In this document: positions 1 through 64,000 of the stretch, piece by piece
Layout of the letters: the number at the start of each line of letters is the position of its first letter
How positions within the stretch are numbered: position 1 is the stretch's first letter
From: Escherichia coli
Lineage (GTDB): Bacteria; Pseudomonadota; Gammaproteobacteria; Enterobacterales; Enterobacteriaceae
Reading direction: 5' to 3' (one strand)
Length of the DNA: 64,000 bases
NCBI RefSeq assembly: GCF_036507355.1
Contig: NZ_AP027877.1
Position numbers and translations under genes: made by a program
Notes under the pieces: generated by a model
Told to the model about the DNA's origin: nothing
The model's database searches: none
What the model saw: only the letters and a program-made list of their open reading frames with translations

Positions 1-11854: not shown

Positions 11855-12514
11855 ATGACGCAGGATGAATTGAAAAAAGCAGTAGGATGGGCGGCACTTC
11901 AGTATGTTCAGCCCGGCACCATTGTTGGTGTAGGTACAGGTTCCACCGCCGCACACTTTATTGACGCGCTCGGTACAATGAAAGGCCAGATTGAAGGGGC
12001 CGTTTCCAGTTCAGATGCTTCCACTGAAAAACTGAAAAGCCTCGGCATTCACGTTTTTGATCTCAACGAAGTCGACAGCCTTGGCATCTACGTTGATGGC
12101 GCAGATGAAATCAACGGCCACATGCAAATGATCAAAGGCGGCGGCGCGGCGCTGACCCGTGAAAAAATCATTGCTTCGGTTGCAGAAAAATTTATCTGTA
12201 TTGCAGACGCTTCCAAGCAGGTTGATATTCTGGGTAAATTCCCGCTGCCAGTAGAAGTTATCCCGATGGCACGTAGTGCAGTGGCGCGCCAGCTGGTGAA
12301 ACTGGGCGGTCGTCCGGAATACCGTCAGGGCGTGGTGACCGATAATGGCAACGTGATCCTCGACGTCCACGGCATGGAAATCCTTGACCCGATAGCGATG
12401 GAAAACGCCATAAATGCGATTCCTGGCGTGGTGACTGTTGGCTTGTTTGCTAACCGTGGCGCGGACGTTGCGCTGATTGGCACACCTGACGGTGTCAAAA
12501 CCATTGTGAAATGA
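11855..12514 (+). CDS. rpiA: Ribose-5-phosphate isomerase A
   Basis: ORF 11783-12514; start set at [15 protein letters not shown] (219 aa). Confidence 0.9.
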
Positions 12515-12769
12515 TCTGACGGGGGAACCTCCCCCGTTAAAAAAATTCTCTTCATTAAATTTGGTGACATGTGTCACGTTTTTACCTGGCTATTGTCGAT
12601 TGCTCTAAATAAATCCTCTAAACCAGCATATTCATCCAAGAATTACCTTTGCGTGATATTTCCTCAACATCGCGATGCAAACGTTCATATTGCCGCAATA
12701 TTATTTTTTGATATGTTGAAAGGCGGACGCAAATCCGCACACAACATTTCAAAAGACAGGATTGGGTAA

Positions 12770-14002
12770 ATGGCAAAGGTATCGCTGGAGAAAGACAAGA
12801 TTAAGTTTCTGCTGGTAGAAGGCGTGCACCAAAAGGCGCTGGAAAGCCTTCGTGCAGCTGGTTACACCAACATCGAATTTCACAAAGGCGCGCTGGATGA
12901 TGAACAATTAAAAGAATCCATCCGCGATGCCCACTTCATCGGCCTGCGATCCCGTACCCATCTGACTGAAGACGTGATCAACGCCGCAGAAAAGCTGGTC
13001 GCTATTGGCTGTTTCTGTATAGGAACAAACCAGGTTGATCTGGATGCGGCGGCAAAGCGCGGGATCCCGGTATTTAACGCACCGTTCTCAAATACGCGCT
13101 CTGTTGCGGAGCTGGTGATTGGCGAACTGCTGCTGCTATTGCGCGGCGTGCCGGAAGCCAATGCTAAAGCGCACCGTGGCGTGTGGAACAAACTGGCGGC
13201 GGGTTCTTTTGAAGCGCGCGGCAAAAAGCTGGGTATCATCGGCTACGGTCATATTGGTACGCAATTGGGCATTCTGGCTGAATCGCTGGGAATGTATGTT
13301 TACTTTTATGATATTGAAAATAAACTGCCGCTGGGCAACGCCACTCAGGTACAGCATCTTTCTGACCTGCTGAATATGAGCGATGTGGTGAGTCTGCATG
13401 TACCAGAGAATCCGTCCACCAAAAATATGATGGGCGCGAAAGAAATTTCACTAATGAAGCCCGGCTCGCTGCTGATTAATGCTTCGCGCGGTACTGTGGT
13501 GGATATTCCGGCGCTGTGTGATGCGCTGGCGAGCAAACATCTGGCGGGGGCGGCAATCGACGTATTCCCGACGGAACCAGCGACCAATAGCGATCCATTT
13601 ACCTCTCCGCTGTGTGAATTCGACAACGTCCTTCTGACGCCACACATTGGCGGTTCGACTCAGGAAGCGCAGGAGAATATTGGCCTGGAAGTTGCGGGTA
13701 AATTGATCAAGTATTCTGACAATGGCTCAACGCTCTCTGCGGTGAACTTCCCGGAAGTCTCGCTGCCACTGCACGGTGGGCGTCGTCTGATGCACATCCA
13801 CGAAAACCGTCCGGGCGTGCTAACTGCGCTGAACAAAATCTTCGCCGAGCAGGGCGTCAACATCGCCGCGCAATATCTACAAACTTCCGCCCAGATGGGT
13901 TATGTTGTTATTGATATTGAAGCCGACGAAGACGTTGCCGAAAAAGCGCTGCAGGCAATGAAAGCTATTCCGGGTACCATTCGCGCCCGTCTGCTGTACT
14001 AA
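12770..14002 (+). CDS. serA: D-3-phosphoglycerate dehydrogenase
   Basis: 410-aa ORF MAKVSLEKDKIKFLLVEGVHQKALESL...; NAD-binding GIIGYGHIG. Confidence 0.95.
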   Translation: MAKVSLEKDKIKFLLVEGVHQKALESLRAAGYTNIEFHKGALDDEQLKESIRDAHFIGLRSRTHLTEDVINAAEKLVAIGCFCIGTNQVDLDAAAKRGIPVFNAPFSNTRSVAELVIGELLLLLRGVPEANAKAHRGVWNKLAAGSFEARGKKLGIIGYGHIGTQLGILAESLGMYVYFYDIENKLPLGNATQVQHLSDLLNMSDVVSLHVPENPSTKNMMGAKEISLMKPGSLLINASRGTVVDIPALCDALASKHLAGAAIDVFPTEPATNSDPFTSPLCEFDNVLLTPHIGGSTQEAQENIGLEVAGKLIKYSDNGSTLSAVNFPEVSLPLHGGRRLMHIHENRPGVLTALNKIFAEQGVNIAAQYLQTSAQMGYVVIDIEADEDVAEKALQAMKAIPGTIRARLLY

Positions 14003-14023
14003 TTCCCCTTCTCTGAAAATCAA

Positions 14024-14057
14024 CGGGCAGGTCACTGACTTGCCCGTTTTTTTATCC
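14024..14057 (+). terminator. serA intrinsic terminator
   Basis: Hairpin cgggcag..ttgcccg followed by TTTTTTT. Confidence 0.6.
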
Positions 14058-14182
14058 CTTCTCCACACCGTTGCGCATTCTACTTTGCGAGTATGCTCCA
14101 GAAAATAAATCAAAGTCAGATCAATGCGTTGTGTTTATTTAATGGGGATTTACGATGGCAGGGCAGCATGGGGCTGTAACGG

Positions 14183-14325
14183 TAAAGCCCTCACCGAAGC
14201 GAGGGCTTGAAGGAGAAGGGTTATGATGCGACTTGTCATCATACTGATTGTACTGTTACTCATAAGTTTCCCAGCTTATTAACAGTCAGTCTCAGGGGAG
14301 GAGTAATCCTCCCTTACCCTTACTC
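14183..14325 (-). ncRNA. sibC: Sib antisense RNA (antitoxin of ibs), approximate bounds
   Basis: Antisense to ibs ORF; minus-strand hairpin gccctcgcttcggtgagggc + TTT near 14186-14207 as terminator; 5' end not determined. Confidence 0.45.
14223..14282 (+). CDS. ibsC: Type I toxin Ibs (19-aa hydrophobic peptide)
   Basis: ATGATGCGACTTGTC... encodes MMRLVIILIVLLLISFPAY; AGGAG Shine-Dalgarno upstream; position between serA and ygfA. Confidence 0.7.
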   Translation: MMRLVIILIVLLLISFPAY

Positions 14326-14382
14326 ACTAAATTAGGTTAAAGAATCAACGATGTCAATCAGGGCGATGCAGGTGTGTCGCCC

Positions 14383-14931
14383 TTACCACTCCCAGACTTT
14401 CGACGGTGTAACCACCGCAGGAAGAGGGATATCCCACTCTTCAACGGGAAGTTTTTCCACTAACTGACAATCATGCGCATAACCCACCGGTTGCATTTTA
14501 TAGTGCTGCCAGTTTTGTAAAGTCCGATCATAAAAACCACCGCCCATTCCCAGGCGCTGGCCGTACTCATCAAAGGCGACCAGCGGTGTGATCAACACGT
14601 CTAATCGGGAAAGGGGTAGCACGTCACGCACATCCAATTTTGGCTCATGGATCTTCAACCTGTTCATCACCAGTTCGCTTTGCGGATGGTAATTCAGGAA
14701 CAGCAAATTACCGGCACTAAAGGGATGCAAAACTGGAAGATATACGCGCTTACCGGCGCGCCAGAGTTGTTCTATAAGCGGCTGGGTGTCGAGTTCTCCA
14801 TCAAAAGAGAGGAATACAGCGACCGTATGTGCCATCACCACCGGGGGATAAGTCATCATCCGGGTAGCGGCTTGTTGACCCATTTCCTGCTGTTGTTCCG
14901 GCGTTAACGCACGACGACGTTGCCGAATCAT
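14383..14931 (-). CDS. ygfA: 5-formyltetrahydrofolate cyclo-ligase YgfA (Fau)
   Basis: ORF 14383-15129 overlaps ssrS; start set at MIRQRRRALTPEQQ (182 aa). Confidence 0.85.
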   Translation of the reverse strand: MIRQRRRALTPEQQQEMGQQAATRMMTYPPVVMAHTVAVFLSFDGELDTQPLIEQLWRAGKRVYLPVLHPFSAGNLLFLNYHPQSELVMNRLKIHEPKLDVRDVLPLSRLDVLITPLVAFDEYGQRLGMGGGFYDRTLQNWQHYKMQPVGYAHDCQLVEKLPVEEWDIPLPAVVTPSKVWEW

Positions 14932-15003
14932 TTTGCGGATTTCTTGTCGGGATAATGTCAGTGAGAGTTCTGGTAGATGCGTCATGGCTGGTGCCAGATA
15001 AGA

Positions 15004-15189
15004 AGGGAATCTCCGAGATGCCGCCGCAGGCTGTAACCCTTGAACCCTTGGTTCAAGGTGAATGTGTCGTCGCAGTTTTAAGGCTTCTCGGACGGACCGA
15101 GCATGCTCACCAACCGCGGAGCGCCACATTCTTGTGGTATGAAATATCGGCTCAGGGGACTGGCCCGCTTGCGAACACCTCAGAGAAAT
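15004..15189 (-). ncRNA. ssrS: 6S RNA
   Basis: Reverse complement reads ATTTCTCTGAG..GTTCGCAAGCGGGCCAGTCCCCTGAGCCGATATTTCATACCACAAGAATGTGGCGCTCCGCGG...GGAGATTCCCT, matching E. coli 6S RNA; between zapA and ygfA. Confidence 0.9.
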
Positions 15190-15230
15190 TTTGTCTTCAC
15201 GGTTACTCTACCACAGTAAACCGAAAAGTG

Positions 15231-15626
<396 letters not shown>

Positions 15627-15727
15627 CTATAGCTACCCTGATGAGAAGAGACAAGCCCTTTTCTGGTCCACCAGGGCCCAAAGTGGTAGCATATCATGAA
15701 TATTCCTCCCTTTGACGACGAATGCTT

Positions 15728-16306
15728 ATGTCTATACAGAACGAAATGCCTGGTTACAACGAAATGAACCAGTATCTGAACCAACAAGGGACGGGTCTGA
15801 CCCCTGCTGAGATGCATGGTTTAATCAGTGGGATGATATGTGGCGGTAACGATGACAGCTCATGGCTGCCGCTACTTCACGACCTGACGAACGAAGGCAT
15901 GGCTTTCGGTCATGAGCTGGCACAGGCACTGCGTAAAATGCACTCTGCCACCAGCGATGCCCTGCAGGATGACGGCTTCCTTTTTCAGCTTTATCTGCCT
16001 GATGGCGATGATGTCAGCGTTTTCGATAGGGCTGATGCGCTGGCAGGTTGGGTCAATCACTTCCTGCTTGGTCTTGGCGTTACGCAACCGAAGCTGGACA
16101 AAGTGACCGGAGAAACCGGTGAAGCTATCGACGATCTGCGTAACATCGCGCAGCTGGGCTACGACGAAGACGAAGATCAGGAAGAGCTTGAAATGTCGCT
16201 TGAAGAGATCATCGAATACGTTCGTGTTGCCGCGCTGTTATGCCACGACACCTTTACTCATCCGCAACCGACCGCGCCAGAAGTACAAAAACCGACTCTA
16301 CACTAA
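15728..16306 (+). CDS. ygfB: UPF0149 protein YgfB
   Basis: ORF 15722-16306; start set at [17 protein letters not shown] (192 aa). Confidence 0.85.
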
Positions 16307-16331
16307 AAACAAAAAACGTAAGGAGAGTGTT

Positions 16332-17657
16332 ATGAGTGAGATATCCCGGCAAGAGTTTCAGCGTCGCCGTCAGGCCCTGGTGGAGCAAATGCAACCCGGC
16401 AGCGCCGCGCTGATTTTTGCTGCACCAGAAGTAACACGTAGCGCCGACAGCGAATACCCCTATCGTCAGAACAGTGACTTCTGGTACTTCACCGGCTTTA
16501 ACGAACCGGAAGCGGTGCTGGTGCTGATTAAAAGCGATGACACTCATAACCACAGCGTTCTGTTTAACCGCGTTCGCGACCTGACGGCGGAGATCTGGTT
16601 TGGCCGTCGTTTAGGTCAGGATGCCGCGCCAGAGAAACTGGGCGTTGACCGCGCACTGGCATTCAGCGAAATTAATCAGCAACTTTATCAACTACTTAAT
16701 GGTCTGGATGTGGTTTACCACGCCCAGGGCGAATATGCATATGCTGATGAAATCGTGAACAGCGCGCTTGAGAAACTGCGTAAAGGTTCGCGGCAAAATC
16801 TCACCGCGCCGGCAACGATGATCGACTGGCGTCCCATTGTTCATGAAATGCGCCTGTTCAAATCACCAGAAGAGATTGCCGTACTTCGCCGCGCGGGGGA
16901 AATCACCGCCCTGGCGCATACCCGGGCGATGGAAAAATGCCGTCCTGGGATGTTCGAGTACCATCTGGAAGGCGAAATTCACCACGAATTTAACCGCCAC
17001 GGCGCGCGCTATCCTTCCTATAACACCATTGTCGGCAGCGGTGAAAACGGCTGCATTCTGCATTACACCGAAAACGAGTGTGAACTGCGCGACGGCGATC
17101 TGGTGTTGATTGACGCGGGTTGCGAATACAAAGGTTACGCTGGCGATATTACCCGCACCTTCCCGGTCAACGGCAAATTCACTCAGGCTCAGCGTGAAAT
17201 CTACGACATTGTGCTGGAGTCTCTCGAAACTAGCCTGCGCCTGTATCGTCCGGGAACTTCCATTCAGGAAGTCACCGGTGAAGTGGTGCGCATCATGGTT
17301 AGCGGCCTGGTAAAACTCGGCATCCTGAAAGGTGATGTTGATGAACTGATCGCTCAGAACGCCCATCGTCCTTTCTTTATGCATGGCCTTAGCCACTGGT
17401 TAGGACTGGATGTCCATGACGTTGGCGTTTATGGCCAGGATCGCTCGCGCATTCTGGAACCGGGCATGGTACTGACCGTAGAGCCAGGGCTGTATATTGC
17501 GCCGGATGCAGAAGTGCCAGAACAATATCGCGGTATCGGCATTCGTATTGAAGACGACATTGTGATTACCGAAACCGGTAACGAAAACCTCACCGCCAGC
17601 GTGGTGAAAAAGCCGGAAGAAATCGAAGCGTTGATGGCAGCTGCGAGAAAGCAATGA
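16332..17657 (+). CDS. pepP: Xaa-Pro aminopeptidase PepP
   Basis: ORF 16119-17657; start set at MSEISRQEFQRRRQALVEQ (441 aa). Confidence 0.9.
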   Translation: MSEISRQEFQRRRQALVEQMQPGSAALIFAAPEVTRSADSEYPYRQNSDFWYFTGFNEPEAVLVLIKSDDTHNHSVLFNRVRDLTAEIWFGRRLGQDAAPEKLGVDRALAFSEINQQLYQLLNGLDVVYHAQGEYAYADEIVNSALEKLRKGSRQNLTAPATMIDWRPIVHEMRLFKSPEEIAVLRRAGEITALAHTRAMEKCRPGMFEYHLEGEIHHEFNRHGARYPSYNTIVGSGENGCILHYTENECELRDGDLVLIDAGCEYKGYAGDITRTFPVNGKFTQAQREIYDIVLESLETSLRLYRPGTSIQEVTGEVVRIMVSGLVKLGILKGDVDELIAQNAHRPFFMHGLSHWLGLDVHDVGVYGQDRSRILEPGMVLTVEPGLYIAPDAEVPEQYRGIGIRIEDDIVITETGNENLTASVVKKPEEIEALMAAARKQ

Positions 17658-18832
17658 GCGTAATCATCGTCGGTGGCGGCATGGCGGGCGCGACGCTGGC
17701 GCTGGCTATTTCCCGGTTAAGTCACGGGGCGCTGCCGGTACATTTGATTGAAGCGACCGCGCCAGAGTCACATGCTCATCCGGGCTTTGATGGGCGAGCG
17801 ATTGCGCTGGCGGCGGGTACCTGTCAGCAACTGGCGCGCATTGGCGTCTGGCAATCTCTGGCGGATTGCGCAACCGCCATCACTACCGTGCATGTCAGCG
17901 ATCGTGGTCATGCCGGATTCGTCACCCTCGCCGCAGAAGATTACCAACTGGCGGCGCTGGGGCAGGTTGTCGAATTGCACAATGTCGGGCAACGGCTGTT
18001 TGCATTGCTGCGCAAAGCACCTGGCGTAACGCTGCATTGCCCGGATCGCGTGGCTAACGTTGCCCGTACTCAGAGTCATGTTGAAGTGACGCTGCAGTGT
18101 GGCGAGACGCTGACGGGCCGCGTGCTGGTAGCCGCTGATGGCACCCATTCAGCGTTAGCCACTGTGTGCGGCGTTGACTGGCAGCAGGAGCCTTACGAAC
18201 AACTGGCTGTGATTGCCAACGTTGCGACTTCCGTTGCGCATGAAGGGCGCGCTTTTGAACGCTTTACGCAACATGGCCCGCTGGCGATGTTGCCGATGTC
18301 TGACGGACGCTGTTCGCTGGTCTGGTGTCATCCACTGGAACGGCGCGAAGAGGTGCTGTCGTGGAGCGACGAGAAGTTTTGCCGTGAACTCCAGTCGGCC
18401 TTTGGCTGGCGACTTGGGAAAATTACCCACGCTGGTAAACGCAGTGCTTATCCGCTGGCGTTAACCCACGCCGCCAGATCTATTACCCATCGTACCGTGC
18501 TGGTGGGCAATGCGGCGCAAACCCTGCACCCGATTGCCGGGCAAGGGTTCAACCTCGGTATGCGAGATGTCATGAGTCTTGCGGAAACCCTGACTCAGGC
18601 GCAGGAGCGCGGAGAAGACATGGGTGATTACGGCGTATTGTGTCGTTATCAGCAGCGTCGACAGAGCGATCGCGAAGCAACCATTGGCGTCACGGACAGC
18701 CTTGTACATCTTTTTGCCAACCGTTGGACGCCACTGGTTGTCGGGCGCAACATCGGGCTGATGACGATGGAATTATTCACCCCGGCACGCGATGTGCTGG
18801 CGCAGCGCACCCTCGGTTGGGTGGCGCGTTGA
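17654..18832 (+). CDS. ubiH: 2-octaprenyl-6-methoxyphenol hydroxylase UbiH
   Basis: 392 aa; FAD motif IVGGGMAGATLA; ATGA overlap with pepP stop. Confidence 0.9.
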   Translation: MSVIIVGGGMAGATLALAISRLSHGALPVHLIEATAPESHAHPGFDGRAIALAAGTCQQLARIGVWQSLADCATAITTVHVSDRGHAGFVTLAAEDYQLAALGQVVELHNVGQRLFALLRKAPGVTLHCPDRVANVARTQSHVEVTLQCGETLTGRVLVAADGTHSALATVCGVDWQQEPYEQLAVIANVATSVAHEGRAFERFTQHGPLAMLPMSDGRCSLVWCHPLERREEVLSWSDEKFCRELQSAFGWRLGKITHAGKRSAYPLALTHAARSITHRTVLVGNAAQTLHPIAGQGFNLGMRDVMSLAETLTQAQERGEDMGDYGVLCRYQQRRQSDREATIGVTDSLVHLFANRWTPLVVGRNIGLMTMELFTPARDVLAQRTLGWVAR

Positions 18833-18854
18833 AGGCGGTTTTAAGGAATAAACA

Positions 18855-20057
18855 ATGCAAAGTGTTGATGTAGCCATTGTTGGCGGCGGCATGGTGGGGC
18901 TGGCGGTTGCCTGCGGCTTACAGGGGAGCGGCTTACGCGTTGCCGTACTGGAGCAGCGCGTACCGGAACCTCTGGCGGTGGATGCACCACCACAACTGCG
19001 CGTTTCGGCTATCAATGCCGCCAGCGAAAAATTACTCACCCGTCTTGGCGTCTGGCAAGACATTCTCTCTCGTAGGGCCAGTTGCTATCACGGTATGGAA
19101 GTGTGGGACAAAGACAGTTTTGGTCACATTTCGTTTGACGATCAAAGCATGGGCTATAGCCATCTTGGGCATATCGTTGAAAACTCAGTGATTCACTACG
19201 CGCTGTGGAACAAAGCGCAGCAGTCGTCAGATATCACTCTGTTGGCCCCCGCAGAATTACAGCAGGTCGCCTGGGGAGAAAACGAAACCTTCCTGACGCT
19301 GAAAGATGGCAGTATGTTAACGGCGCGTCTGGTGATTGGCGCGGACGGCGCTAATTCCTGGTTGCGCAACAAAGCCGATATTCCGCTGACTTTCTGGGAT
19401 TATCAGCATCACGCGCTGGTAGCGACCATACGCACGGAAGAACCGCATGATGCGGTGGCGCGGCAGGTTTTCCATGGCGAAGGCATTCTGGCCTTTTTAC
19501 CGCTTAGCGATCCGCATCTTTGCTCGATTGTCTGGTCACTGTCGCCAGAGGAAGCGCAGCGGATGCAGCAGGCAAGTGAAGACGAATTTAATCGCGCGTT
19601 AAATATCGCTTTTGATAATCGCCTGGGCTTATGCAAGGTTGAGAGCGAGCGTCAGGTGTTCCCGCTGACGGGGCGTTATGCGCGCCAGTTTGCCGCACAT
19701 CGTCTGGCGCTGGTGGGCGACGCCGCGCATACCATTCACCCACTGGCGGGGCAGGGAGTTAATCTCGGCTTTATGGACGCCGCAGAGCTGATTGCTGAAC
19801 TGAAACGGTTGCATCGTCAGGGTAAAGACATCGGGCAGTACATTTACCTGCGCCGCTATGAACGTAGCCGCAAGCACAGCGCGGCGCTGATGCTGGCTGG
19901 TATGCAGGGATTCCGCGATCTGTTTTCCGGTACCAATCCGGCGAAAAAACTGCTGCGTGATATTGGTTTGAAACTGGCCGACACGCTTCCTGGCGTTAAG
20001 CCACAACTTATCCGTCAGGCAATGGGATTAAACGATTTGCCTGAATGGCTGCGTTAA
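18855..20057 (+). CDS. ubiI: 2-octaprenylphenol hydroxylase UbiI (VisC)
   Basis: 400 aa; FAD motif IVGGGMVGLAVA. Confidence 0.9.
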   Translation: MQSVDVAIVGGGMVGLAVACGLQGSGLRVAVLEQRVPEPLAVDAPPQLRVSAINAASEKLLTRLGVWQDILSRRASCYHGMEVWDKDSFGHISFDDQSMGYSHLGHIVENSVIHYALWNKAQQSSDITLLAPAELQQVAWGENETFLTLKDGSMLTARLVIGADGANSWLRNKADIPLTFWDYQHHALVATIRTEEPHDAVARQVFHGEGILAFLPLSDPHLCSIVWSLSPEEAQRMQQASEDEFNRALNIAFDNRLGLCKVESERQVFPLTGRYARQFAAHRLALVGDAAHTIHPLAGQGVNLGFMDAAELIAELKRLHRQGKDIGQYIYLRRYERSRKHSAALMLAGMQGFRDLFSGTNPAKKLLRDIGLKLADTLPGVKPQLIRQAMGLNDLPEWLR

Positions 20058-20139
20058 AAATTTCTCCTCTGTTGTTTATTTGATACCCATCACACTTTCA
20101 TCTCCCGGTTTTTTCGCCGGGAGATTTTCCTCATTTGAA

Positions 20140-20504
20140 ATAAACTAATTTCACCTCCGTTTTCGCATTATATTTTCTAATGCCATGATTTTTTGATTTA
20201 GTGTTTTTTGACATTTTTTTAGCTCTTAATATTGTCTTATTCAAATTGACTTTCTCATCACATCATCTTTGTATAGAAACTGGTGTATTTTTTGGTTTTT
20301 TATTCTGTCGCGATTTTTGCATTTTTTAACCATAAGCTAATGTGATGATCAATTTTACCTTATGGTTAACAGTCTGTTTCGGTGGTAAGTTCAGGCAAAA
20401 GAGAACGATTGCGTTGGGGACCGGGAGTGGCTCCGATGCTGGGTTTTGTGGTGATAATTTCACCATGAAAAAGTTGTCAGCCCCGCTTATTCAATGAGGA
20501 CAAG
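20140..20504 (+). promoter_or_regulatory. gcvTHP upstream regulatory region (AT-rich)
   Basis: Long AT-rich intergenic region before gcvT; GcvA/Lrp control known for this operon; individual sites not mapped. Confidence 0.4.
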
Positions 20505-21599
20505 ATGGCACAACAGACTCCTTTGTACGAACAACACACGCTTTGCGGCGCTCGCATGGTGGATTTCCACGGCTGGATGATGCCGCTGCATTACGGTTCG
20601 CAAATCGACGAACATCATGCGGTACGTACCGATGCCGGAATGTTTGATGTGTCGCATATGACCATCGTCGATCTCCGCGGCAGCCGCACCCGGGAGTTTC
20701 TGCGTTATCTGCTGGCGAACGATGTGGCGAAGCTCACCAAAAGCGGCAAAGCCCTTTACTCGGGGATGTTGAATGCCTCTGGCGGTGTGATAGATGATCT
20801 CATCGTCTACTACTTTACTGAAGATTTCTTCCGCCTCGTTGTTAACTCCGCCACCCGCGAAAAAGACCTCTCCTGGATTACCCAACACGCTGAACCTTTC
20901 GGCATCGAAATTACCGTTCGCGATGACCTTTCCATGATTGCCGTGCAAGGGCCGAATGCGCAGGCAAAAGCTGCCACACTGTTTAATGACGCCCAGCGTC
21001 AGGCGGTGGAAGGGATGAAACCGTTCTTTGGCGTGCAGGCGGGGGATCTGTTTATTGCCACCACTGGTTATACCGGTGAAGCGGGCTACGAAATTGCGCT
21101 GCCCAATGAAAAAGCGGCGGATTTCTGGCGCGCGCTGGTGGAAGCGGGCGTTAAGCCATGCGGCCTGGGCGCGCGTGACACGCTGCGTCTGGAAGCTGGC
21201 ATGAATTTGTATAGTCAGGAGATGGACGAAACCATCTCTCCTTTAGCCGCCAATATGGGCTGGACTATCGCCTGGGAACCGGCAGATCGTGACTTTATCG
21301 GTCGTGAAGCTCTGGAAGCGCAGCGTGAACATGGCACAGAAAAACTGGTTGGTCTGGTGATGACCGAAAAAGGCGTGCTGCGTAATGAACTGCCGGTACG
21401 TTTTACCGATGCGCAGGGCAACCAGCATGAAGGCATTATCACCAGCGGGACTTTCTCCCCGACGCTGGGTTACAGCATTGCGCTGGCGCGCGTGCCGGAA
21501 GGTATTGGTGAAACAGCGATTGTGCAAATTCGCAACCGTGAAATGCCGGTTAAAGTGACGAAACCTGTTTTTGTGCGTAACGGCAAAGCCGTCGCGTGA
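20505..21599 (+). CDS. gcvT: Glycine cleavage system aminomethyltransferase (T protein)
   Basis: 364-aa [36 protein letters not shown]. Confidence 0.95.
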
Positions 21600-21622
21600 T
21601 TTACTTTTTTGGAGATTGATTG

Positions 21623-22012
21623 ATGAGCAACGTACCAGCAGAACTGAAATACAGCAAAGAACACGAATGGCTGCGTAAAGAAGCCGACGGCACTTATACC
21701 GTTGGCATCACCGAACACGCTCAGGAGTTGTTGGGCGATATGGTGTTTGTTGACCTGCCGGAAGTGGGCGCGACGGTTAGCGCGGGCGATGACTGCGCGG
21801 TTGCCGAATCGGTAAAAGCGGCGTCAGACATTTATGCGCCAGTAAGCGGTGAAATCGTGGCGGTAAACGACGTACTGAGCGATTCCCCGGAACTGGTGAA
21901 CAGCGAACCGTATGCAGGCGGCTGGATTTTCAAAATCAAAGCCAGCGATGAAAGCGAACTGGAATCACTGCTGGATGCGACCGCATACGAAGCATTGTTA
22001 GAAGACGAGTAA
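21623..22012 (+). CDS. gcvH: Glycine cleavage system H protein
   Basis: ATG at 21623 gives [20 protein letters not shown] (129 aa). Confidence 0.95.
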
Positions 22013-22129
22013 CGGCTTTATTCCTCTTCTGCGGGAGAGGATCAGGGTGAGGAAATTTACGCCTCACCCTCACTCTCTTCGTAAGGAGAGAGGTTCACAA
22101 TTCACTGCACGTTTCAGGAACCATCGCTC

Positions 22130-25003
22130 ATGACACAGACGTTAAGCCAGCTTGAAAATAGCGGCGCTTTTATTGAACGCCATATCGGACCGGACGCCGC
22201 GCAACAGCAAGAAATGCTGAATGCCGTTGGCGCGCAATCGTTAAACGCGCTGACCGGCCAGATTGTACCGAAAGATATTCAGCTTGCGACCCCGCCGCAG
22301 GTTGGCGCACCGGCGACCGAATACGCCGCGCTGGCGGAACTCAAGGCTATTGCCAGTCGCAATAAACGCTTCACGTCTTACATCGGCATGGGTTACACCG
22401 CCGTGCAGTTACCGCCGGTTATCCTGCGTAACATGCTGGAAAATCCGGGCTGGTATACCGCGTATACTCCGTATCAACCTGAAGTCTCGCAGGGCCGCCT
22501 TGAGGCACTGCTCAATTTCCAGCAGGTAACGCTGGATTTAACCGGGCTGGATATGGCCTCTGCTTCTCTTCTTGACGAAGCCACCGCTGCCGCCGAAGCA
22601 ATGGCGATGGCGAAACGCGTCAGCAAACTGAAAAATGCCAACCGCTTCTTCGTGGCTTCCGATGTGCATCCGCAAACGCTGGATGTGGTCCGTACTCGTG
22701 CCGAAACCTTTGGTTTTGAAGTGATTGTCGATGATGCGCAAAAAGTGCTCGACCATCAGGACGTCTTCGGCGTGCTGTTACAGCAGGTTGGCACTACCGG
22801 TGAAATTCACGACTACACTGCGCTTATCAGCGAACTGAAATCACGCAAAATTGTGGTCAGCGTTGCCGCTGATATTATGGCGCTGGTGCTGTTAACTGCG
22901 CCGGGTAAACAGGGCGCGGATATTGTTTTTGGTTCGGCGCAACGCTTTGGCGTACCGATGGGTTACGGTGGCCCACACGCGGCATTCTTTGCGGCGAAAG
23001 ACGAATACAAACGCTCAATGCCAGGCCGTATTATCGGTGTATCGAAAGATGCAGCTGGCAATACCGCGCTGCGCATGGCGATGCAGACTCGCGAGCAACA
23101 TATTCGTCGTGAGAAAGCGAACTCCAACATTTGTACTTCCCAGGTGCTGCTGGCAAACATCGCCAGCCTGTATGCCGTTTATCACGGCCCGATTGGCCTG
23201 AAACGTATCGCTAACCGCATTCACCGTCTGACCGATATCCTGGCGGCAGGCCTGCAACAAAAAGGTCTGAAGCTGCGCCATGCGCACTATTTCGACACTC
23301 TGTGTGTGGAAGTGGCCGACAAGGCGGGCGTACTGGCGCGTGCCGAAGCGGCTGAAATCAACCTGCGTAGCGATATCCTGAACGCGGTTGGGATCACCCT
23401 TGATGAAACCACCACGCGCGAAAACGTGATGCAGCTTTTCAGCGTACTACTGGGGGATAATCACGGGCTGGACATCGACACGCTGGACAAAGACGTGGCT
23501 CACGACAGCCGCTCTATCCAGCCTGCGATGCTGCGCGACGACGAAATCCTCACCCATCCGGTGTTTAATCGCTACCACAGCGAAACCGAAATGATGCGCT
23601 ATATGCACTCGCTGGAGCGTAAAGATCTGGCGCTGAATCAGGCGATGATCCCGCTGGGTTCCTGCACCATGAAACTGAACGCCGCCGCCGAGATGATCCC
23701 AATCACCTGGCCGGAATTTGCCGAACTGCATCCGTTCTGCCCGCCGGAGCAGGCCGAAGGTTATCAGCAGATGATTGCGCAGCTGGCTGACTGGCTGGTG
23801 AAACTGACCGGTTACGACGCCGTTTGTATGCAGCCGAACTCTGGCGCACAGGGCGAATACGCGGGCCTGTTGGCGATTCGTCATTATCATGAAAGCCGCA
23901 ACGAAGGGCATCGCGATATCTGCCTGATCCCGGCTTCTGCGCACGGCACTAACCCTGCTTCTGCACATATGGCAGGAATGCAGGTGGTGGTTGTGGCATG
24001 TGATAAAAACGGCAACATCGATCTGGCTGATCTGCGCGCGAAAGCGGAACAGGCGGGCGATAACCTCTCCTGTATCATGGTGACCTATCCTTCCACCCAC
24101 GGCGTGTATGAAGAAACGATCCGTGAAGTGTGTGAAGTCGTGCATCAGTTCGGCGGTCAGGTTTACCTTGATGGCGCGAACATGAACGCCCAGGTTGGCA
24201 TCACCTCGCCGGGCTTTATTGGTGCGGACGTTTCACACCTTAACCTACATAAAACTTTCTGCATTCCGCACGGCGGTGGTGGGCCGGGTATGGGACCGAT
24301 CGGTGTGAAAGCGCATCTGGCTCCGTTTGTACCGGGTCATAGCGTGGTGCAAATCGAAGGCATGTTAACCCGTCAGGGCGCGGTTTCTGCGGCACCGTTC
24401 GGTAGCGCCTCTATCCTGCCAATCAGCTGGATGTACATCCGCATGATGGGCGCAGAAGGGCTGAAAAAAGCAAGCCAGGTGGCAATCCTCAACGCCAACT
24501 ATATTGCCAGCCGCCTGCAGGATGCCTTCCCGGTGCTGTATACCGGTCGCGACGGTCGCGTGGCGCACGAATGTATTCTCGATATTCGCCCGCTGAAAGA
24601 AGAAACCGGCATCAGCGAGCTGGATATTGCCAAGCGCCTGATCGACTACGGTTTCCACGCGCCGACGATGTCGTTCCCGGTGGCGGGTACGCTGATGGTT
24701 GAACCGACTGAATCTGAAAGCAAAGTGGAACTGGATCGCTTTATCGACGCGATGCTGGCTATCCGCGCAGAAATTGACCAGGTGAAAGCCGGTGTCTGGC
24801 CGCTGGAAGATAACCCGCTGGTGAACGCGCCGCACATTCAGAGCGAACTGGTCGCCGAGTGGGCGCATCCGTACAGCCGTGAAGTTGCGGTATTCCCGGC
24901 AGGCGTGGCAGACAAATACTGGCCGACGGTGAAACGTCTGGATGATGTTTACGGCGACCGTAACCTGTTCTGCTCCTGCGTACCGATTAGCGAATACCAG
25001 TAA
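22130..25003 (+). CDS. gcvP: Glycine dehydrogenase (decarboxylating), P protein
   Basis: 957-aa ORF downstream of gcvT and gcvH. Confidence 0.95.
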
Positions 25004-25025
25004 TTCACTGATTCGACTATCTTCT

Positions 25026-25048
25026 AAAGGCGCTTCGGCGCCTTTTTA
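25026..25048 (+). terminator. gcvP intrinsic terminator
   Basis: Hairpin aaaggcgc-ttcg-gcgccttt followed by TTTT. Confidence 0.65.
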
Positions 25049-25166
25049 GCTTGTTAATAAAGTGCGCTTTGTGTGTCGGATGAAGCGTAAATATAAAATC
25101 CTGGAGTTCAATATATGACAGGAGCGCCAGGCCTGATGAGCGGGGCGCATCAGGCACAGCGGGTAA

Positions 25167-26627
<1,461 letters not shown>

Positions 26628-26644
26628 TTACAGGAAATAGTACC

Positions 26645-26956
26645 ATGCAGCCAAACGACATCACTTTTTTTCAACGTTTCCAGGATGACATTCTGGCTGG
26701 GCGTAAAACCATCACCATCCGCGACGAGTCTGAATCGCACTTCAAAACGGGTGATGTGCTTCGTGTCGGGCGTTTTGAAGATGACGGTTATTTTTGCACG
26801 ATTGAAGTCACCGCAACCTCAACCGTAACGCTGGATACGCTGACGGAAAAACATGCAGAGCAGGAAAATATGACCCTGACTGAACTGAAAAAGGTCATTG
26901 CCGACATCTATCCCGGTCAGACACAGTTTTATGTGATTGAATTTAAATGTCTTTAA
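26645..26956 (+). CDS. yqfB: ASCH-domain protein YqfB (UPF0267)
   Basis: 103-aa [31 protein letters not shown]. Confidence 0.85.
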
Positions 26957-27116
26957 ATTGAACTCACGCCTGTTAGTTGAAATTTCGCATTTAATTTCAT
27001 GATTTTTAGGAGATTAGTCTCAAATCAGAATTTATTTTAGCTAACAGGTGTTCACTGGAACTATTCTCAGTTACGCTGGAGAGGTATACATGTGCGTGTA
27101 CGTTTCTCCGGAGTAA

Positions 27117-27779
<663 letters not shown>

Positions 27780-27789
27780 TGGGTATGCC

Positions 27790-27852
27790 TTTGTAGGCCT
27801 GATAAGACGCGCCAGCGTCGCATCAGGCGATAAATGCCTGATGCGACACAGA
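27790..27852. repeat. REP-like palindromic element(s)
   Basis: gcctgataagacgcgccagcgtcgcatcaggc and gcctgatgcgacac palindromes between convergent yqfA and ygfZ. Confidence 0.6.
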
Positions 27853-27855
27853 GAT

Positions 27856-28836
27856 TTACTCTTCGAGCGAATACGGCAGCGGCTCGATATGCAATGTATT
27901 CGCATCGTCACGCACGCGGAAGATGCTGTCCGGTTCCATATCGTTATTCATGACGACCTGTACCACGACCTGACCATCTTCCAGTTTTACCGCAGCCAGC
28001 ACCGTACCGGTGCGACGCCAGTTCTCGCCCATTTTCAGCTCTAAATCTTCACCAGCTTCCGGCAGTCGGCTGGCGCTACCTGCCAGCAACCAGAGCGCAC
28101 GTTTATTGGCACCACGGAATTTTGCTCGCGCCACCATCTCTTGTCCGGTATAACAGCCTTTCTTAAAGCTGATACCGCCCAGCGCCTGGAGATTGGTCGC
28201 CTGTGGGATAAACTGCCCGCTGTTCGCGGCATCAATCACCGGGAAACCCGCTTCAATGTTTAATGCCAGCCACTGTTGGCTATTGTTCAGTTCCGCTTCA
28301 CCGCGCAGTTTATCGGTCAGCATATTGGCAGTAGCTTCATCGGTTACGATCAGGAAACGTTCTGCCGGGTGTTCAAACCATAGCAAAGTGGTCGCGCCTT
28401 CTTTAACTACCTGTTTTTCTCTCGAAGGTAGTTCACTAAAGAGATTGGCCAGTGCGGCGCGCGCCTGAAAACCGGCAACACCAAGCAGCACACGCTCGTC
28501 GTCTGGCGCGATGGTCACTTTAGAGAATACCGCATATTTTTTCAGTTCAGTCAGCTGCGGTTCACGCACGCTGCGCCGTTCAATCCACGCAAAGCCATCG
28601 CCGTCGCGGAACAGACGTAAATTGCTCCACATTTTACCTTTGGCGTCGCAATGGGCGGCGAGCAGGTGCTGATTTTCTGTCATCTGGCTGACATCTGCTG
28701 TCACCTGGCCCTGCATATATTTTTCGCTGTCCGCGCCAGTAATGGTGGCAAGCGCCCAGTCATCAAGCGTCATCAGCGTCAGCGGTAAACGGGCAGAAGC
28801 CGTAGGCTGACGGGGAGGAAAAGGTGTAAAAGCCAT
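27856..28836 (-). CDS. ygfZ: Folate-binding tRNA-modification protein YgfZ
   Basis: 326-aa [47 protein letters not shown]. Confidence 0.9.
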
Positions 28837-29066
28837 AATAGAGTCCTGAGTTGCTTAACGGCGTATTAATAACTAATGGTAAAAGAGCTATGAGGCAATG
28901 CAAGTGCTTTCACTACGCGATCTGTGCCTTCTGCGAGGCGACTTCCAAAAAAATGAAGCCCTTGAATTGTTGTGAATTAATTTCGCGATCGCGATTGTGT
29001 TTACTGATATTCCCGTAAAAGAAGTCGAAAAACACGTTACAATAGCGGGGTACTGGATTTTCGTGA

Positions 29067-29733
<667 letters not shown>

Positions 29734-29772
29734 AGATGACGGCAAAGCATATGCGCTAAGCCGTCAGTGAGA

Positions 29773-30294
29773 TCAGGCGTAATGCTCTGCCATTTCGTTG
29801 AGGATTTGCTCGCACCAGCTCTGAATACGCTCGTCGCTAAGGTCATACTGGTTAGTTTCATCCAGCGCCAGACCCACGAACAGTTGCCCGTCAGCAATCA
29901 CCGGTTTCGGGCTGGTAAATTCATATCCTTCCGTTGGCCAGTAGCCGACGAACTTCACGCCTTTGGTAGAAAGTTTGTCATGCAGCATCCCTAGCGCATC
30001 GAGGAACCATTCACCGTACCCGAGTTGATCGCCAAGCCCATACAGCGCAACAATTTTACCTTCGAGGTTCAGGTCGTCGAGCTGATCCCAGACGGCTTCC
30101 CAGTCTTCCTGGATTTCGCCAAAATCCCAGGTCGGGATACCCAGAATGAGCACATCGTACTGCTCCATTAATTTCGGGGAGTCGTCCTTGAGGTTATGTA
30201 AGGTCACCAGTTCTGGGCCGATAATATCGCGGATTTTTTCTGCCGCCATTTCGGTGTAACAGGTGCTGGAACCGTAAAAAAGACCCATATTCAT
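29773..30294 (-). CDS. fldB: Flavodoxin 2
   Basis: 173-aa [29 protein letters not shown]. Confidence 0.9.
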
Positions 30295-30405
30295 AACGTA
30301 AGCTTCTCGATTCTGCTGTGGCTTTTGCGGCTAGTGTATCAGAATCGCTTTAGTCACGGCACAATAAGGCATAATGGATCAAATGAGTGACCATAAGGGG
30401 CGCAA

Positions 30406-31302
30406 GTGAAACAGGATCTGGCACGCATCGAGCAGTTTCTTGATGCTCTGTGGCTGGAAAAAAATCTGGCTGAAAATACGTTGAACGCTTACCGTCGCGA
30501 TCTGTCAATGATGGTGGAGTGGTTGCATCACCGCGGGTTGACGCTGGCGACGGCGCAAAGTGACGATTTGCAGGCATTACTGGCAGAACGGCTGGAGGGC
30601 GGGTATAAAGCCACCAGCTCAGCGCGTTTGCTGAGTGCAGTGCGCCGATTGTTCCAGTATCTTTATCGCGAAAAGTTTCGTGAAGATGATCCCAGTGCGC
30701 ATCTCGCTTCACCGAAATTGCCCCAGCGTTTGCCAAAAGATTTAAGCGAAGCGCAGGTCGAACGTTTATTACAGGCACCATTAATTGATCAGCCACTGGA
30801 GCTACGCGATAAAGCCATGCTTGAAGTGTTGTATGCTACCGGGCTGCGTGTCTCTGAACTGGTCGGGCTGACAATGAGTGATATCAGCCTGCGTCAGGGC
30901 GTAGTGCGGGTCATTGGTAAAGGCAACAAAGAGCGCCTGGTGCCGTTAGGTGAAGAGGCGGTTTACTGGCTGGAAACCTATCTGGAACATGGGCGTCCGT
31001 GGCTGTTGAATGGTGTGTCAATTGACGTGTTGTTTCCCAGCCAGCGTGCGCAGCAGATGACGCGACAGACCTTCTGGCACCGTATTAAACATTATGCCGT
31101 GCTGGCGGGTATCGACAGCGAAAAGCTGTCACCGCATGTGTTGCGTCACGCTTTTGCCACTCATTTATTAAATCATGGTGCGGATTTACGCGTGGTGCAG
31201 ATGCTACTGGGCCACAGCGATCTTTCCACCACGCAAATTTATACGCATGTCGCTACCGAGCGTCTGCGGCAACTTCATCAACAGCATCACCCGCGGGCGT
31301 GA
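30406..31302 (+). CDS. xerD: Site-specific tyrosine recombinase XerD
   Basis: 298 aa; C-terminal HVLRHAFATHLL...LLGHSDLSTTQIYTH catalytic motifs. Confidence 0.95.
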   Translation: MKQDLARIEQFLDALWLEKNLAENTLNAYRRDLSMMVEWLHHRGLTLATAQSDDLQALLAERLEGGYKATSSARLLSAVRRLFQYLYREKFREDDPSAHLASPKLPQRLPKDLSEAQVERLLQAPLIDQPLELRDKAMLEVLYATGLRVSELVGLTMSDISLRQGVVRVIGKGNKERLVPLGEEAVYWLETYLEHGRPWLLNGVSIDVLFPSQRAQQMTRQTFWHRIKHYAVLAGIDSEKLSPHVLRHAFATHLLNHGADLRVVQMLLGHSDLSTTQIYTHVATERLRQLHQQHHPRA

Positions 31303-31326
31303 TGTCTGAAAAGAACGGGAAGATTT

Positions 31327-32037
31327 ATGAAGAAAGGTTTTATGTTGTTTACTTTGTTAGCGGCGTTTTCAGGCTTTGCTCAGGCTGATGACGCGGCAAT
31401 TCAACAAACGTTAGCCAAAATGGGCATCAAAAGCAGCGATATTCAGCCCGCGCCCGTAGCTGGCATGAAGACAGTTCTGACTAACAGCGGTGTGTTGTAC
31501 ATCACCGATGATGGTAAACATATCATTCAGGGGCCAATGTATGACGTTAGCGGCACGGCTCCGGTCAATGTCACCAATAAGATGTTGTTAAAGCAGTTGA
31601 ATGCGCTTGAAAAAGAGATGATCGTTTATAAAGCGCCGCAGGAAAAACACGTCATCACCGTGTTTACTGATATTACCTGTGGTTACTGCCACAAACTGCA
31701 TGAGCAAATGGCAGACTACAACGCGCTGGGGATCACCGTGCGTTATCTTGCTTTCCCGCGCCAGGGGCTGGATAGCGATGCTGAGAAAGAAATGAAAGCT
31801 ATCTGGTGTGCGAAAGACAAAAACAAAGCGTTTGATGATGTGATGGCAGGTAAAAGCGTCGCACCAGCCAGTTGCGACGTGGATATTGCCGACCATTACG
31901 CACTTGGCGTCCAGCTTGGCGTTAGCGGTACTCCGGCAGTTGTGCTGAGCAATGGCACACTTGTTCCGGGTTACCAGCCGCCGAAAGACATGAAAGAATT
32001 CCTCGACGAACACCAAAAAATGACCAGCGGTAAATAA
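31327..32037 (+). CDS. dsbC: Thiol:disulfide interchange protein DsbC
   Basis: 236 aa; signal peptide; active site CGYC. Confidence 0.95.
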   Translation: MKKGFMLFTLLAAFSGFAQADDAAIQQTLAKMGIKSSDIQPAPVAGMKTVLTNSGVLYITDDGKHIIQGPMYDVSGTAPVNVTNKMLLKQLNALEKEMIVYKAPQEKHVITVFTDITCGYCHKLHEQMADYNALGITVRYLAFPRQGLDSDAEKEMKAIWCAKDKNKAFDDVMAGKSVAPASCDVDIADHYALGVQLGVSGTPAVVLSNGTLVPGYQPPKDMKEFLDEHQKMTSGK

Positions 32038-32042
32038 TTCGC

Positions 32043-33776
32043 GTGAAACAACAGATACAACTTCGTCGCCGTGAAGTCGATGAAACGGCAGACTTGCCCG
32101 CTGAATTGCCTCCCTTGCTGCGCCGTTTATACGCCAGCCGAGGAGTACGCAGTGCGCAAGAACTGGAACGCAGTGTTAAAGGTATGTTGCCCTGGCAGCA
32201 ACTGAGCGGCGTCGAAAAGGCCGTTGAGATCCTTTACAACGCTTTTCGCGAAGGAACGCGGATTATTGTGGTCGGTGATTTCGACGCTGACGGTGCCACC
32301 AGCACGGCTCTAAGCGTGCTGGCGATGCGCTCGCTTGGTTGCAGCAATATCGACTACCTGGTACCAAACCGTTTCGAAGACGGTTACGGCTTAAGCCCGG
32401 AAGTGGTCGATCAGGCCCATGCCCGTGGCGCGCAGTTAATTGTCACGGTGGATAACGGTATTTCCTCCCATGCGGGGGTTGAGCACGCTCGCTCGTTGGG
32501 CATCCCGGTTATTGTTACCGATCACCATTTGCCGGGCGACACATTACCCGCAGCGGAAGCGATCATTAACCCTAACTTGCGCGACTGTAATTTCCCGTCG
32601 AAATCACTGGCAGGCGTGGGTGTGGCGTTTTATCTGATGCTGGCGCTGCGCACCTTTTTGCGCGATCAGGGCTGGTTTGATGAGCGTAACATCGCAATTC
32701 CTAACCTGGCAGAACTGCTGGATCTGGTCGCGCTGGGGACAGTAGCGGACGTCGTGCCGCTGGACGCTAATAATCGCATTCTGACCTGGCAGGGGATGAG
32801 TCGCATCCGTGCCGGAAAGTGCCGTCCGGGGATTAAAGCGCTGCTGGAAGTGGCAAACCGTGATGCACAAAAACTCGCCGCCAGCGATTTAGGTTTTGCG
32901 CTGGGGCCACGTCTCAATGCTGCCGGGCGACTGGACGATATGTCCGTCGGTGTGGCGCTGTTGTTGTGCGACAACATCGGCGAAGCGCGCGTGCTGGCAA
33001 ATGAACTCGATGCGCTAAACCAGACGCGAAAAGAGATCGAACAAGGAATGCAAATTGAAGCCCTGACCCTGTGCGAGAAACTGGAGCGCAGCCGCGACAC
33101 GCTACCCGGCGGGCTGGCAATGTATCACCCCGAATGGCATCAGGGCGTTGTCGGTATTCTGGCTTCGCGCATCAAAGAGCGTTTTCACCGTCCGGTTATC
33201 GCCTTTGCGCCAGCAGGTGATGGTACGCTGAAAGGTTCAGGTCGCTCCATTCAGGGGCTGCATATGCGTGATGCACTGGAGCGATTAGACACACTCTACC
33301 CTGGCATGATGCTGAAGTTTGGCGGTCATGCGATGGCGGCGGGTTTGTCGCTGGAAGAGGATAAATTCGAACTCTTTCAACAACGGTTTGGCGAACTGGT
33401 TACTGAGTGGCTGGACCCTTCGCTATTGCAAGGCGAAGTGGTGTCAGACGGTCCGTTAAGTCCAGCCGAAATGACCATGGAAGTGGCGCAGCTGCTGCGC
33501 GATGCTGGCCCGTGGGGGCAGATGTTCCCGGAGCCGCTGTTTGACGGTCATTTCCGTCTGCTGCAACAGCGGCTGGTGGGCGAACGTCATTTGAAAGTCA
33601 TGGTCGAACCGGTCGGCGGCGGTCCGCTGCTGGATGGTATTGCTTTTAATGTCGATACCGCCCTCTGGCCGGATAACGGCGTGCGCGAAGTGCAACTGGC
33701 TTACAAGCTCGATATCAACGAGTTTCGCGGCAACCGCAGCCTGCAAATTATCATCGACAATATCTGGCCAATTTAG
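32043..33776 (+). CDS. recJ: Single-stranded-DNA-specific exonuclease RecJ
   Basis: 577-aa ORF, GTG start; DHH motifs VVGDFDADGATS and VTDHH. Confidence 0.95.
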   Translation: MKQQIQLRRREVDETADLPAELPPLLRRLYASRGVRSAQELERSVKGMLPWQQLSGVEKAVEILYNAFREGTRIIVVGDFDADGATSTALSVLAMRSLGCSNIDYLVPNRFEDGYGLSPEVVDQAHARGAQLIVTVDNGISSHAGVEHARSLGIPVIVTDHHLPGDTLPAAEAIINPNLRDCNFPSKSLAGVGVAFYLMLALRTFLRDQGWFDERNIAIPNLAELLDLVALGTVADVVPLDANNRILTWQGMSRIRAGKCRPGIKALLEVANRDAQKLAASDLGFALGPRLNAAGRLDDMSVGVALLLCDNIGEARVLANELDALNQTRKEIEQGMQIEALTLCEKLERSRDTLPGGLAMYHPEWHQGVVGILASRIKERFHRPVIAFAPAGDGTLKGSGRSIQGLHMRDALERLDTLYPGMMLKFGGHAMAAGLSLEEDKFELFQQRFGELVTEWLDPSLLQGEVVSDGPLSPAEMTMEVAQLLRDAGPWGQMFPEPLFDGHFRLLQQRLVGERHLKVMVEPVGGGPLLDGIAFNVDTALWPDNGVREVQLAYKLDINEFRGNRSLQIIIDNIWPI

Positions 33777-33866
33777 CGTCATCTTCTCTATAAAAAAGAG
33801 CGTGGATTGGGTACAATCCCGCTCTTATCACCGCATTTTGACTAGCTCAATAAAAGAAATCAGACC

Positions 33867-34965
33867 ATGTTTGAAATTAATCCGGTAAATAATCGCATTC
33901 AGGACCTCACGGAACGCTCCGACGTTCTTAGGGGGTATCTTTGACTACGACGCCAAGAAAGAGCGTCTGGAAGAAGTAAACGCCGAGCTGGAACAGCCGG
34001 ATGTCTGGAACGAACCCGAACGCGCACAGGCGCTGGGTAAAGAGCGTTCCTCCCTCGAAGCCGTTGTCGACACCCTCGACCAAATGAAACAGGGGCTGGA
34101 AGATGTTTCTGGTCTGCTGGAACTGGCTGTAGAAGCTGACGACGAAGAAACCTTTAACGAAGCCGTTGCTGAACTCGACGCCCTGGAAGAAAAACTGGCG
34201 CAGCTTGAGTTCCGCCGTATGTTCTCTGGCGAATATGACAGCGCCGACTGCTACCTCGATATTCAGGCAGGGTCTGGCGGTACGGAAGCACAGGACTGGG
34301 CGAGCATGCTTGAGCGTATGTATCTGCGCTGGGCAGAATCGCGTGGTTTCAAAACTGAAATCATCGAAGAGTCGGAAGGTGAAGTGGCGGGTATTAAATC
34401 CGTGACTATCAAAATCTCCGGCGATTACGCTTACGGCTGGCTGCGTACAGAAACCGGCGTTCACCGCCTGGTGCGTAAAAGCCCGTTTGACTCCGGCGGT
34501 CGTCGCCACACGTCGTTCAGCTCCGCGTTTGTTTATCCGGAAGTTGATGATGATATTGATATCGAAATCAACCCGGCGGATCTGCGCATTGACGTTTATC
34601 GCGCGTCCGGCGCGGGCGGTCAGCACGTTAACCGTACCGAATCTGCGGTGCGTATTACCCACATCCCGACCGGGATCGTGACCCAGTGCCAGAACGACCG
34701 TTCCCAGCACAAGAACAAAGACCAGGCCATGAAGCAGATGAAAGCGAAGCTTTATGAACTGGAGATGCAGAAGAAAAATGCCGAGAAACAGGCGATGGAA
34801 GATAACAAATCCGACATCGGCTGGGGCAGCCAGATTCGTTCTTATGTCCTTGATGACTCCCGCATTAAAGATCTGCGCACTGGGGTAGAAACCCGCAACA
34901 CGCAGGCCGTGCTGGACGGCAGCCTGGATCAATTTATCGAAGCAAGTTTGAAAGCAGGGTTATGA
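33867..34965 (+). CDS. prfB: Peptide chain release factor 2 (requires programmed +1 frameshift at CTT TGA C, 33939-33945)
   Basis: ATG 33867 gives [25 protein letters not shown] then in-frame TGA at 33942-33944 preceded by AGGGGG; +1 frame continues [16 protein letters not shown]... into ORF ending 34965; GGQ motif present. Confidence 0.95.
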
Positions 34966-34974
34966 GGAACCAAC

Positions 34975-36492
34975 ATGTCTGAACAACACGCACAGGGCGC
35001 TGACGCGGTAGTCGATCTTAACAATGAACTGAAAACGCGTCGTGAGAAGCTGGCGAACCTGCGCGAGCAGGGGATTGCCTTCCCGAACGATTTCCGTCGC
35101 GATCATACCTCTGACCAATTGCACGCAGAATTCGACGGTAAAGAGAACGAAGAACTGGAAGCGCTGAATATCGAAGTCGCCGTTGCTGGCCGCATGATGA
35201 CCCGCCGTATTATGGGTAAAGCGTCTTTCGTTACCCTGCAGGATGTGGGTGGCCGCATTCAGCTGTACGTTGCCCGTGACGATCTGCCGGAAGGCGTTTA
35301 CAACGAGCAGTTCAAAAAATGGGACCTCGGCGACATCCTCGGCGCGAAAGGTAAACTGTTCAAAACCAAAACCGGCGAACTGTCTATCCACTGTACCGAG
35401 CTGCGTCTGCTGACCAAAGCACTGCGTCCGCTGCCGGATAAATTCCACGGCTTGCAGGATCAGGAAGCGCGCTATCGTCAGCGTTATCTGGATCTCATCT
35501 CTAACGATGAATCCCGTAACACCTTTAAAGTGCGCTCGCAGATCCTCTCTGGTATTCGCCAGTTCATGGTGAACCGCGGCTTTATGGAAGTTGAAACGCC
35601 GATGATGCAGGTGATCCCAGGCGGTGCCGCTGCGCGTCCGTTTATCACCCACCATAACGCGCTGGATCTCGACATGTACCTGCGTATCGCGCCGGAACTG
35701 TACCTCAAGCGTCTGGTGGTCGGTGGCTTCGAGCGTGTATTCGAAATCAACCGTAACTTCCGTAACGAAGGTATCTCCGTACGTCATAACCCAGAGTTCA
35801 CCATGATGGAACTCTACATGGCTTACGCAGATTACAAAGATCTGATCGAGCTGACCGAATCGCTGTTCCGTACTCTGGCACAGGATATTCTCGGTAAGAC
35901 GGAAGTGACCTACGGCGACGTGACGCTGGACTTCGGTAAACCGTTCGAAAAACTGACCATGCGAGAAGCGATCAAGAAATATCGCCCGGAAACCGACATG
36001 GCGGATCTGGATAACTTCGACTCTGCGAAAGCGATTGCTGAATCTATCGGTATCCACGTTGAGAAGAGCTGGGGTCTGGGCCGTATCGTTACCGAGATCT
36101 TCGAAGAAGTGGCAGAAGCACATCTGATTCAGCCGACCTTCATTACTGAATATCCGGCAGAAGTTTCTCCGCTGGCGCGTCGTAACGACATTAACCCGGA
36201 AATCACAGACCGCTTTGAGTTCTTCATTGGTGGTCGTGAAATCGGTAACGGCTTTAGCGAGCTGAATGACGCGGAAGATCAGGCGCAGCGCTTCCTGGAT
36301 CAGGTTGCCGCGAAAGATGCAGGTGACGACGAAGCGATGTTCTACGATGAAGATTACGTTACCGCACTGGAACATGGCTTACCGCCGACAGCAGGTCTGG
36401 GGATTGGCATCGACCGTATGGTAATGCTGTTCACCAACAGCCATACCATCCGCGACGTTATTCTGTTCCCGGCGATGCGTCCGGTGAAATAA
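34975..36492 (+). CDS. lysS: Lysyl-tRNA synthetase
   Basis: 505-aa [43 protein letters not shown]. Confidence 0.95.
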
Positions 36493-36512
36493 GCATTACG
36501 TTATGCTCACAA

Positions 36513-36535
36513 CCCCGGCAAATGTCGGGGTTTTT
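36513..36535 (+). terminator. lysS intrinsic terminator
   Basis: Hairpin ccccggcaaatgtcgggg followed by TTTTT; IS1 end abuts the T-run. Confidence 0.6.
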
Positions 36536-36550
36536 GGTAATGACTCCAAC

Positions 36551-37054
36551 TTATTGATAGTGTTTTATGTTCAGATAATGCCCGATGACTTTGTCATGCA
36601 GCTCCACCGATTTTGAGAACGACAGCGACTTCCGTCCCAGCCGTGCCAGGTGCTGCCTCAGATTCAGGTTATGCCGCTCAATTCGCTGCGTATATCGCTT
36701 GCTGATTACGTGCAGCTTTCCCTTCAGGCGGGATTCATACAGCGGCCAGCCATCCGTCATCCATATCACCACGTCAAAGGGTGACAGCAGGCTCATAAGA
36801 CGCCCCAGCGTCGCCATCGTGCGTTCACCGAATACGTGCGCAACAACCGTCTTCCGGAGCCTGTCATACGCGTAAAACAGCCAGCGCTGGCGCGATTTAG
36901 CCCCGACATAGCCCCACTGTTCGTCCATTTCCGCGCAGACGATGACGTCACTGCCCGGCTGTATGCGCGAGGTTACCGACTGCGGCCTGAGTTTTTTAAG
37001 TGACGTAAAATCGTGTTGAGGCCAACGCCCATAATGCGGGCTGTTGCCCGGCAT
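36551..37054 (-). CDS. insB: IS1 InsB transposase segment
   Basis: 167-aa [40 protein letters not shown]. Confidence 0.9.
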
Positions 37055-37248
37055 CCAACGCCATTCATGGCCATATCAATGATTTTCTGGTGCGTACCGG
37101 GTTGAGAAGCGGTGTAAGTGAACTGCAGTTGCCATGTTTTACGGCAGTGAGAGCAGAGATAGCGCTGATGTCCGGCGGTGCTTTTGCCGTTACGCACCAC
37201 CCCGTCAGTAGCTGAACAGGAGGGACAGCTGATAGAAACAGAAGCCAC
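36973..37248 (-). CDS. insA: IS1 InsA
   Basis: 91-aa [43 protein letters not shown]. Confidence 0.9.
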
Positions 37249-37504
37249 TGGAGCACCTCAAAAACACCATCATACACTAAATCAGTAAGTTGGCAGCATC
37301 ACCCGCATCAGGATGGGAAATAGGGTAAAAAAGTAAGGAACTTCGATACCTCTACTACAGTGAATATTTTGCTGATGATACTTCCCTTTGCCAAATGAAA
37401 TTAACCTCTTTCTCTATTACCGCGTTTTTCCAGAAGCAAGAGATTGGGTATCAAGAGGCTGGCTGCTATGATATGGCGTCTTGTTTTTTAAGCGAGGAAA
37501 GATT

Positions 37505-38260
37505 TTGAGTGCGGGACGCCTGAATAAAAAATCTCTGGGTATCGTGATGTTGTTATCGGTTGGACTGCTTTTGGCGGGCTGTTCGGGTAGCAAATCATCC
37601 GATACAGGAACGTATTCCGGCTCCGTTTACACCGTGAAACGGGGGGATACGCTATATCGTATTTCGCGCACCACGGGAACCAGCGTAAAAGAACTGGCGC
37701 GACTGAACGGCATTTCCCCCCCTTACACTATTGAAGTAGGTCAGAAACTAAAACTGGGTGGGGCGAAAAGTAGCAGTAGTACACGTAAATCAACCGCCAA
37801 ATCAACGACTAAAACCGCATCGGTTACACCGTCATCAGCGGTACCGAAATCTTCCTGGCCGCCAGTAGGGCAACGTTGTTGGTTATGGCCAACGACAGGG
37901 AAAGTTATCATGCCGTATTCGACAGCAGATGGCGGCAATAAAGGGATTGATATCTCAGCTCCACGGGGTACACCTATTTACGCCGCGGGTGCAGGAAAGG
38001 TGGTGTATGTGGGCAACCAGCTGCGTGGCTACGGTAATCTCATCATGATTAAACACAGTGAAGATTACATTACGGCTTACGCCCATAATGACACGATGCT
38101 GGTAAATAATGGGCAAAGCGTGAGGGCTGGGCAAAAAATCGCCACCATGGGGAGCACGGATGCGGCATCTGTTCGCCTGCATTTCCAGATTCGTTACCGT
38201 GCAACGGCAATTGATCCGCTACGTTACTTGCCGCCGCAGGGCAGCAAGCCAAAATGCTGA
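37505..38260 (+). CDS. ygeR: LysM/M23-peptidase lipoprotein YgeR
   Basis: ORF 37481-38260; TTG at 37505 gives 251 aa MSAGRLNKKSLGIVMLLSVGLLLAGCSG (lipobox); LysM YTVKRGDTLYRIS. Confidence 0.85.
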   Translation: MSAGRLNKKSLGIVMLLSVGLLLAGCSGSKSSDTGTYSGSVYTVKRGDTLYRISRTTGTSVKELARLNGISPPYTIEVGQKLKLGGAKSSSSTRKSTAKSTTKTASVTPSSAVPKSSWPPVGQRCWLWPTTGKVIMPYSTADGGNKGIDISAPRGTPIYAAGAGKVVYVGNQLRGYGNLIMIKHSEDYITAYAHNDTMLVNNGQSVRAGQKIATMGSTDAASVRLHFQIRYRATAIDPLRYLPPQGSKPKC

Positions 38261-38338
38261 TGGCGAATTAATCAGCAGTCAGCAGCGCGGCACTTGCTAA
38301 GGAGAGCGTAAGGTTTATAATGCCTTACGCATCTCGAA

Positions 38339-38412
38339 GCGGGCGTAGTTCAATGGTAGAACGAGAGCTTCCCAAGCTCTATACGAGGGTTCGATTCCCT
38401 TCGCCCGCTCCA
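38339..38412 (+). tRNA. glyU: tRNA-Gly (anticodon CCC)
   Basis: GCGGGCGTAGTTCAATGGTAGAACGAGAGCTTCCCAAGCTCTATACGAGGGTTCGATTCCCTTCGCCCGCTCCA, 74 nt with encoded CCA. Confidence 0.95.
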
Positions 38413-38546
38413 TGACCTTTCTTAAAGTACTCCAACCTACTGAATCCTAAGGGATACGGCTTTAAGCCTTCCGCTAGTTTTACTCACTGTAACCAACACT
38501 GTAACTAAATTTGTTGAAATAGTGAGCAGACTTAAGATCTCAGTAC

Positions 38547-40178
38547 ATGCTCAACTCAAAAACCTATCTTTATCAGCGCAATGGCGTCTTTTATATCCGC
38601 CTCAGGATGAAGTCCACAGATCGCCTGACCGTTTCACATCCTTCCCATAGCCGTTATAAAATAGCGTCAGTATCACTACGGACTAAGGATAGACGTACAG
38701 CTATGGCTTACTCACGGCAAATCAAGGCAGCACTTAGGGCAATCCATGCAGACAGACCCAACGCCTCCTATGAGGAAATGAGGGAACACCTGAGGGACAT
38801 CGCAGAGTGGGAGTTGTCTACAGGTCGTTCAGACCTCTTCGAGCCAGATATGAGAGATCTATACCGTGACCAGTATGGGGAAGTGGGAGAGAATCTTGTC
38901 CATGCTCTGGCAAGCGAGCCACTGACTATTGACCAGCATCGCTATATTAATGAGGCTCTTAATGTACTCAAGGCCTGCATGAAGCGCATTGAAGCGGGAG
39001 ATAGCCAGCCACTTATAGATTATATAGATGGATTTGATGCTGCTGCTGGGGCTAATGGCCAAGCCTCTGCAACTCTATCTGTTAGTGCTCCCCAAAAAAC
39101 AAGCATTACTGAAGGCAAACACTGCGTAACCGTTGCTTCTCTCTTTGAGCAGTACGAGCAGGAAAACGCCCAGAACTGGAAGCCAGCAACATTACGAGAA
39201 AACAAAGCTTCTCATGCTGCGTTAATCGAAGTTTTTGATTATCTGGGCCTCAATGCTGACGCCAATGTGTTAGCTCGTGCGGATATGCTTAGGGTTCGGG
39301 ATATCCTCCAGCAATTGCCGAAGAATCGTAAGCAGCGTTTCAAAGATGTTCCGTTGGTTGACCTGCTAGGTCGTGAGGATAAAACCGATTGTCTGGATAT
39401 TGTTACCATCAATAATAAATATCTCATTAAGATGGCGGCTGTTTTCAAGTGGGCCGTGCGTAATGACCTGATTAAAAAGAATATGACAGAAGGGCTAGAG
39501 CTTAAGGTTCCCCAGCGTAAAGCCTCTGAGGCGCGTAATGCTTTCTCTACGGAGCAGGTAGGACAACTACTGGCTGCCGCCCAAGTTTACTCACAGAGAC
39601 CTTCTGGTAAGCCGTATCATTATTATGTTACCGCCTTGGCTGCTATCACTGGGGCGAGACTCAATGAAATAGCCCAACTACAGGTCAAAGACGTCAGGAC
39701 CACTGAGGCGGGAACCGTTTATATTCATATCAATGAAGACGATAGTAGTCTACCCGGTAAGAGCATCAAGAACGCTCATAGTGACCGCTGTGTGCCTCTG
39801 GTCGATGGGGCCTATGGTTTTATATTGGCTGACTTTATGAGGTTGGTTGAGACCCGTAGAGGCGCTGATGGTGATGACGCTATGGTGTTCGATGGTCTTC
39901 GCCTCATGAAGAACGGTTACGGTGAGCAGGTGAGTAAATGGTTTAATCGGACGTTGTTGCCTAAAGTCCTCGCAGACCGTAGCGGCTTAGCGTTTCACTC
40001 GTTTAGACATACAGTTGCGACCCAGTTAAAACAACATGGGGTCGAGTTGGCGTATGCACAGGCGATCATGGGGCATAGTTCAGGGTCTATTACTTACGAC
40101 CGTTATGCTAAAGAGGTTGAGGTTGATAGACTGGTCAATGTGATGGCTGATGTTTATAAGGAGGTTGTGGCCCCTTAA
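38547..40178 (+). CDS. Tyrosine recombinase/integrase, unusually large (island 1)
   Basis: 543-aa ORF starting 135 bp after glyU; C-terminal HSFRHTVATQLKQ...AQAIMGHSSGSITYDRYAKE resembles catalytic R..H-x-x-R/Y box. Confidence 0.75.
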   Translation: MLNSKTYLYQRNGVFYIRLRMKSTDRLTVSHPSHSRYKIASVSLRTKDRRTAMAYSRQIKAALRAIHADRPNASYEEMREHLRDIAEWELSTGRSDLFEPDMRDLYRDQYGEVGENLVHALASEPLTIDQHRYINEALNVLKACMKRIEAGDSQPLIDYIDGFDAAAGANGQASATLSVSAPQKTSITEGKHCVTVASLFEQYEQENAQNWKPATLRENKASHAALIEVFDYLGLNADANVLARADMLRVRDILQQLPKNRKQRFKDVPLVDLLGREDKTDCLDIVTINNKYLIKMAAVFKWAVRNDLIKKNMTEGLELKVPQRKASEARNAFSTEQVGQLLAAAQVYSQRPSGKPYHYYVTALAAITGARLNEIAQLQVKDVRTTEAGTVYIHINEDDSSLPGKSIKNAHSDRCVPLVDGAYGFILADFMRLVETRRGADGDDAMVFDGLRLMKNGYGEQVSKWFNRTLLPKVLADRSGLAFHSFRHTVATQLKQHGVELAYAQAIMGHSSGSITYDRYAKEVEVDRLVNVMADVYKEVVAP

Positions 40179-40179
40179 G

Positions 40180-40225
40180 GATGACCATAGGCGATGACCA
40201 TAGGCGATGACCATAGGCGATGACA
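40180..40225 (+). repeat. 3.5 tandem copies of 13-bp unit GATGACCATAGGC
   Basis: Exact tandem copies at 40180, 40193, 40206 plus partial; start 1 bp after integrase stop. Confidence 0.9.
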
Positions 40226-40330
40226 CTTGCTACTATTCCTATGGTCCCCTTTGTGGTCCTATGTGGTCCTGTGTGACCCTTTGTGTGGTCATGTTTTGAC
40301 TCATAGTTTTCACTACTTGTCAAGCATATT

Positions 40331-40353
40331 TAATACGACTCACTATAGGGAGA
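40331..40353 (+). promoter_or_regulatory. Phage T7 RNA polymerase promoter, exact consensus
   Basis: TAATACGACTCACTATAGGGAGA = 23/23 match to T7 -17..+6 consensus; predicted +1 G at 40348; faces the KilA-N gene. Confidence 0.8.
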
Positions 40354-40585
40354 AGGGACACAAAAAGTTTTCTCTCTCTGTCTCTCTCTATGATGACACT
40401 TGCTACTACTTCAGGTAGCTTTAACTCTAACCGTAACTTATCGCATCCTTTCAGGGGCGGGATGACCAATTACAGACACCAAGCGTTCTACTTAAAATGA
40501 ATGCTTCCTGTGTGCTCTGGGTCAGTCGATAAGTGAATAGCCTTAGACATCATATTAATTATGGTCTCTAACCCCTACAGGGGCT

Positions 40586-40729
40586 TAACTTTAAGTATTA
40601 ACTTATAGTCTACTTAAAGACACAATTAAAGATTAACTTAAAGTATTAAATTATAGATTAATTAAAGACCAATTAAAGAGTAACTTTAAGTATTAACTTA
40701 TAGTCTACTTAAAGACACAATTAAAGATT
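40586..40729 (+). repeat. AT-rich iteron-like array: two identical 49-bp direct repeats with a degenerate copy between
   Basis: TAACTTTAAGTATTAACTTATAGTCTACTTAAAGACACAATTAAAGATT at 40586-40634 and 40681-40729. Confidence 0.9.
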
Positions 40730-40922
40730 GACTCTAAGGGAATACCTTAAGAGGTGATGATATTCATAATAATCAATCACCAAACCTATAGGTCTCCTCA
40801 AGGCATTACCCAGAAGCTAACTGTATGGCCCTGTATGGTCCTGTACGCCATTCTTTAGGATGCCATGTAGTTTCGTATGGCCTGATGCCTAGCGTGGCTC
40901 AGAGACCCTCCCAGTAGTAAAT

Positions 40923-40945
40923 CAATACGACTTACTAATAGGAGA
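40923..40945 (+). promoter_or_regulatory. Degenerate T7-like promoter (5 mismatches)
   Basis: CAATACGACTTACTAATAGGAGA retains the AATACGACT core; function uncertain. Confidence 0.3.
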
Positions 40946-41157
40946 CACACTCCGAACCACTCACCACGTGTCTCTCAAAGTTCCACCTCTCGCGCTTCAC
41001 CATACAGTAGCTCCGCACAGCTACGACACAATCATTCATTCAATCTCAAAGTCATTCTGTTTGCATCCTGTTGTCCTGCTGGTCTCCCTTCGCTTGGGGA
41101 CTTTGAGTGGGCCAGTAGGGGGCGGTTTAGTGTGCATATTTAAAAGGTAACCAAGCA

Positions 41158-41721
41158 ATGAACAATAAACATAAACATGCAGGTCATATTATCACTATTG
41201 AAGGCCACAGCTTTAAGTCTAATGAGTCTGGCATGTGGAATCTTACAGAAATATGGAAAATCCTCGGATTACCTAACAATAAGCTACCCTCTCAGTGGCG
41301 CGGCAAGGTAACAAAGAGGCTCACCGACATGCAAAAAATGCACGTCGAGAAGATTGGTATTGAAAGCATAACCTACGCAGACAAACAGGCTACCCTCAAG
41401 TATGCAGGATGGGTCTCTGAAGATTTCGAGGACATGGTCTATGCAGCCTTTGAGGCTATCCTTGAGATGCCTGAAGTTGCCACGGTCGTTGCTAATAAGA
41501 TGGTCGAACTTGGCTATCACGCTGAAGCTGAGCTATTGGAACGTCATAAGGACGACTATAGAGAAGCTATGCAGACCCTTAAAAAGATTGGTAAACGTGT
41601 TGACGGCAGGAAGCCTGAGCGCATCTACAAGGCCGTACTTAACGGTAATCTGACGAAATTTCAAGGGTTATCCATGATTTCTCGCAGCAGTGTCTGGTAC
41701 GCCCGAACAGTGAATCTATGA
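41158..41721 (+). CDS. KilA-N-like DNA-binding domain protein (island 1)
   Basis: 187-aa ORF; N-terminal IITIEGHSFKSNESGMWNLTEIWKILG ... ATLKYAGWVSEDFEDMV resembles KilA-N/anti-repressor N-domain by eye. Confidence 0.5.
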   Translation: MNNKHKHAGHIITIEGHSFKSNESGMWNLTEIWKILGLPNNKLPSQWRGKVTKRLTDMQKMHVEKIGIESITYADKQATLKYAGWVSEDFEDMVYAAFEAILEMPEVATVVANKMVELGYHAEAELLERHKDDYREAMQTLKKIGKRVDGRKPERIYKAVLNGNLTKFQGLSMISRSSVWYARTVNL

Positions 41722-41844
41722 TGGCTATCGATCACGATAGATGCCAGCGATCAATTTCAGGTTACCGATCGAAACAAACGATCAGCACGATGGTTGCAAT
41801 CGGATATCATATTGACACTTGTCTGACATCCTGAAGGTATCAAT

Positions 41845-42318
41845 ATGTTTGGGCTTTTTAAGAAAAAGGCAAAAGCGGAAAGGTGTTATGATGTAACACG
41901 CATTCAATACGAGCTGGTTGTAATGTCATCTAAGCTGATAAAAAAACAGACCGATATGTTCAAAGTAATAAAAGGGGAGCGAGAGGAGGCTTTAGGAGAC
42001 CCTTTATTATCAGCAGGGTATATAACGCCATGGGTCATTGGATATTGCACTGGTCTCCTGGATGCAGTGACTCAGACGGAGGCTAACAGGATGGCATTTA
42101 CATCAGAAATGCTTGGGCTTCTTTTTGCTGCAGTTTTCGGTGATGATAAGTCTCTTGAGGCCATGGGAACTTATATAGCCTGTAACGAAGCCTCCTCACC
42201 AGACCATGGATTTCATGTTACGTATGAGCTTTATATGTCTGGTCTAGCGAAAGCGTTTAATGAGGTATGTGAGGATAAACCTGCGATAGGACTTCTGAAC
42301 TATTTAATGCAGGATTGA
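41845..42318 (+). CDS. Hypothetical protein (island 1)
   Basis: 157-aa ORF downstream of KilA-N gene; no family recognised. Confidence 0.45.
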   Translation: MFGLFKKKAKAERCYDVTRIQYELVVMSSKLIKKQTDMFKVIKGEREEALGDPLLSAGYITPWVIGYCTGLLDAVTQTEANRMAFTSEMLGLLFAAVFGDDKSLEAMGTYIACNEASSPDHGFHVTYELYMSGLAKAFNEVCEDKPAIGLLNYLMQD

Positions 42319-42584
42319 AAATTTCCCACAAAAATCTCAGTGCCTATCTAACAGTAATAACCCTGCAACATTCCCCCGTATACCTCCAGAAGTTATCCAG
42401 AAGCCGAAGTAGGTATCCTGTCATGTATTTGAATCATCAAAGTTGTTCGTTCTATTCCTCTTTAGGGAATATTACAGCCCTACAGCCTTGACCAGAGATC
42501 ACTTGATGTGTAACCATAACTGTAACCAAAAGGATTCATCATCCTTTAAGAAACAATTGGTTAGTGAGTGATTGTCTTCGATAC

Positions 42585-42607
42585 TTCGATTCCCTTCGCC
42601 CGCTCCA
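42585..42607 (+). repeat. Direct repeat of glyU 3' end (att site duplication between island 1 and island 2)
   Basis: TTCGATTCCCTTCGCCCGCTCCA identical to 38390-38412. Confidence 0.9.
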
Positions 42608-42771
42608 AACTCAAGTCTCCTGAAGTCTACCAAACTCAATTTTTCCTTGATAAATCAGCAGTTATAGCTTTCTATTAGTCTATTGAACTCAATTGTACTC
42701 CCCCAGGGTCAAGCTCAATGTGGGGGTATGGATGGGGGTATAATTGTACCCCCTGCTGAGAGGTACCCCCA

Positions 42772-43998
42772 ATGAAGCTGACTGCTCGTCAGGTTGAAAC
42801 TGCGAAACCCAAAGAGAAGCCCTACAAACTGGCCGATGGTGGTGGGCTTTACCTGCTGGTTAATCCCAACGGTAAAAGATACTGGCGTCTCAAATACCGT
42901 TCGTTAGGTAAAGAGAAGCTGCTCGCTATTGGCGTTTATCCCGATGTTTCTTTAGCTGAGGCCCGAAGTAAGCGTGAGGATGCTAAAAGAACATTAGCGG
43001 CTGGCAACGATCCCTCTCTTGAACGAAAAATTGAGAAACTTAGTCGTCAACAAGACGCTGAAAACTCGTTTGAGGCTATCACACGGGAGTGGTATCAGCG
43101 TCGCTATGACCGCTGGTCTGTCTCCTACCGCGAAGAAATGCTGAGAACCTTTGAGAAAGATGTATTTCCTTATATCGGTCACAGGCCAATCAAAGATATC
43201 AAGCCGATGGAGTTGCTTGCAGTTCTTTCAAAGATAGAAGCACGAGGGGCAACAGAGAAAGTCCGCAAGGTTCGTCAGCGTTGTGGAGAGGTCTGGAAGT
43301 ATGCCGTTGTGACTGGGAGGGCCGAGTACAATCCAGCACCTGATCTAGCCAGCGCCGTGAGTCCTCATGAGAAAGAGCACTATGCTTTTTTAACCCAGGA
43401 TGAATTGCCTGAGTTTCTTCGGACTCTGAACGCCTATGCCGGTAGTGTGCTTGTTAAGATTGCGATGCAATTGCTCATTTTAACAGGAGTAAGGCCAGGG
43501 GAGTTGAGGCAAGCGGAGTGGCAGGAGTTTGATTTTGAGAAAAAGGTTTGGAATGTACCAGCGGAACGTATGAAAATGCGCCGCCCTCATCTTGTTCCAT
43601 TATCAAGCCAGGCAATTGACCTGCTTAATCAACTTAAACCCATAACGGGAGCAGGAGCGTTATTATTCCCAGGACGTAATAATCCTAAGAAACCGATGAG
43701 CGATATGGCATTGACTGTGTTGGTCAGGCGTATCGGCTATGCCGGGCGCGTTACAGGGCATGGATTCCGCCACACGATGAGTACCATTTTGCATGAGCAG
43801 GGATTCAACTCGGCCTGGATTGAGTTACAGCTGGCTCACGTCGATAAGAACTCAATTCGTGGGACGTATAACCATGCTCAATATTTGGAAGGTCGGCGGG
43901 AGATGATGCAGTGGTATGGAGATTTCATCGGTCAAGCAGGCAAATCCGGATCATCGCTAGCTTATGCAGCTATTAGCTTGACTGCTGAATTAGAGTGA
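42772..43998 (+). CDS. P4-type tyrosine integrase (island 2)
   Basis: 408 aa; N-terminal arm-binding MKLTARQVETAKPKEKPYKLADGGGLYLLVNPNGKRYWRLKYR; C-terminal GHGFRHTMSTIL...LAHVD...YNHAQY. Confidence 0.9.
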   Translation: MKLTARQVETAKPKEKPYKLADGGGLYLLVNPNGKRYWRLKYRSLGKEKLLAIGVYPDVSLAEARSKREDAKRTLAAGNDPSLERKIEKLSRQQDAENSFEAITREWYQRRYDRWSVSYREEMLRTFEKDVFPYIGHRPIKDIKPMELLAVLSKIEARGATEKVRKVRQRCGEVWKYAVVTGRAEYNPAPDLASAVSPHEKEHYAFLTQDELPEFLRTLNAYAGSVLVKIAMQLLILTGVRPGELRQAEWQEFDFEKKVWNVPAERMKMRRPHLVPLSSQAIDLLNQLKPITGAGALLFPGRNNPKKPMSDMALTVLVRRIGYAGRVTGHGFRHTMSTILHEQGFNSAWIELQLAHVDKNSIRGTYNHAQYLEGRREMMQWYGDFIGQAGKSGSSLAYAAISLTAELE

Positions 43999-44008
43999 GA
44001 AGGGGCAA

Positions 44009-44056
44009 GTTGAGCCTCTTCGCTGAGAAGAGGCTCAACGTGAACCTATTTTTTTG
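44009..44056 (+). terminator. Intrinsic terminator after int2
   Basis: Hairpin gttgagcctcttc-gctga-gaagaggctcaac followed by T-run. Confidence 0.65.
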
Positions 44057-44195
44057 GGAGTTAATACTTTTTGCAATTTTTTTTTTCGTGCCGTTGGATG
44101 TAAAGATCTGTGGGGGTTAGGGAAGAAAATCATGCTATGTTAGTCTTTGAGGAGTGAGTCAAAATGTTATAACTTTTTCAAAGAGGCGTTACATC

Positions 44196-45131
44196 GTGAA
44201 AGTCGTTTTTAATGTTAATGGTAAAAAAGTTCCGCTCAAATCTCTGCAATATATAAGTAAAGCAAATCAACTCGAAGTTATGCGGAATTGGTTTTTTGAG
44301 AATTTTGAAGATCCCGCGAACTCTTGCCCGTATGAATCCCGTGAAGGCGGGTATGCTTACATTTATGGGGGCCCATACGAAGCAAGTGAAGAGTTGCAAG
44401 CGATGTTTGAAGGACACGTGAAATTTGATTATATCCAAGAATTAGTCAATGAATTACAAGAACAGTGCTATGAATGGTCTGGTAATTCAAATAATATTAA
44501 TGATTGGTACGATGAAGACTTGTATGATGCTGTTACATCTTCTGAACATCCTTTTTCTAAGTTCGTTGAAAGCATTGATGGAATAAAATTGCTGTCTAAA
44601 GGCGAATTTAAAGATAAACAAAAAGATCATCTGCTTAGCATCCTATATATTAATGTCATTACAGCCCTGGAAACACTTTATGTTGAGTTATTTATTAACT
44701 CTATAGATAAAAACGACTCATATCTTGCTGACTTTATAGAAAAAGGTAAGACGGAATTTAAGGTAAATAAAGGAATATTGGCTTTGCCATTCAAAGGAGA
44801 AACTATTGAAAACATGAGGGCGCAATTAATTAAGGTAATTAAAGAGCATTTGATTAGTGCAAGTTGGCATAGTACAAACAAAGTTGTAGGACGTTATAAA
44901 GCTACATTTGATATAAAAGTACATAAAGAGTGGCCAATAGATGTGATCGAAATAGCAACTCAAAAGCGTAATCATTTAGTCCATCGTGGCGGGAAAGATA
45001 AAGAAGGTAATTCGGTAGTGATTACTGAACAGGATTTAGAAATGTTGCTGGATCACGCACAATCTCTTGGAGAAAAATTGTTTGATAGCCTTGAGGTGGC
45101 ATTACAGAAAAAAGATGAGAATGAATTTTGA
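44196..45131 (+). CDS. Hypothetical protein with HEPN-like Rx4H motif (possible abortive-infection RNase)
   Basis: ORF 44154-45131; GTG 44196 preferred (AAGAGG 9 nt upstream); motif KRNHLVHRGG near C-terminus. Confidence 0.4.
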   Translation: MKVVFNVNGKKVPLKSLQYISKANQLEVMRNWFFENFEDPANSCPYESREGGYAYIYGGPYEASEELQAMFEGHVKFDYIQELVNELQEQCYEWSGNSNNINDWYDEDLYDAVTSSEHPFSKFVESIDGIKLLSKGEFKDKQKDHLLSILYINVITALETLYVELFINSIDKNDSYLADFIEKGKTEFKVNKGILALPFKGETIENMRAQLIKVIKEHLISASWHSTNKVVGRYKATFDIKVHKEWPIDVIEIATQKRNHLVHRGGKDKEGNSVVITEQDLEMLLDHAQSLGEKLFDSLEVALQKKDENEF

Positions 45132-45182
45132 GTCTCGGGGTAGGTTGATAGTGCTACCGATAACGAGCAAGCAAATGATACT

Positions 45183-45203
45183 CGGCAGGCAGTGCCTGCC
45201 GGA
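45183..45203. terminator. Bidirectional terminator hairpin between convergent genes
   Basis: cggcaggcagtgcctgccgg palindrome between stops at 45131 and 45207. Confidence 0.5.
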
Positions 45204-45206
45204 GGA

Positions 45207-64000: not shown

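What the first reader, a model, noticed from the sequence alone, without database searches (positions are those of the whole stretch)
14183..14325. ibsC/sibC type I toxin-antitoxin between serA and ygfA
A 19-codon ORF encoding the hydrophobic peptide MMRLVIILIVLLLISFPAY with a strong Shine-Dalgarno is easily missed by ORF finders. It matches the Ibs toxin family, whose translation is blocked by the antisense Sib RNA. The antisense bounds given are approximate.
Basis: partly seen in the sequence, partly recalled or inferred. Interest (0 to 1): 0.35.

Follow-up and report, generated by a model that had tools for sequence, protein, structure and literature searches.

The report
Known ibsC/sibC toxin-antitoxin locus
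This is the well-studied E. coli ibsC/sibC locus, a 19-residue membrane toxin gene lying entirely under an antisense RNA that silences it, present here as a common natural allele (Pro instead of Ser at residue 17), so it is ordinary.

Summary
The finding is correct and already known. The ORF at 14223-14282 (+) encodes MMRLVIILIVLLLISFPAY. It matches Pfam Ibs_toxin (47 bits, cut-off 27) and is 18/19 identical to K-12 IbsC. The opposite strand matches Rfam SIB_RNA (138 bits, gathering score 56). Transferring the K-12 sibC coordinates gives a 141-nt SibC at 14321-14181 (-), 137/141 identical to K-12.

Gene order is as in K-12: serA, ibsC/sibC, fau (ygfA), ssrS. RefSeq annotates identical DNA as ibsC (WP_071525914.1), and the spacer is found in 5,425 of 5,426 complete E. 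coli genomes.

One detail stands out. Three of the four differences from K-12 are adjacent: codon 17 is CCA here and AGC in K-12, which is SibC nt 49-51. Han et al. 2010 swapped exactly this triplet to retarget SibC recognition domain TRD1 to ibsD. Because the two genes overlap, cognate pairing is kept. The predicted fold and TRD2 (the anti-Shine-Dalgarno part) are unchanged. The allele is common: 934 of 5,422 genomes, alongside Ser (1,546), Gly (1,835) and another Pro haplotype (130).

Expression and toxicity are inferred by homology, not shown. Interest is low.

The parts
14223..14282 (+). ibsC coding sequence: 19 codons plus TAA, encoding MMRLVIILIVLLLISFPAY
   Evidence: Translation. Pfam Ibs_toxin 47.3 bits, profile positions 1-19 of 19. 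18/19 identical to K-12 IbsC. Identical DNA is annotated ibsC, WP_071525914.1, in strain D8.
14210..14215 (+). Shine-Dalgarno AAGGAG, 7 nt upstream of the first ATG
   Evidence: Read from the sequence. Corresponds to G50, G51 and G53 of the ibsC mRNA, which SibC protects in K-12 (PMC2943612). Unpaired in the predicted mRNA fold.
14163..14321 (+). ibsC mRNA as defined for K-12 (159 nt). The 5' end is inferred and the 3' end is only approximate.
   Evidence: Han et al. report an 18-nt 5' overhang of ibsC mRNA over the SibC 3' end and a 159-nt transcript. The mapping was checked by G50/G51/G53 falling on the GGAG of the SD. The region is identical to K-12.
14129..14156 (+). Putative ibsC promoter: TTGTGT, 16 nt, TACGAT, ending 6 nt before the inferred +1
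   Evidence: My inference from the position of the inferred +1. The sequence is identical to K-12. The generic scan did not call it. Figure 4B of PMC2943612 could not be viewed.
14181..14321 (-). SibC antitoxin RNA, 141 nt, antisense to the whole ibsC ORF and its translation initiation region
   Evidence: Coordinate transfer from K-12 sibC b4446. 137/141 identical. Rfam SIB_RNA 138.3 bits. MFE -55.3 kcal/mol, z = -5.2.
14329..14357 (-). sibC promoter: -35 TTGACA (14357-14352), 17-nt spacer, -10 TAATTT (14334-14329), then 7 nt to +1 at A14321
   Evidence: Read from the sequence. Aligned to the first 30 positions of the Rfam model. Differs from K-12 by one spacer base, 14338. The generic scan did not call it because the -10 matches only 3 of 6.
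14182..14208 (-). SibC terminator: a 10-bp GC-rich hairpin (SibC nt 114-137) followed by UUU
   Evidence: Predicted fold. The stem is supported by compensatory changes among the six Sib sequences compared (the window's SibC and the five K-12 paralogs). Identical to K-12.
14254..14276 (-). TRD1 (SibC nt 46-68, the P5 stem-loop), which contacts the ibsC ORF
   Evidence: Domain limits from PMC2943612, mapped by coordinate transfer. The apical loop is nt 48-55 in the predicted fold.
14271..14273 (.). Allelic triplet. ibsC codon 17 is CCA (Pro) here and AGC (Ser) in K-12. This is SibC nt 49-51, UGG here and GCU in K-12.
   Evidence: Han et al. changed the same triplet, G49CU51, to UGC to redirect TRD1 to ibsD. 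Four codons were seen among E. coli genomes: AGC, CCA, CCG, GGA.
14207..14223 (-). TRD2 (SibC nt 99-115, the single-stranded J1/7 region), complementary to the SD and the start of ibsC
   Evidence: Domain limits from PMC2943612. Identical to K-12. Unpaired at nt 106-113 in the predicted fold.

Best explanation
This is the orthologue of the E. coli K-12 ibsC/sibC type I toxin-antitoxin locus.

On the + strand, a ~160-nt mRNA with an exposed AAGGAG encodes the 19-residue hydrophobic peptide IbsC. In K-12, overproduced IbsC depolarises the inner membrane and kills the cell.

On the - strand, a TTGACA/TAATTT promoter drives the 141-nt SibC RNA, which is complementary to the whole ORF and its ribosome-binding site. 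SibC makes first contact through two independent single-stranded elements. One is the P5 loop (TRD1), which pairs inside the ORF. The other is J1/7 (TRD2), which pairs with the SD and start codon. Pairing then spreads, which prevents IbsC synthesis. In vitro, the annealed full SibC-ibsC duplex was cut by RNase III much more readily than the natively formed complex.

Shown here: the sequence, the family matches, synteny, a fold identical to K-12, and conservation across E. coli.

Inferred by homology to K-12 experiments: transcription of both strands, toxicity of the Pro17 peptide, and repression.

The window carries a common natural allele that differs from K-12 at the TRD1 triplet (SibC nt 49-51, ibsC codon 17). 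Because toxin and antitoxin are read from the same base pairs, cognate complementarity is kept automatically.
For: - Peptide: the translation matches Pfam PF13956 at 47.3 bits against a cut-off of 27 and is 18/19 identical to K-12 IbsC. Pro at position 17 occurs natively in K-12 IbsB and IbsE.
- Antisense RNA: Rfam RF00113 at 138.3 bits against 56. K-12 annotates sibC and ibsC at the syntenic place. 137 of 141 nt are identical.
- Fold: MFE structure and energy are the same for both alleles (-55.3 kcal/mol). The variant bases lie in the 8-nt apical loop, and nt 106-113 are unpaired.
- Signals: both promoter regions, the SD, TRD2 and the terminator are identical to K-12, apart from one base in the sibC promoter spacer.
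- Conservation: the spacer is present in 5,425 of 5,426 complete E. coli genomes and is annotated ibsC. This exact 64-nt haplotype is in 934 genomes.
- Mechanism: taken from PMC2943612 and the review PMC8309996.
Against: - There is no transcript or toxicity data for this strain or for the Pro17 allele.
- The generic promoter and terminator scan called neither promoter nor the SibC terminator. They are recognised only by identity to K-12.
- NCBIfam gave no hit for the peptide padded to 20 aa.
- The UUCA (YUNR) motif that Han et al. suggested for first contact in the ibsC mRNA loop reads UUCC in this allele (read). If that motif mattered, pairing kinetics could differ.
- The physiological role of chromosomal ibs/sib loci is not established, even in K-12.
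Confidence: 0.96

Rival explanations
1. The locus is a decayed or silenced copy. The sequence is ibsC/sibC by descent, but the Ser17Pro change or other strain-specific changes have inactivated the toxin or the pair.
For: - Residues 6-19 of IbsC are reported to be needed for toxicity (review PMC8309996), and position 17 lies in that stretch.
- The spacer has a private 8-bp deletion and a private base change upstream, shared at >=99% identity by only 6 genomes.
Against: - The ORF is intact, and the SD, start, both promoter regions and the terminator are as in K-12.
- Pro17 is native in K-12 IbsB and IbsE, and IbsE is annotated as a toxic peptide.
- The haplotype occurs in 934 genomes.
- All four codon-17 variants seen keep the frame.
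- The 8-bp deletion lies about 60 nt upstream of the putative -35 of ibsC, outside both transcripts.
Confidence: 0.03
2. Only the RNA matters. The repeat (formerly called QUAD) encodes an sRNA, and the 19-codon ORF is an incidental reading frame.
For: The ORF is very short, and the Rfam match alone would explain sequence conservation.
Against: - The peptide matches a curated Pfam family over its full length.
- All five K-12 paralogs keep an 18-19-codon ORF with the same MM(K/R)...SFxxY pattern despite many nucleotide differences.
- The within-species changes at codon 17 are whole-codon, in-frame replacements.
- K-12 Ibs peptides are toxic when expressed (PMC2943612; PMC8309996).
Confidence: 0.01

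Closest known systems
E. coli K-12 ibsC (b4665) / sibC (b4446), type I toxin-antitoxin pair
   Same: Same genomic place (serA | ibsC/sibC | fau | ssrS). Same lengths (19 codons, 141 nt). 137/141 nt and 18/19 aa identical. Identical SD, TRD2 and terminator. Both promoter hexamer pairs are identical. The predicted fold is identical.
   Different: ibsC codon 17 is CCA (Pro) instead of AGC (Ser), which makes SibC nt 49-51 UGG instead of GCU in the TRD1 loop. There is one base change in the P2 loop (nt 18), one in the sibC promoter spacer, and an 8-bp deletion upstream of the ibsC promoter.
K-12 ibsD/sibD and ibsE/sibE (between yqiK and hldE), ibsA/sibA and ibsB/sibB (between yegL and mdtA)
   Same: Same family and architecture. 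The window's TRD1 core (AAGCUGGGAAAC) is one base from SibD's (AAGCUGCGAAAC). Pro17 is shared with IbsB and IbsE.
   Different: Different loci. The second-to-third residue is Lys (MMK) instead of Arg (MMR). TRD2 and many other positions differ, and mean column identity across the family alignment is 82%. The window sequence is clearly the ibsC orthologue, not a D or E copy.
Other cis-antisense type I systems (hok/sok, ldr/rdl, symE/symR)
   Same: A small toxin whose synthesis is blocked by an antisense RNA from the same locus (PMC2943612 introduction).
   Different: In ibs/sib the sRNA spans the entire ORF and the translation initiation region, and uses two independent recognition domains.

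Membership tests
Ibs toxin family (Pfam PF13956) | 18-19-residue hydrophobic peptide that matches the family profile above the curated cut-off | tested here: met
   47.3 bits against a cut-off of 27, E=1.8e-12, profile positions 1-19 of 19. The query was padded with one upstream in-frame residue to reach the tool's 20-aa minimum. 18/19 identical to K-12 IbsC.
Ibs toxin family (Pfam PF13956) | Toxic on overexpression, with membrane depolarisation | not testable with these tools
   Known for K-12 IbsC (PMC8309996). The Pro17 allele has not been tested.
Sib RNA family (Rfam RF00113) | Covariance-model match above the gathering score | tested here: met
   138.3 bits against 56, full model 1-147, E=1.9e-28.
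Sib RNA family (Rfam RF00113) | An RNA of about 140 nt encoded opposite to, and spanning, the whole ibs ORF and its translation initiation region | tested here: met
   Transferred K-12 ends give 14321-14181 (-). This covers the SD (14210-14215) and the ORF (14223-14282). The transcript itself was not observed.
Sib RNA family (Rfam RF00113) | Its own promoter and an intrinsic terminator | tested here: inconclusive
   TTGACA, 17 nt, TAATTT, and a 10-bp GC hairpin plus UUU are present and identical to K-12. The generic consensus scan called neither. Activity was not tested.
Sib RNA family (Rfam RF00113) | Two single-stranded target recognition domains: TRD1 in the P5 loop and TRD2 in J1/7 | tested here: met
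   The predicted fold leaves nt 48-55 and 106-113 unpaired. TRD2 is identical to K-12. TRD1 differs at nt 49-51 but stays complementary to its own ibsC.
Orthologue of K-12 ibsC/sibC specifically | Synteny between serA and fau (ygfA), next to ssrS | tested here: met
   serA 12770-14002 (+), fau 14383-14985 (-), 6S RNA 15006-15189 (-).
Type I toxin-antitoxin system | The antisense RNA represses toxin synthesis in vivo | not testable with these tools
   Shown for K-12 SibC/ibsC by co-transformation, gel shift and structure probing (PMC2943612).

The most novel reading that the evidence does not exclude
Within E. coli, ibsC codon 17 (SibC nt 49-51) exists as at least four codons: AGC, CCA, CCG and GGA. 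These differ from one another by up to three adjacent bases. Exact 64-nt haplotype counts are 1,546, 934, 130 and 1,835 of 5,422 genomes.

This is the same triplet that Han et al. changed to retarget TRD1 to ibsD. The window's version is one base from K-12 SibD's.

The most novel reading not excluded is that this is more than a relaxed loop or codon. The recognition loop may be under diversifying selection, or exchanged by gene conversion with paralogs, so that Sib/ibs pairs in one genome stay orthogonal. That would predict that the ibsC allele covaries with which ibsD/ibsE copies a genome carries. Strain D8, whose ibsC spacer is identical to the window's, has only ibsE and no ibsD.
Probability: 0.12. 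Interest if true: 0.35.

Novelty: already known. Interest (0 to 1): 0.1.

Why it matters
It matters little as a discovery. The ibs/sib loci were described in 2008, are in Rfam and Pfam, and RefSeq annotates this exact peptide.

It has some value as an annotation point. The 19-codon gene falls below common ORF-length cut-offs, and the sibC RNA is not annotated in the PGAP records examined.

It also has modest value as a natural experiment. The allele changes exactly the three bases that define TRD1 specificity in the laboratory, while TRD2 is unchanged. This could be used to ask how much paralog discrimination in the Sib family matters in nature.

Tried and rejected
- The generic sigma-70 and terminator scan of 13950-14450 found no promoter and only the serA terminator. 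The sib and ibs signals are non-consensus and were placed by homology instead.
- The NCBIfam scan of the padded peptide returned nothing. Pfam did match.
- Fozo et al. 2008 (PMC2597788) is not held. Its results are cited only as relayed by PMC2943612, PMC2887945 and PMC8309996.
- I tried to find the source genome so as to inspect its other sib loci. Strain D8 has an identical 380-nt spacer but is only 98.1-99.6% identical elsewhere and has a different gene content. Strain D72 shares a related IS1 junction but carries the K-12 ibsC allele. The paralog content of the source genome therefore remains unknown.
- I asked whether the allele changes the SibC fold. It does not: structure and energy are the same.
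- I asked whether the window holds further ibs/sib copies. There are none.
- I asked whether the triplet difference is rare or private. It is not: it occurs in 934 genomes.

Full report
**Observation**

Window 14223-14282 (+) translates to MMRLVIILIVLLLISFPAY followed by TAA. At 19 codons, it is absent from the ORF list, whose minimum is 20 aa. AAGGAG sits at 14210-14215, 7 nt before the first ATG.

A scan of the whole window against Rfam at gathering thresholds gave three hits. One is SIB_RNA (RF00113) on the minus strand at 14357-14207, with 138.3 bits against a gathering score of 56, E=1.9e-28, covering the full model. The other two are 6S RNA at 15006-15189 (-) and a tRNA. A degenerate pattern for the start of Ibs ORFs matches only here, with none expected by chance. 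There is therefore a single ibs/sib unit in the window.

**Identity and exact bounds**

The flanking ORFs are serA (12770-14002, +) and fau/ygfA (from 14383, -), followed by ssrS, zapA, ygfB and pepP. This is the K-12 order.

The 380-nt serA-fau spacer matches 5,425 of 5,426 complete E. coli genomes, and the feature under the match is annotated ibsC. It is 100% identical to strain D8, where RefSeq calls the same ORF ibsC, WP_071525914.1.

The reference K-12 record annotates sibC (b4446) at 3056851-3056991 and ibsC (b4665) at 3056890-3056949 on the opposite strand. The window and K-12 align without gaps across this stretch. SibC therefore maps to window 14321 down to 14181 on the minus strand, 141 nt.

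The peptide was padded by one in-frame upstream residue to reach the tool's 20-aa minimum. It matches Pfam Ibs_toxin over the whole profile, with 47.3 bits against a cut-off of 27. NCBIfam returned nothing.

**Anatomy**

On the minus strand:
- TTGACA at 14357-14352.
- A 17-nt spacer.
- TAATTT at 14334-14329.
- Seven further bases leading to A14321, the K-12 SibC +1.

The Rfam model includes this promoter, which explains why its hit extends to 14357.

SibC is predicted to fold as follows:
- A closing stem, nt 1-6 with 100-105.
- A 5' hairpin, nt 9-26.
- A long hairpin whose 8-nt apical loop is nt 48-55.
- A hairpin at nt 79-100.
- An unpaired stretch, nt 106-113.
- A 10-bp GC-rich terminator hairpin, nt 114-137, followed by UUU.

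The MFE is -55.3 kcal/mol, with z = -5.2 against shuffles. In an alignment with the five K-12 Sib RNAs, 9 of 43 consensus pairs show compensatory changes.

For the plus strand, Han et al. 2010 report that the ibsC mRNA overhangs the SibC 3' end by 18 nt and used a 159-nt transcript. This puts +1 at 14163. As a check, their G50, G51 and G53 fall exactly on the GGAG of the SD. TACGAT at 14151-14156 and TTGTGT at 14129-14134 would serve as the -10 and -35. This placement is my inference, because the figure could not be seen. The generic promoter/terminator scan called none of these signals. They are recognised by identity to K-12, not by consensus strength.

**Mechanism**

The mechanism is established for K-12 and inferred for this window. 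According to PMC2943612:
- SibC represses ibsC through two independent target recognition domains.
- TRD1 is nt 46-68, the P5 loop, and pairs inside the ORF.
- TRD2 is nt 99-115, the J1/7 region next to stem P1, and pairs with the translation initiation region.
- Initial contact at either site spreads into an extensive but incomplete duplex.
- In vitro, RNase III almost completely digested the annealed full duplex, while the native complex was a poorer substrate.
- A strain deleted for ibsC/sibC cannot even be transformed with an ibsC plasmid.

Overproduced IbsC depolarises the membrane within minutes and induces the psp operon (review PMC8309996). SibC transcription is bound by RNA polymerase carrying sigma-S and shows temperature-dependent rpoS effects (PMC4447067).

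In window coordinates, TRD1 is 14254-14276 and TRD2 is 14207-14223.

**What differs from K-12**

Within the 141 nt there are four differences. One is nt 18 (A here, G in K-12), in the loop of the 5' hairpin. The other three are nt 49-51, which read UGG here and GCU in K-12. On the coding strand this is codon 17, CCA (Pro) here and AGC (Ser) in K-12.

This is exactly the triplet G49CU51 that Han et al. changed to UGC to let SibC pair with ibsD through TRD1. The window's TRD1 core is thus one base from K-12 SibD's.

Several points limit the significance of this difference:
- The change lies in the apical loop and leaves the predicted fold and energy unchanged.
- Cognate complementarity is preserved by construction, because both genes are read from the same base pairs.
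- TRD2 is identical to K-12, and either TRD alone suffices for repression.
- Pro at position 17 is native in K-12 IbsB and IbsE.

One small point runs the other way. The UUCA (YUNR) motif that Han et al. suggested for the ibsC mRNA loop reads UUCC here. It is also absent from several K-12 paralogs (read), so it is unlikely to be essential.

**How common is the allele?**

I used a 64-nt query centred on codon 17, so that an exact match identifies the haplotype.

| Haplotype (codon 17) | Genomes with exact match, of 5,422 |
|---|---|
| Window: CCA, Pro | 934 |
| K-12: AGC, Ser | 1,546 |
| O157-type: GGA, Gly | 1,835 |
| ATCC 11775-type: CCG, Pro | 130 |

In a seven-genome alignment of the spacer, variable sites cluster in predicted hairpin loops:
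- 14160-14170, around the ibsC mRNA 5' end and its predicted 5' hairpin.
- 14271-14273, the TRD1 loop.
- 14303-14305, the loop of the SibC 5' hairpin.

The simplest reading is relaxed constraint at an unpaired, amino-acid-tolerant codon. A selective reading, in which the variation keeps paralogous pairs orthogonal, is not excluded. I rate it at about 0.12.

Strain D8, with an identical spacer, carries only ibsE between yqiK and hldE and no ibsD. One genome cannot establish covariation.

**Source genome**

The window is E. coli-like but matches no complete genome in the collection throughout. D8 is 98.1-99.6% identical and differs in gene content. D72 shares a related IS1 junction but has the K-12 ibsC allele. 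The spacer also carries an 8-bp deletion at 14068/14069 and a private base at 14093. Only 6 genomes reach 99% identity over the spacer. Both changes lie upstream of the putative ibsC promoter and outside both transcripts.

**Verdict**

Both the observation and the interpretation are confirmed. This is a known system, a known gene pair and a common allele. Interest is low. The only mildly interesting aspect is that natural variation falls on the experimentally defined specificity triplet.

Noticed in passing
window 14271-14273, compared with loci L001, L010-L013: ibsC codon 17 (SibC nt 49-51, the TRD1 triplet) occurs as AGC, CCA, CCG and GGA among E. coli genomes. Exact 64-nt haplotypes were found in 1,546, 934, 130 and 1,835 of 5,422 genomes. 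Variable sites in the spacer cluster in predicted hairpin loops.
   Followed up: partly
window 14068/14069 and 14093: There is an 8-bp deletion between short CGTTGC repeats and a private A (C elsewhere) relative to six other E. coli spacers. Only 6 of 5,425 genomes are >=99% identical over the serA-fau spacer. Both changes lie upstream of the putative ibsC promoter.
   Followed up: partly
window 15006-15189 (-): 6S RNA (ssrS), Rfam 139.3 bits. It lies immediately after fau, as in K-12.
   Followed up: yes
window 36533-37303: An IS1 copy sits 40 nt after lysS and joins it directly to the region upstream of actS (ygeR). idi, yqfG/H and the xanthine/urate cluster (uacT, ygfT, ghxQ, guaD, xanQ, xdhD and others) that lie here in strains D8 and D72 are absent from the window. 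This is apparently an IS1-bounded deletion. Only 2 of 5,426 genomes cover >=80% of this junction region.
   Followed up: partly
window 38339-52199: tRNA-Gly(CCC) at 38339-38412 is followed by an island. It holds an intact 543-aa tyrosine integrase (38547-40178), a second P4-type integrase (42772-43998), a protein with a weak HEPN/RES-NTD1 match (44154-45131), a DUF2326 protein (45207-46910, -), and arsA/arsB arsenic resistance genes (49087-52199). The HEPN/RES-like and DUF2326 pair might be a defence module.
   Followed up: partly
window 76-2292: A two-gene insert of about 2.2 kb (358-aa and 309-aa ORFs on the minus strand) lies between mscS and argO and is absent from strain D72. It was not characterised.
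   Followed up: no
window 11480-11607, compared with L006 38394-41510: Strain D8 has a four-gene insert of about 3 kb between argP and rpiA (a LysR regulator, an azoreductase, a DUF1471 protein and a ferredoxin reductase). The window lacks it.
   Followed up: no
search results: One match to the ibsC spacer lies on a plasmid. One O157:H7 genome (TR01, hit H30) covers only 44% of the spacer with no annotated ibsC, which suggests a disrupted locus there. The PGAP records examined annotate ibsC but not the sibC RNA.
   Followed up: no

Follow-up and report, generated by a model that had tools for sequence, protein, structure and literature searches.

In Escherichia coli K-12, the genes gcvP, ygfF and bglA follow one another in that order, and the gcvP and bglA stop codons are 1066 bp apart. 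The middle gene, ygfF, is 744 nt long, has the same orientation as gcvP and bears the annotation SDR family oxidoreductase. Strain AML003_par (NZ_CP062246.1) served as the K-12 reference; its ygfF does not differ from the MG1655 gene. YgfF shows glucose 1-dehydrogenase activity in vitro and has been placed in the SDR63C subgroup (PMC10645960, PMC12506659), and the two G-rich repeats upstream of K-12 ygfF have been catalogued as hairpin-G-quadruplex elements between gcvP and ygfF (PMC5100583). At the other end of the interval, the bglA stop of K-12 has a REP some 12 nt away. Liang, Rudd and Deutscher (2015), as cited in PMC12306157, are reported to have found that REPs at most 15 nt from a stop codon stall ribosomes and reduce expression of the upstream gene.

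The window analysed here, a stretch of 64,000 nucleotides of E. coli DNA, holds no gene between gcvP and bglA. Based on sequence comparison, and with a probability of roughly 75%, the interval is interpreted as the empty allele of an old presence/absence polymorphism between gcvP and bglA, in which the ygfF open reading frame (ORF) would have been deleted from the ancestral gene order.

Organization of the gcvP-bglA spacer

The two genes converge on a spacer at 25004-25166, between the gcvP stop (25001-25003) and the complement of the bglA stop (25167-25169), as read from the sequence and the ORF list (Table 1). An earlier note on this DNA had counted only 163 bp between the two stops, which is exact, and had placed a terminator and a REP-like palindrome there; both hairpins were found, and the palindrome it quoted corresponds to the GCCTGATGAGC/GCGCATCAGGC arms. 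The exact GcvP protein (957 aa) is present in thousands of assemblies. The loci with this exact protein that were compared are 98.5-99.2% identical to the window in DNA, and none of them is identical.

Table 1. Features of the gcvP-bglA junction, in window coordinates
Feature	Positions	Strand	Description	Evidence
gcvP	22130-25003	+	intact, 957 aa, last gene of gcvTHP	ORF list; annotation in matching genomes
First part of spacer			unremarkable sequence, 22 nt, before the gcvP hairpin	
Hairpin of gcvP	25026-25049	+	intrinsic-terminator-like, AAAGGCGC-TTCG-GCGCCTTT then TTAG	inverted-repeat search, folding
Short conserved stretch	25050-25075		CTTGTTAATAAAGTGCGCTTTGTGTG	alignments
Decayed REP	about 25076-25106		TCGGATGAAGCGTAAATATAAAATCCTGGAG	local alignment to Citrobacter werkmanii REP
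AT-rich linker			between the decayed REP and the REP-like palindrome	
REP-like palindrome	25131-25155		GCCTGATGAGCGGGGCGCATCAGGC = GCCTGATGAGC GGG GCGCATCAGGC	inverted-repeat search, folding
Last 11 nt of spacer			from palindrome end to bglA stop	
bglA	25167-26600	-	intact, 477 aa, 99.6% identity to K-12 BglA	tblastn; annotation in matching genomes

The first hairpin was located by inverted-repeat search, with arms AAAGGCGC at 25026-25033 and GCGCCTTT at 25038-25045 enclosing a TTCG loop and followed by TTAG. The region folds at -13.8 kcal/mol (z = -2.6 against shuffled controls), and the core stem GGCGC-UUCG-GCGCC followed by UUUUU is present and stable. A simple consensus terminator scan made no call; the likely reason is that part of the T run is taken up by A/T pairing at the foot of the stem. 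An identical hairpin lies 3' of gcvP in E. albertii, in Citrobacter sp. FP75 and, within E. coli, in K-12 and B2 strains. In Enterobacter sp. Bisph1, one stem pair shows a compensatory change from A-T to G-C. The most plausible reading of the hairpin at 25026-25045 is a terminator of gcvTHP, at which the operon's transcripts would end. The adjoining CTTGTTAATAAAGTGCGCTTTGTGTG stretch is partly common to the gcvP-proximal spacers of K-12, strain N96, E. albertii and the third E. coli allele described below. In E. coli N96, which carries ygfF, the terminator hairpin occurs twice, flanking a two-REP BIME upstream of ygfF (extracted locus 1268-1500), an arrangement that looks like a repeat insertion with duplication of the terminator.

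The second hairpin, with arms GCCTGATGAGC (25131-25141) and GCGCATCAGGC (25145-25155) found by the same search, carries the REP-family ends GCC(G/T)GATG...CATC(C/A)GGC. The GCCTGATG..ATCAGGC pattern has a chance expectation of 0 in the window and recurs there only as the canonical REP at 27797-27828. Canonical REPs are about 35 nt long, with an asymmetric bulge and a ..CCTAC end. Since the element at 25131-25155 is short (25 nt), nearly symmetric and devoid of a CCTAC tail, the designation "REP-like" used by the earlier note is retained. On the bglA strand the hairpin folds at -21.6 kcal/mol (z = -3.95 against shuffled controls); the extended stem (about 25125-25161) starts 5 nt past the bglA stop and the core palindrome 11 nt past it. 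The stem is therefore within the 15-nt distance reported for REP action on translation, and it would form the structured 3' end of the bglA mRNA. In alleles that carry ygfF, the bglA-proximal REP occupies the position equivalent to 25131-25155. Because K-12 also has a REP here, the element near the bglA stop is retained in both alleles.

A more degenerate REP precedes the palindrome. Its alignment to the REP downstream of ygfF in Citrobacter werkmanii reaches a score of 26, where none of 300 shuffles exceeded 24, and it is collinear with the spacer of the third allele. It is read, from these alignments, as the probable first half of a degenerate BIME.

A spacer this strongly structured could in principle encode a small protein or small RNA of its own that replaces the function of ygfF, and the minus strand does have mechanical ORFs of 46 aa (25017-25157) and 48 aa (25046-25192). 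This explanation is highly improbable. The two subtypes of the geneless spacer in E. coli are about 85% identical and differ by 1-2-nt indels that break both ORFs, the terminator and REPs fully account for the structure, no promoter-like site was found in the spacer, and the only Rfam matches to the spacer, at 15.7 and 16.7 bits, fall far short of their gathering scores (37.6 and 45). There is no sign of a novel element at the gcvP-bglA junction.

Absence of ygfF and allele frequencies in E. coli

Alignment of the interval to K-12, the check proposed in the earlier note, found ygfF present in AML003_par, in agreement with its statement that K-12 has a short-chain dehydrogenase gene at this position; the geneless state is thus not shared by K-12. 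The window and K-12 align through the terminator to 25049, the left end of the spacer being identical, and again from the bglA stop at 25167. Between these points, about 117 bp of the window (25050-25166) stand against about 1020 bp of K-12. Because these 117 bp are without a K-12 counterpart, the change cannot be described as a clean excision from the K-12 sequence. No ORF of about 247 aa with adh_short domains lies immediately downstream of gcvP on the same strand in the window; K-12 YgfF itself matches PF13561 and PF00106. A tblastn search with K-12 YgfF gave no match at E <= 1e-3 in the 64 kb, and relaxed tblastn and blastn-short searches for a ygfF remnant in the spacer returned noise only (E >= 0.39).

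To place this difference in the species, 5426 complete E. coli genomes were surveyed. ygfF is present in 3057 of them. The window-type spacer (query 25046-25166) was found in 2372, with 2349 matching over at least 80% of its length, and a third allele with a different gene was found in 17. Since the three counts sum to essentially all genomes, these are mutually exclusive states of one locus. The window belongs to the empty state: the stops of this allele are about 163-165 bp apart, and the window spacer aligns end to end with those of ET350 and E2348/69. About 44% of complete E. coli genomes (about 2350/5426) share this state. The absence of ygfF is a common accessory-gene polymorphism, already visible in thousands of annotated public genomes.

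These numbers also bear on a possible error of assembly or sequencing behind the missing gene. The ygfF region is indeed garbled in one public genome, HH97. With about 2350 independent complete genomes sharing the empty spacer, 423 of them matching the window subtype at 95% identity or more, and with gcvP and bglA both intact, the probability of an artefact is negligible.

Two subtypes of the empty allele were distinguished. The window represents the rarer one (at least 95% identity in 423 genomes), and its nearest relatives over 1.2 kb are ET350 (99.7%) and O145:H28 strains (99.1%). The commoner subtype (1949 genomes) has a spacer of 165 bp, about 85% identical to that of the window, and includes E2348/69, Nissle 1917, UM146 and O157:H7. 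The flanks of the window are about 98% identical to ygfF-positive strains versus about 96% to the B2 empty strains, which indicates that allele and background are uncoupled. As the O145:H28 and O157:H7 subtypes also differ, the allele is not a clean lineage marker. The earlier note had taken the missing gene, together with other differences, to point to a lineage distinct from K-12. The conclusion itself holds, because the window differs here and its flanks are only 97-99% identical to K-12; as a marker of lineage, the empty allele is weak because it is so widespread (about 2350 of 5426 genomes).

ygfF is thus an accessory gene: about 44% of complete E. coli genomes lack it, and in some others it is decaying. 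The strain sequenced here would lack YgfF, a cytoplasmic SDR that nearly half of the species can dispense with. The in vitro glucose 1-dehydrogenase activity of YgfF was assigned only recently, and the frequent absence of the gene tempers any claim of a core metabolic role. For practical purposes, a simple PCR across the junction could type strains by product size (about 163 bp, 1.07 kb or 1.4 kb); the junction does not identify a lineage by itself.

Origin of the empty allele

To determine the direction of the change, species-representative genomes were scanned with the GcvP C-terminus as the query. Among the matches listed, ygfF begins 60-90 bp past the gcvP stop in Citrobacter sp. FP75, C. 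werkmanii, Superficieibacter electus, Enterobacter cloacae and two further Enterobacter species, Rahnella bruchi, Yersinia artesiana and Pantoea persica; bglA is the next gene after ygfF in several of these. In Citrobacter sp. FP75, ygfF directly follows the same terminator hairpin. Because the gcvP-ygfF arrangement is seen across these outgroup genera and is taken as ancestral in Enterobacterales, the absence of ygfF is most simply derived. Loss or decay of the gene is seen repeatedly at the locus. Enterobacter sp. Bisph1 keeps no more than a ygfF remnant with an internal deletion, and in Mangrovibacter bglA adjoins gcvP with no ygfF. Within E. coli, the gene is interrupted by a stop codon in WCHEC020032, falls into two ORFs in GCA_002949755.1 and starts with TTG in GN25. 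A separate deletion at the gcvP-bglA junction is found in WB61.

In the preferred reading, the ancestral enterobacterial order would be gcvP-terminator-ygfF-REP/BIME-bglA. The ygfF ORF would then have been lost, leaving the gcvTHP terminator and a degenerate REP/BIME between two intact convergent genes, and the likely cause would be recombination or slippage among the REP-type repeats that crowd the spacer. These repeats are variable on both sides of the gene. Upstream of ygfF, K-12 has BoxC/HPGQ repeats, strain 90-9280 a shorter version, and N96 a BIME flanked by the duplicated terminator; downstream, E. coli has one REP and C. werkmanii a two-REP BIME.

Several short similarities connect the window spacer to ygfF-bearing loci. 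GCGCTTTG together with the decayed REP matches the bases right after the C. werkmanii ygfF stop, with a score of 26 that exceeds all 300 shuffles. The REP and CACAGCGGGTAA beside bglA align with the REP and CACATCAGATAA that follow ygfF in GN25, at a score of 20 versus a shuffle maximum of 21, i.e. near noise. TAATAAAGTGCGCTTTGT is similar to sequence upstream of ygfF in N96 and K-12 and to the corresponding sequence in E. albertii. These similarities, short and partly near noise, fit a deletion of ygfF that would have left the terminator and a degenerate BIME. Since the spacer holds no coding remnant of ygfF, the deletion is deduced by comparison rather than seen directly. No intermediate allele combining ygfF with window-type repeats was found among the 5426 complete E. 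coli genomes.

A model of a single REP-to-REP deletion was tried and set aside: it meets three partly conflicting sets of short similarities that cannot be reconciled, and exact breakpoints are not claimed. Two partial matches were also rejected. That of HH97, considered as an intermediate, is a garbled assembly of a ygfF region of intact length (76% identity, homopolymer errors), and the partial spacer match in H140 is an unrelated REP near ybiT. Separately, the region upstream of K-12 ygfF (extracted locus 2240-2262) and the E. albertii/third-allele spacer (2670-2700) share the 11-nt CAGTTTGTTAG and GAATTAA(A)TT; the match could be a relic of one ancestral spacer or a coincidence.

The third allele was found by searching with the 324 bp 3' of gcvP from the E. 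albertii type strain. It consists of gcvP, a 455-bp AT-rich spacer, an 894-nt gene and bglA, and its 17 carriers include E. coli 2017.11.01CC (extracted locus 3004-4399) and E7-1N7. The gene product (297 aa), labelled a 'transporter', has a signal peptide and matches PF13557, the MetA-pathway outer-membrane family (E = 1.5e-12); the allele is hereafter the OMP allele. The E. albertii type strain has the OMP-allele type of spacer (extracted locus 2464-2787). Over about 150-190 nt, the window spacer runs collinear with the sequence separating gcvP from the OMP gene and with E. albertii, so that the immediate progenitor of the empty allele could be the OMP allele and not a ygfF allele.

An origin of the empty allele by deletion of the OMP gene, or of the OMP allele by insertion beside bglA into an empty one, is nevertheless doubtful. 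The alignment with the OMP allele is base for base over the first ~190 nt, running through the terminator, the decayed REP and TTCAATATAT to the REP position, and the terminator arm of the OMP allele, GGCGGGTAAC, contains the GCGGGTAA that lies beside the bglA stop. Deletions do remove the OMP gene, as in WB61, where the gcvP 3' end and most of the gene are gone. Against this, the OMP allele is rare (17/5426), an OMP gene beside gcvP was found in no other genus sampled, and from the REP to the bglA stop the sequence is closer to ygfF-positive GN25 than to the OMP allele.

The polarity itself could also be reversed within the genus. E2348/69, Nissle, UM146 and O157:H7, which belong to early-branching phylogroups (E2348/69, Nissle and O157:H7 being B2 or E strains), carry the empty allele. 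The E. albertii type strain has an empty/OMP-type spacer, with no ygfF in the 324 bp past gcvP, where the contig ends. With B2/E strains and apparently E. albertii devoid of ygfF, the empty state may be older within Escherichia: it would be ancestral for E. coli and E. albertii, ygfF having been lost before the species arose and having re-entered A/B1-type lineages, K-12 among them, when homologous recombination in gcvP and bglA brought it back. The diversity of E. coli ygfF alleles (90-100% identity, three upstream repeat contents) and the closer match of the window flanks to ygfF-positive strains than to B2 empty strains are in line with such exchange. We consider this scenario unlikely, however. 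The E. albertii contig, from the only other Escherichia among the matches listed, stops before the next gene; no donor lineage has been identified; and repeated, independent loss is directly observed at the locus. The identity of YgfF between K-12 and Citrobacter (82-83%) is below that of the GcvP C-terminus (about 90%), BglA (about 95%) and YqfB (86-88%), and is judged still compatible with the vertical descent of a less constrained gene.

A broader reading, possible and advanced here only tentatively, treats the gcvP-bglA junction as an old hotspot in Escherichia with three alleles (ygfF, a MetA-type outer-membrane gene, empty). The alleles would have arisen by REP/BIME/BoxC turnover, the empty/OMP spacer would be common to E. 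coli and E. albertii, and recombination would have shuffled the alleles among phylogroups. If true, this would hint at long-term maintenance over simple decay.

The wider window and comparison with known loci

Other parts of the window also depart from K-12. Between mscS and argO, the window has a 2.2-kb insertion (76-2292) that is lacking in K-12 and ET350, with a DctP-family (PF03480) solute-binding ORF (140-1216, minus strand) and a 309-aa ORF without a Pfam match (1238-2167, minus strand). An IS1 copy (36536-37303, 768 bp, InsA and InsB ORFs) directly follows lysS. At this site K-12 has 33.5 kb, from idi through uacT, ygfT, guaD, xdhD, ygfK and ygeW-arcC to xdhABC; this whole purine/selenium-linked cluster is missing from the window, and the sequence resumes at actS (ygeR). 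From 38413 to 64000, an island adjoins a tRNA-Gly gene. A tyrosine integrase of 543 aa (38547-40178) opens the island. Next come stretches with matches to ars genes and to a DUF2326 gene, and after these the ETT2 type III secretion genes, ygeH among others. Coverage of the island stays below 80% in every complete E. coli genome, the best matches being about 96.6% identical; the integrase protein is widespread.

Over the 24 kb from 13000 to 37000, identity to K-12 varies from 96.8% to 99.8% per kb, and the best matches in complete E. coli RefSeq genomes reach only 98.0-98.5%. ET350, the closest spacer match, differs from the window in gene content. The low and uneven identity over the 24 kb and the IS1-linked deletion suggest a lineage that is poorly sampled in, or excluded from, the collection, Shigella being one candidate.

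The junction itself serves as an example of a spacer crowded with repeats (REP, BIME, BoxC/HPGQ) in which gene content turns over. In the window it has the same convergent flanks as the K-12 bglA-ygfF-gcvP locus (b2901-b2903), the same gcvP hairpin and, likewise, a REP within about 12 nt of the bglA stop. It differs in that K-12 has 1066 bp with paired G-rich BoxC/HPGQ repeats and the 247-aa SDR gene ygfF, whereas the window has 163 bp and no gene. The OMP allele is collinear with the window spacer for the first ~190 nt past gcvP; its 455-bp AT-rich spacer and 894-nt PF13557 gene are both missing from the window.

As in the REP/BIME elements of enterobacteria, the palindrome is extragenic and imperfect, has GCCTGATG...CATCAGGC ends, and lies between convergent genes near a second, degenerate copy; unlike them, it measures 25 nt rather than the 32 nt at 27797-27828, and its partner copy is badly decayed. 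Among the close counterparts are the other empty E. coli alleles. The majority subtype of B2 strains and O157:H7 differs in its length (165 bp versus 163 bp) and is about 85% identical in the spacer, but all of these alleles share with the window the terminator, the decayed REP, the REP and the geneless state.

Follow-up and report, generated by a model that had tools for sequence, protein, structure and literature searches.

The segment at 33867–34965 (+) of the window, as we call the whole 64-kb stretch of Escherichia coli DNA analyzed here, is almost certainly an E. coli-type prfB gene with the canonical autoregulatory programmed +1 ribosomal frameshift. Our analysis obtained the anatomy of the recoding site in the sequence, showed which protein the joined product is, and found the site to be conserved and positionally orthologous; no evidence against a programmed frameshift was seen. 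A preliminary description of the locus, made from the letters of the DNA alone, had already called it the classic autoregulatory frameshift of release factor 2 (RF2), a reading that is now supported by the identity of the product as RF2, by the way in which RefSeq joins the two parts of the gene, and by the recurrence of the same motif at the same residue across many phyla.

The prfB start codon is the ATG at 33867, and the zero frame that begins there comprises 25 codons, Met1 to Leu25 (33867–33941, +), as read from the sequence and its translation; in the alignment, these codons match residues 1–25 of solved RF2. The complete coding sequence including its stop codon covers 33867–34965 (+) and encodes the 365-amino-acid RF2 with one +1 shift, join(33867..33941, 33943..34965), its span of 1,099 nt being equal to the length of the RefSeq prfB CDS. 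At the end of the short zero-frame segment lies the internal Shine-Dalgarno (SD)-like element AGGGGG (33930–33935, +), the stimulator of the shift, which is located 3 nt 5' of CTT and represents the consensus for this element among prfB frameshift motifs (PMC12421855). It is followed by the 3-nt spacer TAT (33936–33938, +), a UAU codon that would be in the E site while CUU sits in the P site, and by the slippery sequence CUU U (33939–33942, +), in which CTT occupies 33939–33941 and UUU 33940–33942 and for which we follow a published mechanism (PMC12421855). Codon 26 is the in-frame, RF2-specific stop UGA that together with its 3' C covers 33942–33945 (+; TGA at 33942–33944, C at 33945), and UGAC is a weak termination context (PMC12421855). 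All coordinates that the preliminary description had given for this site, i.e., CTT followed by an in-frame TGA after 25 codons and AGGGGG three nucleotides upstream, were correct on the sequence.

The +1-frame segment (33943–34965, +) starts with GAC at 33943 and consists of codons 26–365 (Asp26 to Leu365) plus the TGA stop codon at 34963–34965. In this frame, no stop codon is encountered from 33889, directly past an upstream stop at 33886–33888, up to this terminal TGA. The preliminary description had the +1 frame continue into an open reading frame of 293 amino acids; the continuation stands but the size does not, and the real +1 segment, the frameshifted part of RF2, has 340 codons (33943–34962) that align with RF2 residues 26–365. 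The 293-amino-acid frame (34084–34965) is only what a mechanical listing from ATG to stop makes of the +1 frame. No ATG, GTG, or TTG was found in the +1 frame from 33889 to 34084, so that no independent start is possible near the site.

The composite motif AGGGGGNNNCTTTGAC occurs only once in the window, even when one mismatch is allowed, while 0.03 occurrences would be expected by chance according to shuffled sequences. All features that characterize a prfB frameshift site were found in the sequence: a host gene for RF2 (the class I release factor with specificity for UGA/UAA), UGA at codon 26, the slippery CUU U, AGGGGG at a distance of 3 nt, the 3' C, an open +1 frame, and positional orthology. 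An Rfam scan of the whole window reported no family over the site, as expected because the site is a linear motif with no modelled RNA structure.

When joined across the shift, the product of 365 amino acids aligns from end to end (residues 1–365) with the solved E. coli RF2 chains, among them PDB 1gqe, 1ml5, and many ribosome complexes, with 364/365 identical residues (E about 1e-240) and a single substitution relative to each of them. An alignment with E. coli RF2 is what the preliminary description had proposed as a check, and the joined product did align with RF2 over its full length. It scores 525.9 bits with the NCBIfam model TIGR00020 (prfB; cutoff 370), stays under the cutoffs of the models for release factor 1 (RF1; 305.7 versus 400), and contains the Pfam PCRF and RF-1 domains. 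Both motifs that had been named for confirmation in the joined product are present, the RF2 stop-codon-recognition tripeptide SPF at residues 205–207 (codons AGC CCG TTT, 34480–34488, +) and the catalytic GGQ motif of peptidyl-tRNA hydrolysis at residues 250–252 (codons GGC GGT CAG, 34615–34623, +). The paralogous class I factor RF1, encoded by prfA, has the PCRF/RF-1 architecture and GGQ in common with the window RF2, and RF1 structures were matched by the joined product at E about 1e-65. RF1 differs by PxT in place of SPF and by the absence of a programmed frameshift (PMC12421855).

Strains ES5 and L26 have prfB products in RefSeq that match the window RF2 at every residue, and this identical protein bears the RefSeq product name "peptide chain release factor 2, programmed frameshift". 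The RefSeq annotations of ES5, K-12 J53, and L26 give this 1,099-nt CDS in two joined pieces, with the remark "programmed frameshift" and not as a pseudogene, which agrees with the preliminary description in that the locus should be spared a pseudogene annotation.

The full-length match also bears on the idea that two separate products are made without any frameshift, a 25-amino-acid leader and a truncated RF2 of 293 amino acids initiated at ATG 34084, which is indeed the first start codon in the +1 frame. Such a truncated protein would lack residues 1–72, over which the joined product and solved full-length RF2 align perfectly. Residues 26–72, whose +1-frame codons precede ATG 34084, are moreover conserved as protein in other species, since the alignments with other species begin at residue 26 (see below), and the 15 nt upstream of 34084, GACACCCTCGACCAA, contain no Shine-Dalgarno sequence. 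We rejected internal initiation at ATG 34084 on account of the match of residues 1–72, the conservation of residues 26–72, and the lack of a Shine-Dalgarno sequence, and consider it extremely improbable that RF2 is produced in this way rather than by a frameshift.

Conservation of the site was first assessed within the species by a megablast search with a 1.4-kb region as the query and 5,426 complete E. coli genomes as the target. This region was found in one copy each in 5,425 of the 5,426 genomes, and its neighbors were always annotated as recJ, prfB, and lysS. In 5,418 of these 5,425 genomes (K-12 among them), the first 124 nt of prfB, including the frameshift site, show an identity of at least 99%, and an identical 40-nt stretch around the site is shared by ES5, K-12 J53, and L26. 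Beyond the species, a scan for the pattern AGGGGGTNNCTTTGAC with its 14 specified bases covered one genome each of 100,044 species (298 Gb) and returned at least 120 loci; for each of the loci listed, the +1 frame was translated, beginning with the G of TGA, and then compared with the window RF2.

The matches listed come from Gammaproteobacteria, Betaproteobacteria, Bacillota, Bacteroidota, Omnitrophota, Chlorobiota, and others, and in 104 of the 120 the +1 product is homologous to RF2. Among these 104 RF2-positive matches listed, the alignment with RF2 begins at residue 26 in all but two, which align from residues 31 and 32, and the spacers are most often TAT (62 loci), TCT (23 loci), or TAC (11 loci). 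TAT, the spacer of the window, is the commonest among the matches listed and is also the spacer of the sampled gammaproteobacterial loci; the zero-frame leader, where an ATG is present, mostly has 20–27 codons among the matches listed. RF2 homology is absent from 15 of the 120 matches listed, which fits the chance background of a pattern with 14 specified bases in 298 Gb. One of these 15 (L013) has a leader of 24 codons, but its contig ends after 32 codons, and one further listed locus is too short for judging RF2 homology. A published survey of 12,753 genomes reported the frameshift in 64% and described AGGGGG, CTTT, TGA, and the 3' C as nearly invariant (PMC12421855). On these sequence comparisons, the window site is the orthologous, canonical prfB site because the cross-species matches align at RF2 residue 26 and mostly share the TAT spacer.

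This conservation also bears on a reading of the locus as a prfB pseudogene or as a sequencing or assembly error, that is, a 1-nt insertion with no functional RF2 made from it. A mechanical ORF call splits prfB into ORFs of 25 and 293 amino acids, and naive pipelines thus flag a disruption. Yet, the apparent break coincides with the exact canonical motif, unique in the window. An identical copy of this motif is present in essentially every one of the 5,425 complete E. coli genomes, including K-12, and the motif recurs at the same RF2 residue in distant phyla. The frame is otherwise intact with no other stop codon or indel and encodes a protein that is 100% identical to RefSeq RF2, and the essentiality of RF2 in E. 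coli likewise counts against a pseudogene. We regard this reading as ruled out by the identity of the site over thousands of genomes and across phyla together with the otherwise intact frame, and would assign a vanishingly small probability to it.

The steps of the programmed frameshift, comprising the pause, SD pairing, and the slip of tRNA-Leu, follow a published account (PMC12421855). Ribosomes would initiate at ATG 33867 and translate 25 codons, after which CUU (Leu25) would be in the P site and UGA-C in the A site. The UGA followed by C would be a poor termination context that can be read by RF2 only, and abundant RF2 would lead to termination at codon 26 and the release of a 25-amino-acid peptide. 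At low RF2 levels, the ribosome would pause and AGGGGG could pair with the 3' end (anti-SD) of 16S rRNA, with a spacing of just 3 nt that would cause the E-site tRNA to be destabilized by this pairing. Peptidyl-tRNA-Leu may then re-pair from CUU to UUU, GAC (33943–33945) would be read as Asp26, and 340 more codons would yield the full-length 365-amino-acid RF2 with its SPF and GGQ motifs. The overall loop would amount to negative feedback on the concentration of RF2.

For the occurrence of the shift itself, its efficiency, and its dependence on RF2 concentration, we rely on published E. coli experiments in which the sequence was identical, and their results should hold for the window; at the native E. 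coli locus, ribosome profiling indicates about 21–28% frameshifting (PMC5373646). No rRNA genes were detected in the window by the Rfam scan, and we infer the SD:anti-SD pairing at the site from the known E. coli 16S sequence.

The frame might also be restored in the RNA with no ribosomal shift, if one T of CTTT were removed through transcriptional slippage or editing, and a short T run (TTT) is indeed present at the site. Transcriptional slippage is known from homopolymer runs of approximately 9 nt or more, and three T residues are far below this length. Furthermore, the conserved combination of an SD-like element at a fixed spacing of 3 nt, the RF2-specific UGA, and the 3' C is sensible only for a translational mechanism that senses RF2. 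Published work on E. coli assigns the event to the ribosome (PMC12421855). We rejected transcriptional slippage on the basis of this motif logic and the literature, and its likelihood relative to a ribosomal frameshift appears negligible. It is also very unlikely that the 25-amino-acid zero-frame peptide or the strain context of the gene (Ala246 and an IS1 element abutting the lysS terminator, see below) confers a role beyond RF2 autoregulation, and no pointers to such a role were seen in our analysis.

Upstream of prfB, the window contains recJ (32043–33776, +), separated by a 90-nt spacer that is identical to the one of K-12. Downstream, lysS (lysine--tRNA ligase, from the RefSeq annotation of matching DNA; 34975–36492, +) is an ORF of 505 amino acids that follows 9 nt past the prfB stop codon. 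A consensus scan for promoters and terminators over 33500–36700 gave fewer matches than shuffled controls and nothing informative on prfB expression; its sole terminator-like hairpin is at 33804–33819 (−) within the recJ-prfB spacer. Antisense open frames of 334 amino acids (33928–34932, −) and 471 amino acids (34960–36375, −) run exactly opposite prfB and lysS, respectively; rather than being real genes, they probably represent shadow ORFs due to high expression of these two genes. Elsewhere in the window, the only Rfam matches were 6S/SsrS RNA (15006–15189, −; 139 bits), a SIB antitoxin RNA (14207–14357, −; 138 bits), and the tRNA-Gly described below, and a mechanical ORF of 248 amino acids (14383–15129, −) is over-extended at its 5' end because it overlaps the 6S gene.

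Directly past the run of T residues in the lysS terminator, 2.6 kb downstream of the prfB site, the window carries a complete IS1 of 768 bp (36536–37303, −), with a −1 frameshift motif A6C of its own at 36997–36991 between insA (36973–37248) and insB' (36551–37054). No 9-bp target duplication is visible at the ends of the IS1. Compared with strain L26 (L125, 3419–36762), 33,344 bp with 25 genes are absent at the 36535/37304 junctions and the IS1 is found in their place. The missing genes extend from idi through xdhA and include idi, uacT, ygfT/S, ghxQ, guaD, xanQ, xdhD, ygfM, ssnA, and ygfK as well as mocA, yqeB/C, arcC, hyuA, ygeY, dpaL, ygeW, ygeV, and xdhCBA. Since the IS1 flanks show no target-site duplication, this arrangement suggests that a purine/selenium-metabolism region was lost by an IS1-mediated deletion.

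Further downstream, a tRNA-Gly(CCC) gene (38339–38412) is the site of two integrase islands in tandem, delimited by an exact repeat of the 3' 23 nt of the tRNA gene (38390–38412) at 42585–42607. The first island, 4.2 kb between the 23-nt repeats and absent from L26, encodes an unusually long tyrosine integrase of 543 amino acids (38547–40178), right after whose stop codon a 13-nt tandem repeat occurs three times (40180–40224). It also contains three AT-rich repeats of about 47 nt each (40586–40738) and a weak KilA-N-like ORF (41158–41721), and is a candidate satellite or small integrative element. The second island uses the same tRNA site and extends from 42608 to about 58000, with an integrase of 408 amino acids (42772–43998). 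According to the annotation of matching L26 DNA (96.7% identity), from which its gene content is taken, it carries two clusters for arsenic resistance (arsRDABC and arsA/D/H) and, as a candidate defence system, DUF2326 and ABC-three-component system genes. In the same annotation, genes of the ETT2 region (ygeH, ygeG, and yqeH-K) come after the second island.

The prfB recoding site in the window is already known and a textbook case, and the biology of the prfB frameshift has been known since 1986. It has been surveyed in more than 12,000 genomes (PMC12421855). The value of our analysis therefore lies in annotation only: The locus should be given neither as a pseudogene nor as two ORFs but as a single prfB CDS with ribosomal slippage, join(33867..33941, 33943..34965). 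Beyond the canonical Ala246 allele, the window copy adds nothing new.

The closest known system is prfB (RF2) of E. coli K-12, whose programmed +1 frameshift was reportedly described by Craigen and Caskey in 1986 and is covered by a review (PMC12421855). The window shares with it the recJ-prfB-lysS synteny, the 90-nt upstream spacer, and the cassette CTT AGG GGG TAT CTT TGA C; between the window and K-12 J53, there are 5 nucleotide differences in the 1,099 nt of prfB and 0 in the 90-nt recJ-prfB spacer. The sole amino-acid difference is at codon 246 (34603–34605, +), GCG (Ala) in the window versus ACG (Thr) in K-12 J53. Ala246 is the canonical and more active allele that is found in E. coli B and most strains, while Thr246 is a peculiarity of K-12 that weakens RF2 (PMC5373646). 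Ala246 thus excludes a K-12 strain as the source of the window. Downstream of lysS, it differs further by the IS1 and the 33-kb deletion, which are not seen in K-12-like references.

The prfB frameshift sites of other bacteria are said to have been covered by Persson and Atkins in 1998 and by Baranov in 2002. More recently, they were treated by Prince in 2025 (PMC12421855). These sites have AGGGGG, the 3-nt spacer, CTTTGAC, and a position at about codon 21–27 in common with the window, whereas the spacer sequence and the flanking codons vary. More distant parallels are insAB' of IS1 and dnaX, where ribosomal recoding is likewise needed for the full-length product. In contrast to prfB, these systems shift in the opposite direction (−1) at A-rich heptamers, and they operate with neither a stop-codon sensor nor autoregulation by the product.

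Follow-up and report, generated by a model that had tools for sequence, protein, structure and literature searches.

Adjacent deletions are a frequent cause of missing target duplications around insertion sequences, and in the LTEE they often grow stepwise (PMC11708052). The block between lysS and actS (ygeR) is the Escherichia coli version of a gut bacterial cluster linked to the anaerobic degradation of uric acid and purines (10.1101/2022.07.24.501321; 10.1101/2025.04.24.650524), and E. coli K-12 has served as a genetic model for the anaerobic urate and purine pathway (10.1101/2025.04.24.650524). We analysed a stretch of 64,000 nt from an E. coli contig (the window), in which this block is missing and a single IS1 stands in its place. 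A literature search found no specific prior description of a deletion extending from lysS to actS.

The interval singled out in a preliminary description of this DNA (36493–37504) is exactly the intergenic region between lysS, which ends at 36492, and actS, which starts at 37505, and it contains an intact IS1 of the IS1A type (Table 1). The element has the length (ca. 768 bp) and the imperfect terminal inverted repeats (GGTGATGCTGCCAACTTACTGAT / GGTAATGACTCCAACTTATTGAT) of the IS1 family: an exact IRR-type repeat occupies 36536–36562 (GGTAATGACTCCAAC...), at the end facing lysS, and the exact reverse complement of IRL occupies 37275–37303 (...GTTGGCAGCATCACC), at the end facing actS. InsA is intact, the A6C motif for −1 frameshifting is present, and the three Pfam domains found in the element, PF03811, PF12759 and PF03400 (DDE_Tnp_IS1), all score above their gathering cut-offs. 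The whole element is 100% identical to the IS1 of E. coli A30, from a horse, and 99.9% identical to that of strain 702/18. The 8–9 bp direct target-site duplication found around a simple IS1 insertion is lacking; as the preliminary description had claimed, the flanking 9-mers differ, being GGGGTTTTT on the left and CGCATCAGG on the right. This absence is what is expected if a deletion or a recombination came after insertion, and it is no argument against the identity of the element.

Table 1. Features around the IS1 scar in the window, and endpoints on the K-12 MG1655 map of ten other IS1-bounded deletions of the same block (loci L002, L025–L034 and L037). For deletions, the left endpoint is on the lysS side and the right endpoint on the actS side.
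Feature	Map	Start or left endpoint	End or right endpoint	Strand	Basis or remark
lysS (lysine-tRNA ligase), complete, last gene before the left breakpoint	window	34975	36492	+	505-aa ORF, collinear with K-12 lysS
lysS terminator hairpin (AACCCCGGC-AAAU-GUCGGGGUU), U-tract shortened	window	36511	36535	+	folding
IS1 (IS1A-type), 768 bp, intact	window	36536	37303	-	exact inverted repeats and length
insB' frame, DDE transposase domain	window	36551	37054	-	PF03400, E=2.3e-78
insA	window	36973	37248	-	91-aa ORF matching PF03811 and PF12759
Residual actS-xdhA intergenic region, 201 bp	window	37304	37504	+	BLAST and base-by-base comparison with K-12, SW071610 and intact relatives
actS/ygeR (LysM-M23 amidase activator), complete, TTG start	window	37505	38260	+	251 aa, length as in K-12
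glyU, tRNA-Gly(CCC)	window	38339	38412	+	ARAGORN
Tyrosine recombinase 1 of 2, glyU island	window	38568	40175	+	
Tyrosine recombinase 2 of 2, glyU island	window	42772	43995		
ygeH (HilA-family ETT2 regulator), truncated	window	55813	56790	-	325 of 458 aa
Deletion in KH_005	K-12	3,031,004	3,000,088		
Deletion in A30 (horse)	K-12	3,032,771	3,000,103		
Deletion in AST217	K-12	3,031,055	3,000,144		
Deletion in XJ6.2 (= ABW_A32/33)	K-12	3,015,117	3,000,161		
Deletion in SW071610 (= ET881)	K-12	3,033,058	3,000,515		
Deletion in PSJ-14	K-12	3,033,467	3,004,527		
Deletion in 23CRST009	K-12	3,032,783	3,003,384		
Deletion in 702/18	K-12	3,033,033	3,005,184		
Deletion in MB10	K-12	3,032,906	3,004,972		
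Deletion in GCA_964019995 (L037)	K-12	3,031,094	3,004,881		IS1 in opposite orientation

Alignment of the window with K-12 MG1655 (2,992,000–3,036,000) shows that both flanks of IS1 are collinear with K-12, in the same orientation, and flush with the IS1 termini (K-12 3,033,614, IS1, 3,000,088). The interval missing between them at this locus is K-12 3,000,089–3,033,613, with 25 annotated genes: xdhABC, ygeV, ygeW, ygeX, ygeY, hyuA, yqeA, yqeB, yqeC, mocA, ygfK, ssnA, ygfM, xdhD, xanQ, guaD, ghxQ, ygfS, ygfT, uacT, yqfG, yqfH and idi. The preliminary description was thus right that the xdh-to-idi interval is gone from this position, and its figure of about 35 kb between lysS and ygeR in K-12 becomes a measured 33,525 bp. 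Relocation of the block within the window was rejected, given that a BLAST comparison of all 64 kb with the K-12 block gave no match.

The left breakpoint lies at window position 36535|36536, 43 bp after the end of lysS, and the last base matching K-12 is 3,033,614. The idi coding sequence of K-12 ends at 3,033,613, and IS1 begins exactly at the expected idi stop codon (TTA in reverse complement): from the hairpin onward K-12 reads TTTTTTTATTT, with this reversed stop codon, and the window reads TTTTT followed by the GGTAATG of IS1. The lysS terminator hairpin folds in the window and in K-12 alike, and its U-tract is changed from U7AUUU in K-12 to U5GG in the window. This terminator formerly faced the convergent idi gene; with the shortened tract, transcription might possibly read through from lysS into the IRR end of IS1. 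The exact LysS protein of the window is widespread among E. coli, as are its exact RecJ and ActS proteins.

The right breakpoint (37303|37304) corresponds to K-12 3,000,088, inside the 453-bp actS-xdhA intergenic region. The breakpoint is separated from actS, which lies downstream, by 197 bp in K-12 coordinates and 201 bp in the window, and from the xdhA ATG by 257 bp; the ancestral sequence through it reads ...GGATTATTA|CGCATCAGG. The ActS protein, with its LysM and Peptidase_M23 domains, is found in identical form in many E. coli genomes.

Farther to the right, the alignment with K-12 ends at 38412, the last base of glyU, where a genomic island of ca. 17 kb (38413–55815) is integrated in place of most of the ETT2 type III secretion cluster. 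Besides its two tyrosine recombinases, the island contains an arsenic-resistance region (arsA-arsB) and a DUF2326 / 'ABC-three component system' module that was recognized from its similarity to E. coli L26. The ORF at 38568–40175 receives weak 'Glyco_hydro_15' Pfam labels and is annotated as GH15 in RefSeq for some strains; we rejected its identity as a glycoside hydrolase 15 after NCBIfam scans returned a tyrosine-recombinase C-terminal domain. The exact allele of the integrase next to glyU is very rare, occurring only on two 2-kb metagenome contigs. At the other border of the island, where ygeH is truncated, homology to K-12 starts only at the equivalent of position 1069 of L001.

The adjacency of lysS and actS could have been ancestral in this lineage, which the preliminary description had named as an outcome that would speak against a deletion. 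We rejected this reading. In the 1,109 bp to the right of the breakpoint, four loci from other E. coli (L004, L006, L007 and L012) differ from the window by one mismatch (99.91% identity); they read without interruption across ...GGATTATTA|CGCATCAGG and carry xdhCBA. Indeed, xdhCBA is always immediately upstream in the E. coli assemblies encoding the exact ActS protein. We also surveyed 5,426 complete RefSeq E. coli genomes, a collection from which the IS1-rich Shigella are excluded. Of these, 5,151 (ca. 95%) have 80% or more of the xdhA-xanQ segment (24.6 kb), neither window junction is contiguous in any of the 5,426, and in none does the 3′ end of lysS come within ca. 1.1 kb of actS. The junction patterns and a 38-mer private to the window were likewise not found in species-representative genomes, nor was the right junction in JGI metagenomes. 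Since flank-identical relatives have xdhCBA and no surveyed genome joins the two genes, the lysS-actS adjacency is derived, and it is unique within the collection of 5,426 genomes. For the 25 kb to the left of IS1, identity to complete RefSeq E. coli genomes reaches 99.0% at most.

Searches with the two junctions of the window, followed by mapping of each junction found onto K-12, revealed ten further distinct pairs of endpoints within the xdh-idi block (Table 1), nine in closed E. coli chromosomes or clones and one in an NCBI assembly. IS1 is full-length in all ten and flanked by a duplication in none; except in GCA_964019995, it is oriented as in the window. They thus share the block, the element and the lack of a duplication with the window and differ from it, and from each other, in their endpoint pairs. 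Their sizes range from 15.0 to 32.7 kb, so that the 33.5 kb of the window are the largest, and all eleven events lack K-12 3,005,185–3,015,116, from the 5′ part of ygeV to yqeC. Gene idi is complete in nine of the ten and truncated in PSJ-14, whereas the window alone lacks all of idi and abuts the lysS terminator.

The right breakpoint of KH_005 coincides to the base with that of the window. The IS1 of KH_005 is 96.9% identical to that of the window and its flank 98.4%, and this divergence indicates an independent event at 3,000,088. As a base-specific hot spot, this position is not significant alone, the probability of such a coincidence being ca. 0.13 given five junctions within 74 bp. In two other strains, CUVM53 and VL40, IS1 lies at 2,999,982 and 3,000,041, respectively; these are the only two copies that keep the xdhA side attached, and both are rearranged on the actS side. 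Altogether, there are eight independent IS1 junctions within ca. 180 bp upstream of actS (K-12 2,999,982–3,000,161), and no simple IS1 insertion with a duplication was seen in this segment, which comprises 37304–37410 of the window and adjoining DNA that the window has lost. In AST217, another IS1 (6367–7134 of its locus, L029) follows closely after glyU and joins it to yqeG, so that in this strain IS1-bounded deletions have removed DNA to either side of actS-glyU.

The distribution of the endpoints is suggestive of an accumulation near actS and near idi and lysS. The left endpoint is at most 2.6 kb from lysS in four of the five events found through the right junction alone (rough P = 2e-4, uniform model), and the right endpoint is at most 5.1 kb from actS in all five found through the left junction (rough P = 8e-5), both values depending on thresholds picked post hoc and on searches anchored at the flanks of the window. 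Among the 5,426 complete genomes, ygeX-ygeY, the core of the cluster, is absent from 252 (4.6%), and idi is absent from two (0.04%), while a further 35 have an incomplete copy. Loss of the purine cluster thus recurs in a minority of genomes and complete loss of idi is very rare, a rarity that fits idi and lysS acting as a barrier where other deletions stop. The window may tentatively be seen as the extreme case of a recurrent, convergent loss of the core of the purine cluster through IS1 in IS1-rich lineages, driven either by selection for the loss or by IS1 hot spots at both borders of the block combined with a strong purifying selection that protects idi and that the lineage of the window would have escaped.

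For a locus with this structure, these breakpoints, a derived state and counterparts in other strains, the probable origin is an IS1-mediated adjacent deletion that removed the block from xdhA to idi and left one intact IS1 as a scar. Initially, the element would have entered the DNA at what is now one of its two junctions; as its anchor we slightly prefer the AT-rich stretch preceding actS, because IS1 has struck there repeatedly in other strains. One or more intramolecular (replicative) transpositions into neighbouring DNA would then have removed everything between the element and its new target, and the flanks would differ because this step eliminated one of the two copies of the target duplication made at insertion. 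On the left, the deletion would have reached the furthest point that spares lysS, the first base after the terminator stem and U5. The main competitor is homologous, RecA-mediated recombination between two directly oriented copies of IS1, one in the lysS-idi spacer and one upstream of actS, flanked by parental duplications of GGGGTTTTT and CGCATCAGG, which would leave one IS1 whose two flanks come from different parental copies and so predicts exactly the final sequence observed. Of the explanation given in the preliminary description, deletion through IS1 therefore stands, with its collinear, flush flanks and the block gone from between them, and the adjacent route does not follow from the sequence left behind. 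Recombination between IS copies is also a frequent cause of lost duplications (PMC11708052), and strains with similar deletions are rich in IS1, with IS1 at 10 to more than 40 places in each genome versus a median of ca. 10–12. Recombination requires, however, that two equally oriented copies had inserted beforehand, and adjacent deletion is favoured because it needs only one. As for precursors of either route, a simple IS1 insertion in this orientation occurs within ca. 0.6 kb of either breakpoint in none of the 5,426 complete genomes, among which the lineage of the window is not represented. Nor does the IS1 of the window, identical to the copy of another strain, carry a chimeric signature, a feature that is uninformative if the copies of the genome are all alike. 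We consider recombination a credible route, although clearly the less probable of the two.

Two further explanations are weaker. A multicopy repeat such as IS1 breaks or mis-joins short-read assemblies, and the apparent deletion might be an assembly mis-join across the element, or the block might survive elsewhere in the genome, for example between two IS1 copies or after a transposition or inversion. This is improbable, considering that the join is perfectly collinear, with the orientation of the ancestral map, that structurally equivalent IS1-bounded deletions of the block are known in several closed chromosomes, and that the 64-kb window holds no sequence of the block. Still less probable, to the point that we give it little weight, is a one-step capture of IS1 at a double-strand break during an IS-independent deletion, a hypothesis taken from PMC11708052. 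It would explain the lack of simple-insertion precursors at the surveyed junctions, but it is hypothetical and undemonstrated for IS1, and the same study assigns all 14 IS-associated deletions of the LTEE to two-step adjacent deletions (PMC11708052).

Judging from K-12 annotation, the deletion is predicted to eliminate at this locus XdhABC, XdhD and the anaerobic urate-purine pathway of YgeW-YqeA, YgfK and SsnA, together with the guanine deaminase GuaD, the transporters XanQ, GhxQ and UacT, MocA and Idi. The MCD cofactor, which PaoABC requires as well, is a product of MocA; E. coli can do without idi, as IspH yields IPP and DMAPP alike. A strain carrying the scar would thus be unable to use urate or xanthine by the route encoded in the block and would be without MocA-dependent MCD cofactor. 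Such a strain would also be naturally idi-null, offering a background of that kind, and would mark its lineage as one under relaxed selection or genome reduction. The repeated erosion of the purine cluster by IS1 matters wherever urate degradation by gut isolates is predicted from the presence of the cluster. The event itself is an ordinary IS-mediated deletion, of a known kind, unusual only in also removing idi; the rarity of idi loss and the recurrent erosion of the cluster by IS1 in other strains give it a modest added interest.

Classical IS1 adjacent deletions keep an intact IS1 at the novel joint, start at an IS1 terminus, lack a duplication and have collinear flanks, and the window shows no structural difference from them; a precursor insertion, though, was seen in none of the 5,426 genomes. 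The large IS150- and IS1-associated deletions of E. coli B in the LTEE (PMC11708052) offer another parallel: there, too, IS copies devoid of a duplication bound large deletions. Those are laboratory events with time-resolved precursors, whereas the window comes from a natural isolate and has no time series. The LTEE deletions are reported to grow stepwise from a fixed IS (PMC11708052), a behaviour that fits the way in which the endpoints of deletions in this block pile up against lysS and idi.

Follow-up and report, generated by a model that had tools for sequence, protein, structure and literature searches.

A small island at the tRNA-Gly(CCC) gene of Escherichia coli, possibly a satellite switched on by T7-like phages

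What kind of element occupies the 4.2 kb beside glyU in this Escherichia coli chromosome, and what would set it in motion? A preliminary description of the window (the whole stretch of 64 kb analysed here) had proposed a compact island bounded by a 23-bp att duplication, a satellite or mobilisable element rather than a prophage, in tandem with a second island. ARAGORN found a single tRNA in the 64 kb, glyU, a tRNA-Gly(CCC) on the + strand (38339-38412), and this is the integration target. Its 3′-terminal 23 nt, TTCGATTCCCTTCGCCCGCTCCA (38390-38412), form the attL core and recur exactly at 42585-42607 on the + strand as the attR core, the two copies lying 4,195 bp apart and enclosing an island of ~4.2 kb. 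The window holds no further match to this core, even at 3 mismatches, and such a repeat was found in 0 of 100 shuffles (0 expected by chance), which bears out the proposed duplication. Alongside the cores lie 12-bp repeats with CTGTAAC motifs: two in tandem, CACTGTAACCAA and CACTGTAACTAA (38485-38508, + strand; repeat family D5), 74 and 86 nt inside attL, and a third copy at 42518-42529 whose CTGTAAC is 64 nt from attR. Among five relatives checked, CTGTAAC recurs on the attL side at the 74/86-nt offsets in three and at 72 nt in one, and on the attR side 58-81 nt from the core in three, so that these repeats are putative arm-type binding sites. The element is thus integrated at tRNA-Gly(CCC) between att sites.

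The first ORF of the interval (38547-40178, + strand) encodes a 543-aa protein with a long N-terminal region. HMM classification identified it as a tyrosine recombinase (Pfam Phage_integrase PF00589, E=4.8e-18; phrog_1, E=2.6e-42), and motifs fitting the catalytic residues are present (GAR 369, HSFRH 484, GH 509, ITYDRY 515). Beyond the integrase there are a ~980-bp non-coding core with promoter and repeats and two cargo ORFs of 187 and 157 aa, which agrees with the contents first reported. Homologues of the integrase are 64-92% identical across Enterobacterales. As identity is 81-92% among Escherichia, Klebsiella, Yersinia, Serratia and Plesiomonas, the island was likely transferred between genera recently.

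A conserved stretch of the core chromosome could be excluded by comparing glyU across E. coli: ~35 of 5,426 complete genomes hold at least 80% of the island, always adjoining tRNA-Gly (glyU), and it is therefore an accessory, polymorphic element. A P4-type integrase of 408 aa (42772-43998, + strand; phrog_1, E=5e-77; NCBIfam PRK09692, E=1.6e-91, short of the cut-off for this model) begins 165 bp past the second att copy and belongs to a neighbouring island outside the element. Strain SBF22 carries the small island alone, between glyU and yqeG, whilst strain 23S01245-7 carries the P4-type-integrase island alone beside glyU (99.9% identical over 12 kb). Since each island also occurs at glyU without the other, the earlier view of two elements using one site in series holds, and the small island is independent of its neighbour.

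The non-coding core carries an exact 23-nt T7 class III consensus promoter, TAATACGACTCACTATAGGGAGA (P1, 40331-40353, + strand), which points toward the cargo genes and is identical to T7 phiOR at 24 of 24 nt. It is the sole CACTATAGG core within the window. This promoter is present in 201 of the 5,426 E. coli genomes; the natural copies examined individually lie at glyU, and most of the rest have coordinates consistent with it. Two sites outside the known carriers were inspected, of which one proved to be glyU and the second belongs to an engineered strain; in E. coli HBUT-L a T7 class III promoter lies within frdA, apparently by engineering. Natural T7 promoters of E. coli chromosomes therefore appear to be largely confined to the glyU locus. 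P1 sits in a unit (40219-40408, + strand; repeat family D7) between exact 17-bp direct repeats, GATGACACTTGCTACTA (40219-40235 and 40392-40408), and this unit ranges from one to three copies, with two in tandem in related locus L031 and three in L023. A second, degenerate T7-type promoter, CAATACGACTTACTAATAGGAGA (P2, 40923-40945, + strand), lies 234 nt 5′ of the first gene and matches the upstream part of T7 phi1.1A at 18 of 19 nt. P2 deviates from consensus at positions that matter to T7 RNA polymerase, and a search for a cognate promoter among phages gave none; it is nonetheless kept in other E. coli copies, and relatives have consensus promoters at its position. Directly 5′ of the cargo genes there is no sigma-70-like site, the one weak match (9/12) being ~660 nt away on the upstream side, and the sequence 3′ of the promoters has no terminator.

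The island belongs to a family of 4-6.5 kb elements across enterobacteria (Enterobacterales), apparently undescribed, as no published description was found in the literature searched. In 13 of 15 usable related loci, covering at least 12 genera, we found 32 CACTATAGG phage-type promoter cores. Every one is on the cargo strand and lies no more than 1.6 kb from the integrase; the other ~300 kb of strand sequence in these loci has none. Of 22 metagenome contigs, 18 repeat the pattern and four do not, most of these four being cut near the leader. Promoter specificity follows the host: KP32/K11-type in Klebsiella, ICP3/N4-type in Proteus and Kayfunavirus-type in Citrobacter, with two to three specificities combined in single islands. 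The KP32-type promoter occurs in 161 Klebsiella phages at ~10 copies per genome, and 248 Klebsiella phages have a second przondovirus type, at 11-12 copies; the ICP3/N4 type reaches 14-16 and the Dev2/SFPH2/EP1/KM02 type 6 copies per phage genome. Across the family, promoter type co-varies with the phages of the host, and since the promoters match T7-like phages of each host the family is probably switched on by virulent phages of this kind.

These observations bear on two ways of explaining P1 away, as the remnant of an integrating T7-like prophage or as an engineered promoter cassette from the laboratory. Integrase-bearing T7-like phages exist, and an exact class III promoter is a feature of expression vectors, as the frdA site of HBUT-L illustrates. 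However, the strains that carry the island are natural isolates, obtained from water, pigs, birds and humans; the island has no homology, in genes or DNA, to any phage record, and no phage record holds the island or the capsid gene of its relatives. Moreover, one island may hold promoters for several different polymerases, and at least 12 genera have the family, each with its own promoter types. The cargo, too, lacks PHROG matches apart from that of its first gene to phrog_129 (E=7.8e-10). We regard either origin as very improbable, and to this extent the preliminary rejection of a prophage stands.

What follows P1 resembles a replication region. Three ~48-bp AT-rich direct repeats (40586-40738; repeat family D1; 79% A+T, rich in TTAAAG/CTTTAA) contain the 9-11-mers TTAACTTTAAG, ACTTTAAGTAT and AATTAAAGA, which also occur in the AT tract at the primary origin of T7. 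Promoter matches were present in 13 cores of the family, and in each of these the 100 nt richest in A+T fall 3′ of the first promoter. These repeats are therefore a candidate T7-type origin region. Upstream of the promoter, a repeat array (40180-40290; families D3 and D2) consists of 3.5 copies of GATGACCATAGGC followed by ~5 units with TGGTC or GGTCC. The pentamers GGGTC, TGGTC and GTGTC number 24 in the 979-nt core against 4.0 +/- 2.0 in shuffles (z = 10) and would be of T7-primase type. The order promoter, AT-rich tract, promoter, hairpin leader and genes is shared in the family. Two further blocks are conserved. Block X (40421-40540, + strand; …CCGTAACTTATCGCATCCTTTCAGGGGCGGGATGACCA.TACAGACACC…) is non-coding sequence in the P1 transcript, aligned across genera, with a small hairpin weakly supported in a folding test. 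Block Y (41059-41139, + strand; inner helix 41075-41119) is a leader hairpin directly 5′ of the ribosome-binding site of the first gene and is preceded by the near-invariant AAGTCATTCTGT. RNAalifold gives block Y 26 pairs, 10 with compensatory changes, its inner 15 pairs being 97-99% paired across 11 sequences with 4 compensatory pairs; taken from the window's sequence alone, its stability is not above shuffles (z = -0.14).

The first promoter-driven gene, gene B (41158-41721, + strand), encodes a putative DNA-binding protein of 187 aa. Its description as KilA-N-like survives in part: matches exist (Pfam KilA-N, i-E 0.0027; phrog_129), and RefSeq gives one homologue the name 'KilA-N domain-containing protein', but the matches are weak. 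Gene B homologues hold the same position in related loci L006, L012, L016 and L029. The second gene (41845-42318, + strand) encodes an all-helical protein of 157 aa in the place of the C-D-E (capsid) module of relatives, to whose protein D it is unrelated. It had no Pfam, PHROG, NCBIfam or PADLOC match, and its structure model (helical, pTM 0.66) gave no fold match. Its homologues form 25 clusters in all, the named ones being from E. coli, Pectobacterium, Yersinia and Morganella. The element showed no recognisable replication initiator, primase, terminase subunit or excisionase.

This copy lacks structural genes, as had been reported, and has neither RAZR nor the C, D and E genes of its relatives, the capsid gene included. 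Together with the degenerate P2 and the IS elements that interrupt several E. coli copies, this could mark a decaying remnant of a larger capsid-encoding element, inert save for its integrase. Yet all three ORFs are intact, the att cores exact and P1 a perfect consensus in a unit of one to three copies. Moreover, the short module (187 aa plus 157/158 aa) recurs in Yersinia, and homologues of the 157-aa protein are 52-99% identical with many invariant columns, so the short form is an alternative module rather than a random deletion. Decay is accordingly an improbable account, and we take the copy to be an intact, reduced member of the family.

Full-size relatives add further components. Their RAZR (PD-T7-4) was detected at E=1e-102, the RAZR and integrase genes overlapping by 8 nt in L019 and L020. 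They also encode a promoter-driven protein of HK97 capsid-type fold (Foldseek probability 1.00), whose best 50 matches in PDB and in BFVD are mostly capsid or encapsulin proteins; a coiled-coil-like protein encoded upstream is possibly a scaffold. RAZR has been proven to act against T7 and T3 by abortive infection (PMC13017515; PMC9519451), and it is activated by T7 and T3 portal rings (PMC13017515). An RNase that aborts infection on sensing the portal of the helper sits uneasily with a satellite's need for helper virions.

Such a gene in most relatives raises another interpretation, that of a phage-sensing defence island in which phage promoters act as an infection sensor driving anti-phage effectors that abort or cripple infection, the island moving by means unrelated to phages. 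In this copy the effectors would be the KilA-N-type and 157-aa proteins; in relatives they would be the C-D-E proteins, alongside a constitutive RAZR. The several promoter specificities stacked per island would suit a broad sensor, and gene B weakly matches the PADLOC component PD-T4-2_B (E=1.3e-4). The slot beside the integrase is also variable, holding RAZR in some copies, E. coli variants included, and repeats in others. Moreover, evidence of packaging is absent in phage records, JGI metagenome contigs and IMG/VR. On the other hand, a capsid-fold protein with a coiled-coil-like protein upstream is hard to read as a toxin, the conserved promoter, AT-rich tract and motif enrichment look like replication signals, and integrases that are nearly identical in different genera require that transfer be efficient. 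Defence thus remains a plausible minority view, and is compatible with a satellite since satellites commonly interfere with their helpers.

Our own judgement, held at slightly better than even, is that the island is gated by the RNA polymerase of T7-like phages (Studiervirinae) and is a satellite or phage-inducible hitch-hiker. The virulent-phage promoter, with the host-matched promoters and capsid fold of relatives, strengthens the preliminary proposal of a satellite or mobilisable island, the satellite life itself being an indirect deduction. The element would insert in tRNA-Gly(CCC) by its own recombinase, and its cargo would answer to the single-subunit RNA polymerase that an infecting phage brings in. 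Before infection the cargo is probably silent, as it has no evident host-type promoter upstream. On infection by a T7-type phage, the phage polymerase would start at P1 and possibly also P2, giving a transcript that would span block X, the AT-rich repeats, the hairpin leader and both cargo genes. According to the notes of the T7 record, gp0.7 and gp2 shut off host transcription, so that only phage-promoter genes would be well expressed late in infection. Given that promoter and AT-rich tract resemble the layout of a T7 origin, the phage replisome likely amplifies the element, which may then excise, be packaged and be transferred, this copy using helper-made or relative-made capsids. T7 degrades host DNA quickly, leaving little time for excision. 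The predicted attP junction was absent from JGI metagenome contigs and IMG/VR, and the short or metagenomic contigs examined were all integrated copies. Apart from the promoters the island resembles T7 weakly, with no clustering of matches at the T7 ends, and hence no packaging signal was identified. If the satellite reading is true, a cargo island may hitch-hike on virulent T7-like phages.

Parts of this arrangement are known from other systems. As at phi1.1A/1.1B, phiOL and phiOR of T7, a T7 promoter precedes an AT-rich tract, P2 resembling phi1.1A and the repeats sharing words with the origin; however, the tract begins ~230 nt past P1 rather than directly after it. Plasmids with a T7 origin are reportedly amplified by T7 and packaged as concatemers (Chung & Hinkle, 1990), and 3′ of the island's promoters there is neither a concatemer-junction-like sequence nor an ATCTGTT pause site. 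The PD-T7-4 locus 'often overlaps an integrase gene' according to its original report (Vassallo et al. 2022, PMC9519451); the integrase family here is the one beside RAZR, the island type being otherwise the same in L019 and L020, but this copy has the repeat array at RAZR's place. The passages searched in both reports treat RAZR as a single-gene system, with satellites, mobile elements and natural phage promoters unmentioned there (PMC13017515, PMC9519451). Like capsid-forming PICIs (cf-PICIs), full-size relatives encode their own HK97-fold protein with a possible scaffold upstream. Those islands are ~10-15 kb, encode portal, protease, connectors and small terminase as a full head module and take nothing but tails, whereas here a 6-kb element has a single capsid-fold gene and this copy none. 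PICMIs encode Fis, AlpA and primase-type genes, which were not detected in this island. They are likewise very small (at most 12 genes) and mobilised by virulent helper phages, with capsid remodelling not reported (PMC9966839). Mobilisation by a virulent phage is here only predicted, and PICMIs differ in being described in Vibrio, with helper-polymerase promoters unreported for them. A similar logic is that of P4 and P2: an integrative element with a tyrosine integrase whose late genes answer the helper's transcription machinery, so that the helper switches the satellite on. P4 (11.6 kb) has a primase/helicase, capsid-size and decoration proteins (Sid, Psu), delta, epsilon and cos sites, none of which was found in this island. 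Its late promoters Psid and PLL are activated by the Ogr protein of P2; that helper is temperate, and the promoters use host RNA polymerase plus activator, whereas this island carries promoters for the phage-encoded polymerase of virulent phages.

The island lies at glyU, where tRNA-Gly(CCC) (38339-38412) is the sole tRNA that ARAGORN identified in the window. The 3′ 23 nt of this tRNA are exactly duplicated at 42585-42607, and the resulting 4.2 kb hold three ORFs: a tyrosine recombinase of 543 aa (38547-40178), a KilA-N-type ORF of 187 aa (gene B, the first promoter-driven gene; 41158-41721) and an ORF of 157 aa without a family match (41845-42318). A non-coding core of 980 bp separates the integrase ORF from the KilA-N-type ORF. 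These coordinates and this content had been proposed in the preliminary description, and the tRNA prediction, the exact repeat and ORF and family searches of the interval bore them out. Nor is the att duplication described there a product of chance: no such repeat is expected, only two matches exist in the window with up to three mismatches permitted, and shuffled sequence gave none. With a tyrosine recombinase gene adjoining a tRNA whose 3′ end is duplicated at the far boundary, the region is a tRNA-targeting integrative island. Moreover, 12-mers containing CTGTAAC are found within the island at distances of 74 and 86 nt from attL and 64 nt from attR. Most of the relatives checked have them at identical or almost identical distances, as would be expected of integrase arm sites. 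As far as sequence can tell, the integration module looks functional.

At least 80% of the island is present in approximately 35 of 5,426 complete E. coli genomes, at the tRNA-Gly site every time and with IS insertions in some copies; comparison of the glyU locus thus shows that the region is not conserved core. Strain 23S01245-7 has a glyU without the small island, a presence/absence polymorphism. Beyond attR lies a second island (42772 to approximately 54585), whose P4-type integrase starts 165 bp past the second att copy and which carries, besides an arsRDABC operon, a phrog_17908 protein and a DUF2326 protein accompanied by an 'ABC-three component system', a candidate for a role in defence. 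No third att copy was found in the window at its far (right) end. In strain SBF22 the small island is the sole occupant between glyU and yqeG, and in 23S01245-7 the P4-type-integrase island stands alone beside glyU with 99.9% identity over 12 kb to the window copy. Since each is found alone, these are two independent elements stacked at one tRNA, in series as originally suggested. The small island was probably the later arrival, because integration restores the tRNA at attL. The attR of the small island is followed by the same left end of the P4-type island (aa[ct]tcaagtctcctgaagtctacc) in both E. coli and Klebsiella (window 42608-42640; L004, L044 and L058), and therefore the tandem pairing recurs in different hosts. 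The second-island integrase is on the same strand, and transcripts from the T7 promoters would run into it. In the related locus L057 the left att core is preceded by non-tRNA sequence (approximately 300-365), and another element probably stands ahead of that island, which would be the second of a tandem array. The window also has an IS1 copy (36551-37248), with minus-strand InsA- and InsB-like ORFs, upstream of actS and not far from the glyU hotspot.

The core contains P1 (40331-40353), a consensus T7 promoter directed at the cargo, the sequence of which, TAATACGACTCACTATAGGGAGA, has 24-nt identity to T7 phiOR when one flanking base is included. P2 (40923-40945) is a degenerate T7-type promoter on the same strand, which matches phi1.1A, an origin promoter of T7, at 18/19 nt of its unusual upstream part; no cognate promoter for P2 was found in the phage collection. 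P1 is preceded by 3.5 copies of GATGACCATAGGC and by a series of units that contain TGGTC. Between the two promoters lie block X, a non-coding block conserved across genera (40421-40540), and then three repeats of approximately 48 bp (40586-40738). These repeats are 79% A+T and contain TTAACTTTAAG, ACTTTAAGTAT and AATTAAAGA, all three of which also occur in the AT tract at the primary origin of T7. Across E. coli islands the promoter-bearing unit of approximately 120 bp occurs in 1, 2 or 3 tandem copies (L031, 3440-3600; L023, 626-890; window, 40219-40408), one unit in the window being bracketed by a 17-bp direct repeat. No sigma-70-type promoter is evident directly 5′ of the cargo genes, no intrinsic terminator stands out and no Rfam family matched the non-coding core. 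Block X was considered as a structured RNA and rejected, having only 7 weak pairs. Block Y, a predicted leader hairpin just 5′ of the first gene (41059-41139), shows compensatory changes across 11 sequences from different genera; it is this covariation that argues for the hairpin, the stability of the window sequence alone being no higher than that of shuffles. Just 5′ of the hairpin all relatives carry a near-invariant unpaired AAGTCATTCTGT (window 41044-41058), the conservation of which exceeds that of the hairpin itself. This leader motif resembles, without being identical to, the T7 pause signal ATCTGTT.

Homologues of the integrase are 64-92% identical across Enterobacterales, and tRNA-Gly(CCC) is kept just upstream in 11 of 16 genome loci. 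Among the 15 loci with enough downstream sequence for promoter cores to be counted, 13 contain CACTATAGG cores, 32 in all, each on the cargo strand and no more than 1.6 kb from the integrase; elsewhere in the same 15 loci none was found on either strand. The specificity region of these promoters varies with the host of the island. The E. coli island has a T7-type promoter matching phage T7. In K. pneumoniae ATCC 13883, one promoter (AATTAGGGCACACTATAGGGAGA) matches 161 Klebsiella phages including KP32, with approximately 10 copies per phage genome, and another (AATTAGGTAGCACTATAGGGAGA) matches 248 Klebsiella przondoviruses, with 11-12 copies. Islands of Proteus and Kluyvera carry AATTAACCCACACTATAGGGAGA, as do the T7-like vibriophages ICP3 and N4 (14-16 copies per phage genome), and those of Citrobacter, Buttiauxella and Enterobacter carry CTTAACTATCACTATAGGGAGA, found in Dev2, SFPH2, EP1 and KM02 (6 copies per phage genome). 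The ATCC 13883 island (L004, 7030-7620) packs three specificities into 600 bp, two of Klebsiella przondovirus type and the T7 type, and L042, L043, L047 and L057 are likewise single islands with these three specificities within 600 bp. Among 22 metagenome contigs bearing the leader motif, 18 show the same promoter pattern as the family loci, and the other four mostly end near the leader. Among the 5,426 E. coli genomes, 201 contain a consensus T7 promoter, in 1-2 copies each. The examined sites are at glyU with one exception, and most of the others have coordinates that would fit glyU. The exception lies within a disrupted frdA of E. coli HBUT-L (L036), which appears to be an engineered production strain; this site is useful as a negative control. 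We consider it very probable that the island is wired to the polymerase of T7-like phages.

T7 origins consist of phage promoters followed by AT-rich DNA. The window has this layout, P1 preceding the AT-rich repeats, and the order of promoter and AT-rich tract is kept in relatives; P1 and the repeats are thus a candidate T7-type origin, a function suggested by arrangement. The T7 primase recognition sites GGGTC, TGGTC and GTGTC number 24 in the core, compared with 4.0 +/- 2.0 in shuffles, and are enriched at z > 3 in 8 of 10 cores. The motif actually enriched resembles (A)GACCA, however, and a repeat bound by a protein would account for it just as well. The promoter-masked core shares 107 10-mers with T7 (71 +/- 12 in shuffles), which do not cluster at the T7 ends, and ATCTGTT is found only within the integrase gene, with no copy downstream of the promoters. 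A packaging signal in the core that mimics the concatemer junction or the terminal repeat of T7 is therefore unsupported.

In the family the gene order is integrase, an optional gene A, promoters, block X, AT-rich tract, further promoter(s), hairpin leader and then genes B, C, D and E. Gene A matches PADLOC PD-T7-4 over its full length (E=1e-102) and is found in L003, L004, L006, L007, L009-L011, L015, L017, L019, L020, L029, L033 and L035, overlapping the integrase gene in L019 and L020. PD-T7-4 now goes by the name RAZR; it is a zinc-finger/HEPN RNase, and its assembly on T7 or T3 portal rings brings about abortive infection (PMC13017515). Of its setting the original screen noted only that PD-T7-4 'often overlaps an integrase gene' (PMC9519451), and the searched passages of the RAZR papers make no mention of the promoters or a mobile element. 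Gene B is of three alternative types, KilA-N-like, Ant-like and a 161-aa type without a match, and the first two look like DNA-binding proteins. In the window its match to KilA-N PF04383 is weak (i-E 0.0027, score 17.9); it also matches phrog_129, and a RefSeq homologue carries the KilA-N name. Protein C has approximately 60 aa. RefSeq calls protein D (L006, 4289-4780; L035, 7413-7823) a 'DUF6971 family protein'. It matches PDB entry 5EUR (E=6e-33), which is itself uncharacterised, and the C-terminal half of protein D gives only weak coiled-coil-like hits. The 5EUR structure can thereby be placed in a genome, immediately 5′ of a gene for a capsid-fold protein.

That gene encodes protein E (326-402 aa), for which sequence searches of PHROGs, Pfam and the PDB gave no match and which has just 71 relatives among 1.8 billion representative proteins. 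Its model (pTM 0.63) matches HK97-fold capsid and encapsulin shells with probability 1.00, and such shells, T7-like phage capsids included, dominate the top 50 hits in both the PDB and BFVD. The modelled fold can firmly be assigned as HK97; finer relationships are not firm because TM-scores are low (0.3-0.4). In the window there is no hit to a DUF4145/zinc-finger HEPN gene (gene A) beside the integrase. The window island lacks genes A, C, D and E and retains B, followed by a helical protein of 157 aa in their stead. This short module also occurs in E. coli variants and Yersinia, and the 157-aa family comprises 25 clusters, with named members from E. coli, Pectobacterium, Yersinia and Morganella. 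Therefore, the short form is an alternative module and not a random deletion. The 157-aa protein has no fold match and no solved relative; a relationship to protein D was considered, and on comparison the two are unrelated. Cargo differs further in other loci. In Citrobacter braakii (L013) the promoters are followed by a 399-aa minus-strand ORF and a 195-aa ORF with a serine-recombinase-like N-terminus, in Edaphovirga (L017) by two small adjoining ORFs of 85 and 116 aa, and in Yersinia (L029) MqsR/MqsA and ars genes come after the island.

T7 gp0.7 and gp2 shut off host transcription, as the T7 record's own notes also state. The cargo lacks an evident host promoter, cognate phage promoters are directed at it, and the elements keep a conserved order, from promoter and AT-rich tract through a further promoter to the leader and the genes. 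We hypothesise that infection by a T7-type phage switches on the cargo and probably also fires replication of the element, the promoters of the helper's RNA polymerase serving as induction switch and, with the AT-rich tract, as a borrowed replication origin. Stacked promoter specificities would let an island exploit several helpers. Full-size members may build or modify capsids via their own HK97-fold protein and carry RAZR as a sensor of the helper portal, and the 4.2-kb copy in the window would be a minimal form that lacks the capsid gene and would rank with the smallest satellites that integrate autonomously. That the island is a satellite of virulent T7-like phages is, on sequence evidence, close to an even call. 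We advance somewhat more tentatively the full proposal, in which the family, with its promoter switch, borrowed origin, own capsid or RAZR and minimal form, would be the first recognised satellites of strictly virulent T7-like phages.

The main rival is a pure defence island, in which phage polymerase would trigger effectors; such a role is compatible with the satellite reading. Excised or packaged forms bear on the latter. The predicted attP junction (…TCTTCGATAC + TTCGATTCCCTTCGCCCGCTCCA + TGACC…) was not found in JGI metagenome contigs or IMG/VR, and no island DNA was matched in phage records; data of these kinds rarely capture such forms. The 4.2-kb metagenome contigs were considered as circular forms and rejected, since they begin within the tRNA and their ends do not overlap. 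Nor do the ends overlap in any of 22 further metagenome contigs, and the ten of these whose att flanks were read are integrated copies. IMG/VR hits to the leader motif were likewise rejected as particle evidence, their names suggesting prophage calls from isolate genomes. A remnant of a T7-like prophage was also rejected, as none of 50,697 phage records was matched by blastn or tblastn and the cargo has no PHROG hits.

If phage polymerase does induce these islands, a simple signature of integrase, phage promoters and hairpin leader finds them, and the promoter type would forecast which phages an island answers to. The family is the natural genomic setting of RAZR/PD-T7-4; moreover, it brings to light new genes, among them an unannotated family of capsid-fold proteins and a protein whose solved structure (5EUR) is unexplained. 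Some wild E. coli have a perfect chromosomal T7 promoter, and there T7-polymerase expression systems would drive island genes. Carriers are available in public collections, namely NCTC10973 (the type of the window) and K. pneumoniae ATCC 13883 (the full-size type). D72 is a further carrier besides SBF22, and E. coli AR216.2b has a full-size member.

Lastly, in the full-text literature searched, of which coverage was incomplete, we found neither islands carrying T7-type promoters nor any satellite of T7-like phages described. P4-like satellites are characterised by P4 primase, Sid, Psu, delta and epsilon homologues and cos sites, and PICIs and cf-PICIs by an AlpA-type regulator, a primase/replication module, packaging or head genes and a size of approximately 10-15 kb. 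The island has neither set of features: it is 4.2 kb with three ORFs, PHROG, NCBIfam and Pfam searches gave no hits beyond the integrase and the KilA-N-type protein, and relatives have only one capsid-fold gene per island. Phage-inducible integrative islands are a known kind, and by these comparisons the present island is not a P4-like satellite, a PICI, a cf-PICI or a T7-like prophage remnant. Its proposed logic is nevertheless familiar. The late promoters of P4 answer the activator of its helper much as the island promoters would answer phage polymerase, the minimal Vibrio islands known as PICMI ride virulent phages, and capsid-forming PICIs show a similar logic. T7-like phages are the textbook example of a strictly lytic phage, and phage therapy relies heavily on them, above all against Klebsiella; if the proposal is true, they would be a new kind of helper for satellites.

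Follow-up and report, generated by a model that had tools for sequence, protein, structure and literature searches.

Enterobacterial genetic islands with T7-like promoters have been described before (Chen & Schneider, NAR 2006, 34:1133, doi 10.1093/nar/gkj511). The island analyzed here is of that already known kind: it shares with the published ones T7-like promoters in a non-coding stretch, the lack of a cognate RNA polymerase gene, an upstream tyrosine integrase, short terminal direct repeats and a few small downstream genes on the same strand, and differs from them in carrying one exact and one degenerate promoter. The original set reportedly comprised 12 islands and is said to span 4–13 kb, with 2–3 promoters within 150–620 bp and repeats of 17–24 bp. 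A first-pass annotation of the same DNA had implied that the element was novel, which the 2006 publication shows to be overstated. That report is sequence-based, and our literature searches found no functional study of T7-like-promoter islands.

Phage satellites are the second point of comparison. P4, PICI and PLE carry an integrase, sit at conserved positions and answer to one particular infecting phage, often with defense genes among their cargo; their regulators, replication proteins and functions for packaging or redirecting capsids are self-encoded, and what they detect is helper proteins. For T7, the most thoroughly studied of the virulent phages, no satellite is known to us; literature searches recovered neither an experimentally described T7 satellite nor a T7-promoter-driven defense. 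PICMI (phage-inducible chromosomal minimalist islands) are very small integrative elements that need a virulent phage; they have no genes for capsid remodelling, and their packaged form is a concatemer as long as the helper genome (PMC10803314). Their three core proteins serve excision and replication, AlpA mediates their activation, and they integrate next to fis (PMC10803314; Nat Commun 2024). Among defense systems, RAZR (PD-T7-4; Vassallo 2022; Nature 2026, PMC13017515) is an abortive-infection RNase with proven activity against T7 and is activated by the T7/T3 portal (PMC13017515).

Here, we analyze a window of 64 kb, the whole stretch of Escherichia coli DNA under study, and compare its island with related loci (numbered with the prefix L). 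The explanation that we favor, with somewhat better than even confidence in it as a whole, is that 38390–42607 is a member of the T7-like-promoter island family, placed in tRNA-Gly(CCC) by its own tyrosine integrase, that would be switched on by a phage RNA polymerase, perhaps amplified by the phage, and parasitic on it.

Results

A Small Integrative Island in a tRNA Gene

The island is an integrative element of 4.2 kb (38390–42607) whose ends are 23-bp direct repeats and whose site is tRNA-Gly(CCC). Its content is a tyrosine integrase gene, a structured non-coding stretch of about 1 kb and two further genes, one KilA-N-like and one an orphan.

38339–38412, plus strand: tRNA-Gly(CCC) (ARAGORN; Rfam tRNA, 71.6 bits)
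38390–38412: left att repeat (attL core), TTCGATTCCCTTCGCCCGCTCCA, the last 23 nt of tRNA-Gly(CCC) (direct-repeat search)
38547–40178, plus strand: tyrosine integrase, 543 aa (PHROG 1 integrase, E 2.6e-42; NCBIfam Xer-like matches)
41158–41721, plus strand: ORF187, KilA-N-like DNA-binding protein, first gene behind the promoters
41845–42318, plus strand: ORF157, all-helical orphan protein (AF2 pLDDT 69.7)
42585–42607, plus strand: right att repeat (attR core), same as 38390–38412 (att flanks compared across loci)

The integrase and the att repeats at 38390 and 42585 bear out the earlier description of the locus as a mini-island. The integrase gene shares its strand with the phage promoter and lies 5′ of it; the protein had no match in PADLOC, and its counterpart in relatives is annotated as "site-specific integrase." The insertion studied here is also called the glyU island.

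Homologues of ORF187 form 94 clusters across Enterobacterales and Pseudomonas, with the same island layout wherever checked. ORF157 had no match in Pfam, PHROG, NCBIfam, PADLOC or PDB, fold searches with it were uninformative, and its homologues occur in Yersinia, Pectobacterium and Morganella. Against the PADLOC defense families, the cargo gave no convincing match, only a weak one of ORF187 to PD-T4-2_B (E 1.3e-4). The coding genes are 41–91% identical across genera, with invariant residues, and what follows the KilA-N-like or Rha-like first gene varies: it is either ORF157 or DUF6971 together with a protein of ~370 aa.

Profile searches and tblastn found no terminase, capsid, primase or Rep genes in the island. 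With 20 T7 proteins (including gp1) as tblastn queries, no T7 homologue, RNA polymerase included, was found in the 64-kb window or in seven related loci, and a T7-like prophage remnant is thereby ruled out. The full-length non-coding region gave no blastn match at E ≤ 1e-5 in the phage database.

An Exact T7 Promoter and a Degenerate Second One

40331–40353, plus strand: T7 class III promoter TAATACGACTCACTATAGGGAGA, 0 mismatches (23/23), predicted +1 at G40348
40923–40945, plus strand: degenerate T7-like promoter CAATACGACTTACTAATAGGAGA, 18/23

Both promoters had been noticed in the first-pass annotation and both are present, the first as the claimed 23/23 match. It is the same as T7 phi6.5, phi9, phi10, phi13, phi17 and phiOR (26/26 with phi9) and is the only site in the window within three mismatches of the T7 promoter; 100 shuffles produced none. 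As proposed, it faces the KilA-N-like gene, ORF187 and ORF157 both lying downstream on the plus strand. The degenerate promoter, 592 bp from the first, has AAATCAATACGACT in common with T7 phi1.1A and is identical in L002–L004, and a search for an exact phage counterpart found none. A second promoter is kept at the equivalent position across the family; it is exact in Proteus, Pectobacterium and Pseudomonas, and K11-type versions are also found. No sigma-70-like site was detected ahead of the cargo genes, leader and cargo contained no terminator, and the T7-family promoter is plausibly the only signal from which the island could be expressed.

Of 5,426 complete E. coli genomes, 201 have the promoter, which occupies 223 positions in chromosomes and 1 in a plasmid and is exact in most of the ~200 carriers; ~4–6% of complete E. 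coli genomes carry an island of this kind, and some copies are interrupted by IS elements. NCTC10973, SBF22 and D72 are among the island-positive isolates. The exact sequence recurs in L003–L009, in L013 and in many metagenome contigs, the copy in L002 having one mismatch. Relatives contain two to three tandem exact copies, and some E. coli and Klebsiella islands have arrays of T7 plus K11 promoters.

The same layout is kept in related islands of Klebsiella, Yersinia, Proteus, Pectobacterium and Pseudomonas. The Pectobacterium promoter equals the phiOR-equivalent promoter of phage Q19 (23/23), the Pseudomonas promoter agrees with promoters annotated in Phi-S1 and Pf-10, and the EHEC promoter matches T7-like coliphages and Salmonella phages (some named Kayfunavirus) at ~7 sites per genome; in all three, the promoter is that of T7-like phages recorded on the island's own hosts. 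When the E. coli island is compared with that of Yersinia, the promoter segments cannot be aligned, although the leader on either side is 89% identical. As judged by these comparisons, promoter specificity tracks the local phage and the rest of the layout is kept. Because the promoter is exact in ~200 E. coli genomes and multiplied and swapped in relatives, the core idea of the first-pass annotation, that the element would listen for a T7-family RNA polymerase, is strongly supported by exact retention, tandem copies and cognate swaps, and activation by the phage polymerase is likewise a strongly supported prediction.

Exact T7 promoters in bacterial assemblies often stem from vector contamination. 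Among 100,044 species genomes, four promoter matches were found, of which two lay in identical CMV-T7 vector-like sequence, as contamination would produce; the third was a 548-bp contig and the fourth a Klebsiella copy of the island. A match to a cloning vector, which the earlier annotation had named as fatal to its hypothesis, was looked for in plasmid and vector sequences, and none was found.

Repeats and RNA Structures of the Leader

40180–40224, plus strand: three 13-bp tandem repeats GATGACCATAGGC (repeat search)
40219–40408, plus strand: promoter-bearing unit between 17-bp direct repeats GATGACACTTGCTACTA (40219–40235 and 40392–40408)
40239–40290, plus strand: 10-bp-period repeats …TGTGGTCC… (repeat family D2)
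40348–40378, plus strand: predicted 5′-terminal transcript stem-loop GGGAGAAGGGA… / …UCUCUCUC (MFE fold)
40436–40534, plus strand: structured leader domain of ~100 nt, conserved, closing stem ACUUAUCG/CGAUAAGU (fold)
40572–40583, plus strand: short GC hairpin CCCCTACAGGGG, directly before the AT-rich array (sequence and predicted fold)
40586–40738, plus strand: AT-rich array, three units of ~48 bp, GC ~0.26, rich in CTTAAAG and TAAAGAC[A/C][A/C]
40753–40781, no strand: palindrome GGTGAT-N17-ATCACC with AT-rich center (pattern search)
40821–40844, plus strand: second short array, GGTCC/GGCCC-type repeats (repeat family D2)
41052–41146, plus strand: long hairpin in the 5′ UTR, just ahead of the ribosome-binding site of the first gene (RNAalifold)

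The 13-bp repeats, the 17-bp repeats and the AT-rich array were all found where they had been placed before. Each 13-bp repeat carries GACCA, which is the primase pentamer TGGTC on the minus strand; the copy number differs between relatives, and L003 has eight GACCA sites here. The 10-bp-period repeats hold four plus-strand TGGTC pentamers, at 40242, 40254, 40264 and 40286. A similar promoter unit occurs in two to three tandem copies with a period of ~118–121 bp in relatives (spacings from L004, L005, L007 and L009).

A transcript started at the predicted +1 would begin with a stem-loop resembling the 5′ hairpins of T7 late mRNAs, and the Yersinia copy has a complementary variant of the stem (GGGGAGAGGGG/CCCCUCU). 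The CT-rich run after the promoter resembles the T7 right end at first sight, but the 3′ arm of this predicted hairpin accounts for it better. In the leader domain, the closing stem is present in 11 of 11 sequences, with compensatory changes at 5 of its 8 pairs; the leader fold has a z-score of −2.8. The core 23-mer of the domain was found in 22 metagenome contigs, and the leader matched no family in Rfam. The long hairpin ahead of the first gene comprises 31 pairs, and compensatory changes are seen at 14 of these (RNAalifold, seven loci, five genera).

The short GC hairpin is conserved in L005, L006 and L020 and the palindrome in L005 and L006. GGTGAT-N10-24-ATCACC has a single match in the window and likewise a single match in T7, at 39329, ~100 bp downstream of phiOR.

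Likeness to a T7 Replication Origin

The leader has some likeness to the T7 primary origin and phiOL/phiOR in its promoter that reads into an AT-rich stretch, its TTAAAG/TAAAGAC motifs and its primase pentamers, and the tandem promoters of relatives are comparable to phi1.1A/phi1.1B. Units 1 and 3 of the array are the same over their first 49 nt. The k-mers that the array shares with T7 peak, on the same strand, at 201–500 (the phiOL region) and 5801–6100 (the primary origin), with z ~3.5 against dinucleotide shuffles; the shuffled controls already share 15 of 37 k-mers, so the similarity is partly compositional. The k-mer result was reproduced for the Pectobacterium island against phage Q19. 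TAAAGAC[A/C][A/C] is common to the array and to the T7 left-end repeats and origin, and a motif census found TAAAGAC absent from the islands of other genera.

The primase recognition pentamers, which we take from the established T7 literature to be T7 gene 4 sites, number 9 on the plus and 15 on the minus strand around the promoter against 1.9 ± 1.3 expected, an enrichment that comes from tandem repeats and in which the sites are non-independent. It is found in five of six E. coli loci, the exception being L006.

The island departs from the T7 origin in the distance from +1 to its AT-rich array, which is 233 bp and takes in a structured domain of ~100 nt; the AT-rich stretch of T7 directly adjoins phi1.1B. 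The origin-like architecture proposed in the first-pass annotation is supported in some measure by shared k-mers, the TAAAGAC motif and pentamer enrichment, and the spacing speaks against it. We regard an origin function of the leader DNA as plausible. For T7 itself, plasmids bearing both the origin and the concatemer junction are, by its title, the subject of Chung & Hinkle (1990).

Excision, Packaging and Defense Genes

A blastn-short search for mimics of the T7 ends, terminal repeat, concatemer junction or pac site returned only promoter matches, and the class II pause signal ATCTGTT is absent from the leader, occurring only inside the integrase gene. The predicted attP junction (…TTCGATAC-TTCGATTCCCTTCGCCCGCTCCA-TGACC…) had no match in JGI metagenome contigs and IMG/VR, both consisting of contigs and not of lysate data. 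In the 22 leader-bearing metagenome contigs, every att junction seen was attL or attR and none had a terminal overlap; the public contigs contained no excised, circular or concatemeric form of the island. As long as the island is integrated, a phage RNA polymerase would leave the integrase unexpressed, the gene lying upstream of the promoter.

Sister islands L006, L013, L020, L022 and L046 carry RAZR directly after the same type of integrase (E 8e-99 against PADLOC PD-T7-4). RAZR and mixed T7 and K11 promoters occur together in some E. coli and Klebsiella copies. The island in the window has no RAZR, and elsewhere RAZR is located upstream of the phage promoters. In some copies, further defense genes are close by: L014 has Kiwa and L020 has MqsRA.

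Discussion

With no recognizable host promoter and a leader of ~800 nt running from the exact T7 promoter, the cargo is most likely silent in an uninfected cell. Upon infection, a phage of the T7 promoter-specificity group would shut off host transcription, and its single-subunit RNA polymerase would, very probably, start at G40348 and transcribe the structured leader and the cargo. As the leader DNA has the arrangement of a T7 origin, the phage replisome could then amplify the island from it, a step to which we give nearly an even chance. The outcome would be parasitism of the phage in one or both of two forms that are not mutually exclusive: interference with the phage as an infection-triggered defense, which we consider an even prospect, and transfer of the island as a minimal satellite, with concatemers filling the T7 head as one example, which is possible but doubtful.

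The island has the integrase, att sites and chromosomal integration of satellites such as PICI, PICMI, P4 and PLE, and differs from P4, PICI and PLE in that no regulator, replication protein or packaging or capsid-redirecting function was detected in it. In place of a replication module, it has only the origin-like non-coding region and would rely wholly on phage enzymes. No packaging determinant (pac or cos mimic, terS, capsid redirection) was found, and packaging of a signal-free, headful type is a possibility; at 4.2 kb, about 9–10 copies would be needed to fill a T7 head. Unlike PICMI, it lacks a replication gene, occupies tRNA-Gly and would be triggered when the phage RNA polymerase itself recognizes the promoter. 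We tentatively raise the possibility that these islands are true satellites of virulent T7-family phages, without regulator, replication or packaging genes of their own and transferred as ~10-mer concatemers in T7 heads. Such a satellite would sense its helper by promoter recognition and have a borrowed origin run by the phage RNA polymerase, primase-helicase and DNA polymerase, and its promoter modules would be swapped or stacked (T7 plus K11), following the T7-like phages in circulation.

The alternative that survives best, although we think it unlikely, is a pure infection-triggered defense cassette, in which the promoter only expresses toxic or interfering cargo once host transcription has been shut off and the phage neither copies nor packages the island, which would spread by some other route. 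The variable cargo behind the first gene is in keeping with this, as are RAZR in sister islands, Kiwa and MqsRA beside some copies, and the fruitless searches for a packaging signal and an excised form. Expression alone, however, leaves the ~800 nt of conserved leader, the origin-like array, the palindrome and the primase-site repeats unexplained; the cargo lacks a convincing match to known defense; and RAZR, being upstream of the promoters, is not driven by them.

A further alternative is that promoters and origin-like DNA act as a decoy or sponge, titrating the phage RNA polymerase, primase-helicase and DNA polymerase, with the proteins secondary. Relatives with two to four promoters, some of mixed specificity, and the arrays of L005 with up to 15–16 GGGTC primase sites would suit such a role. 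One to three chromosomal promoter copies would nevertheless be outmatched by the 17 promoters of each of many replicating T7 genomes unless the island were amplified first, and against a secondary role of the proteins stands the conservation of the coding genes across genera; we judge a decoy improbable.

Less probable still, and in our estimate very much so, is an inert relic, in which an integrative element would have picked up a piece of a T7-like phage genome whose promoter has lost its function. The degeneracy of the second promoter, which has no phage counterpart, and the copies disrupted by IS elements are features that a relic could have, but the first promoter has stayed exact in most carriers and is tandem in relatives, the islands of Pectobacterium, Pseudomonas and EHEC have the locally appropriate promoter in its stead, compensatory changes are seen in RNA stems, and remnants of T7 protein-coding genes are absent. 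Contamination of the assembly by a cloning vector or synthetic construct is refuted, with next to no probability left to it, by hundreds of independently obtained natural isolates that have the island in the same tRNA gene of the chromosome, by island-specific flanks that are not vector sequence and by the lack of any plasmid or vector match.

If T7-like phages do switch on, replicate or move the islands, this would reveal a sensing principle, promoter recognition by the invader's own polymerase, that no satellite or defense system is known to use. Should the islands be satellites, they would be the first known for their phage family (classed as Autographiviridae in the records consulted) and of the most minimal design known. 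The same behavior could explain how small islands survive and spread through infections that destroy the host chromosome, and it would matter for phage therapy and wherever T7-based expression is used in natural isolates.

A phage promoter within an integrated island

The chromosomal region carries lysS, IS1, actS/ygeR and tRNA-Gly(CCC), and a 23-bp repeat with a copy spacing of 4,195 bp bounds an island of ~4.2 kb at the tRNA. The island contains a 543-amino acid tyrosine integrase, a 979-bp noncoding region and the genes ORF187 and ORF157, all on the plus strand, and is followed in tandem by a second island with a P4-type integrase. The sequence TAATACGACTCACTATAGGGAGA occurs once in the window and is identical to T7 class III promoters, matching phi9 at 26/26 positions; no further site within three mismatches was found in the window or across 100 shuffles. 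The first-pass annotation had reported this exact promoter, a set of repeats and a degenerate second promoter, and all of them were recovered from the sequence.

Features of the island and its tandem neighbor
38390-38412 and 42585-42607: 23-bp repeat, first copy at the tRNA 3' end
40180-40224: three 13-bp tandem units
40219 and 40392: 17-bp direct repeat
40331-40353, plus strand: exact T7 promoter
40586-40738: three AT-rich units, each ~48 bp, GC down to 0.26
40923-40945: second promoter, 18/23
41158-41721, plus strand: ORF187
41845-42318, plus strand: ORF157
42772-43998: P4-type integrase of the second island
45207-46910, minus strand: 567-amino acid protein matching the candidate defence family PDC-M68B, second island
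49087-52199: arsA/arsB, second island

The IS1 copy (insA and insB reading frames; 36551-37248) is inserted in the lysS-actS interval, a short distance upstream of the tRNA-Gly hotspot. The second island (42608-~53900) uses the same tRNA-Gly site and also carries an ArsN1-like acetyltransferase and an arsA fragment; beyond it lie ygeH and then the ETT2 region.

Distribution of the island

The first-pass annotation had named a vector match as fatal to its reading; we looked for one and found none among plasmids and vectors. Among 5,426 complete E. coli genomes, the island matched chromosomes only, at the same tRNA site, and this recurrence in many genomes, together with the lack of any plasmid or vector match, rules out a vector or construct artifact. 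Some part of the island was matched in 400 of these genomes and near-full length in 35, while the promoter, exact or nearly so, was found in 201 E. coli genomes at 223 chromosomal places and one plasmid place. The whole noncoding region had no match in the phage database.

A set of 100,044 species, represented by one genome apiece, yielded four exact copies of the promoter: one in an island of this kind at tRNA-Gly(CCC) of Klebsiella pneumoniae ATCC 13883, one on a 548-bp contig of Pseudomonas schmalbachii (L011), and two within identical CMV-T7 vector-like sequence, in Pseudoalteromonas caenipelagi (L010) and Proteiniclasticum aestuarii (L012). The latter two are contigs of ~5.3 kb, identical around an exact T7 promoter beside an apparent CMV promoter and similar to mammalian expression vectors, which suggests contamination of these two GTDB representative assemblies.

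Promoters follow the local phages

Related islands in other genera and in EHEC carry promoters of different sequence.

Promoters of related islands and their phage matches
Pectobacterium: TATTAACGACTCACTATAAGAAGA; 23/23 with the phiOR-equivalent promoter of Pectobacterium phage Q19, fitting its 13 annotated promoters
Pseudomonas: TTAAAAACCCTCACATATAGGGAGA; best matches are annotated promoters of Pseudomonas T7-like phages
Proteus, two copies: AATTAACCCACACTATAGGGAGA; no assignment to Proteus phages, the matches listed being to T7-like phages of other enterobacteria
Yersinia: AAGTTACGACTCACTAAGGGGAGA
EHEC, two copies: GACTAAACTATCACTATAGGGGAG; T7-like phages of ~38-40 kb, mainly of Escherichia/Salmonella and including Kayfunavirus-named records, with ~7 sites per genome

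When the E. coli island is compared with that of Yersinia, the promoter segment cannot be aligned, while the adjoining leader is 89% identical, as expected if selection acts on recognition by the polymerase of the infecting phage. This pattern is the strongest evidence for a functional promoter. No T7 protein, including the RNA polymerase (RNAP), was encoded in the window or in seven related loci tested, and no sigma-70-like site was found ahead of the cargo genes.

A family with a constant layout

ORF187 encodes a KilA-N-like DNA-binding protein with homologs across Enterobacterales and Pseudomonas; ORF157 is a conserved all-helical orphan. At every ORF187-homolog context fetched, the layout was constant: an integrase of ~500-540 amino acids comes first, and in all copies where a tRNA or att repeat could be recognized, it adjoins tRNA-Gly. 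A DUF4145 gene follows in some copies. Noncoding DNA of 0.6-1.5 kb then leads to the KilA-N-like gene, behind which lies ORF157 or, alternatively, a small ORF with DUF6971 and a ~370-amino acid protein. Island copies of other E. coli strains contain one, two or three exact T7 promoters ~118-121 bp apart, and the 17-bp direct repeat of the window marks the edges of this repeatable promoter unit. E. coli ESY002 and K. pneumoniae share a second island type (92% identity), in which exact or one-mismatch K11 promoters flank an exact T7 promoter (L006 3296-3873; L013 7038-7614, strain ATCC 13883). Metagenome copies have T7-only, K11-only and mixed promoter sets, with stacked two-specificity arrays at L024, L027-L029, L032, L036 and L043.

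The IMG/VR proviral contigs L008/L009 carry three exact T7 promoters in tandem in a copy integrated behind a different tRNA cluster, Met-Arg-Thr-Gly(TCC), which shows that the family is not confined to a single tRNA-Gly target. A variant in EHEC strain E2865 (L046 2196-3115), seen also in many O157/O111/O103-type genomes, consists of integrase, DUF4145, noncoding region and a Rha-family regulator. Its promoters have a third specificity, ACTAAACTATCACTATAGGGG, matching T7-like phages of Escherichia/Salmonella, Kayfunavirus-named records included; the 5'-UTR hairpin is the sole part alignable with the island of the window.

Leader structures and origin-like features

The predicted transcript from +1 (40348) has three structured parts: a predicted 5'-terminal hairpin; a ~100-nt domain (40436-40534) whose closing stem is present in 11/11 sequences, with compensatory changes at five of eight pairs; and a long hairpin directly before the first gene, with compensatory change in 14 of 31 pairs across five genera. 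Neither the domain nor this hairpin (41052-41146) matched an Rfam family; candidate roles for the two are primer, processing site, and regulatory or packaging element.

Origin-like features are placed among these structures. The 7- and 8-mers of the AT-rich array are shared most with T7 201-500 (left-end repeats and phiOL), with a second peak at 5801-6100 (primary origin), both on the same strand; the z score of ~3.5 is against dinucleotide-shuffled queries, and the signal is therefore in part compositional. For the AT region of the Pectobacterium island, too, the sharing is highest at the left end of phage Q19. The array has three copies of the motif T[AT]AAGAC[AC][AC]; the T7 copies cluster at 241-321, and the origin has one at 5944. 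The window and T7 each have a single GGTGAT-N-ATCACC palindrome, at 40753 and 39329 respectively, the T7 one lying downstream of phiOR.

The pentamers GGGTC, TGGTC and GTGTC, recognition sites of the T7 gene 4 primase, are over-represented on each strand at five of the six E. coli loci; the window has 9 and 15 on its two strands against 1.9 +/- 1.3 expected, counts that are nonindependent because the sites come from tandem repeats. The T7+K11 island type showed no enrichment. In an E. coli variant (L005), ~15 GGGTC sites are arrayed directly behind the AT region. Several long tandem arrays follow the AT-rich region of this variant (4200-4600) and comprise ~15 copies of TAGGGTCTCTCTC, repeats of CTCAGTTTTGAGCA and CACTAGCACCA-type repeats, the first array multiplying the GGGTC pentamer.

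Satellite transfer and interference

The best supported of the mechanistic claims is that the island would stay silent in the uninfected cell until a T7-group RNAP arrives and then very probably be transcribed from 40348. From its sequence features, the leader DNA could plausibly, if more tentatively, act as a T7-type origin through which the phage replisome would amplify the island. Satellite transfer may be the outcome, at less than an even chance. Against it, the island contains no pac or terminal-repeat mimic, replication gene or packaging gene that we could find, and the promoter does not lie ahead of the integrase. In public metagenome and IMG/VR contigs no attP junction was found, and on 22 metagenome contigs with the leader every att junction seen was attL or attR; none of these are phage-lysate data. 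Packaging as helper-sized concatemers is known from PICMI satellites of virulent phages, which have no capsid genes (PMC10803314), and this speaks for the feasibility of mobilization.

The first-pass interpretation of a satellite or infection-triggered defence module is reasonable and partly supported, best for a promoter that would respond to phage RNAP and tracks local phages. Islands described by Chen and Schneider in 2006 reportedly span 4-13 kb with two to three promoters, an integrase, direct repeats and no RNAP gene, and the island of the window fits this feature for feature; we found no experimental follow-up of T7-like-promoter islands in the searchable literature, and the kind is therefore already known and functionally unexplored.

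Interference with the phage, possibly alongside satellite transfer, stands at an even chance. ORF187 and ORF157 had no convincing match to known defence families. Known defence or toxin-antitoxin genes lie just past the island right end in other genera, KwaA/KwaB (Kiwa) in Pectobacterium (L014 9436-10558) and MqsR/MqsA in Yersinia (L020 6357-7051), which may make the tRNA-Gly site a general hotspot for defence. The DUF4145 gene beside the integrase in sister islands is PD-T7-4 (E 8e-99), directly behind the integrase at L006 2655-3287 and also in L013, L020, L022 and L046; its gene was earlier reported to "often overlap an integrase gene". PD-T7-4, since renamed RAZR, acts in abortive infection as an RNase that the T7/T3 portal activates (PMC13017515). 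The RAZR literature examined makes no mention of phage promoters beside it. The window has no RAZR, and in islands that carry it the gene precedes the phage promoters; its presence in sister islands indicates that the island family is engaged in conflict with T7-like phages.

Follow-up and report, generated by a model that had tools for sequence, protein, structure and literature searches.

The GGGGGTA(Y) copies directly upstream of int2 in the window (the whole stretch of DNA that was analysed, 64 kb from Escherichia coli) are best read, with a probability of roughly 85% and on comparative sequence evidence, as arm-type sites to which Int2 binds through its N-terminal DUF4102/Arm-DNA-bind_3 domain, in a P4-type att arm. 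The sequence-only reading had pointed to GGGGGTA direct and inverted repeats just 5' of a P4-type integrase gene and had taken them for an operator or arm-type site array. The sequence and a pattern search confirm the repeats, and the functional proposal is supported by the location of the copies in an att arm, their positional homology with phage P4, their recurrence on the far arm and the covariation of their motif with the arm-binding domain. From these observations we infer that Int2 binds the copies.

Pattern searching places TGGGGGTA at 42721-42728 and 42733-42740, on the two direct-repeat starts originally given. The corresponding putative arm-type sites, direct copies 1 and 2, both read TGGGGGTAT on the plus strand, at 42721-42729 (+115 to +121 from the core end) and 42733-42741 (+127 to +133). 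Two inverted copies follow on the minus strand, GTACCCCC at 42746-42753 (+140 to +146 from the core) and GTACCCCCA at 42763-42771 (+157 to +163); the latter sits between a Shine-Dalgarno-like GAGAGG and the int2 ATG at 42772. An exact-pattern search finds the second occurrence of GTACCCCC at 42763-42770, so that the complement copy assigned to 42763 was correctly placed while the one assigned to 42745 actually begins one base later. A degenerate fifth copy, GTACTCCCCCA, carries one extra T and lies on the minus strand at 42695-42705, +88 from the core. This variant had been noticed as well, but the 42705 quoted for it is its last base and not its start, and its distance of 77 bp from the ATG contradicts the statement that all copies fall within 70 bp of the start codon. 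Copies 2 and 3 together make a near-perfect 20-bp palindrome, GGGGGTATAATTGTACCCCC, at 42734-42753, with the hexamer TATAAT (42739-42744) at its centre.

The number of GGGGGTA matches on both strands of the window is unremarkable, with 5 observed against 3.4 expected. Their clustering is another matter, as 4 of the 5 fall inside 49 bp just 5' of int2. Across 300 shuffles that kept dinucleotide frequencies, the densest 60-bp stretch held one copy in 295 cases, two in 1 and none in 4, and a Poisson estimate for the observed clustering is ∼3e-8.

The glyU attachment site and its counterpart in phage P4

The chromosomal integration target is glyU, a tRNA-Gly(CCC) gene found by ARAGORN at 38339-38412 on the plus strand, of which the 3' 23 nt form the att core. 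These last 23 nt recur exactly at 42585-42607 (plus strand, 0 expected by chance), from which it follows that two islands are inserted in tandem. Island 1 spans 38413-42584 and encodes a 543-aa tyrosine integrase. Island 2 begins at 42585 with the core copy that marks the island 1/island 2 junction, which is thus the attL core of island 2, and int2 follows 165 bp further on. The repeat array occupies the int-proximal arm, with sites from +88 to +163 relative to the tRNA-derived core. Because tRNA and int share the same orientation and the 164-nt spacer from core to ATG consists entirely of att arm, the int2 promoter necessarily lies inside attL.

The int2 gene (42772-43998, plus strand) encodes a 408-aa P4-type tyrosine integrase with three Pfam domains, Arm-DNA-bind_3 (DUF4102, PF13356, E = 3e-28), Phage_int_M (PF22022) and Phage_integrase (PF00589). 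Two solved arm-binding domains, 3JU0 and 3JTZ from the integrases of the HAI7 and HPI islands, match its N-terminus. Int2 belongs to the same integrase family as P4 Int, to which it is 45% identical, and in both elements the core is the 3' end of a tRNA gene. The GenBank record of P4 (NC_001609) annotates six "attP arm sequence repeat" features, and read from the sequence the P4 arm motif is GGGGGCA(T/C) where that of island 2 is GGGGGTA.

When offsets are counted from the ...CCA end of the core, direct copy 1 stands at +115 to +121 in both elements (P4 repeat 3954-3965) and direct copy 2 at +127 to +133 in both (P4 repeat 3942-3953). The ATG-adjacent inverted copy occupies +157 to +163 in island 2 and +155 to +161 in P4 (3915-3926, overlapping the int start), and the int ATG falls at +165 and +164, respectively. 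On the far arm, at about 55-75 bp from the core, the two copies of the pair start 95 and 83 bp ahead of the core end in island 2 and 94 and 82 bp ahead of it in P4. All five sites and the ATG thus have offsets that are equal or at most 2 bp apart. The likeness extends to the Vis-family RDF of P4, which is matched by an AlpA/Vis-family gene in the intact island. Work on the P4 attP arm repeats and the Pint region is reportedly to be found in Pierson & Kahn 1987 and Piazzolla et al. 2006.

The two elements also differ. P4 targets a tRNA-Leu gene whereas island 2 uses tRNA-Gly(CCC); the copies at 42746-42753 and 42695-42705 are extra in island 2, P4 being without both; and the P4 promoter, TTGAAA-18-CATAAT, is degraded in island 2, which instead has a perfect TATAAT one repeat (12 bp) downstream. 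Furthermore, island 2 is a CP4-type element with arsenic-resistance and defence-like cargo and not a P2 satellite. Just 3' of int2 the cargo (44154-48173) looks defence-like and includes a 325-aa protein with a weak HEPN/RES N-terminal match, a DUF2326 protein and genes of an ABC-three-component system; an arsRDABC operon comes next.

The far arm can be seen in intact copies. E. coli NZ_OZ197100.1 has an int2 region of 100% identity immediately next to glyU, at the head of a CP4-type island that carries ars, DUF2326/ABC-three-component system, antirestriction, RadC and YeeU/CbtA genes together with an AlpA-family gene whose product belongs to the Pfam family of P4 Vis. The right end of this island holds a 21/23 copy of the core (attR). 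Two GGGGGTA matches, and no more, occur in that 24 kb; they form the tandem pair cTTTGGGGGTATcTTTGGGGGTATaa, which lies 55-73 bp before this core. The tandem TTTGGGGGTAT pair is present at this distance in both NZ_OZ197100.1 and NZ_CP116405.1, and in the 92%-identical copy of this end from the other strain it is unchanged while the flanks have diverged. When the two island ends are joined to reconstruct attP, the GGGGGTA motif stands on both sides of the core, which is the signature of arm-type integrase sites. As a separate observation, 2 of the 23 positions in the island 2 attR core do not match the tRNA (TTCTAATCCC...), and these mismatches limit the crossover segment to the last 17 nt.

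Conservation of the arm and covariation with the integrase N-terminal domain

Scanning one genome from each species yielded 80 loci with integrases 51-98% identical to Int2. We applied a motif-agnostic layout test that asks for a 7-mer repeated exactly in direct orientation at a distance of 11-13 bp, with its reverse complement nearer the ATG. This layout is present in 51 of 83 related loci (61%), and among the controls it turned up in 12 of the 8300 shuffles and in 7 of the 3438 other genomic windows (0.1-0.2%). When arms of distant lineages are aligned, their sequence is scrambled apart from both direct copies, the inverted copy next to the ATG and some short patches; three copies are invariant among relatives whose surrounding arm is not. 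In most lineages one inverted copy lies right against the start codon. The remaining two copies behave differently: the one at 42746-42753 is lineage-specific and in relatives of 90-94% identity has decayed to GTACCCCA or suffered a 1-nt deletion, and at locus L029 it is present with the cognate motif. At the position of 42695-42705 a Citrobacter relative (L006) has a perfect GTACCCCC. These two copies, which are not conserved beyond the closest relatives, may be non-functional.

The arm motif itself varies by lineage, with GGGGGTA, AGGGGTA, GGGGGCA, TGTGTATAG, TTGTATAG and ACGGTAT all represented. Integrases with leucine at position 29 (GGGLYL-L-V) pair with GGGGGTA at 39 loci and those with glutamate there (GGGLYL-E-V, including P4) with GGGGGCA at 8 loci, in each case with no exceptions; the loci (83 in all) are phylogenetically related, and such counts overstate the number of independent events. 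Integrases of the DGNGLS...KGWR type pair with TGTATAG-type motifs. Within residues 1-90 just four positions split the GGGGGTA and GGGGGCA classes perfectly, namely L29/E, N or K31/A, S or T, L or V50/R and I, L or V53/F. In Int2 these residues are encoded between 42856 and 42933 of the window. We regard residues 29, 31, 50 and 53 as candidate determinants of arm-site base preference, a comparative assignment that shared ancestry could confound, and residue 29 would be expected to face the DNA.

The motif does not follow the tRNA target, as tRNA-Gly(CCC) hosts GGGGGTA-class and TGTGTATAG-class integrases alike. Whether the target is Gly, Ser, SeC, one of two Arg, Thr or Leu, the distance from tRNA to ATG keeps to about 162-175 nt, with a mode of 164. 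The attP geometry, with the direct pair at +115/+127, the inverted copy at the ATG and ∼164 bp from core to ATG, is otherwise fixed across at least seven tRNA targets. Covariation of motif and domain is, on these alignments, the pattern expected of sites that are read by the integrase arm-binding domain.

A search of the literature on glyU islands and DUF4102 specificity found nothing specific to the GGGGGTA motif. It is possible, if rather doubtful, that a simple recognition rule holds for DUF4102, in which one or two of the four positions set the choice between GGGGGTA and GGGGGCA on a fixed attP geometry while the int promoter has slid by exactly one 12-bp repeat and still lies under the sites. 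If true, arm specificity across this large integrase family would be predictable and re-programmable. The motif-residue link is in any case a small hypothesis on how the arm-binding domain reads DNA, and the conserved spacing together with lineage-specific motifs provides a ready rule for finding the arm sites of P4-type integrases and the ends of their islands.

The int2 promoter and alternative functions of the array

TATAAT at 42739-42744 (plus strand), inside the palindrome of copies 2 and 3, is the candidate -10 element of the int2 promoter. It is overlapped by both copies, with the 3' end of copy 2 supplying its first three bases. The -35 hexamer paired with it is poor (TCAATG, 2 of 6 matches). 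A scan of 42300-43000 for consensus promoters and terminators returned no full sigma-70 promoter and no terminator, which argues that the palindrome is not an intrinsic terminator and that the promoter is non-canonical. The int2 promoter would then be weak or factor-dependent, and with no full match and so poor a -35 its assignment in this lineage is a weak one.

For P4 and the relatives from Xenorhabdus, Tatumella, Rahnella and Gilliamella, the best candidate for a sigma-70 promoter falls at one and the same place with scores of 9-11 out of 12. An 18-bp spacer separates its TTGAAA or TTGACA, at about -69, from a -10 at about -45 that the first direct repeat forms with its 3' end. In the island 2 lineage the promoter at this position is degraded and the second repeat forms a perfect TATAAT 12 bp downstream. 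Judging from these alignments, the int promoter has apparently moved by one repeat in the island 2 lineage.

Lambda attP (P1, P2 and P'1-3) follows the same arm-site principle with a different site sequence and geometry, and lambda int is not transcribed from within attL. The lambda integrase is heterobivalent, with an N-terminal domain for the repeated arm sites that flank the core on either side (PMC2951348), and the DUF4102 fold has an extra strand and helix relative to that domain (PMC8138268). At the level of layout island 2 resembles KplE1 (CPS-53; Panis et al. 2010, PMC2951348), which has the order tRNA-attL-int and an int promoter inside attL, although the P' arm sites of KplE1 share TAAA, unlike the GGGGGTA of island 2. 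IntS-type phage integrases are the closest phage relatives of Int2, yet they are only about 46-50% identical to it.

Precedents for autoregulation come from several of these systems. P4 Int represses Pint through direct DNA binding at the positions considered here, and P4 Vis also lowers Int expression (PMC2951348). IntS and TorI of KplE1 repress PintS likewise, with an arm-type site overlapping the -10, and int autoregulation has been predicted for tRNA-int layouts generally, in what is called the 'STI' configuration (PMC2951348). In PAI I536 of uropathogenic E. coli, which resembles island 2 in having a P4/CP4-type island integrase, IntI represses its own promoter (PMC7286903). The overlap of the array with the candidate int2 promoter, its sole strong -10 included, taken together with the P4, KplE1 and PAI I536 precedents, suggests that the array is probably an autorepression operator of int2.

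PAI I536 differs in having an IHF site in the intI upstream region, as opposed to the int2 arm, which holds no exact IHF consensus. The IHF consensus WATCARNNNNTTR has no exact match in either the island attP or the P4 attP. An A/T-rich patch, GATAAATCAGCAGTT, at 42649-42663 aligns between lineages including P4. A second set of short repeats is also present in the int-proximal arm, with AACTCAA at 42609, 42634 and 42687 and AGCTCAA at 42712. The AACTCAA repeats and the A/T-rich patch are candidate RDF or IHF sites.

If the copies are Int2 arm sites, the N-terminal domains of Int2 would bind the near-arm sites and the matching far-arm pair of an intact element while its C-terminal domains bind the tRNA-derived core. 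Int2 would thereby bridge arms and core into an intasome able both to insert the island at glyU and to excise it, and an AlpA/Vis-type protein would decide in which direction recombination runs. Since the sites flank or overlap the int2 -10 and the RBS-ATG region, bound Int2 would also block RNA polymerase and so repress int2.

The AlpA-family protein of the intact island, a member of the P4 Vis Pfam family, raises the thought that the repeats are instead sites for an AlpA/Vis-family RDF, where binding would above all bend attL for excision and keep int repressed. We consider this very improbable, as RDF sites normally occupy one arm only whereas the GGGGGTA motif is on both, and the motif class follows residues in the integrase N-terminus. 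In P4 the homologous repeats bear the annotation of attP arm repeats and are where P4 Int reportedly binds (PMC2951348); other short repeats of the arm (AACTCAA three times, GTC patches) make better RDF/IHF candidates. Action at the RNA level is also improbable as the main function. Here the inverted copies would pair into a nested hairpin in a read-through transcript, bury the RBS-AUG stretch and block int2 translation or recruit an RNA-binding regulator such as Vis. RNA from 42715-42790 does fold to -32.5 kcal/mol (z = -2.9), an inverted copy adjoins the start codon in most lineages and P4 Vis has been reported to bind int mRNA (PMC2951348). However, the sole strong -10 lies inside the loop, and a transcript that starts ∼7 nt downstream lacks the 5' halves and is unstructured (z = -0.35). 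Nor can the far-arm copies belong to this RNA. In Xenorhabdus the direct copies read AGGGGTA while the inverted copy is still TACCCCC with no compensating change, and any inverted pair of protein sites gives equal complementarity. At most, the hairpin would be a secondary layer on read-through transcripts.

Two of the five copies are poorly conserved and the island is truncated in the window, as might be expected if the array were a relic without function or a G-rich, low-complexity patch that arose by chance. This explanation has next to no probability in our estimation, given clustering far beyond that of shuffles, three copies that are invariant amid scrambled arms and a layout found in 61% of related loci against 0.1-0.2% of controls. 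A chance or low-complexity origin was rejected on the shuffle statistics and the conservation.

Read as Int2 arm sites, the array would be an ordinary and well-understood part of a mobile-island attachment site and integrase promoter, and P4-type arm sites that double as an int operator are already known. The new points are modest: an attP geometry kept at base level at 45% integrase identity, a single-base motif switch tied to a few N-domain residues and an apparent promoter shift of one repeat. They leave the current understanding of tyrosine-integrase biology unchanged. For annotation, the array fixes the left boundary and the att architecture of a CP4/P4-type island inserted at glyU.

Truncation of island 2 and the neighbouring island 1

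In this genome similarity to the intact island stops at 54584, inside arsH. An IS3-family element with 38-bp imperfect inverted repeats and an rve transposase follows at 54587-55815, and beyond it are ETT2-like T3SS regulator and chaperone genes. A search of the window for a third att core, allowing up to 3 mismatches in 16 nt, found none, which is explained by the IS3-linked truncation of island 2. Within the window island 2 is without an AlpA/Vis-type (RDF) gene, far-arm sites and attR. With the island truncated in this way, the recombination role described above cannot operate as such in this genome and is probably no longer usable; the array can here at most regulate int2, and island 2 is probably fixed in place. 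Despite the truncation, int2 still stands behind its own regulatory and recombination sites.

Island 1 has a 22-bp repeat of its own, TGTAACCAnnACTGTAACnAAA, at both ends (38488-38509 and 42509-42530). The left copy lies 76-97 bp beyond the left core of island 1 and the right copy 55-76 bp short of its right core; both are probably arm-type sites of the 543-aa integrase. This repeat serves as an internal control, in that every island brings its own arm motif.

Island 1 also contains, at 40331-40353 on the plus strand, an exact match to the phage T7 class III promoter consensus TAATACGACTCACTATAGGGAGA, with 0 expected by chance, and a second, degenerate T7-type copy at 40924-40945. A sibling island in NZ_OZ197100.1 has two T7 promoter copies with 1 mismatch each, located 3' of the integrase (18172-18194 and 18281-18303 of L002, minus strand). 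No DNA match to the cargo of the mini-island was found in the phage collection, and a literature search found no description of a T7-promoter-bearing glyU mini-island. This 4-kb glyU mini-island family looks to be geared to a T7-type RNA polymerase; it could be a satellite of T7-like phages or else a defence cassette that T7 triggers. Directly 3' of the island 1 integrase stop are iteron-like tandem repeats at 40180-40282 and 40586-40738, with units of GATGACCATAGGC (three times), CTnTGTGGTCC (three times) and 47-48 bp (three times), which may be a replication origin.

The order of the islands at glyU is reversed between genomes, being tRNA-island 1-island 2 in the window and tRNA-island 2-island-1-type in NZ_OZ197100.1 (L001/L002). 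These opposite orders point to repeated independent tandem insertion at one tRNA gene.

Follow-up and report, generated by a model that had tools for sequence, protein, structure and literature searches.

The gene at positions 44196..45131 (plus strand, stop codon included) of the window, the 64,000-nucleotide stretch of an Escherichia coli chromosome analysed here, encodes a protein of 311 amino acids that starts at a GTG codon and joins an N-terminal domain of the HEPN/RES-NTD1 type (NTD1) to a C-terminal HEPN domain. Reasoning by analogy with characterised systems, we consider this gene, on balance, to be probably a single-gene anti-phage system, namely an abortive-infection RNase that would be activated by infection. 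The NTD1-type domain covers residues 1-115 (44196..44540, plus strand) and is proposed to act as a sensor or regulatory module. The C-terminal domain, of the RiboL-PSP type, covers residues ~135-311 (44598..45128, plus strand) and carries the catalytic-type motif R258-N-H-L-V-H263 (R-phi-x3-H; 44967..44984, plus strand). Judged by its sequence, the gene belongs to the NTD1-HEPN family (PF18870 plus PF18735), whose members carry both domains, whereas the window protein itself lies below the thresholds of both models. The sequence family is not new: it is already catalogued, its architecture having been described in 2013, and it is present in Pfam and PHROGs.

The open reading frame extends over 44154..45131 (plus strand) and would yield 325 amino acids if counted from GTG 44154; the initial annotation had accordingly given a length of 311-325 residues. 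The shorter length is retained and the longer one abandoned. The start is placed at GTG 44196 on the basis of the spacing of its Shine-Dalgarno sequence, the conservation of the start and Shine-Dalgarno columns, the PGAP annotation and the lengths of homologs. AAGAGG, read directly from the sequence, lies 9 nt 5' of this codon (44181..44186, plus strand) and corresponds to AAGGAG in the column of the relatives. Both columns are kept in Dickeya, Aeromonas, Edwardsiella, Serratia and other E. coli, where the upstream genes differ. PGAP annotates 311 amino acids in near-identical E. coli islands, and homologs are mostly 310-314 amino acids long. GTG 44154 abuts GAGGA with no spacer, and homolog alignments start at 44196; the 14 extra codons of the longer reading (44154..44195, plus strand) are most likely a 5' untranslated leader rather than coding sequence.

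Nucleotide homology between otherwise unrelated contexts is limited to 44126..45113, that is, the gene and ~70 nt of 5' sequence, with homology to Dickeya beginning at 44126. The NTD1-HEPN gene is therefore regarded as an autonomous one-gene cassette. The shared 5' segment contains the ribosome-binding site together with a kept -10-like element, the candidate extended -10 sequence TGcTATGTT (44133..44141, plus strand), ~55 nt 5' of the start. The sequence GCTATGTTAATCT is kept between the window, Dickeya, E. coli L009 and Edwardsiella, whose upstream genes are unrelated. A generic promoter scan made no call at 44133..44141, which we treat as a putative promoter element only. Between the integrase gene and this segment lies a 13-bp hairpin followed by a T-run (44009..44039, plus strand; -33.5 kcal/mol, z-score -4.86, with 0 of 200 shuffles as good), which is predicted to shield the HEPN gene from integrase read-through. 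At the other end, the 75-nt convergent gap holds a GC-rich 8-bp hairpin (45183..45201). The terminator scan called it on the minus strand only, where it serves the neighbouring ATPase operon; the fold z-scores are -2.40 (minus strand) and -0.84 (plus strand), and on the plus strand the T-run begins 9 nt past the stem. The terminator of its own formerly ascribed to the HEPN gene was thus overstated, and the hairpin is possibly a shared bidirectional terminator.

The decapeptide KRNHLVHRGG, reported earlier near the C-terminus as an Rx4-6H signature of HEPN RNases, is indeed present about 50 residues before the end of the 311-residue protein and contains R258-H263. The pattern does match, but composition-preserving shuffles of the protein contain Rx4H in 16%, Rx4-6H in 41% and R[NHD]x3H in 2.5% of cases. 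Taken alone the motif is at chance level, and its weight therefore comes from its invariance across the family. In an alignment of 54 relatives, reaching down to 27% identity, R258, H263, R264, G266, E159 and H225 are invariant. Across about 105 full-length homologs the R and H of the motif are invariant too, and the residue after R is always N or H, in keeping with the polar residue (N/H/D) that follows R in the HEPN superfamily motif. A search with just the N-terminal profile recovered 105 long cluster representatives, of which 78 have R-[N/H]-x3-H at the same place.

Profile searches gave a graded picture. Against PF18870 (HEPN_RES_NTD1), the window protein reaches 24.1 bits (E 5e-5), the gathering threshold being 27.4 bits, and it has no match to PF18735 (HEPN_RiboL-PSP; gathering threshold 28.4 bits) even at E<=1. 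Its relatives do better: at E<=0.01, PF18870 is matched by 52 of the 54 aligned relatives and PF18735 by 26 of them (best E 1.4e-9), the latter including members that are 65-71% identical to the window protein. Proteins found by the N-terminal profile, such as P0121 (40.2 bits) and P0122 (49.3 bits), exceed the PF18870 threshold. At the level of Pfam the HEPN identity is thus borne out by the relatives, while the window protein itself stays sub-threshold. A scan of the window protein with NCBIfam returned no match, and no PADLOC model matched it, the PADLOC set presumably including the Vassallo PD-T and ApeA models. The Serratia member shows a weak PADLOC match to RTasHEPN that covers the motif region.

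A four-helix up-and-down bundle, the fold that defines the HEPN superfamily, is present in the predicted model. The model of the N-terminal 118 residues alone is without any fold match, and the fold similarity is therefore located in residues ~119-311. Foldseek comparison of the full-length model with the PDB gave nothing significant, and the family sequence profile, run against all PDB chains, found only chance-level matches (eL20, 0.021; Mtr4/DOB1, 1.5) and no solved relative. Comparisons by hhalign and local HMM with Tha-1, a solo 185-aa RiboL-PSP HEPN protein of Pseudoalteromonas and the 333-aa neighbour of the UTI89 relative were all non-significant; single-sequence targets of this kind give low sensitivity, so these results do not count against HEPN.

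It might be argued that the HEPN likeness is superficial, the motif a chance match and the protein a non-catalytic helical one. The frequency of the motif in shuffles (16-41%), the sub-threshold Pfam scores of the window protein and the negative results of Foldseek and of the direct HMM and hhalign comparisons with single HEPN proteins would all agree with such a reading. It is nevertheless hardly credible, as it leaves aside the R and H that do not vary in about 105 homologs, the most distant having 27% identity, always with N or H after the R, and the Pfam HEPN family matched by 26 of 54 relatives. Based on the invariance of R and H and on the Pfam matches of the relatives, the C-terminal half of the window protein is, with high confidence, a HEPN domain, as the initial annotation had proposed.

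The protein had also been called an orphan, a description that does not hold. A word-indexed search found 128 homologs, and the PHROG family phrog_17908, for which PHROGs lists the function as unknown, is matched over the full length (E 2.7e-153). Of 5426 complete E. coli genomes, 228 (4.2%) have relatives, that of UTI89 among them, in a patchy distribution, and IMG/VR has relatives at 54 loci. By tblastn, GenBank phage genomes yielded only three metagenomic phage records, with less than 30% identity, which indicates that the family is carried by integrated elements and not by sequenced lytic phages. In E. coli the relatives are labelled 'hypothetical protein' by PGAP.

The window lies at the glyU locus of the E. 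coli chromosome, with tRNA-Gly(CCC) at 38339..38412, regulators of the ETT2 type at 55.8-61.7 kb and then an amino-acid permease gene up to 63.3 kb. In related E. coli the island directly follows tRNA-Gly, and the gene order is actS, tRNA-Gly, integrase, NTD1-HEPN gene, ABC-3C and ars operons. The GC content is 35% at 44-48 kb versus about 50% across most of the window. The carrying island has a P4-type tyrosine integrase (42772..43998, plus strand) with Pfam domains Arm-DNA-bind_3, Phage_int_M and Phage_integrase.

The neighbours of the relatives vary amongst Dickeya, Aeromonas, Serratia, Citrobacter, Edwardsiella, Pseudomonas and Pseudoalteromonas, and mobile elements recur amongst them. In Serratia the relative is located directly 3' of a prophage integrase, in Citrobacter it adjoins a P2-type integrase, and in Edwardsiella it is found in the int-xis-exo region of a lambdoid prophage. 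One Aeromonas relative stands at a prophage end and another adjoins Thoeris, while the Dickeya relative adjoins a ParE/HTH pair. Further E. coli relatives are found in a P4-like satellite and in a P22-like prophage. For 10 of the 15 closest relatives in IMG/VR, the end of the viral contig is no more than 2.1 kb away; in 6 of 27 cases an integrase is detectable within 1 kb of the relative.

Since nearly all the relatives are carried by prophages, satellites or islands, often beside int/xis or at a prophage edge, the gene could serve the mobile element in some other way, for example in competition between prophages and satellites, in the control of induction, or in the processing of a specific RNA. 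The unknown function given in PHROGs leaves room for such a role, and HEPN domains are known to act in RNA processing as well (Anantharaman 2013, PMC3710099). We consider this rather unlikely, however, as the same position is typical of defence cargo, relatives are co-located with Thoeris and ABC-3C, the neighbourhoods have no link to any specific phage function, and the sister architecture aRES, discussed below, defends against phages. The anti-phage reading is supported by the carriage on mobile elements, by the adjacency of Thoeris or ABC-3C and by the patchy distribution at 4.2% of E. coli genomes.

Convergent with the HEPN gene are three minus-strand genes (45207..48173), the ATPase operon of the initial annotation, which form an ABC-3C system composed of a DUF2326 ABC ATPase, an MC6 middle component and an effector-component gene. 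The Pfam matches are DUF2326 (1.5e-29) and MC6 (3.2e-16), and the ATPase corresponds to PADLOC PDC-M68B (7.7e-73). The effector-component gene is frameshifted by an 8-bp duplication at about 47403-47410 relative to E. coli relatives. [quoted passage not shown] Such a unit is very improbable, since the two are convergent, with a separate promoter region for the HEPN gene, and ABC-3C already possesses an effector-component gene of its own, which is frameshifted in the window while the HEPN gene is intact. Moreover, ABC-3C genes were found in only 3 of the 63 fetched loci with a HEPN relative, all three representing the same island. Partnership was rejected on this co-occurrence and on the frameshift of the effector gene: the ABC-3C operon is an island neighbour of the HEPN gene and not its partner.

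Across the loci examined no partner gene is kept family-wide, in agreement with the earlier description of the gene as stand-alone. The exception is a subclade of 320-aa proteins, ~74% identical to the window protein and found in ~216 E. coli genomes including UTI89 as well as in Aeromonas, in which a gene for a protein of ~333 aa with a weak GNAT-like C-terminus always lies 16 nt downstream. The label stand-alone may thus not apply strictly to every relative; this downstream neighbour is absent at the window gene.

The upstream sequence likewise holds no recognisable antitoxin, which the initial annotation had proposed to look for there as a small ORF or RNA. The 197-nt gap contains the integrase terminator hairpin and the promoter-like segment, and none of the small ORFs within 43999-44200 is conserved. 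Tandem repeats are absent upstream, and no Rfam family scores above threshold, the sub-threshold matches being rliI and snoR100 only. An MNT nucleotidyltransferase gene was found neither beside the window gene nor beside its relatives in the contexts examined, and an Abi_2 Pfam match neither in the window protein nor in the 54 relatives.

These results bear on another explanation, under which the protein would be a toxin, paired with an unrecognised antitoxin in a toxin-antitoxin or addiction module, and would stabilise the island rather than act against phages. [quoted passage not shown] The position of the gene on a mobile island beside an integrase and the ParE/HTH pair beside the Dickeya relative are in line with this explanation, as is the fact that HEPN proteins of the AbiF type can have RNA antitoxins (10.64898/2026.02.22.705581). 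Against it stand the lack of MNT or any other kept adjacent ORF across contexts, an upstream gap holding just the terminator hairpin and promoter-like segment, the lack of tandem repeats and of an Rfam family above threshold, and a kept 5' segment of just ~70 nt. We regard an addiction module as improbable.

HEPN RNases dimerise into a composite active site formed by R and H and cut RNA without a metal; they are toxic and thus need to be held in check. No antitoxin gene being found, the control of the window protein must be intrinsic, and sensing or autoinhibition would most obviously fall to its N-terminal domain. For an abortive-infection RNase of this kind we infer the following course. The gene, as cargo of an integrase-borne island, would be driven by its own short promoter and leader, and the protein would be made constitutively and held inactive. 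Pairing of two HEPN domains would create the composite RNase site, as it does in other enzymes of this kind. Phage infection might be sensed through the N-terminal domain, or an inhibition exerted by it might be relieved. The activated enzyme would then cut cellular RNA, which may be tRNA, mRNA or rRNA, and this cutting would stop growth and abort the infection. Precedents that support such a defence role are aRES for growth arrest, and Tha and DARNA for infection-triggered RNA cleavage.

The closest described architecture is the HEPN/RES-NTD1 plus HEPN combination, predicted computationally to be a toxin of conflict systems (Anantharaman et al. 2013, Biol Direct 8:15, PMC3710099), with the enterobacterial protein KPK_1764 from Klebsiella pneumoniae 342 as its exemplar. 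The window protein has the same domains in the same order and falls into the same size class of ~300 aa. The fused HEPN domain was placed in the MAE_28990/MAE_18760 group in the 2013 table, whereas current Pfam places the relatives in HEPN_RiboL-PSP. No experimental test of the NTD1-HEPN family was found in the literature searched.

Several characterised HEPN systems resemble the window gene in part. Tha, an Abi-like non-specific RNase from an S. aureus prophage, is triggered by a phage tail protein, and its inhibitor Ith is encoded by the prophage (PMC11087260). Tha (301 aa, compared with 311 aa here) has a C-terminal HEPN domain as well, with R265-N-x3-H270 corresponding to R258-N-x3-H263, and is likewise a single gene beside int/xis in a prophage with an uncharacterised N-terminal region. 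No sequence relationship was nevertheless detected (hhalign probability 1.1%; -3.3 bits for the HMM of the HEPN part against Tha-1); Tha-1 weakly matches HepT-like/DUF4145 and not RiboL-PSP or NTD1, and no equivalent of Ith is seen at the window gene. DARNA/PD-T7-3 and ApeA each combine, in a single polypeptide, a HEPN RNase with a non-catalytic sensing domain and cause abortive infection by cleavage of host tRNA; for the tRNA-cleaving DARNA the activating signal is ssDNA that phage SSB presents (10.64898/2026.02.22.705581). In DARNA, a dodecamer, the HEPN domain occupies residues 1-159 and is followed by a 300-aa Pds5-like ssDNA-sensing domain, and identity with DARNA/PD-T7-3 was rejected for this domain order, which is opposite to that of the window protein. 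HepT-MntA, the HEPN-MNT toxin-antitoxin of type II/VII, was rejected for want of an MNT gene; HepT, moreover, has less than half the size of the window protein and lacks the additional N-terminal domain. Systems of the AbiD/AbiF type were rejected as well, the locus being without Abi_2 match, tandem repeats or Rfam family and its kept 5' sequence being ~70 nt.

aRES consists of PF18870 followed by RES, is a stand-alone anti-phage system causing growth arrest, and was described from E. coli, Klebsiella and Enterobacter, where it acts on diverse phages and belongs to the defence islands of Enterobacteria; the RES domain serves as its effector, an NADase whose product is ADPR-1''-phosphate (Osterman et al., bioRxiv 10.64898/2026.01.28.702374). 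The window gene resembles it in the N-terminal domain of PF18870 type and in being a stand-alone gene without operon partners. A RES domain is found neither in the window protein nor in any of the 54 relatives, and membership in aRES was rejected, as the C-terminal domain is HEPN and the relationship is one of effector swap. Depletion of NAD+ is accordingly not expected for a protein with a HEPN effector and no RES. Neither the link of the N-terminal domain to aRES nor the prior cataloguing of the family had been noticed in the initial annotation.

In other proteins NTD1 is also fused to HEPN, PIN_8, GmrSD_N, KAP NTPase and DUF3644, and such fusions to varied effector-type domains would fit a shared regulatory or sensing module, the sensor role being a guess. 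It is quite possible, though somewhat short of probable, that NTD1 is a general infection-sensing or autoinhibitory module on interchangeable killers (RES NADase, HEPN RNase, PIN, GmrSD-type nuclease, KAP NTPase), with the window gene as the RNase version, triggered by a phage cue similar in kind to that of aRES. If the anti-phage reading is correct, a widespread, prophage-borne single-gene RNase defence would be added to the repertoire of E. coli and Enterobacteria, one that detection tools overlook, PADLOC being silent on it and PGAP calling it hypothetical. The aRES preprint contains nothing on the role of the N-terminal PF18870 domain (10.64898/2026.01.28.702374), and a comparison of aRES with NTD1-HEPN would probe what this common domain senses. 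The main value of the NTD1-HEPN gene would accordingly be that of a natural effector-swap counterpart of aRES, in which a common N-terminal domain is joined to a different killer.

A subclade of the family made up of 320-aa proteins, at about 74% nucleotide identity, is found in approximately 216 of 5426 E. coli genomes, where the gene lies within a lambdoid prophage and is flanked by a DUF977 gene and hokD. At the fetched loci of this subclade, from E. coli UTI89 (L022:8011-9990), Aeromonas (L005-L007) and IMG/VR (L027-L031), a gene encoding a hypothetical protein of about 333 aa always follows 16 nt downstream. The C-terminus of this second protein weakly resembles GNAT acetyltransferases (E 9e-4), and PADLOC returned no match for either gene. 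The two genes may constitute a two-gene variant of the system. A different neighbour is encountered in Pseudoalteromonas distincta, in which a second, solo RiboL-PSP HEPN gene of 185 aa (L008:8007-8564; PF18735, 9.2e-9) and a 205-aa gene of unknown kind come after the NTD1-HEPN gene. This second HEPN gene hints that some relatives act with a second HEPN subunit as working partner.

Proteins possessing NTD1 (HEPN/RES-NTD1, PF18870) are not confined to the HEPN architecture. The domain is elsewhere fused to a KAP P-loop NTPase, GmrSD_N (a DUF262-type nuclease), PIN_8 or DUF3644, and is also present in tandem duplicate copies, both within one set of proteins (P0121, P0122, P0150, P0219 and P0239). 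The C-terminal regions of about 27 of the 105 long representatives lack the Rx4H motif. A Pfam scan of ten of these identified nothing beyond NTD1, and on this ground these proteins may carry unrecognised effector domains.

In the window, the convergent ABC-3C system is disrupted in its first gene (47167..48173, minus strand). E. coli NZ_OZ197100 and NZ_CP021726 each have an intact version of this gene, encoding 315 aa, whereas in the window copy a tandem duplication of 8 bp at about 47403-47410, CAAGACCA CAAGACCA, shifts the reading frame and leaves a truncated ORF of 260 aa and a remnant of 62 aa. Because of this frameshift, the window strain may lack a working ABC-3C system.

Two integrase-bearing elements are arranged in tandem at the tRNA-Gly(CCC) of the window (38339..42500). 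An element of about 4 kb separates the tRNA from the island of the P4-type integrase, while in E. coli NZ_OZ197100 the island directly follows the tRNA. This element has its own integrase (38547..40178), as well as a 157-aa ORF and a KilA-N-like gene at 41158..41721.

Farther along the window, an IS3-family transposase gene (54605..55417) and a low-GC block (55813..63285; 32-36%) are present. Besides a TPR_3 chaperone-like protein and an amino-acid permease, the block encodes regulators, two of the OmpR winged-helix type and one of the LuxR type, and it resembles the ETT2 remnant adjoining glyU in E. coli.
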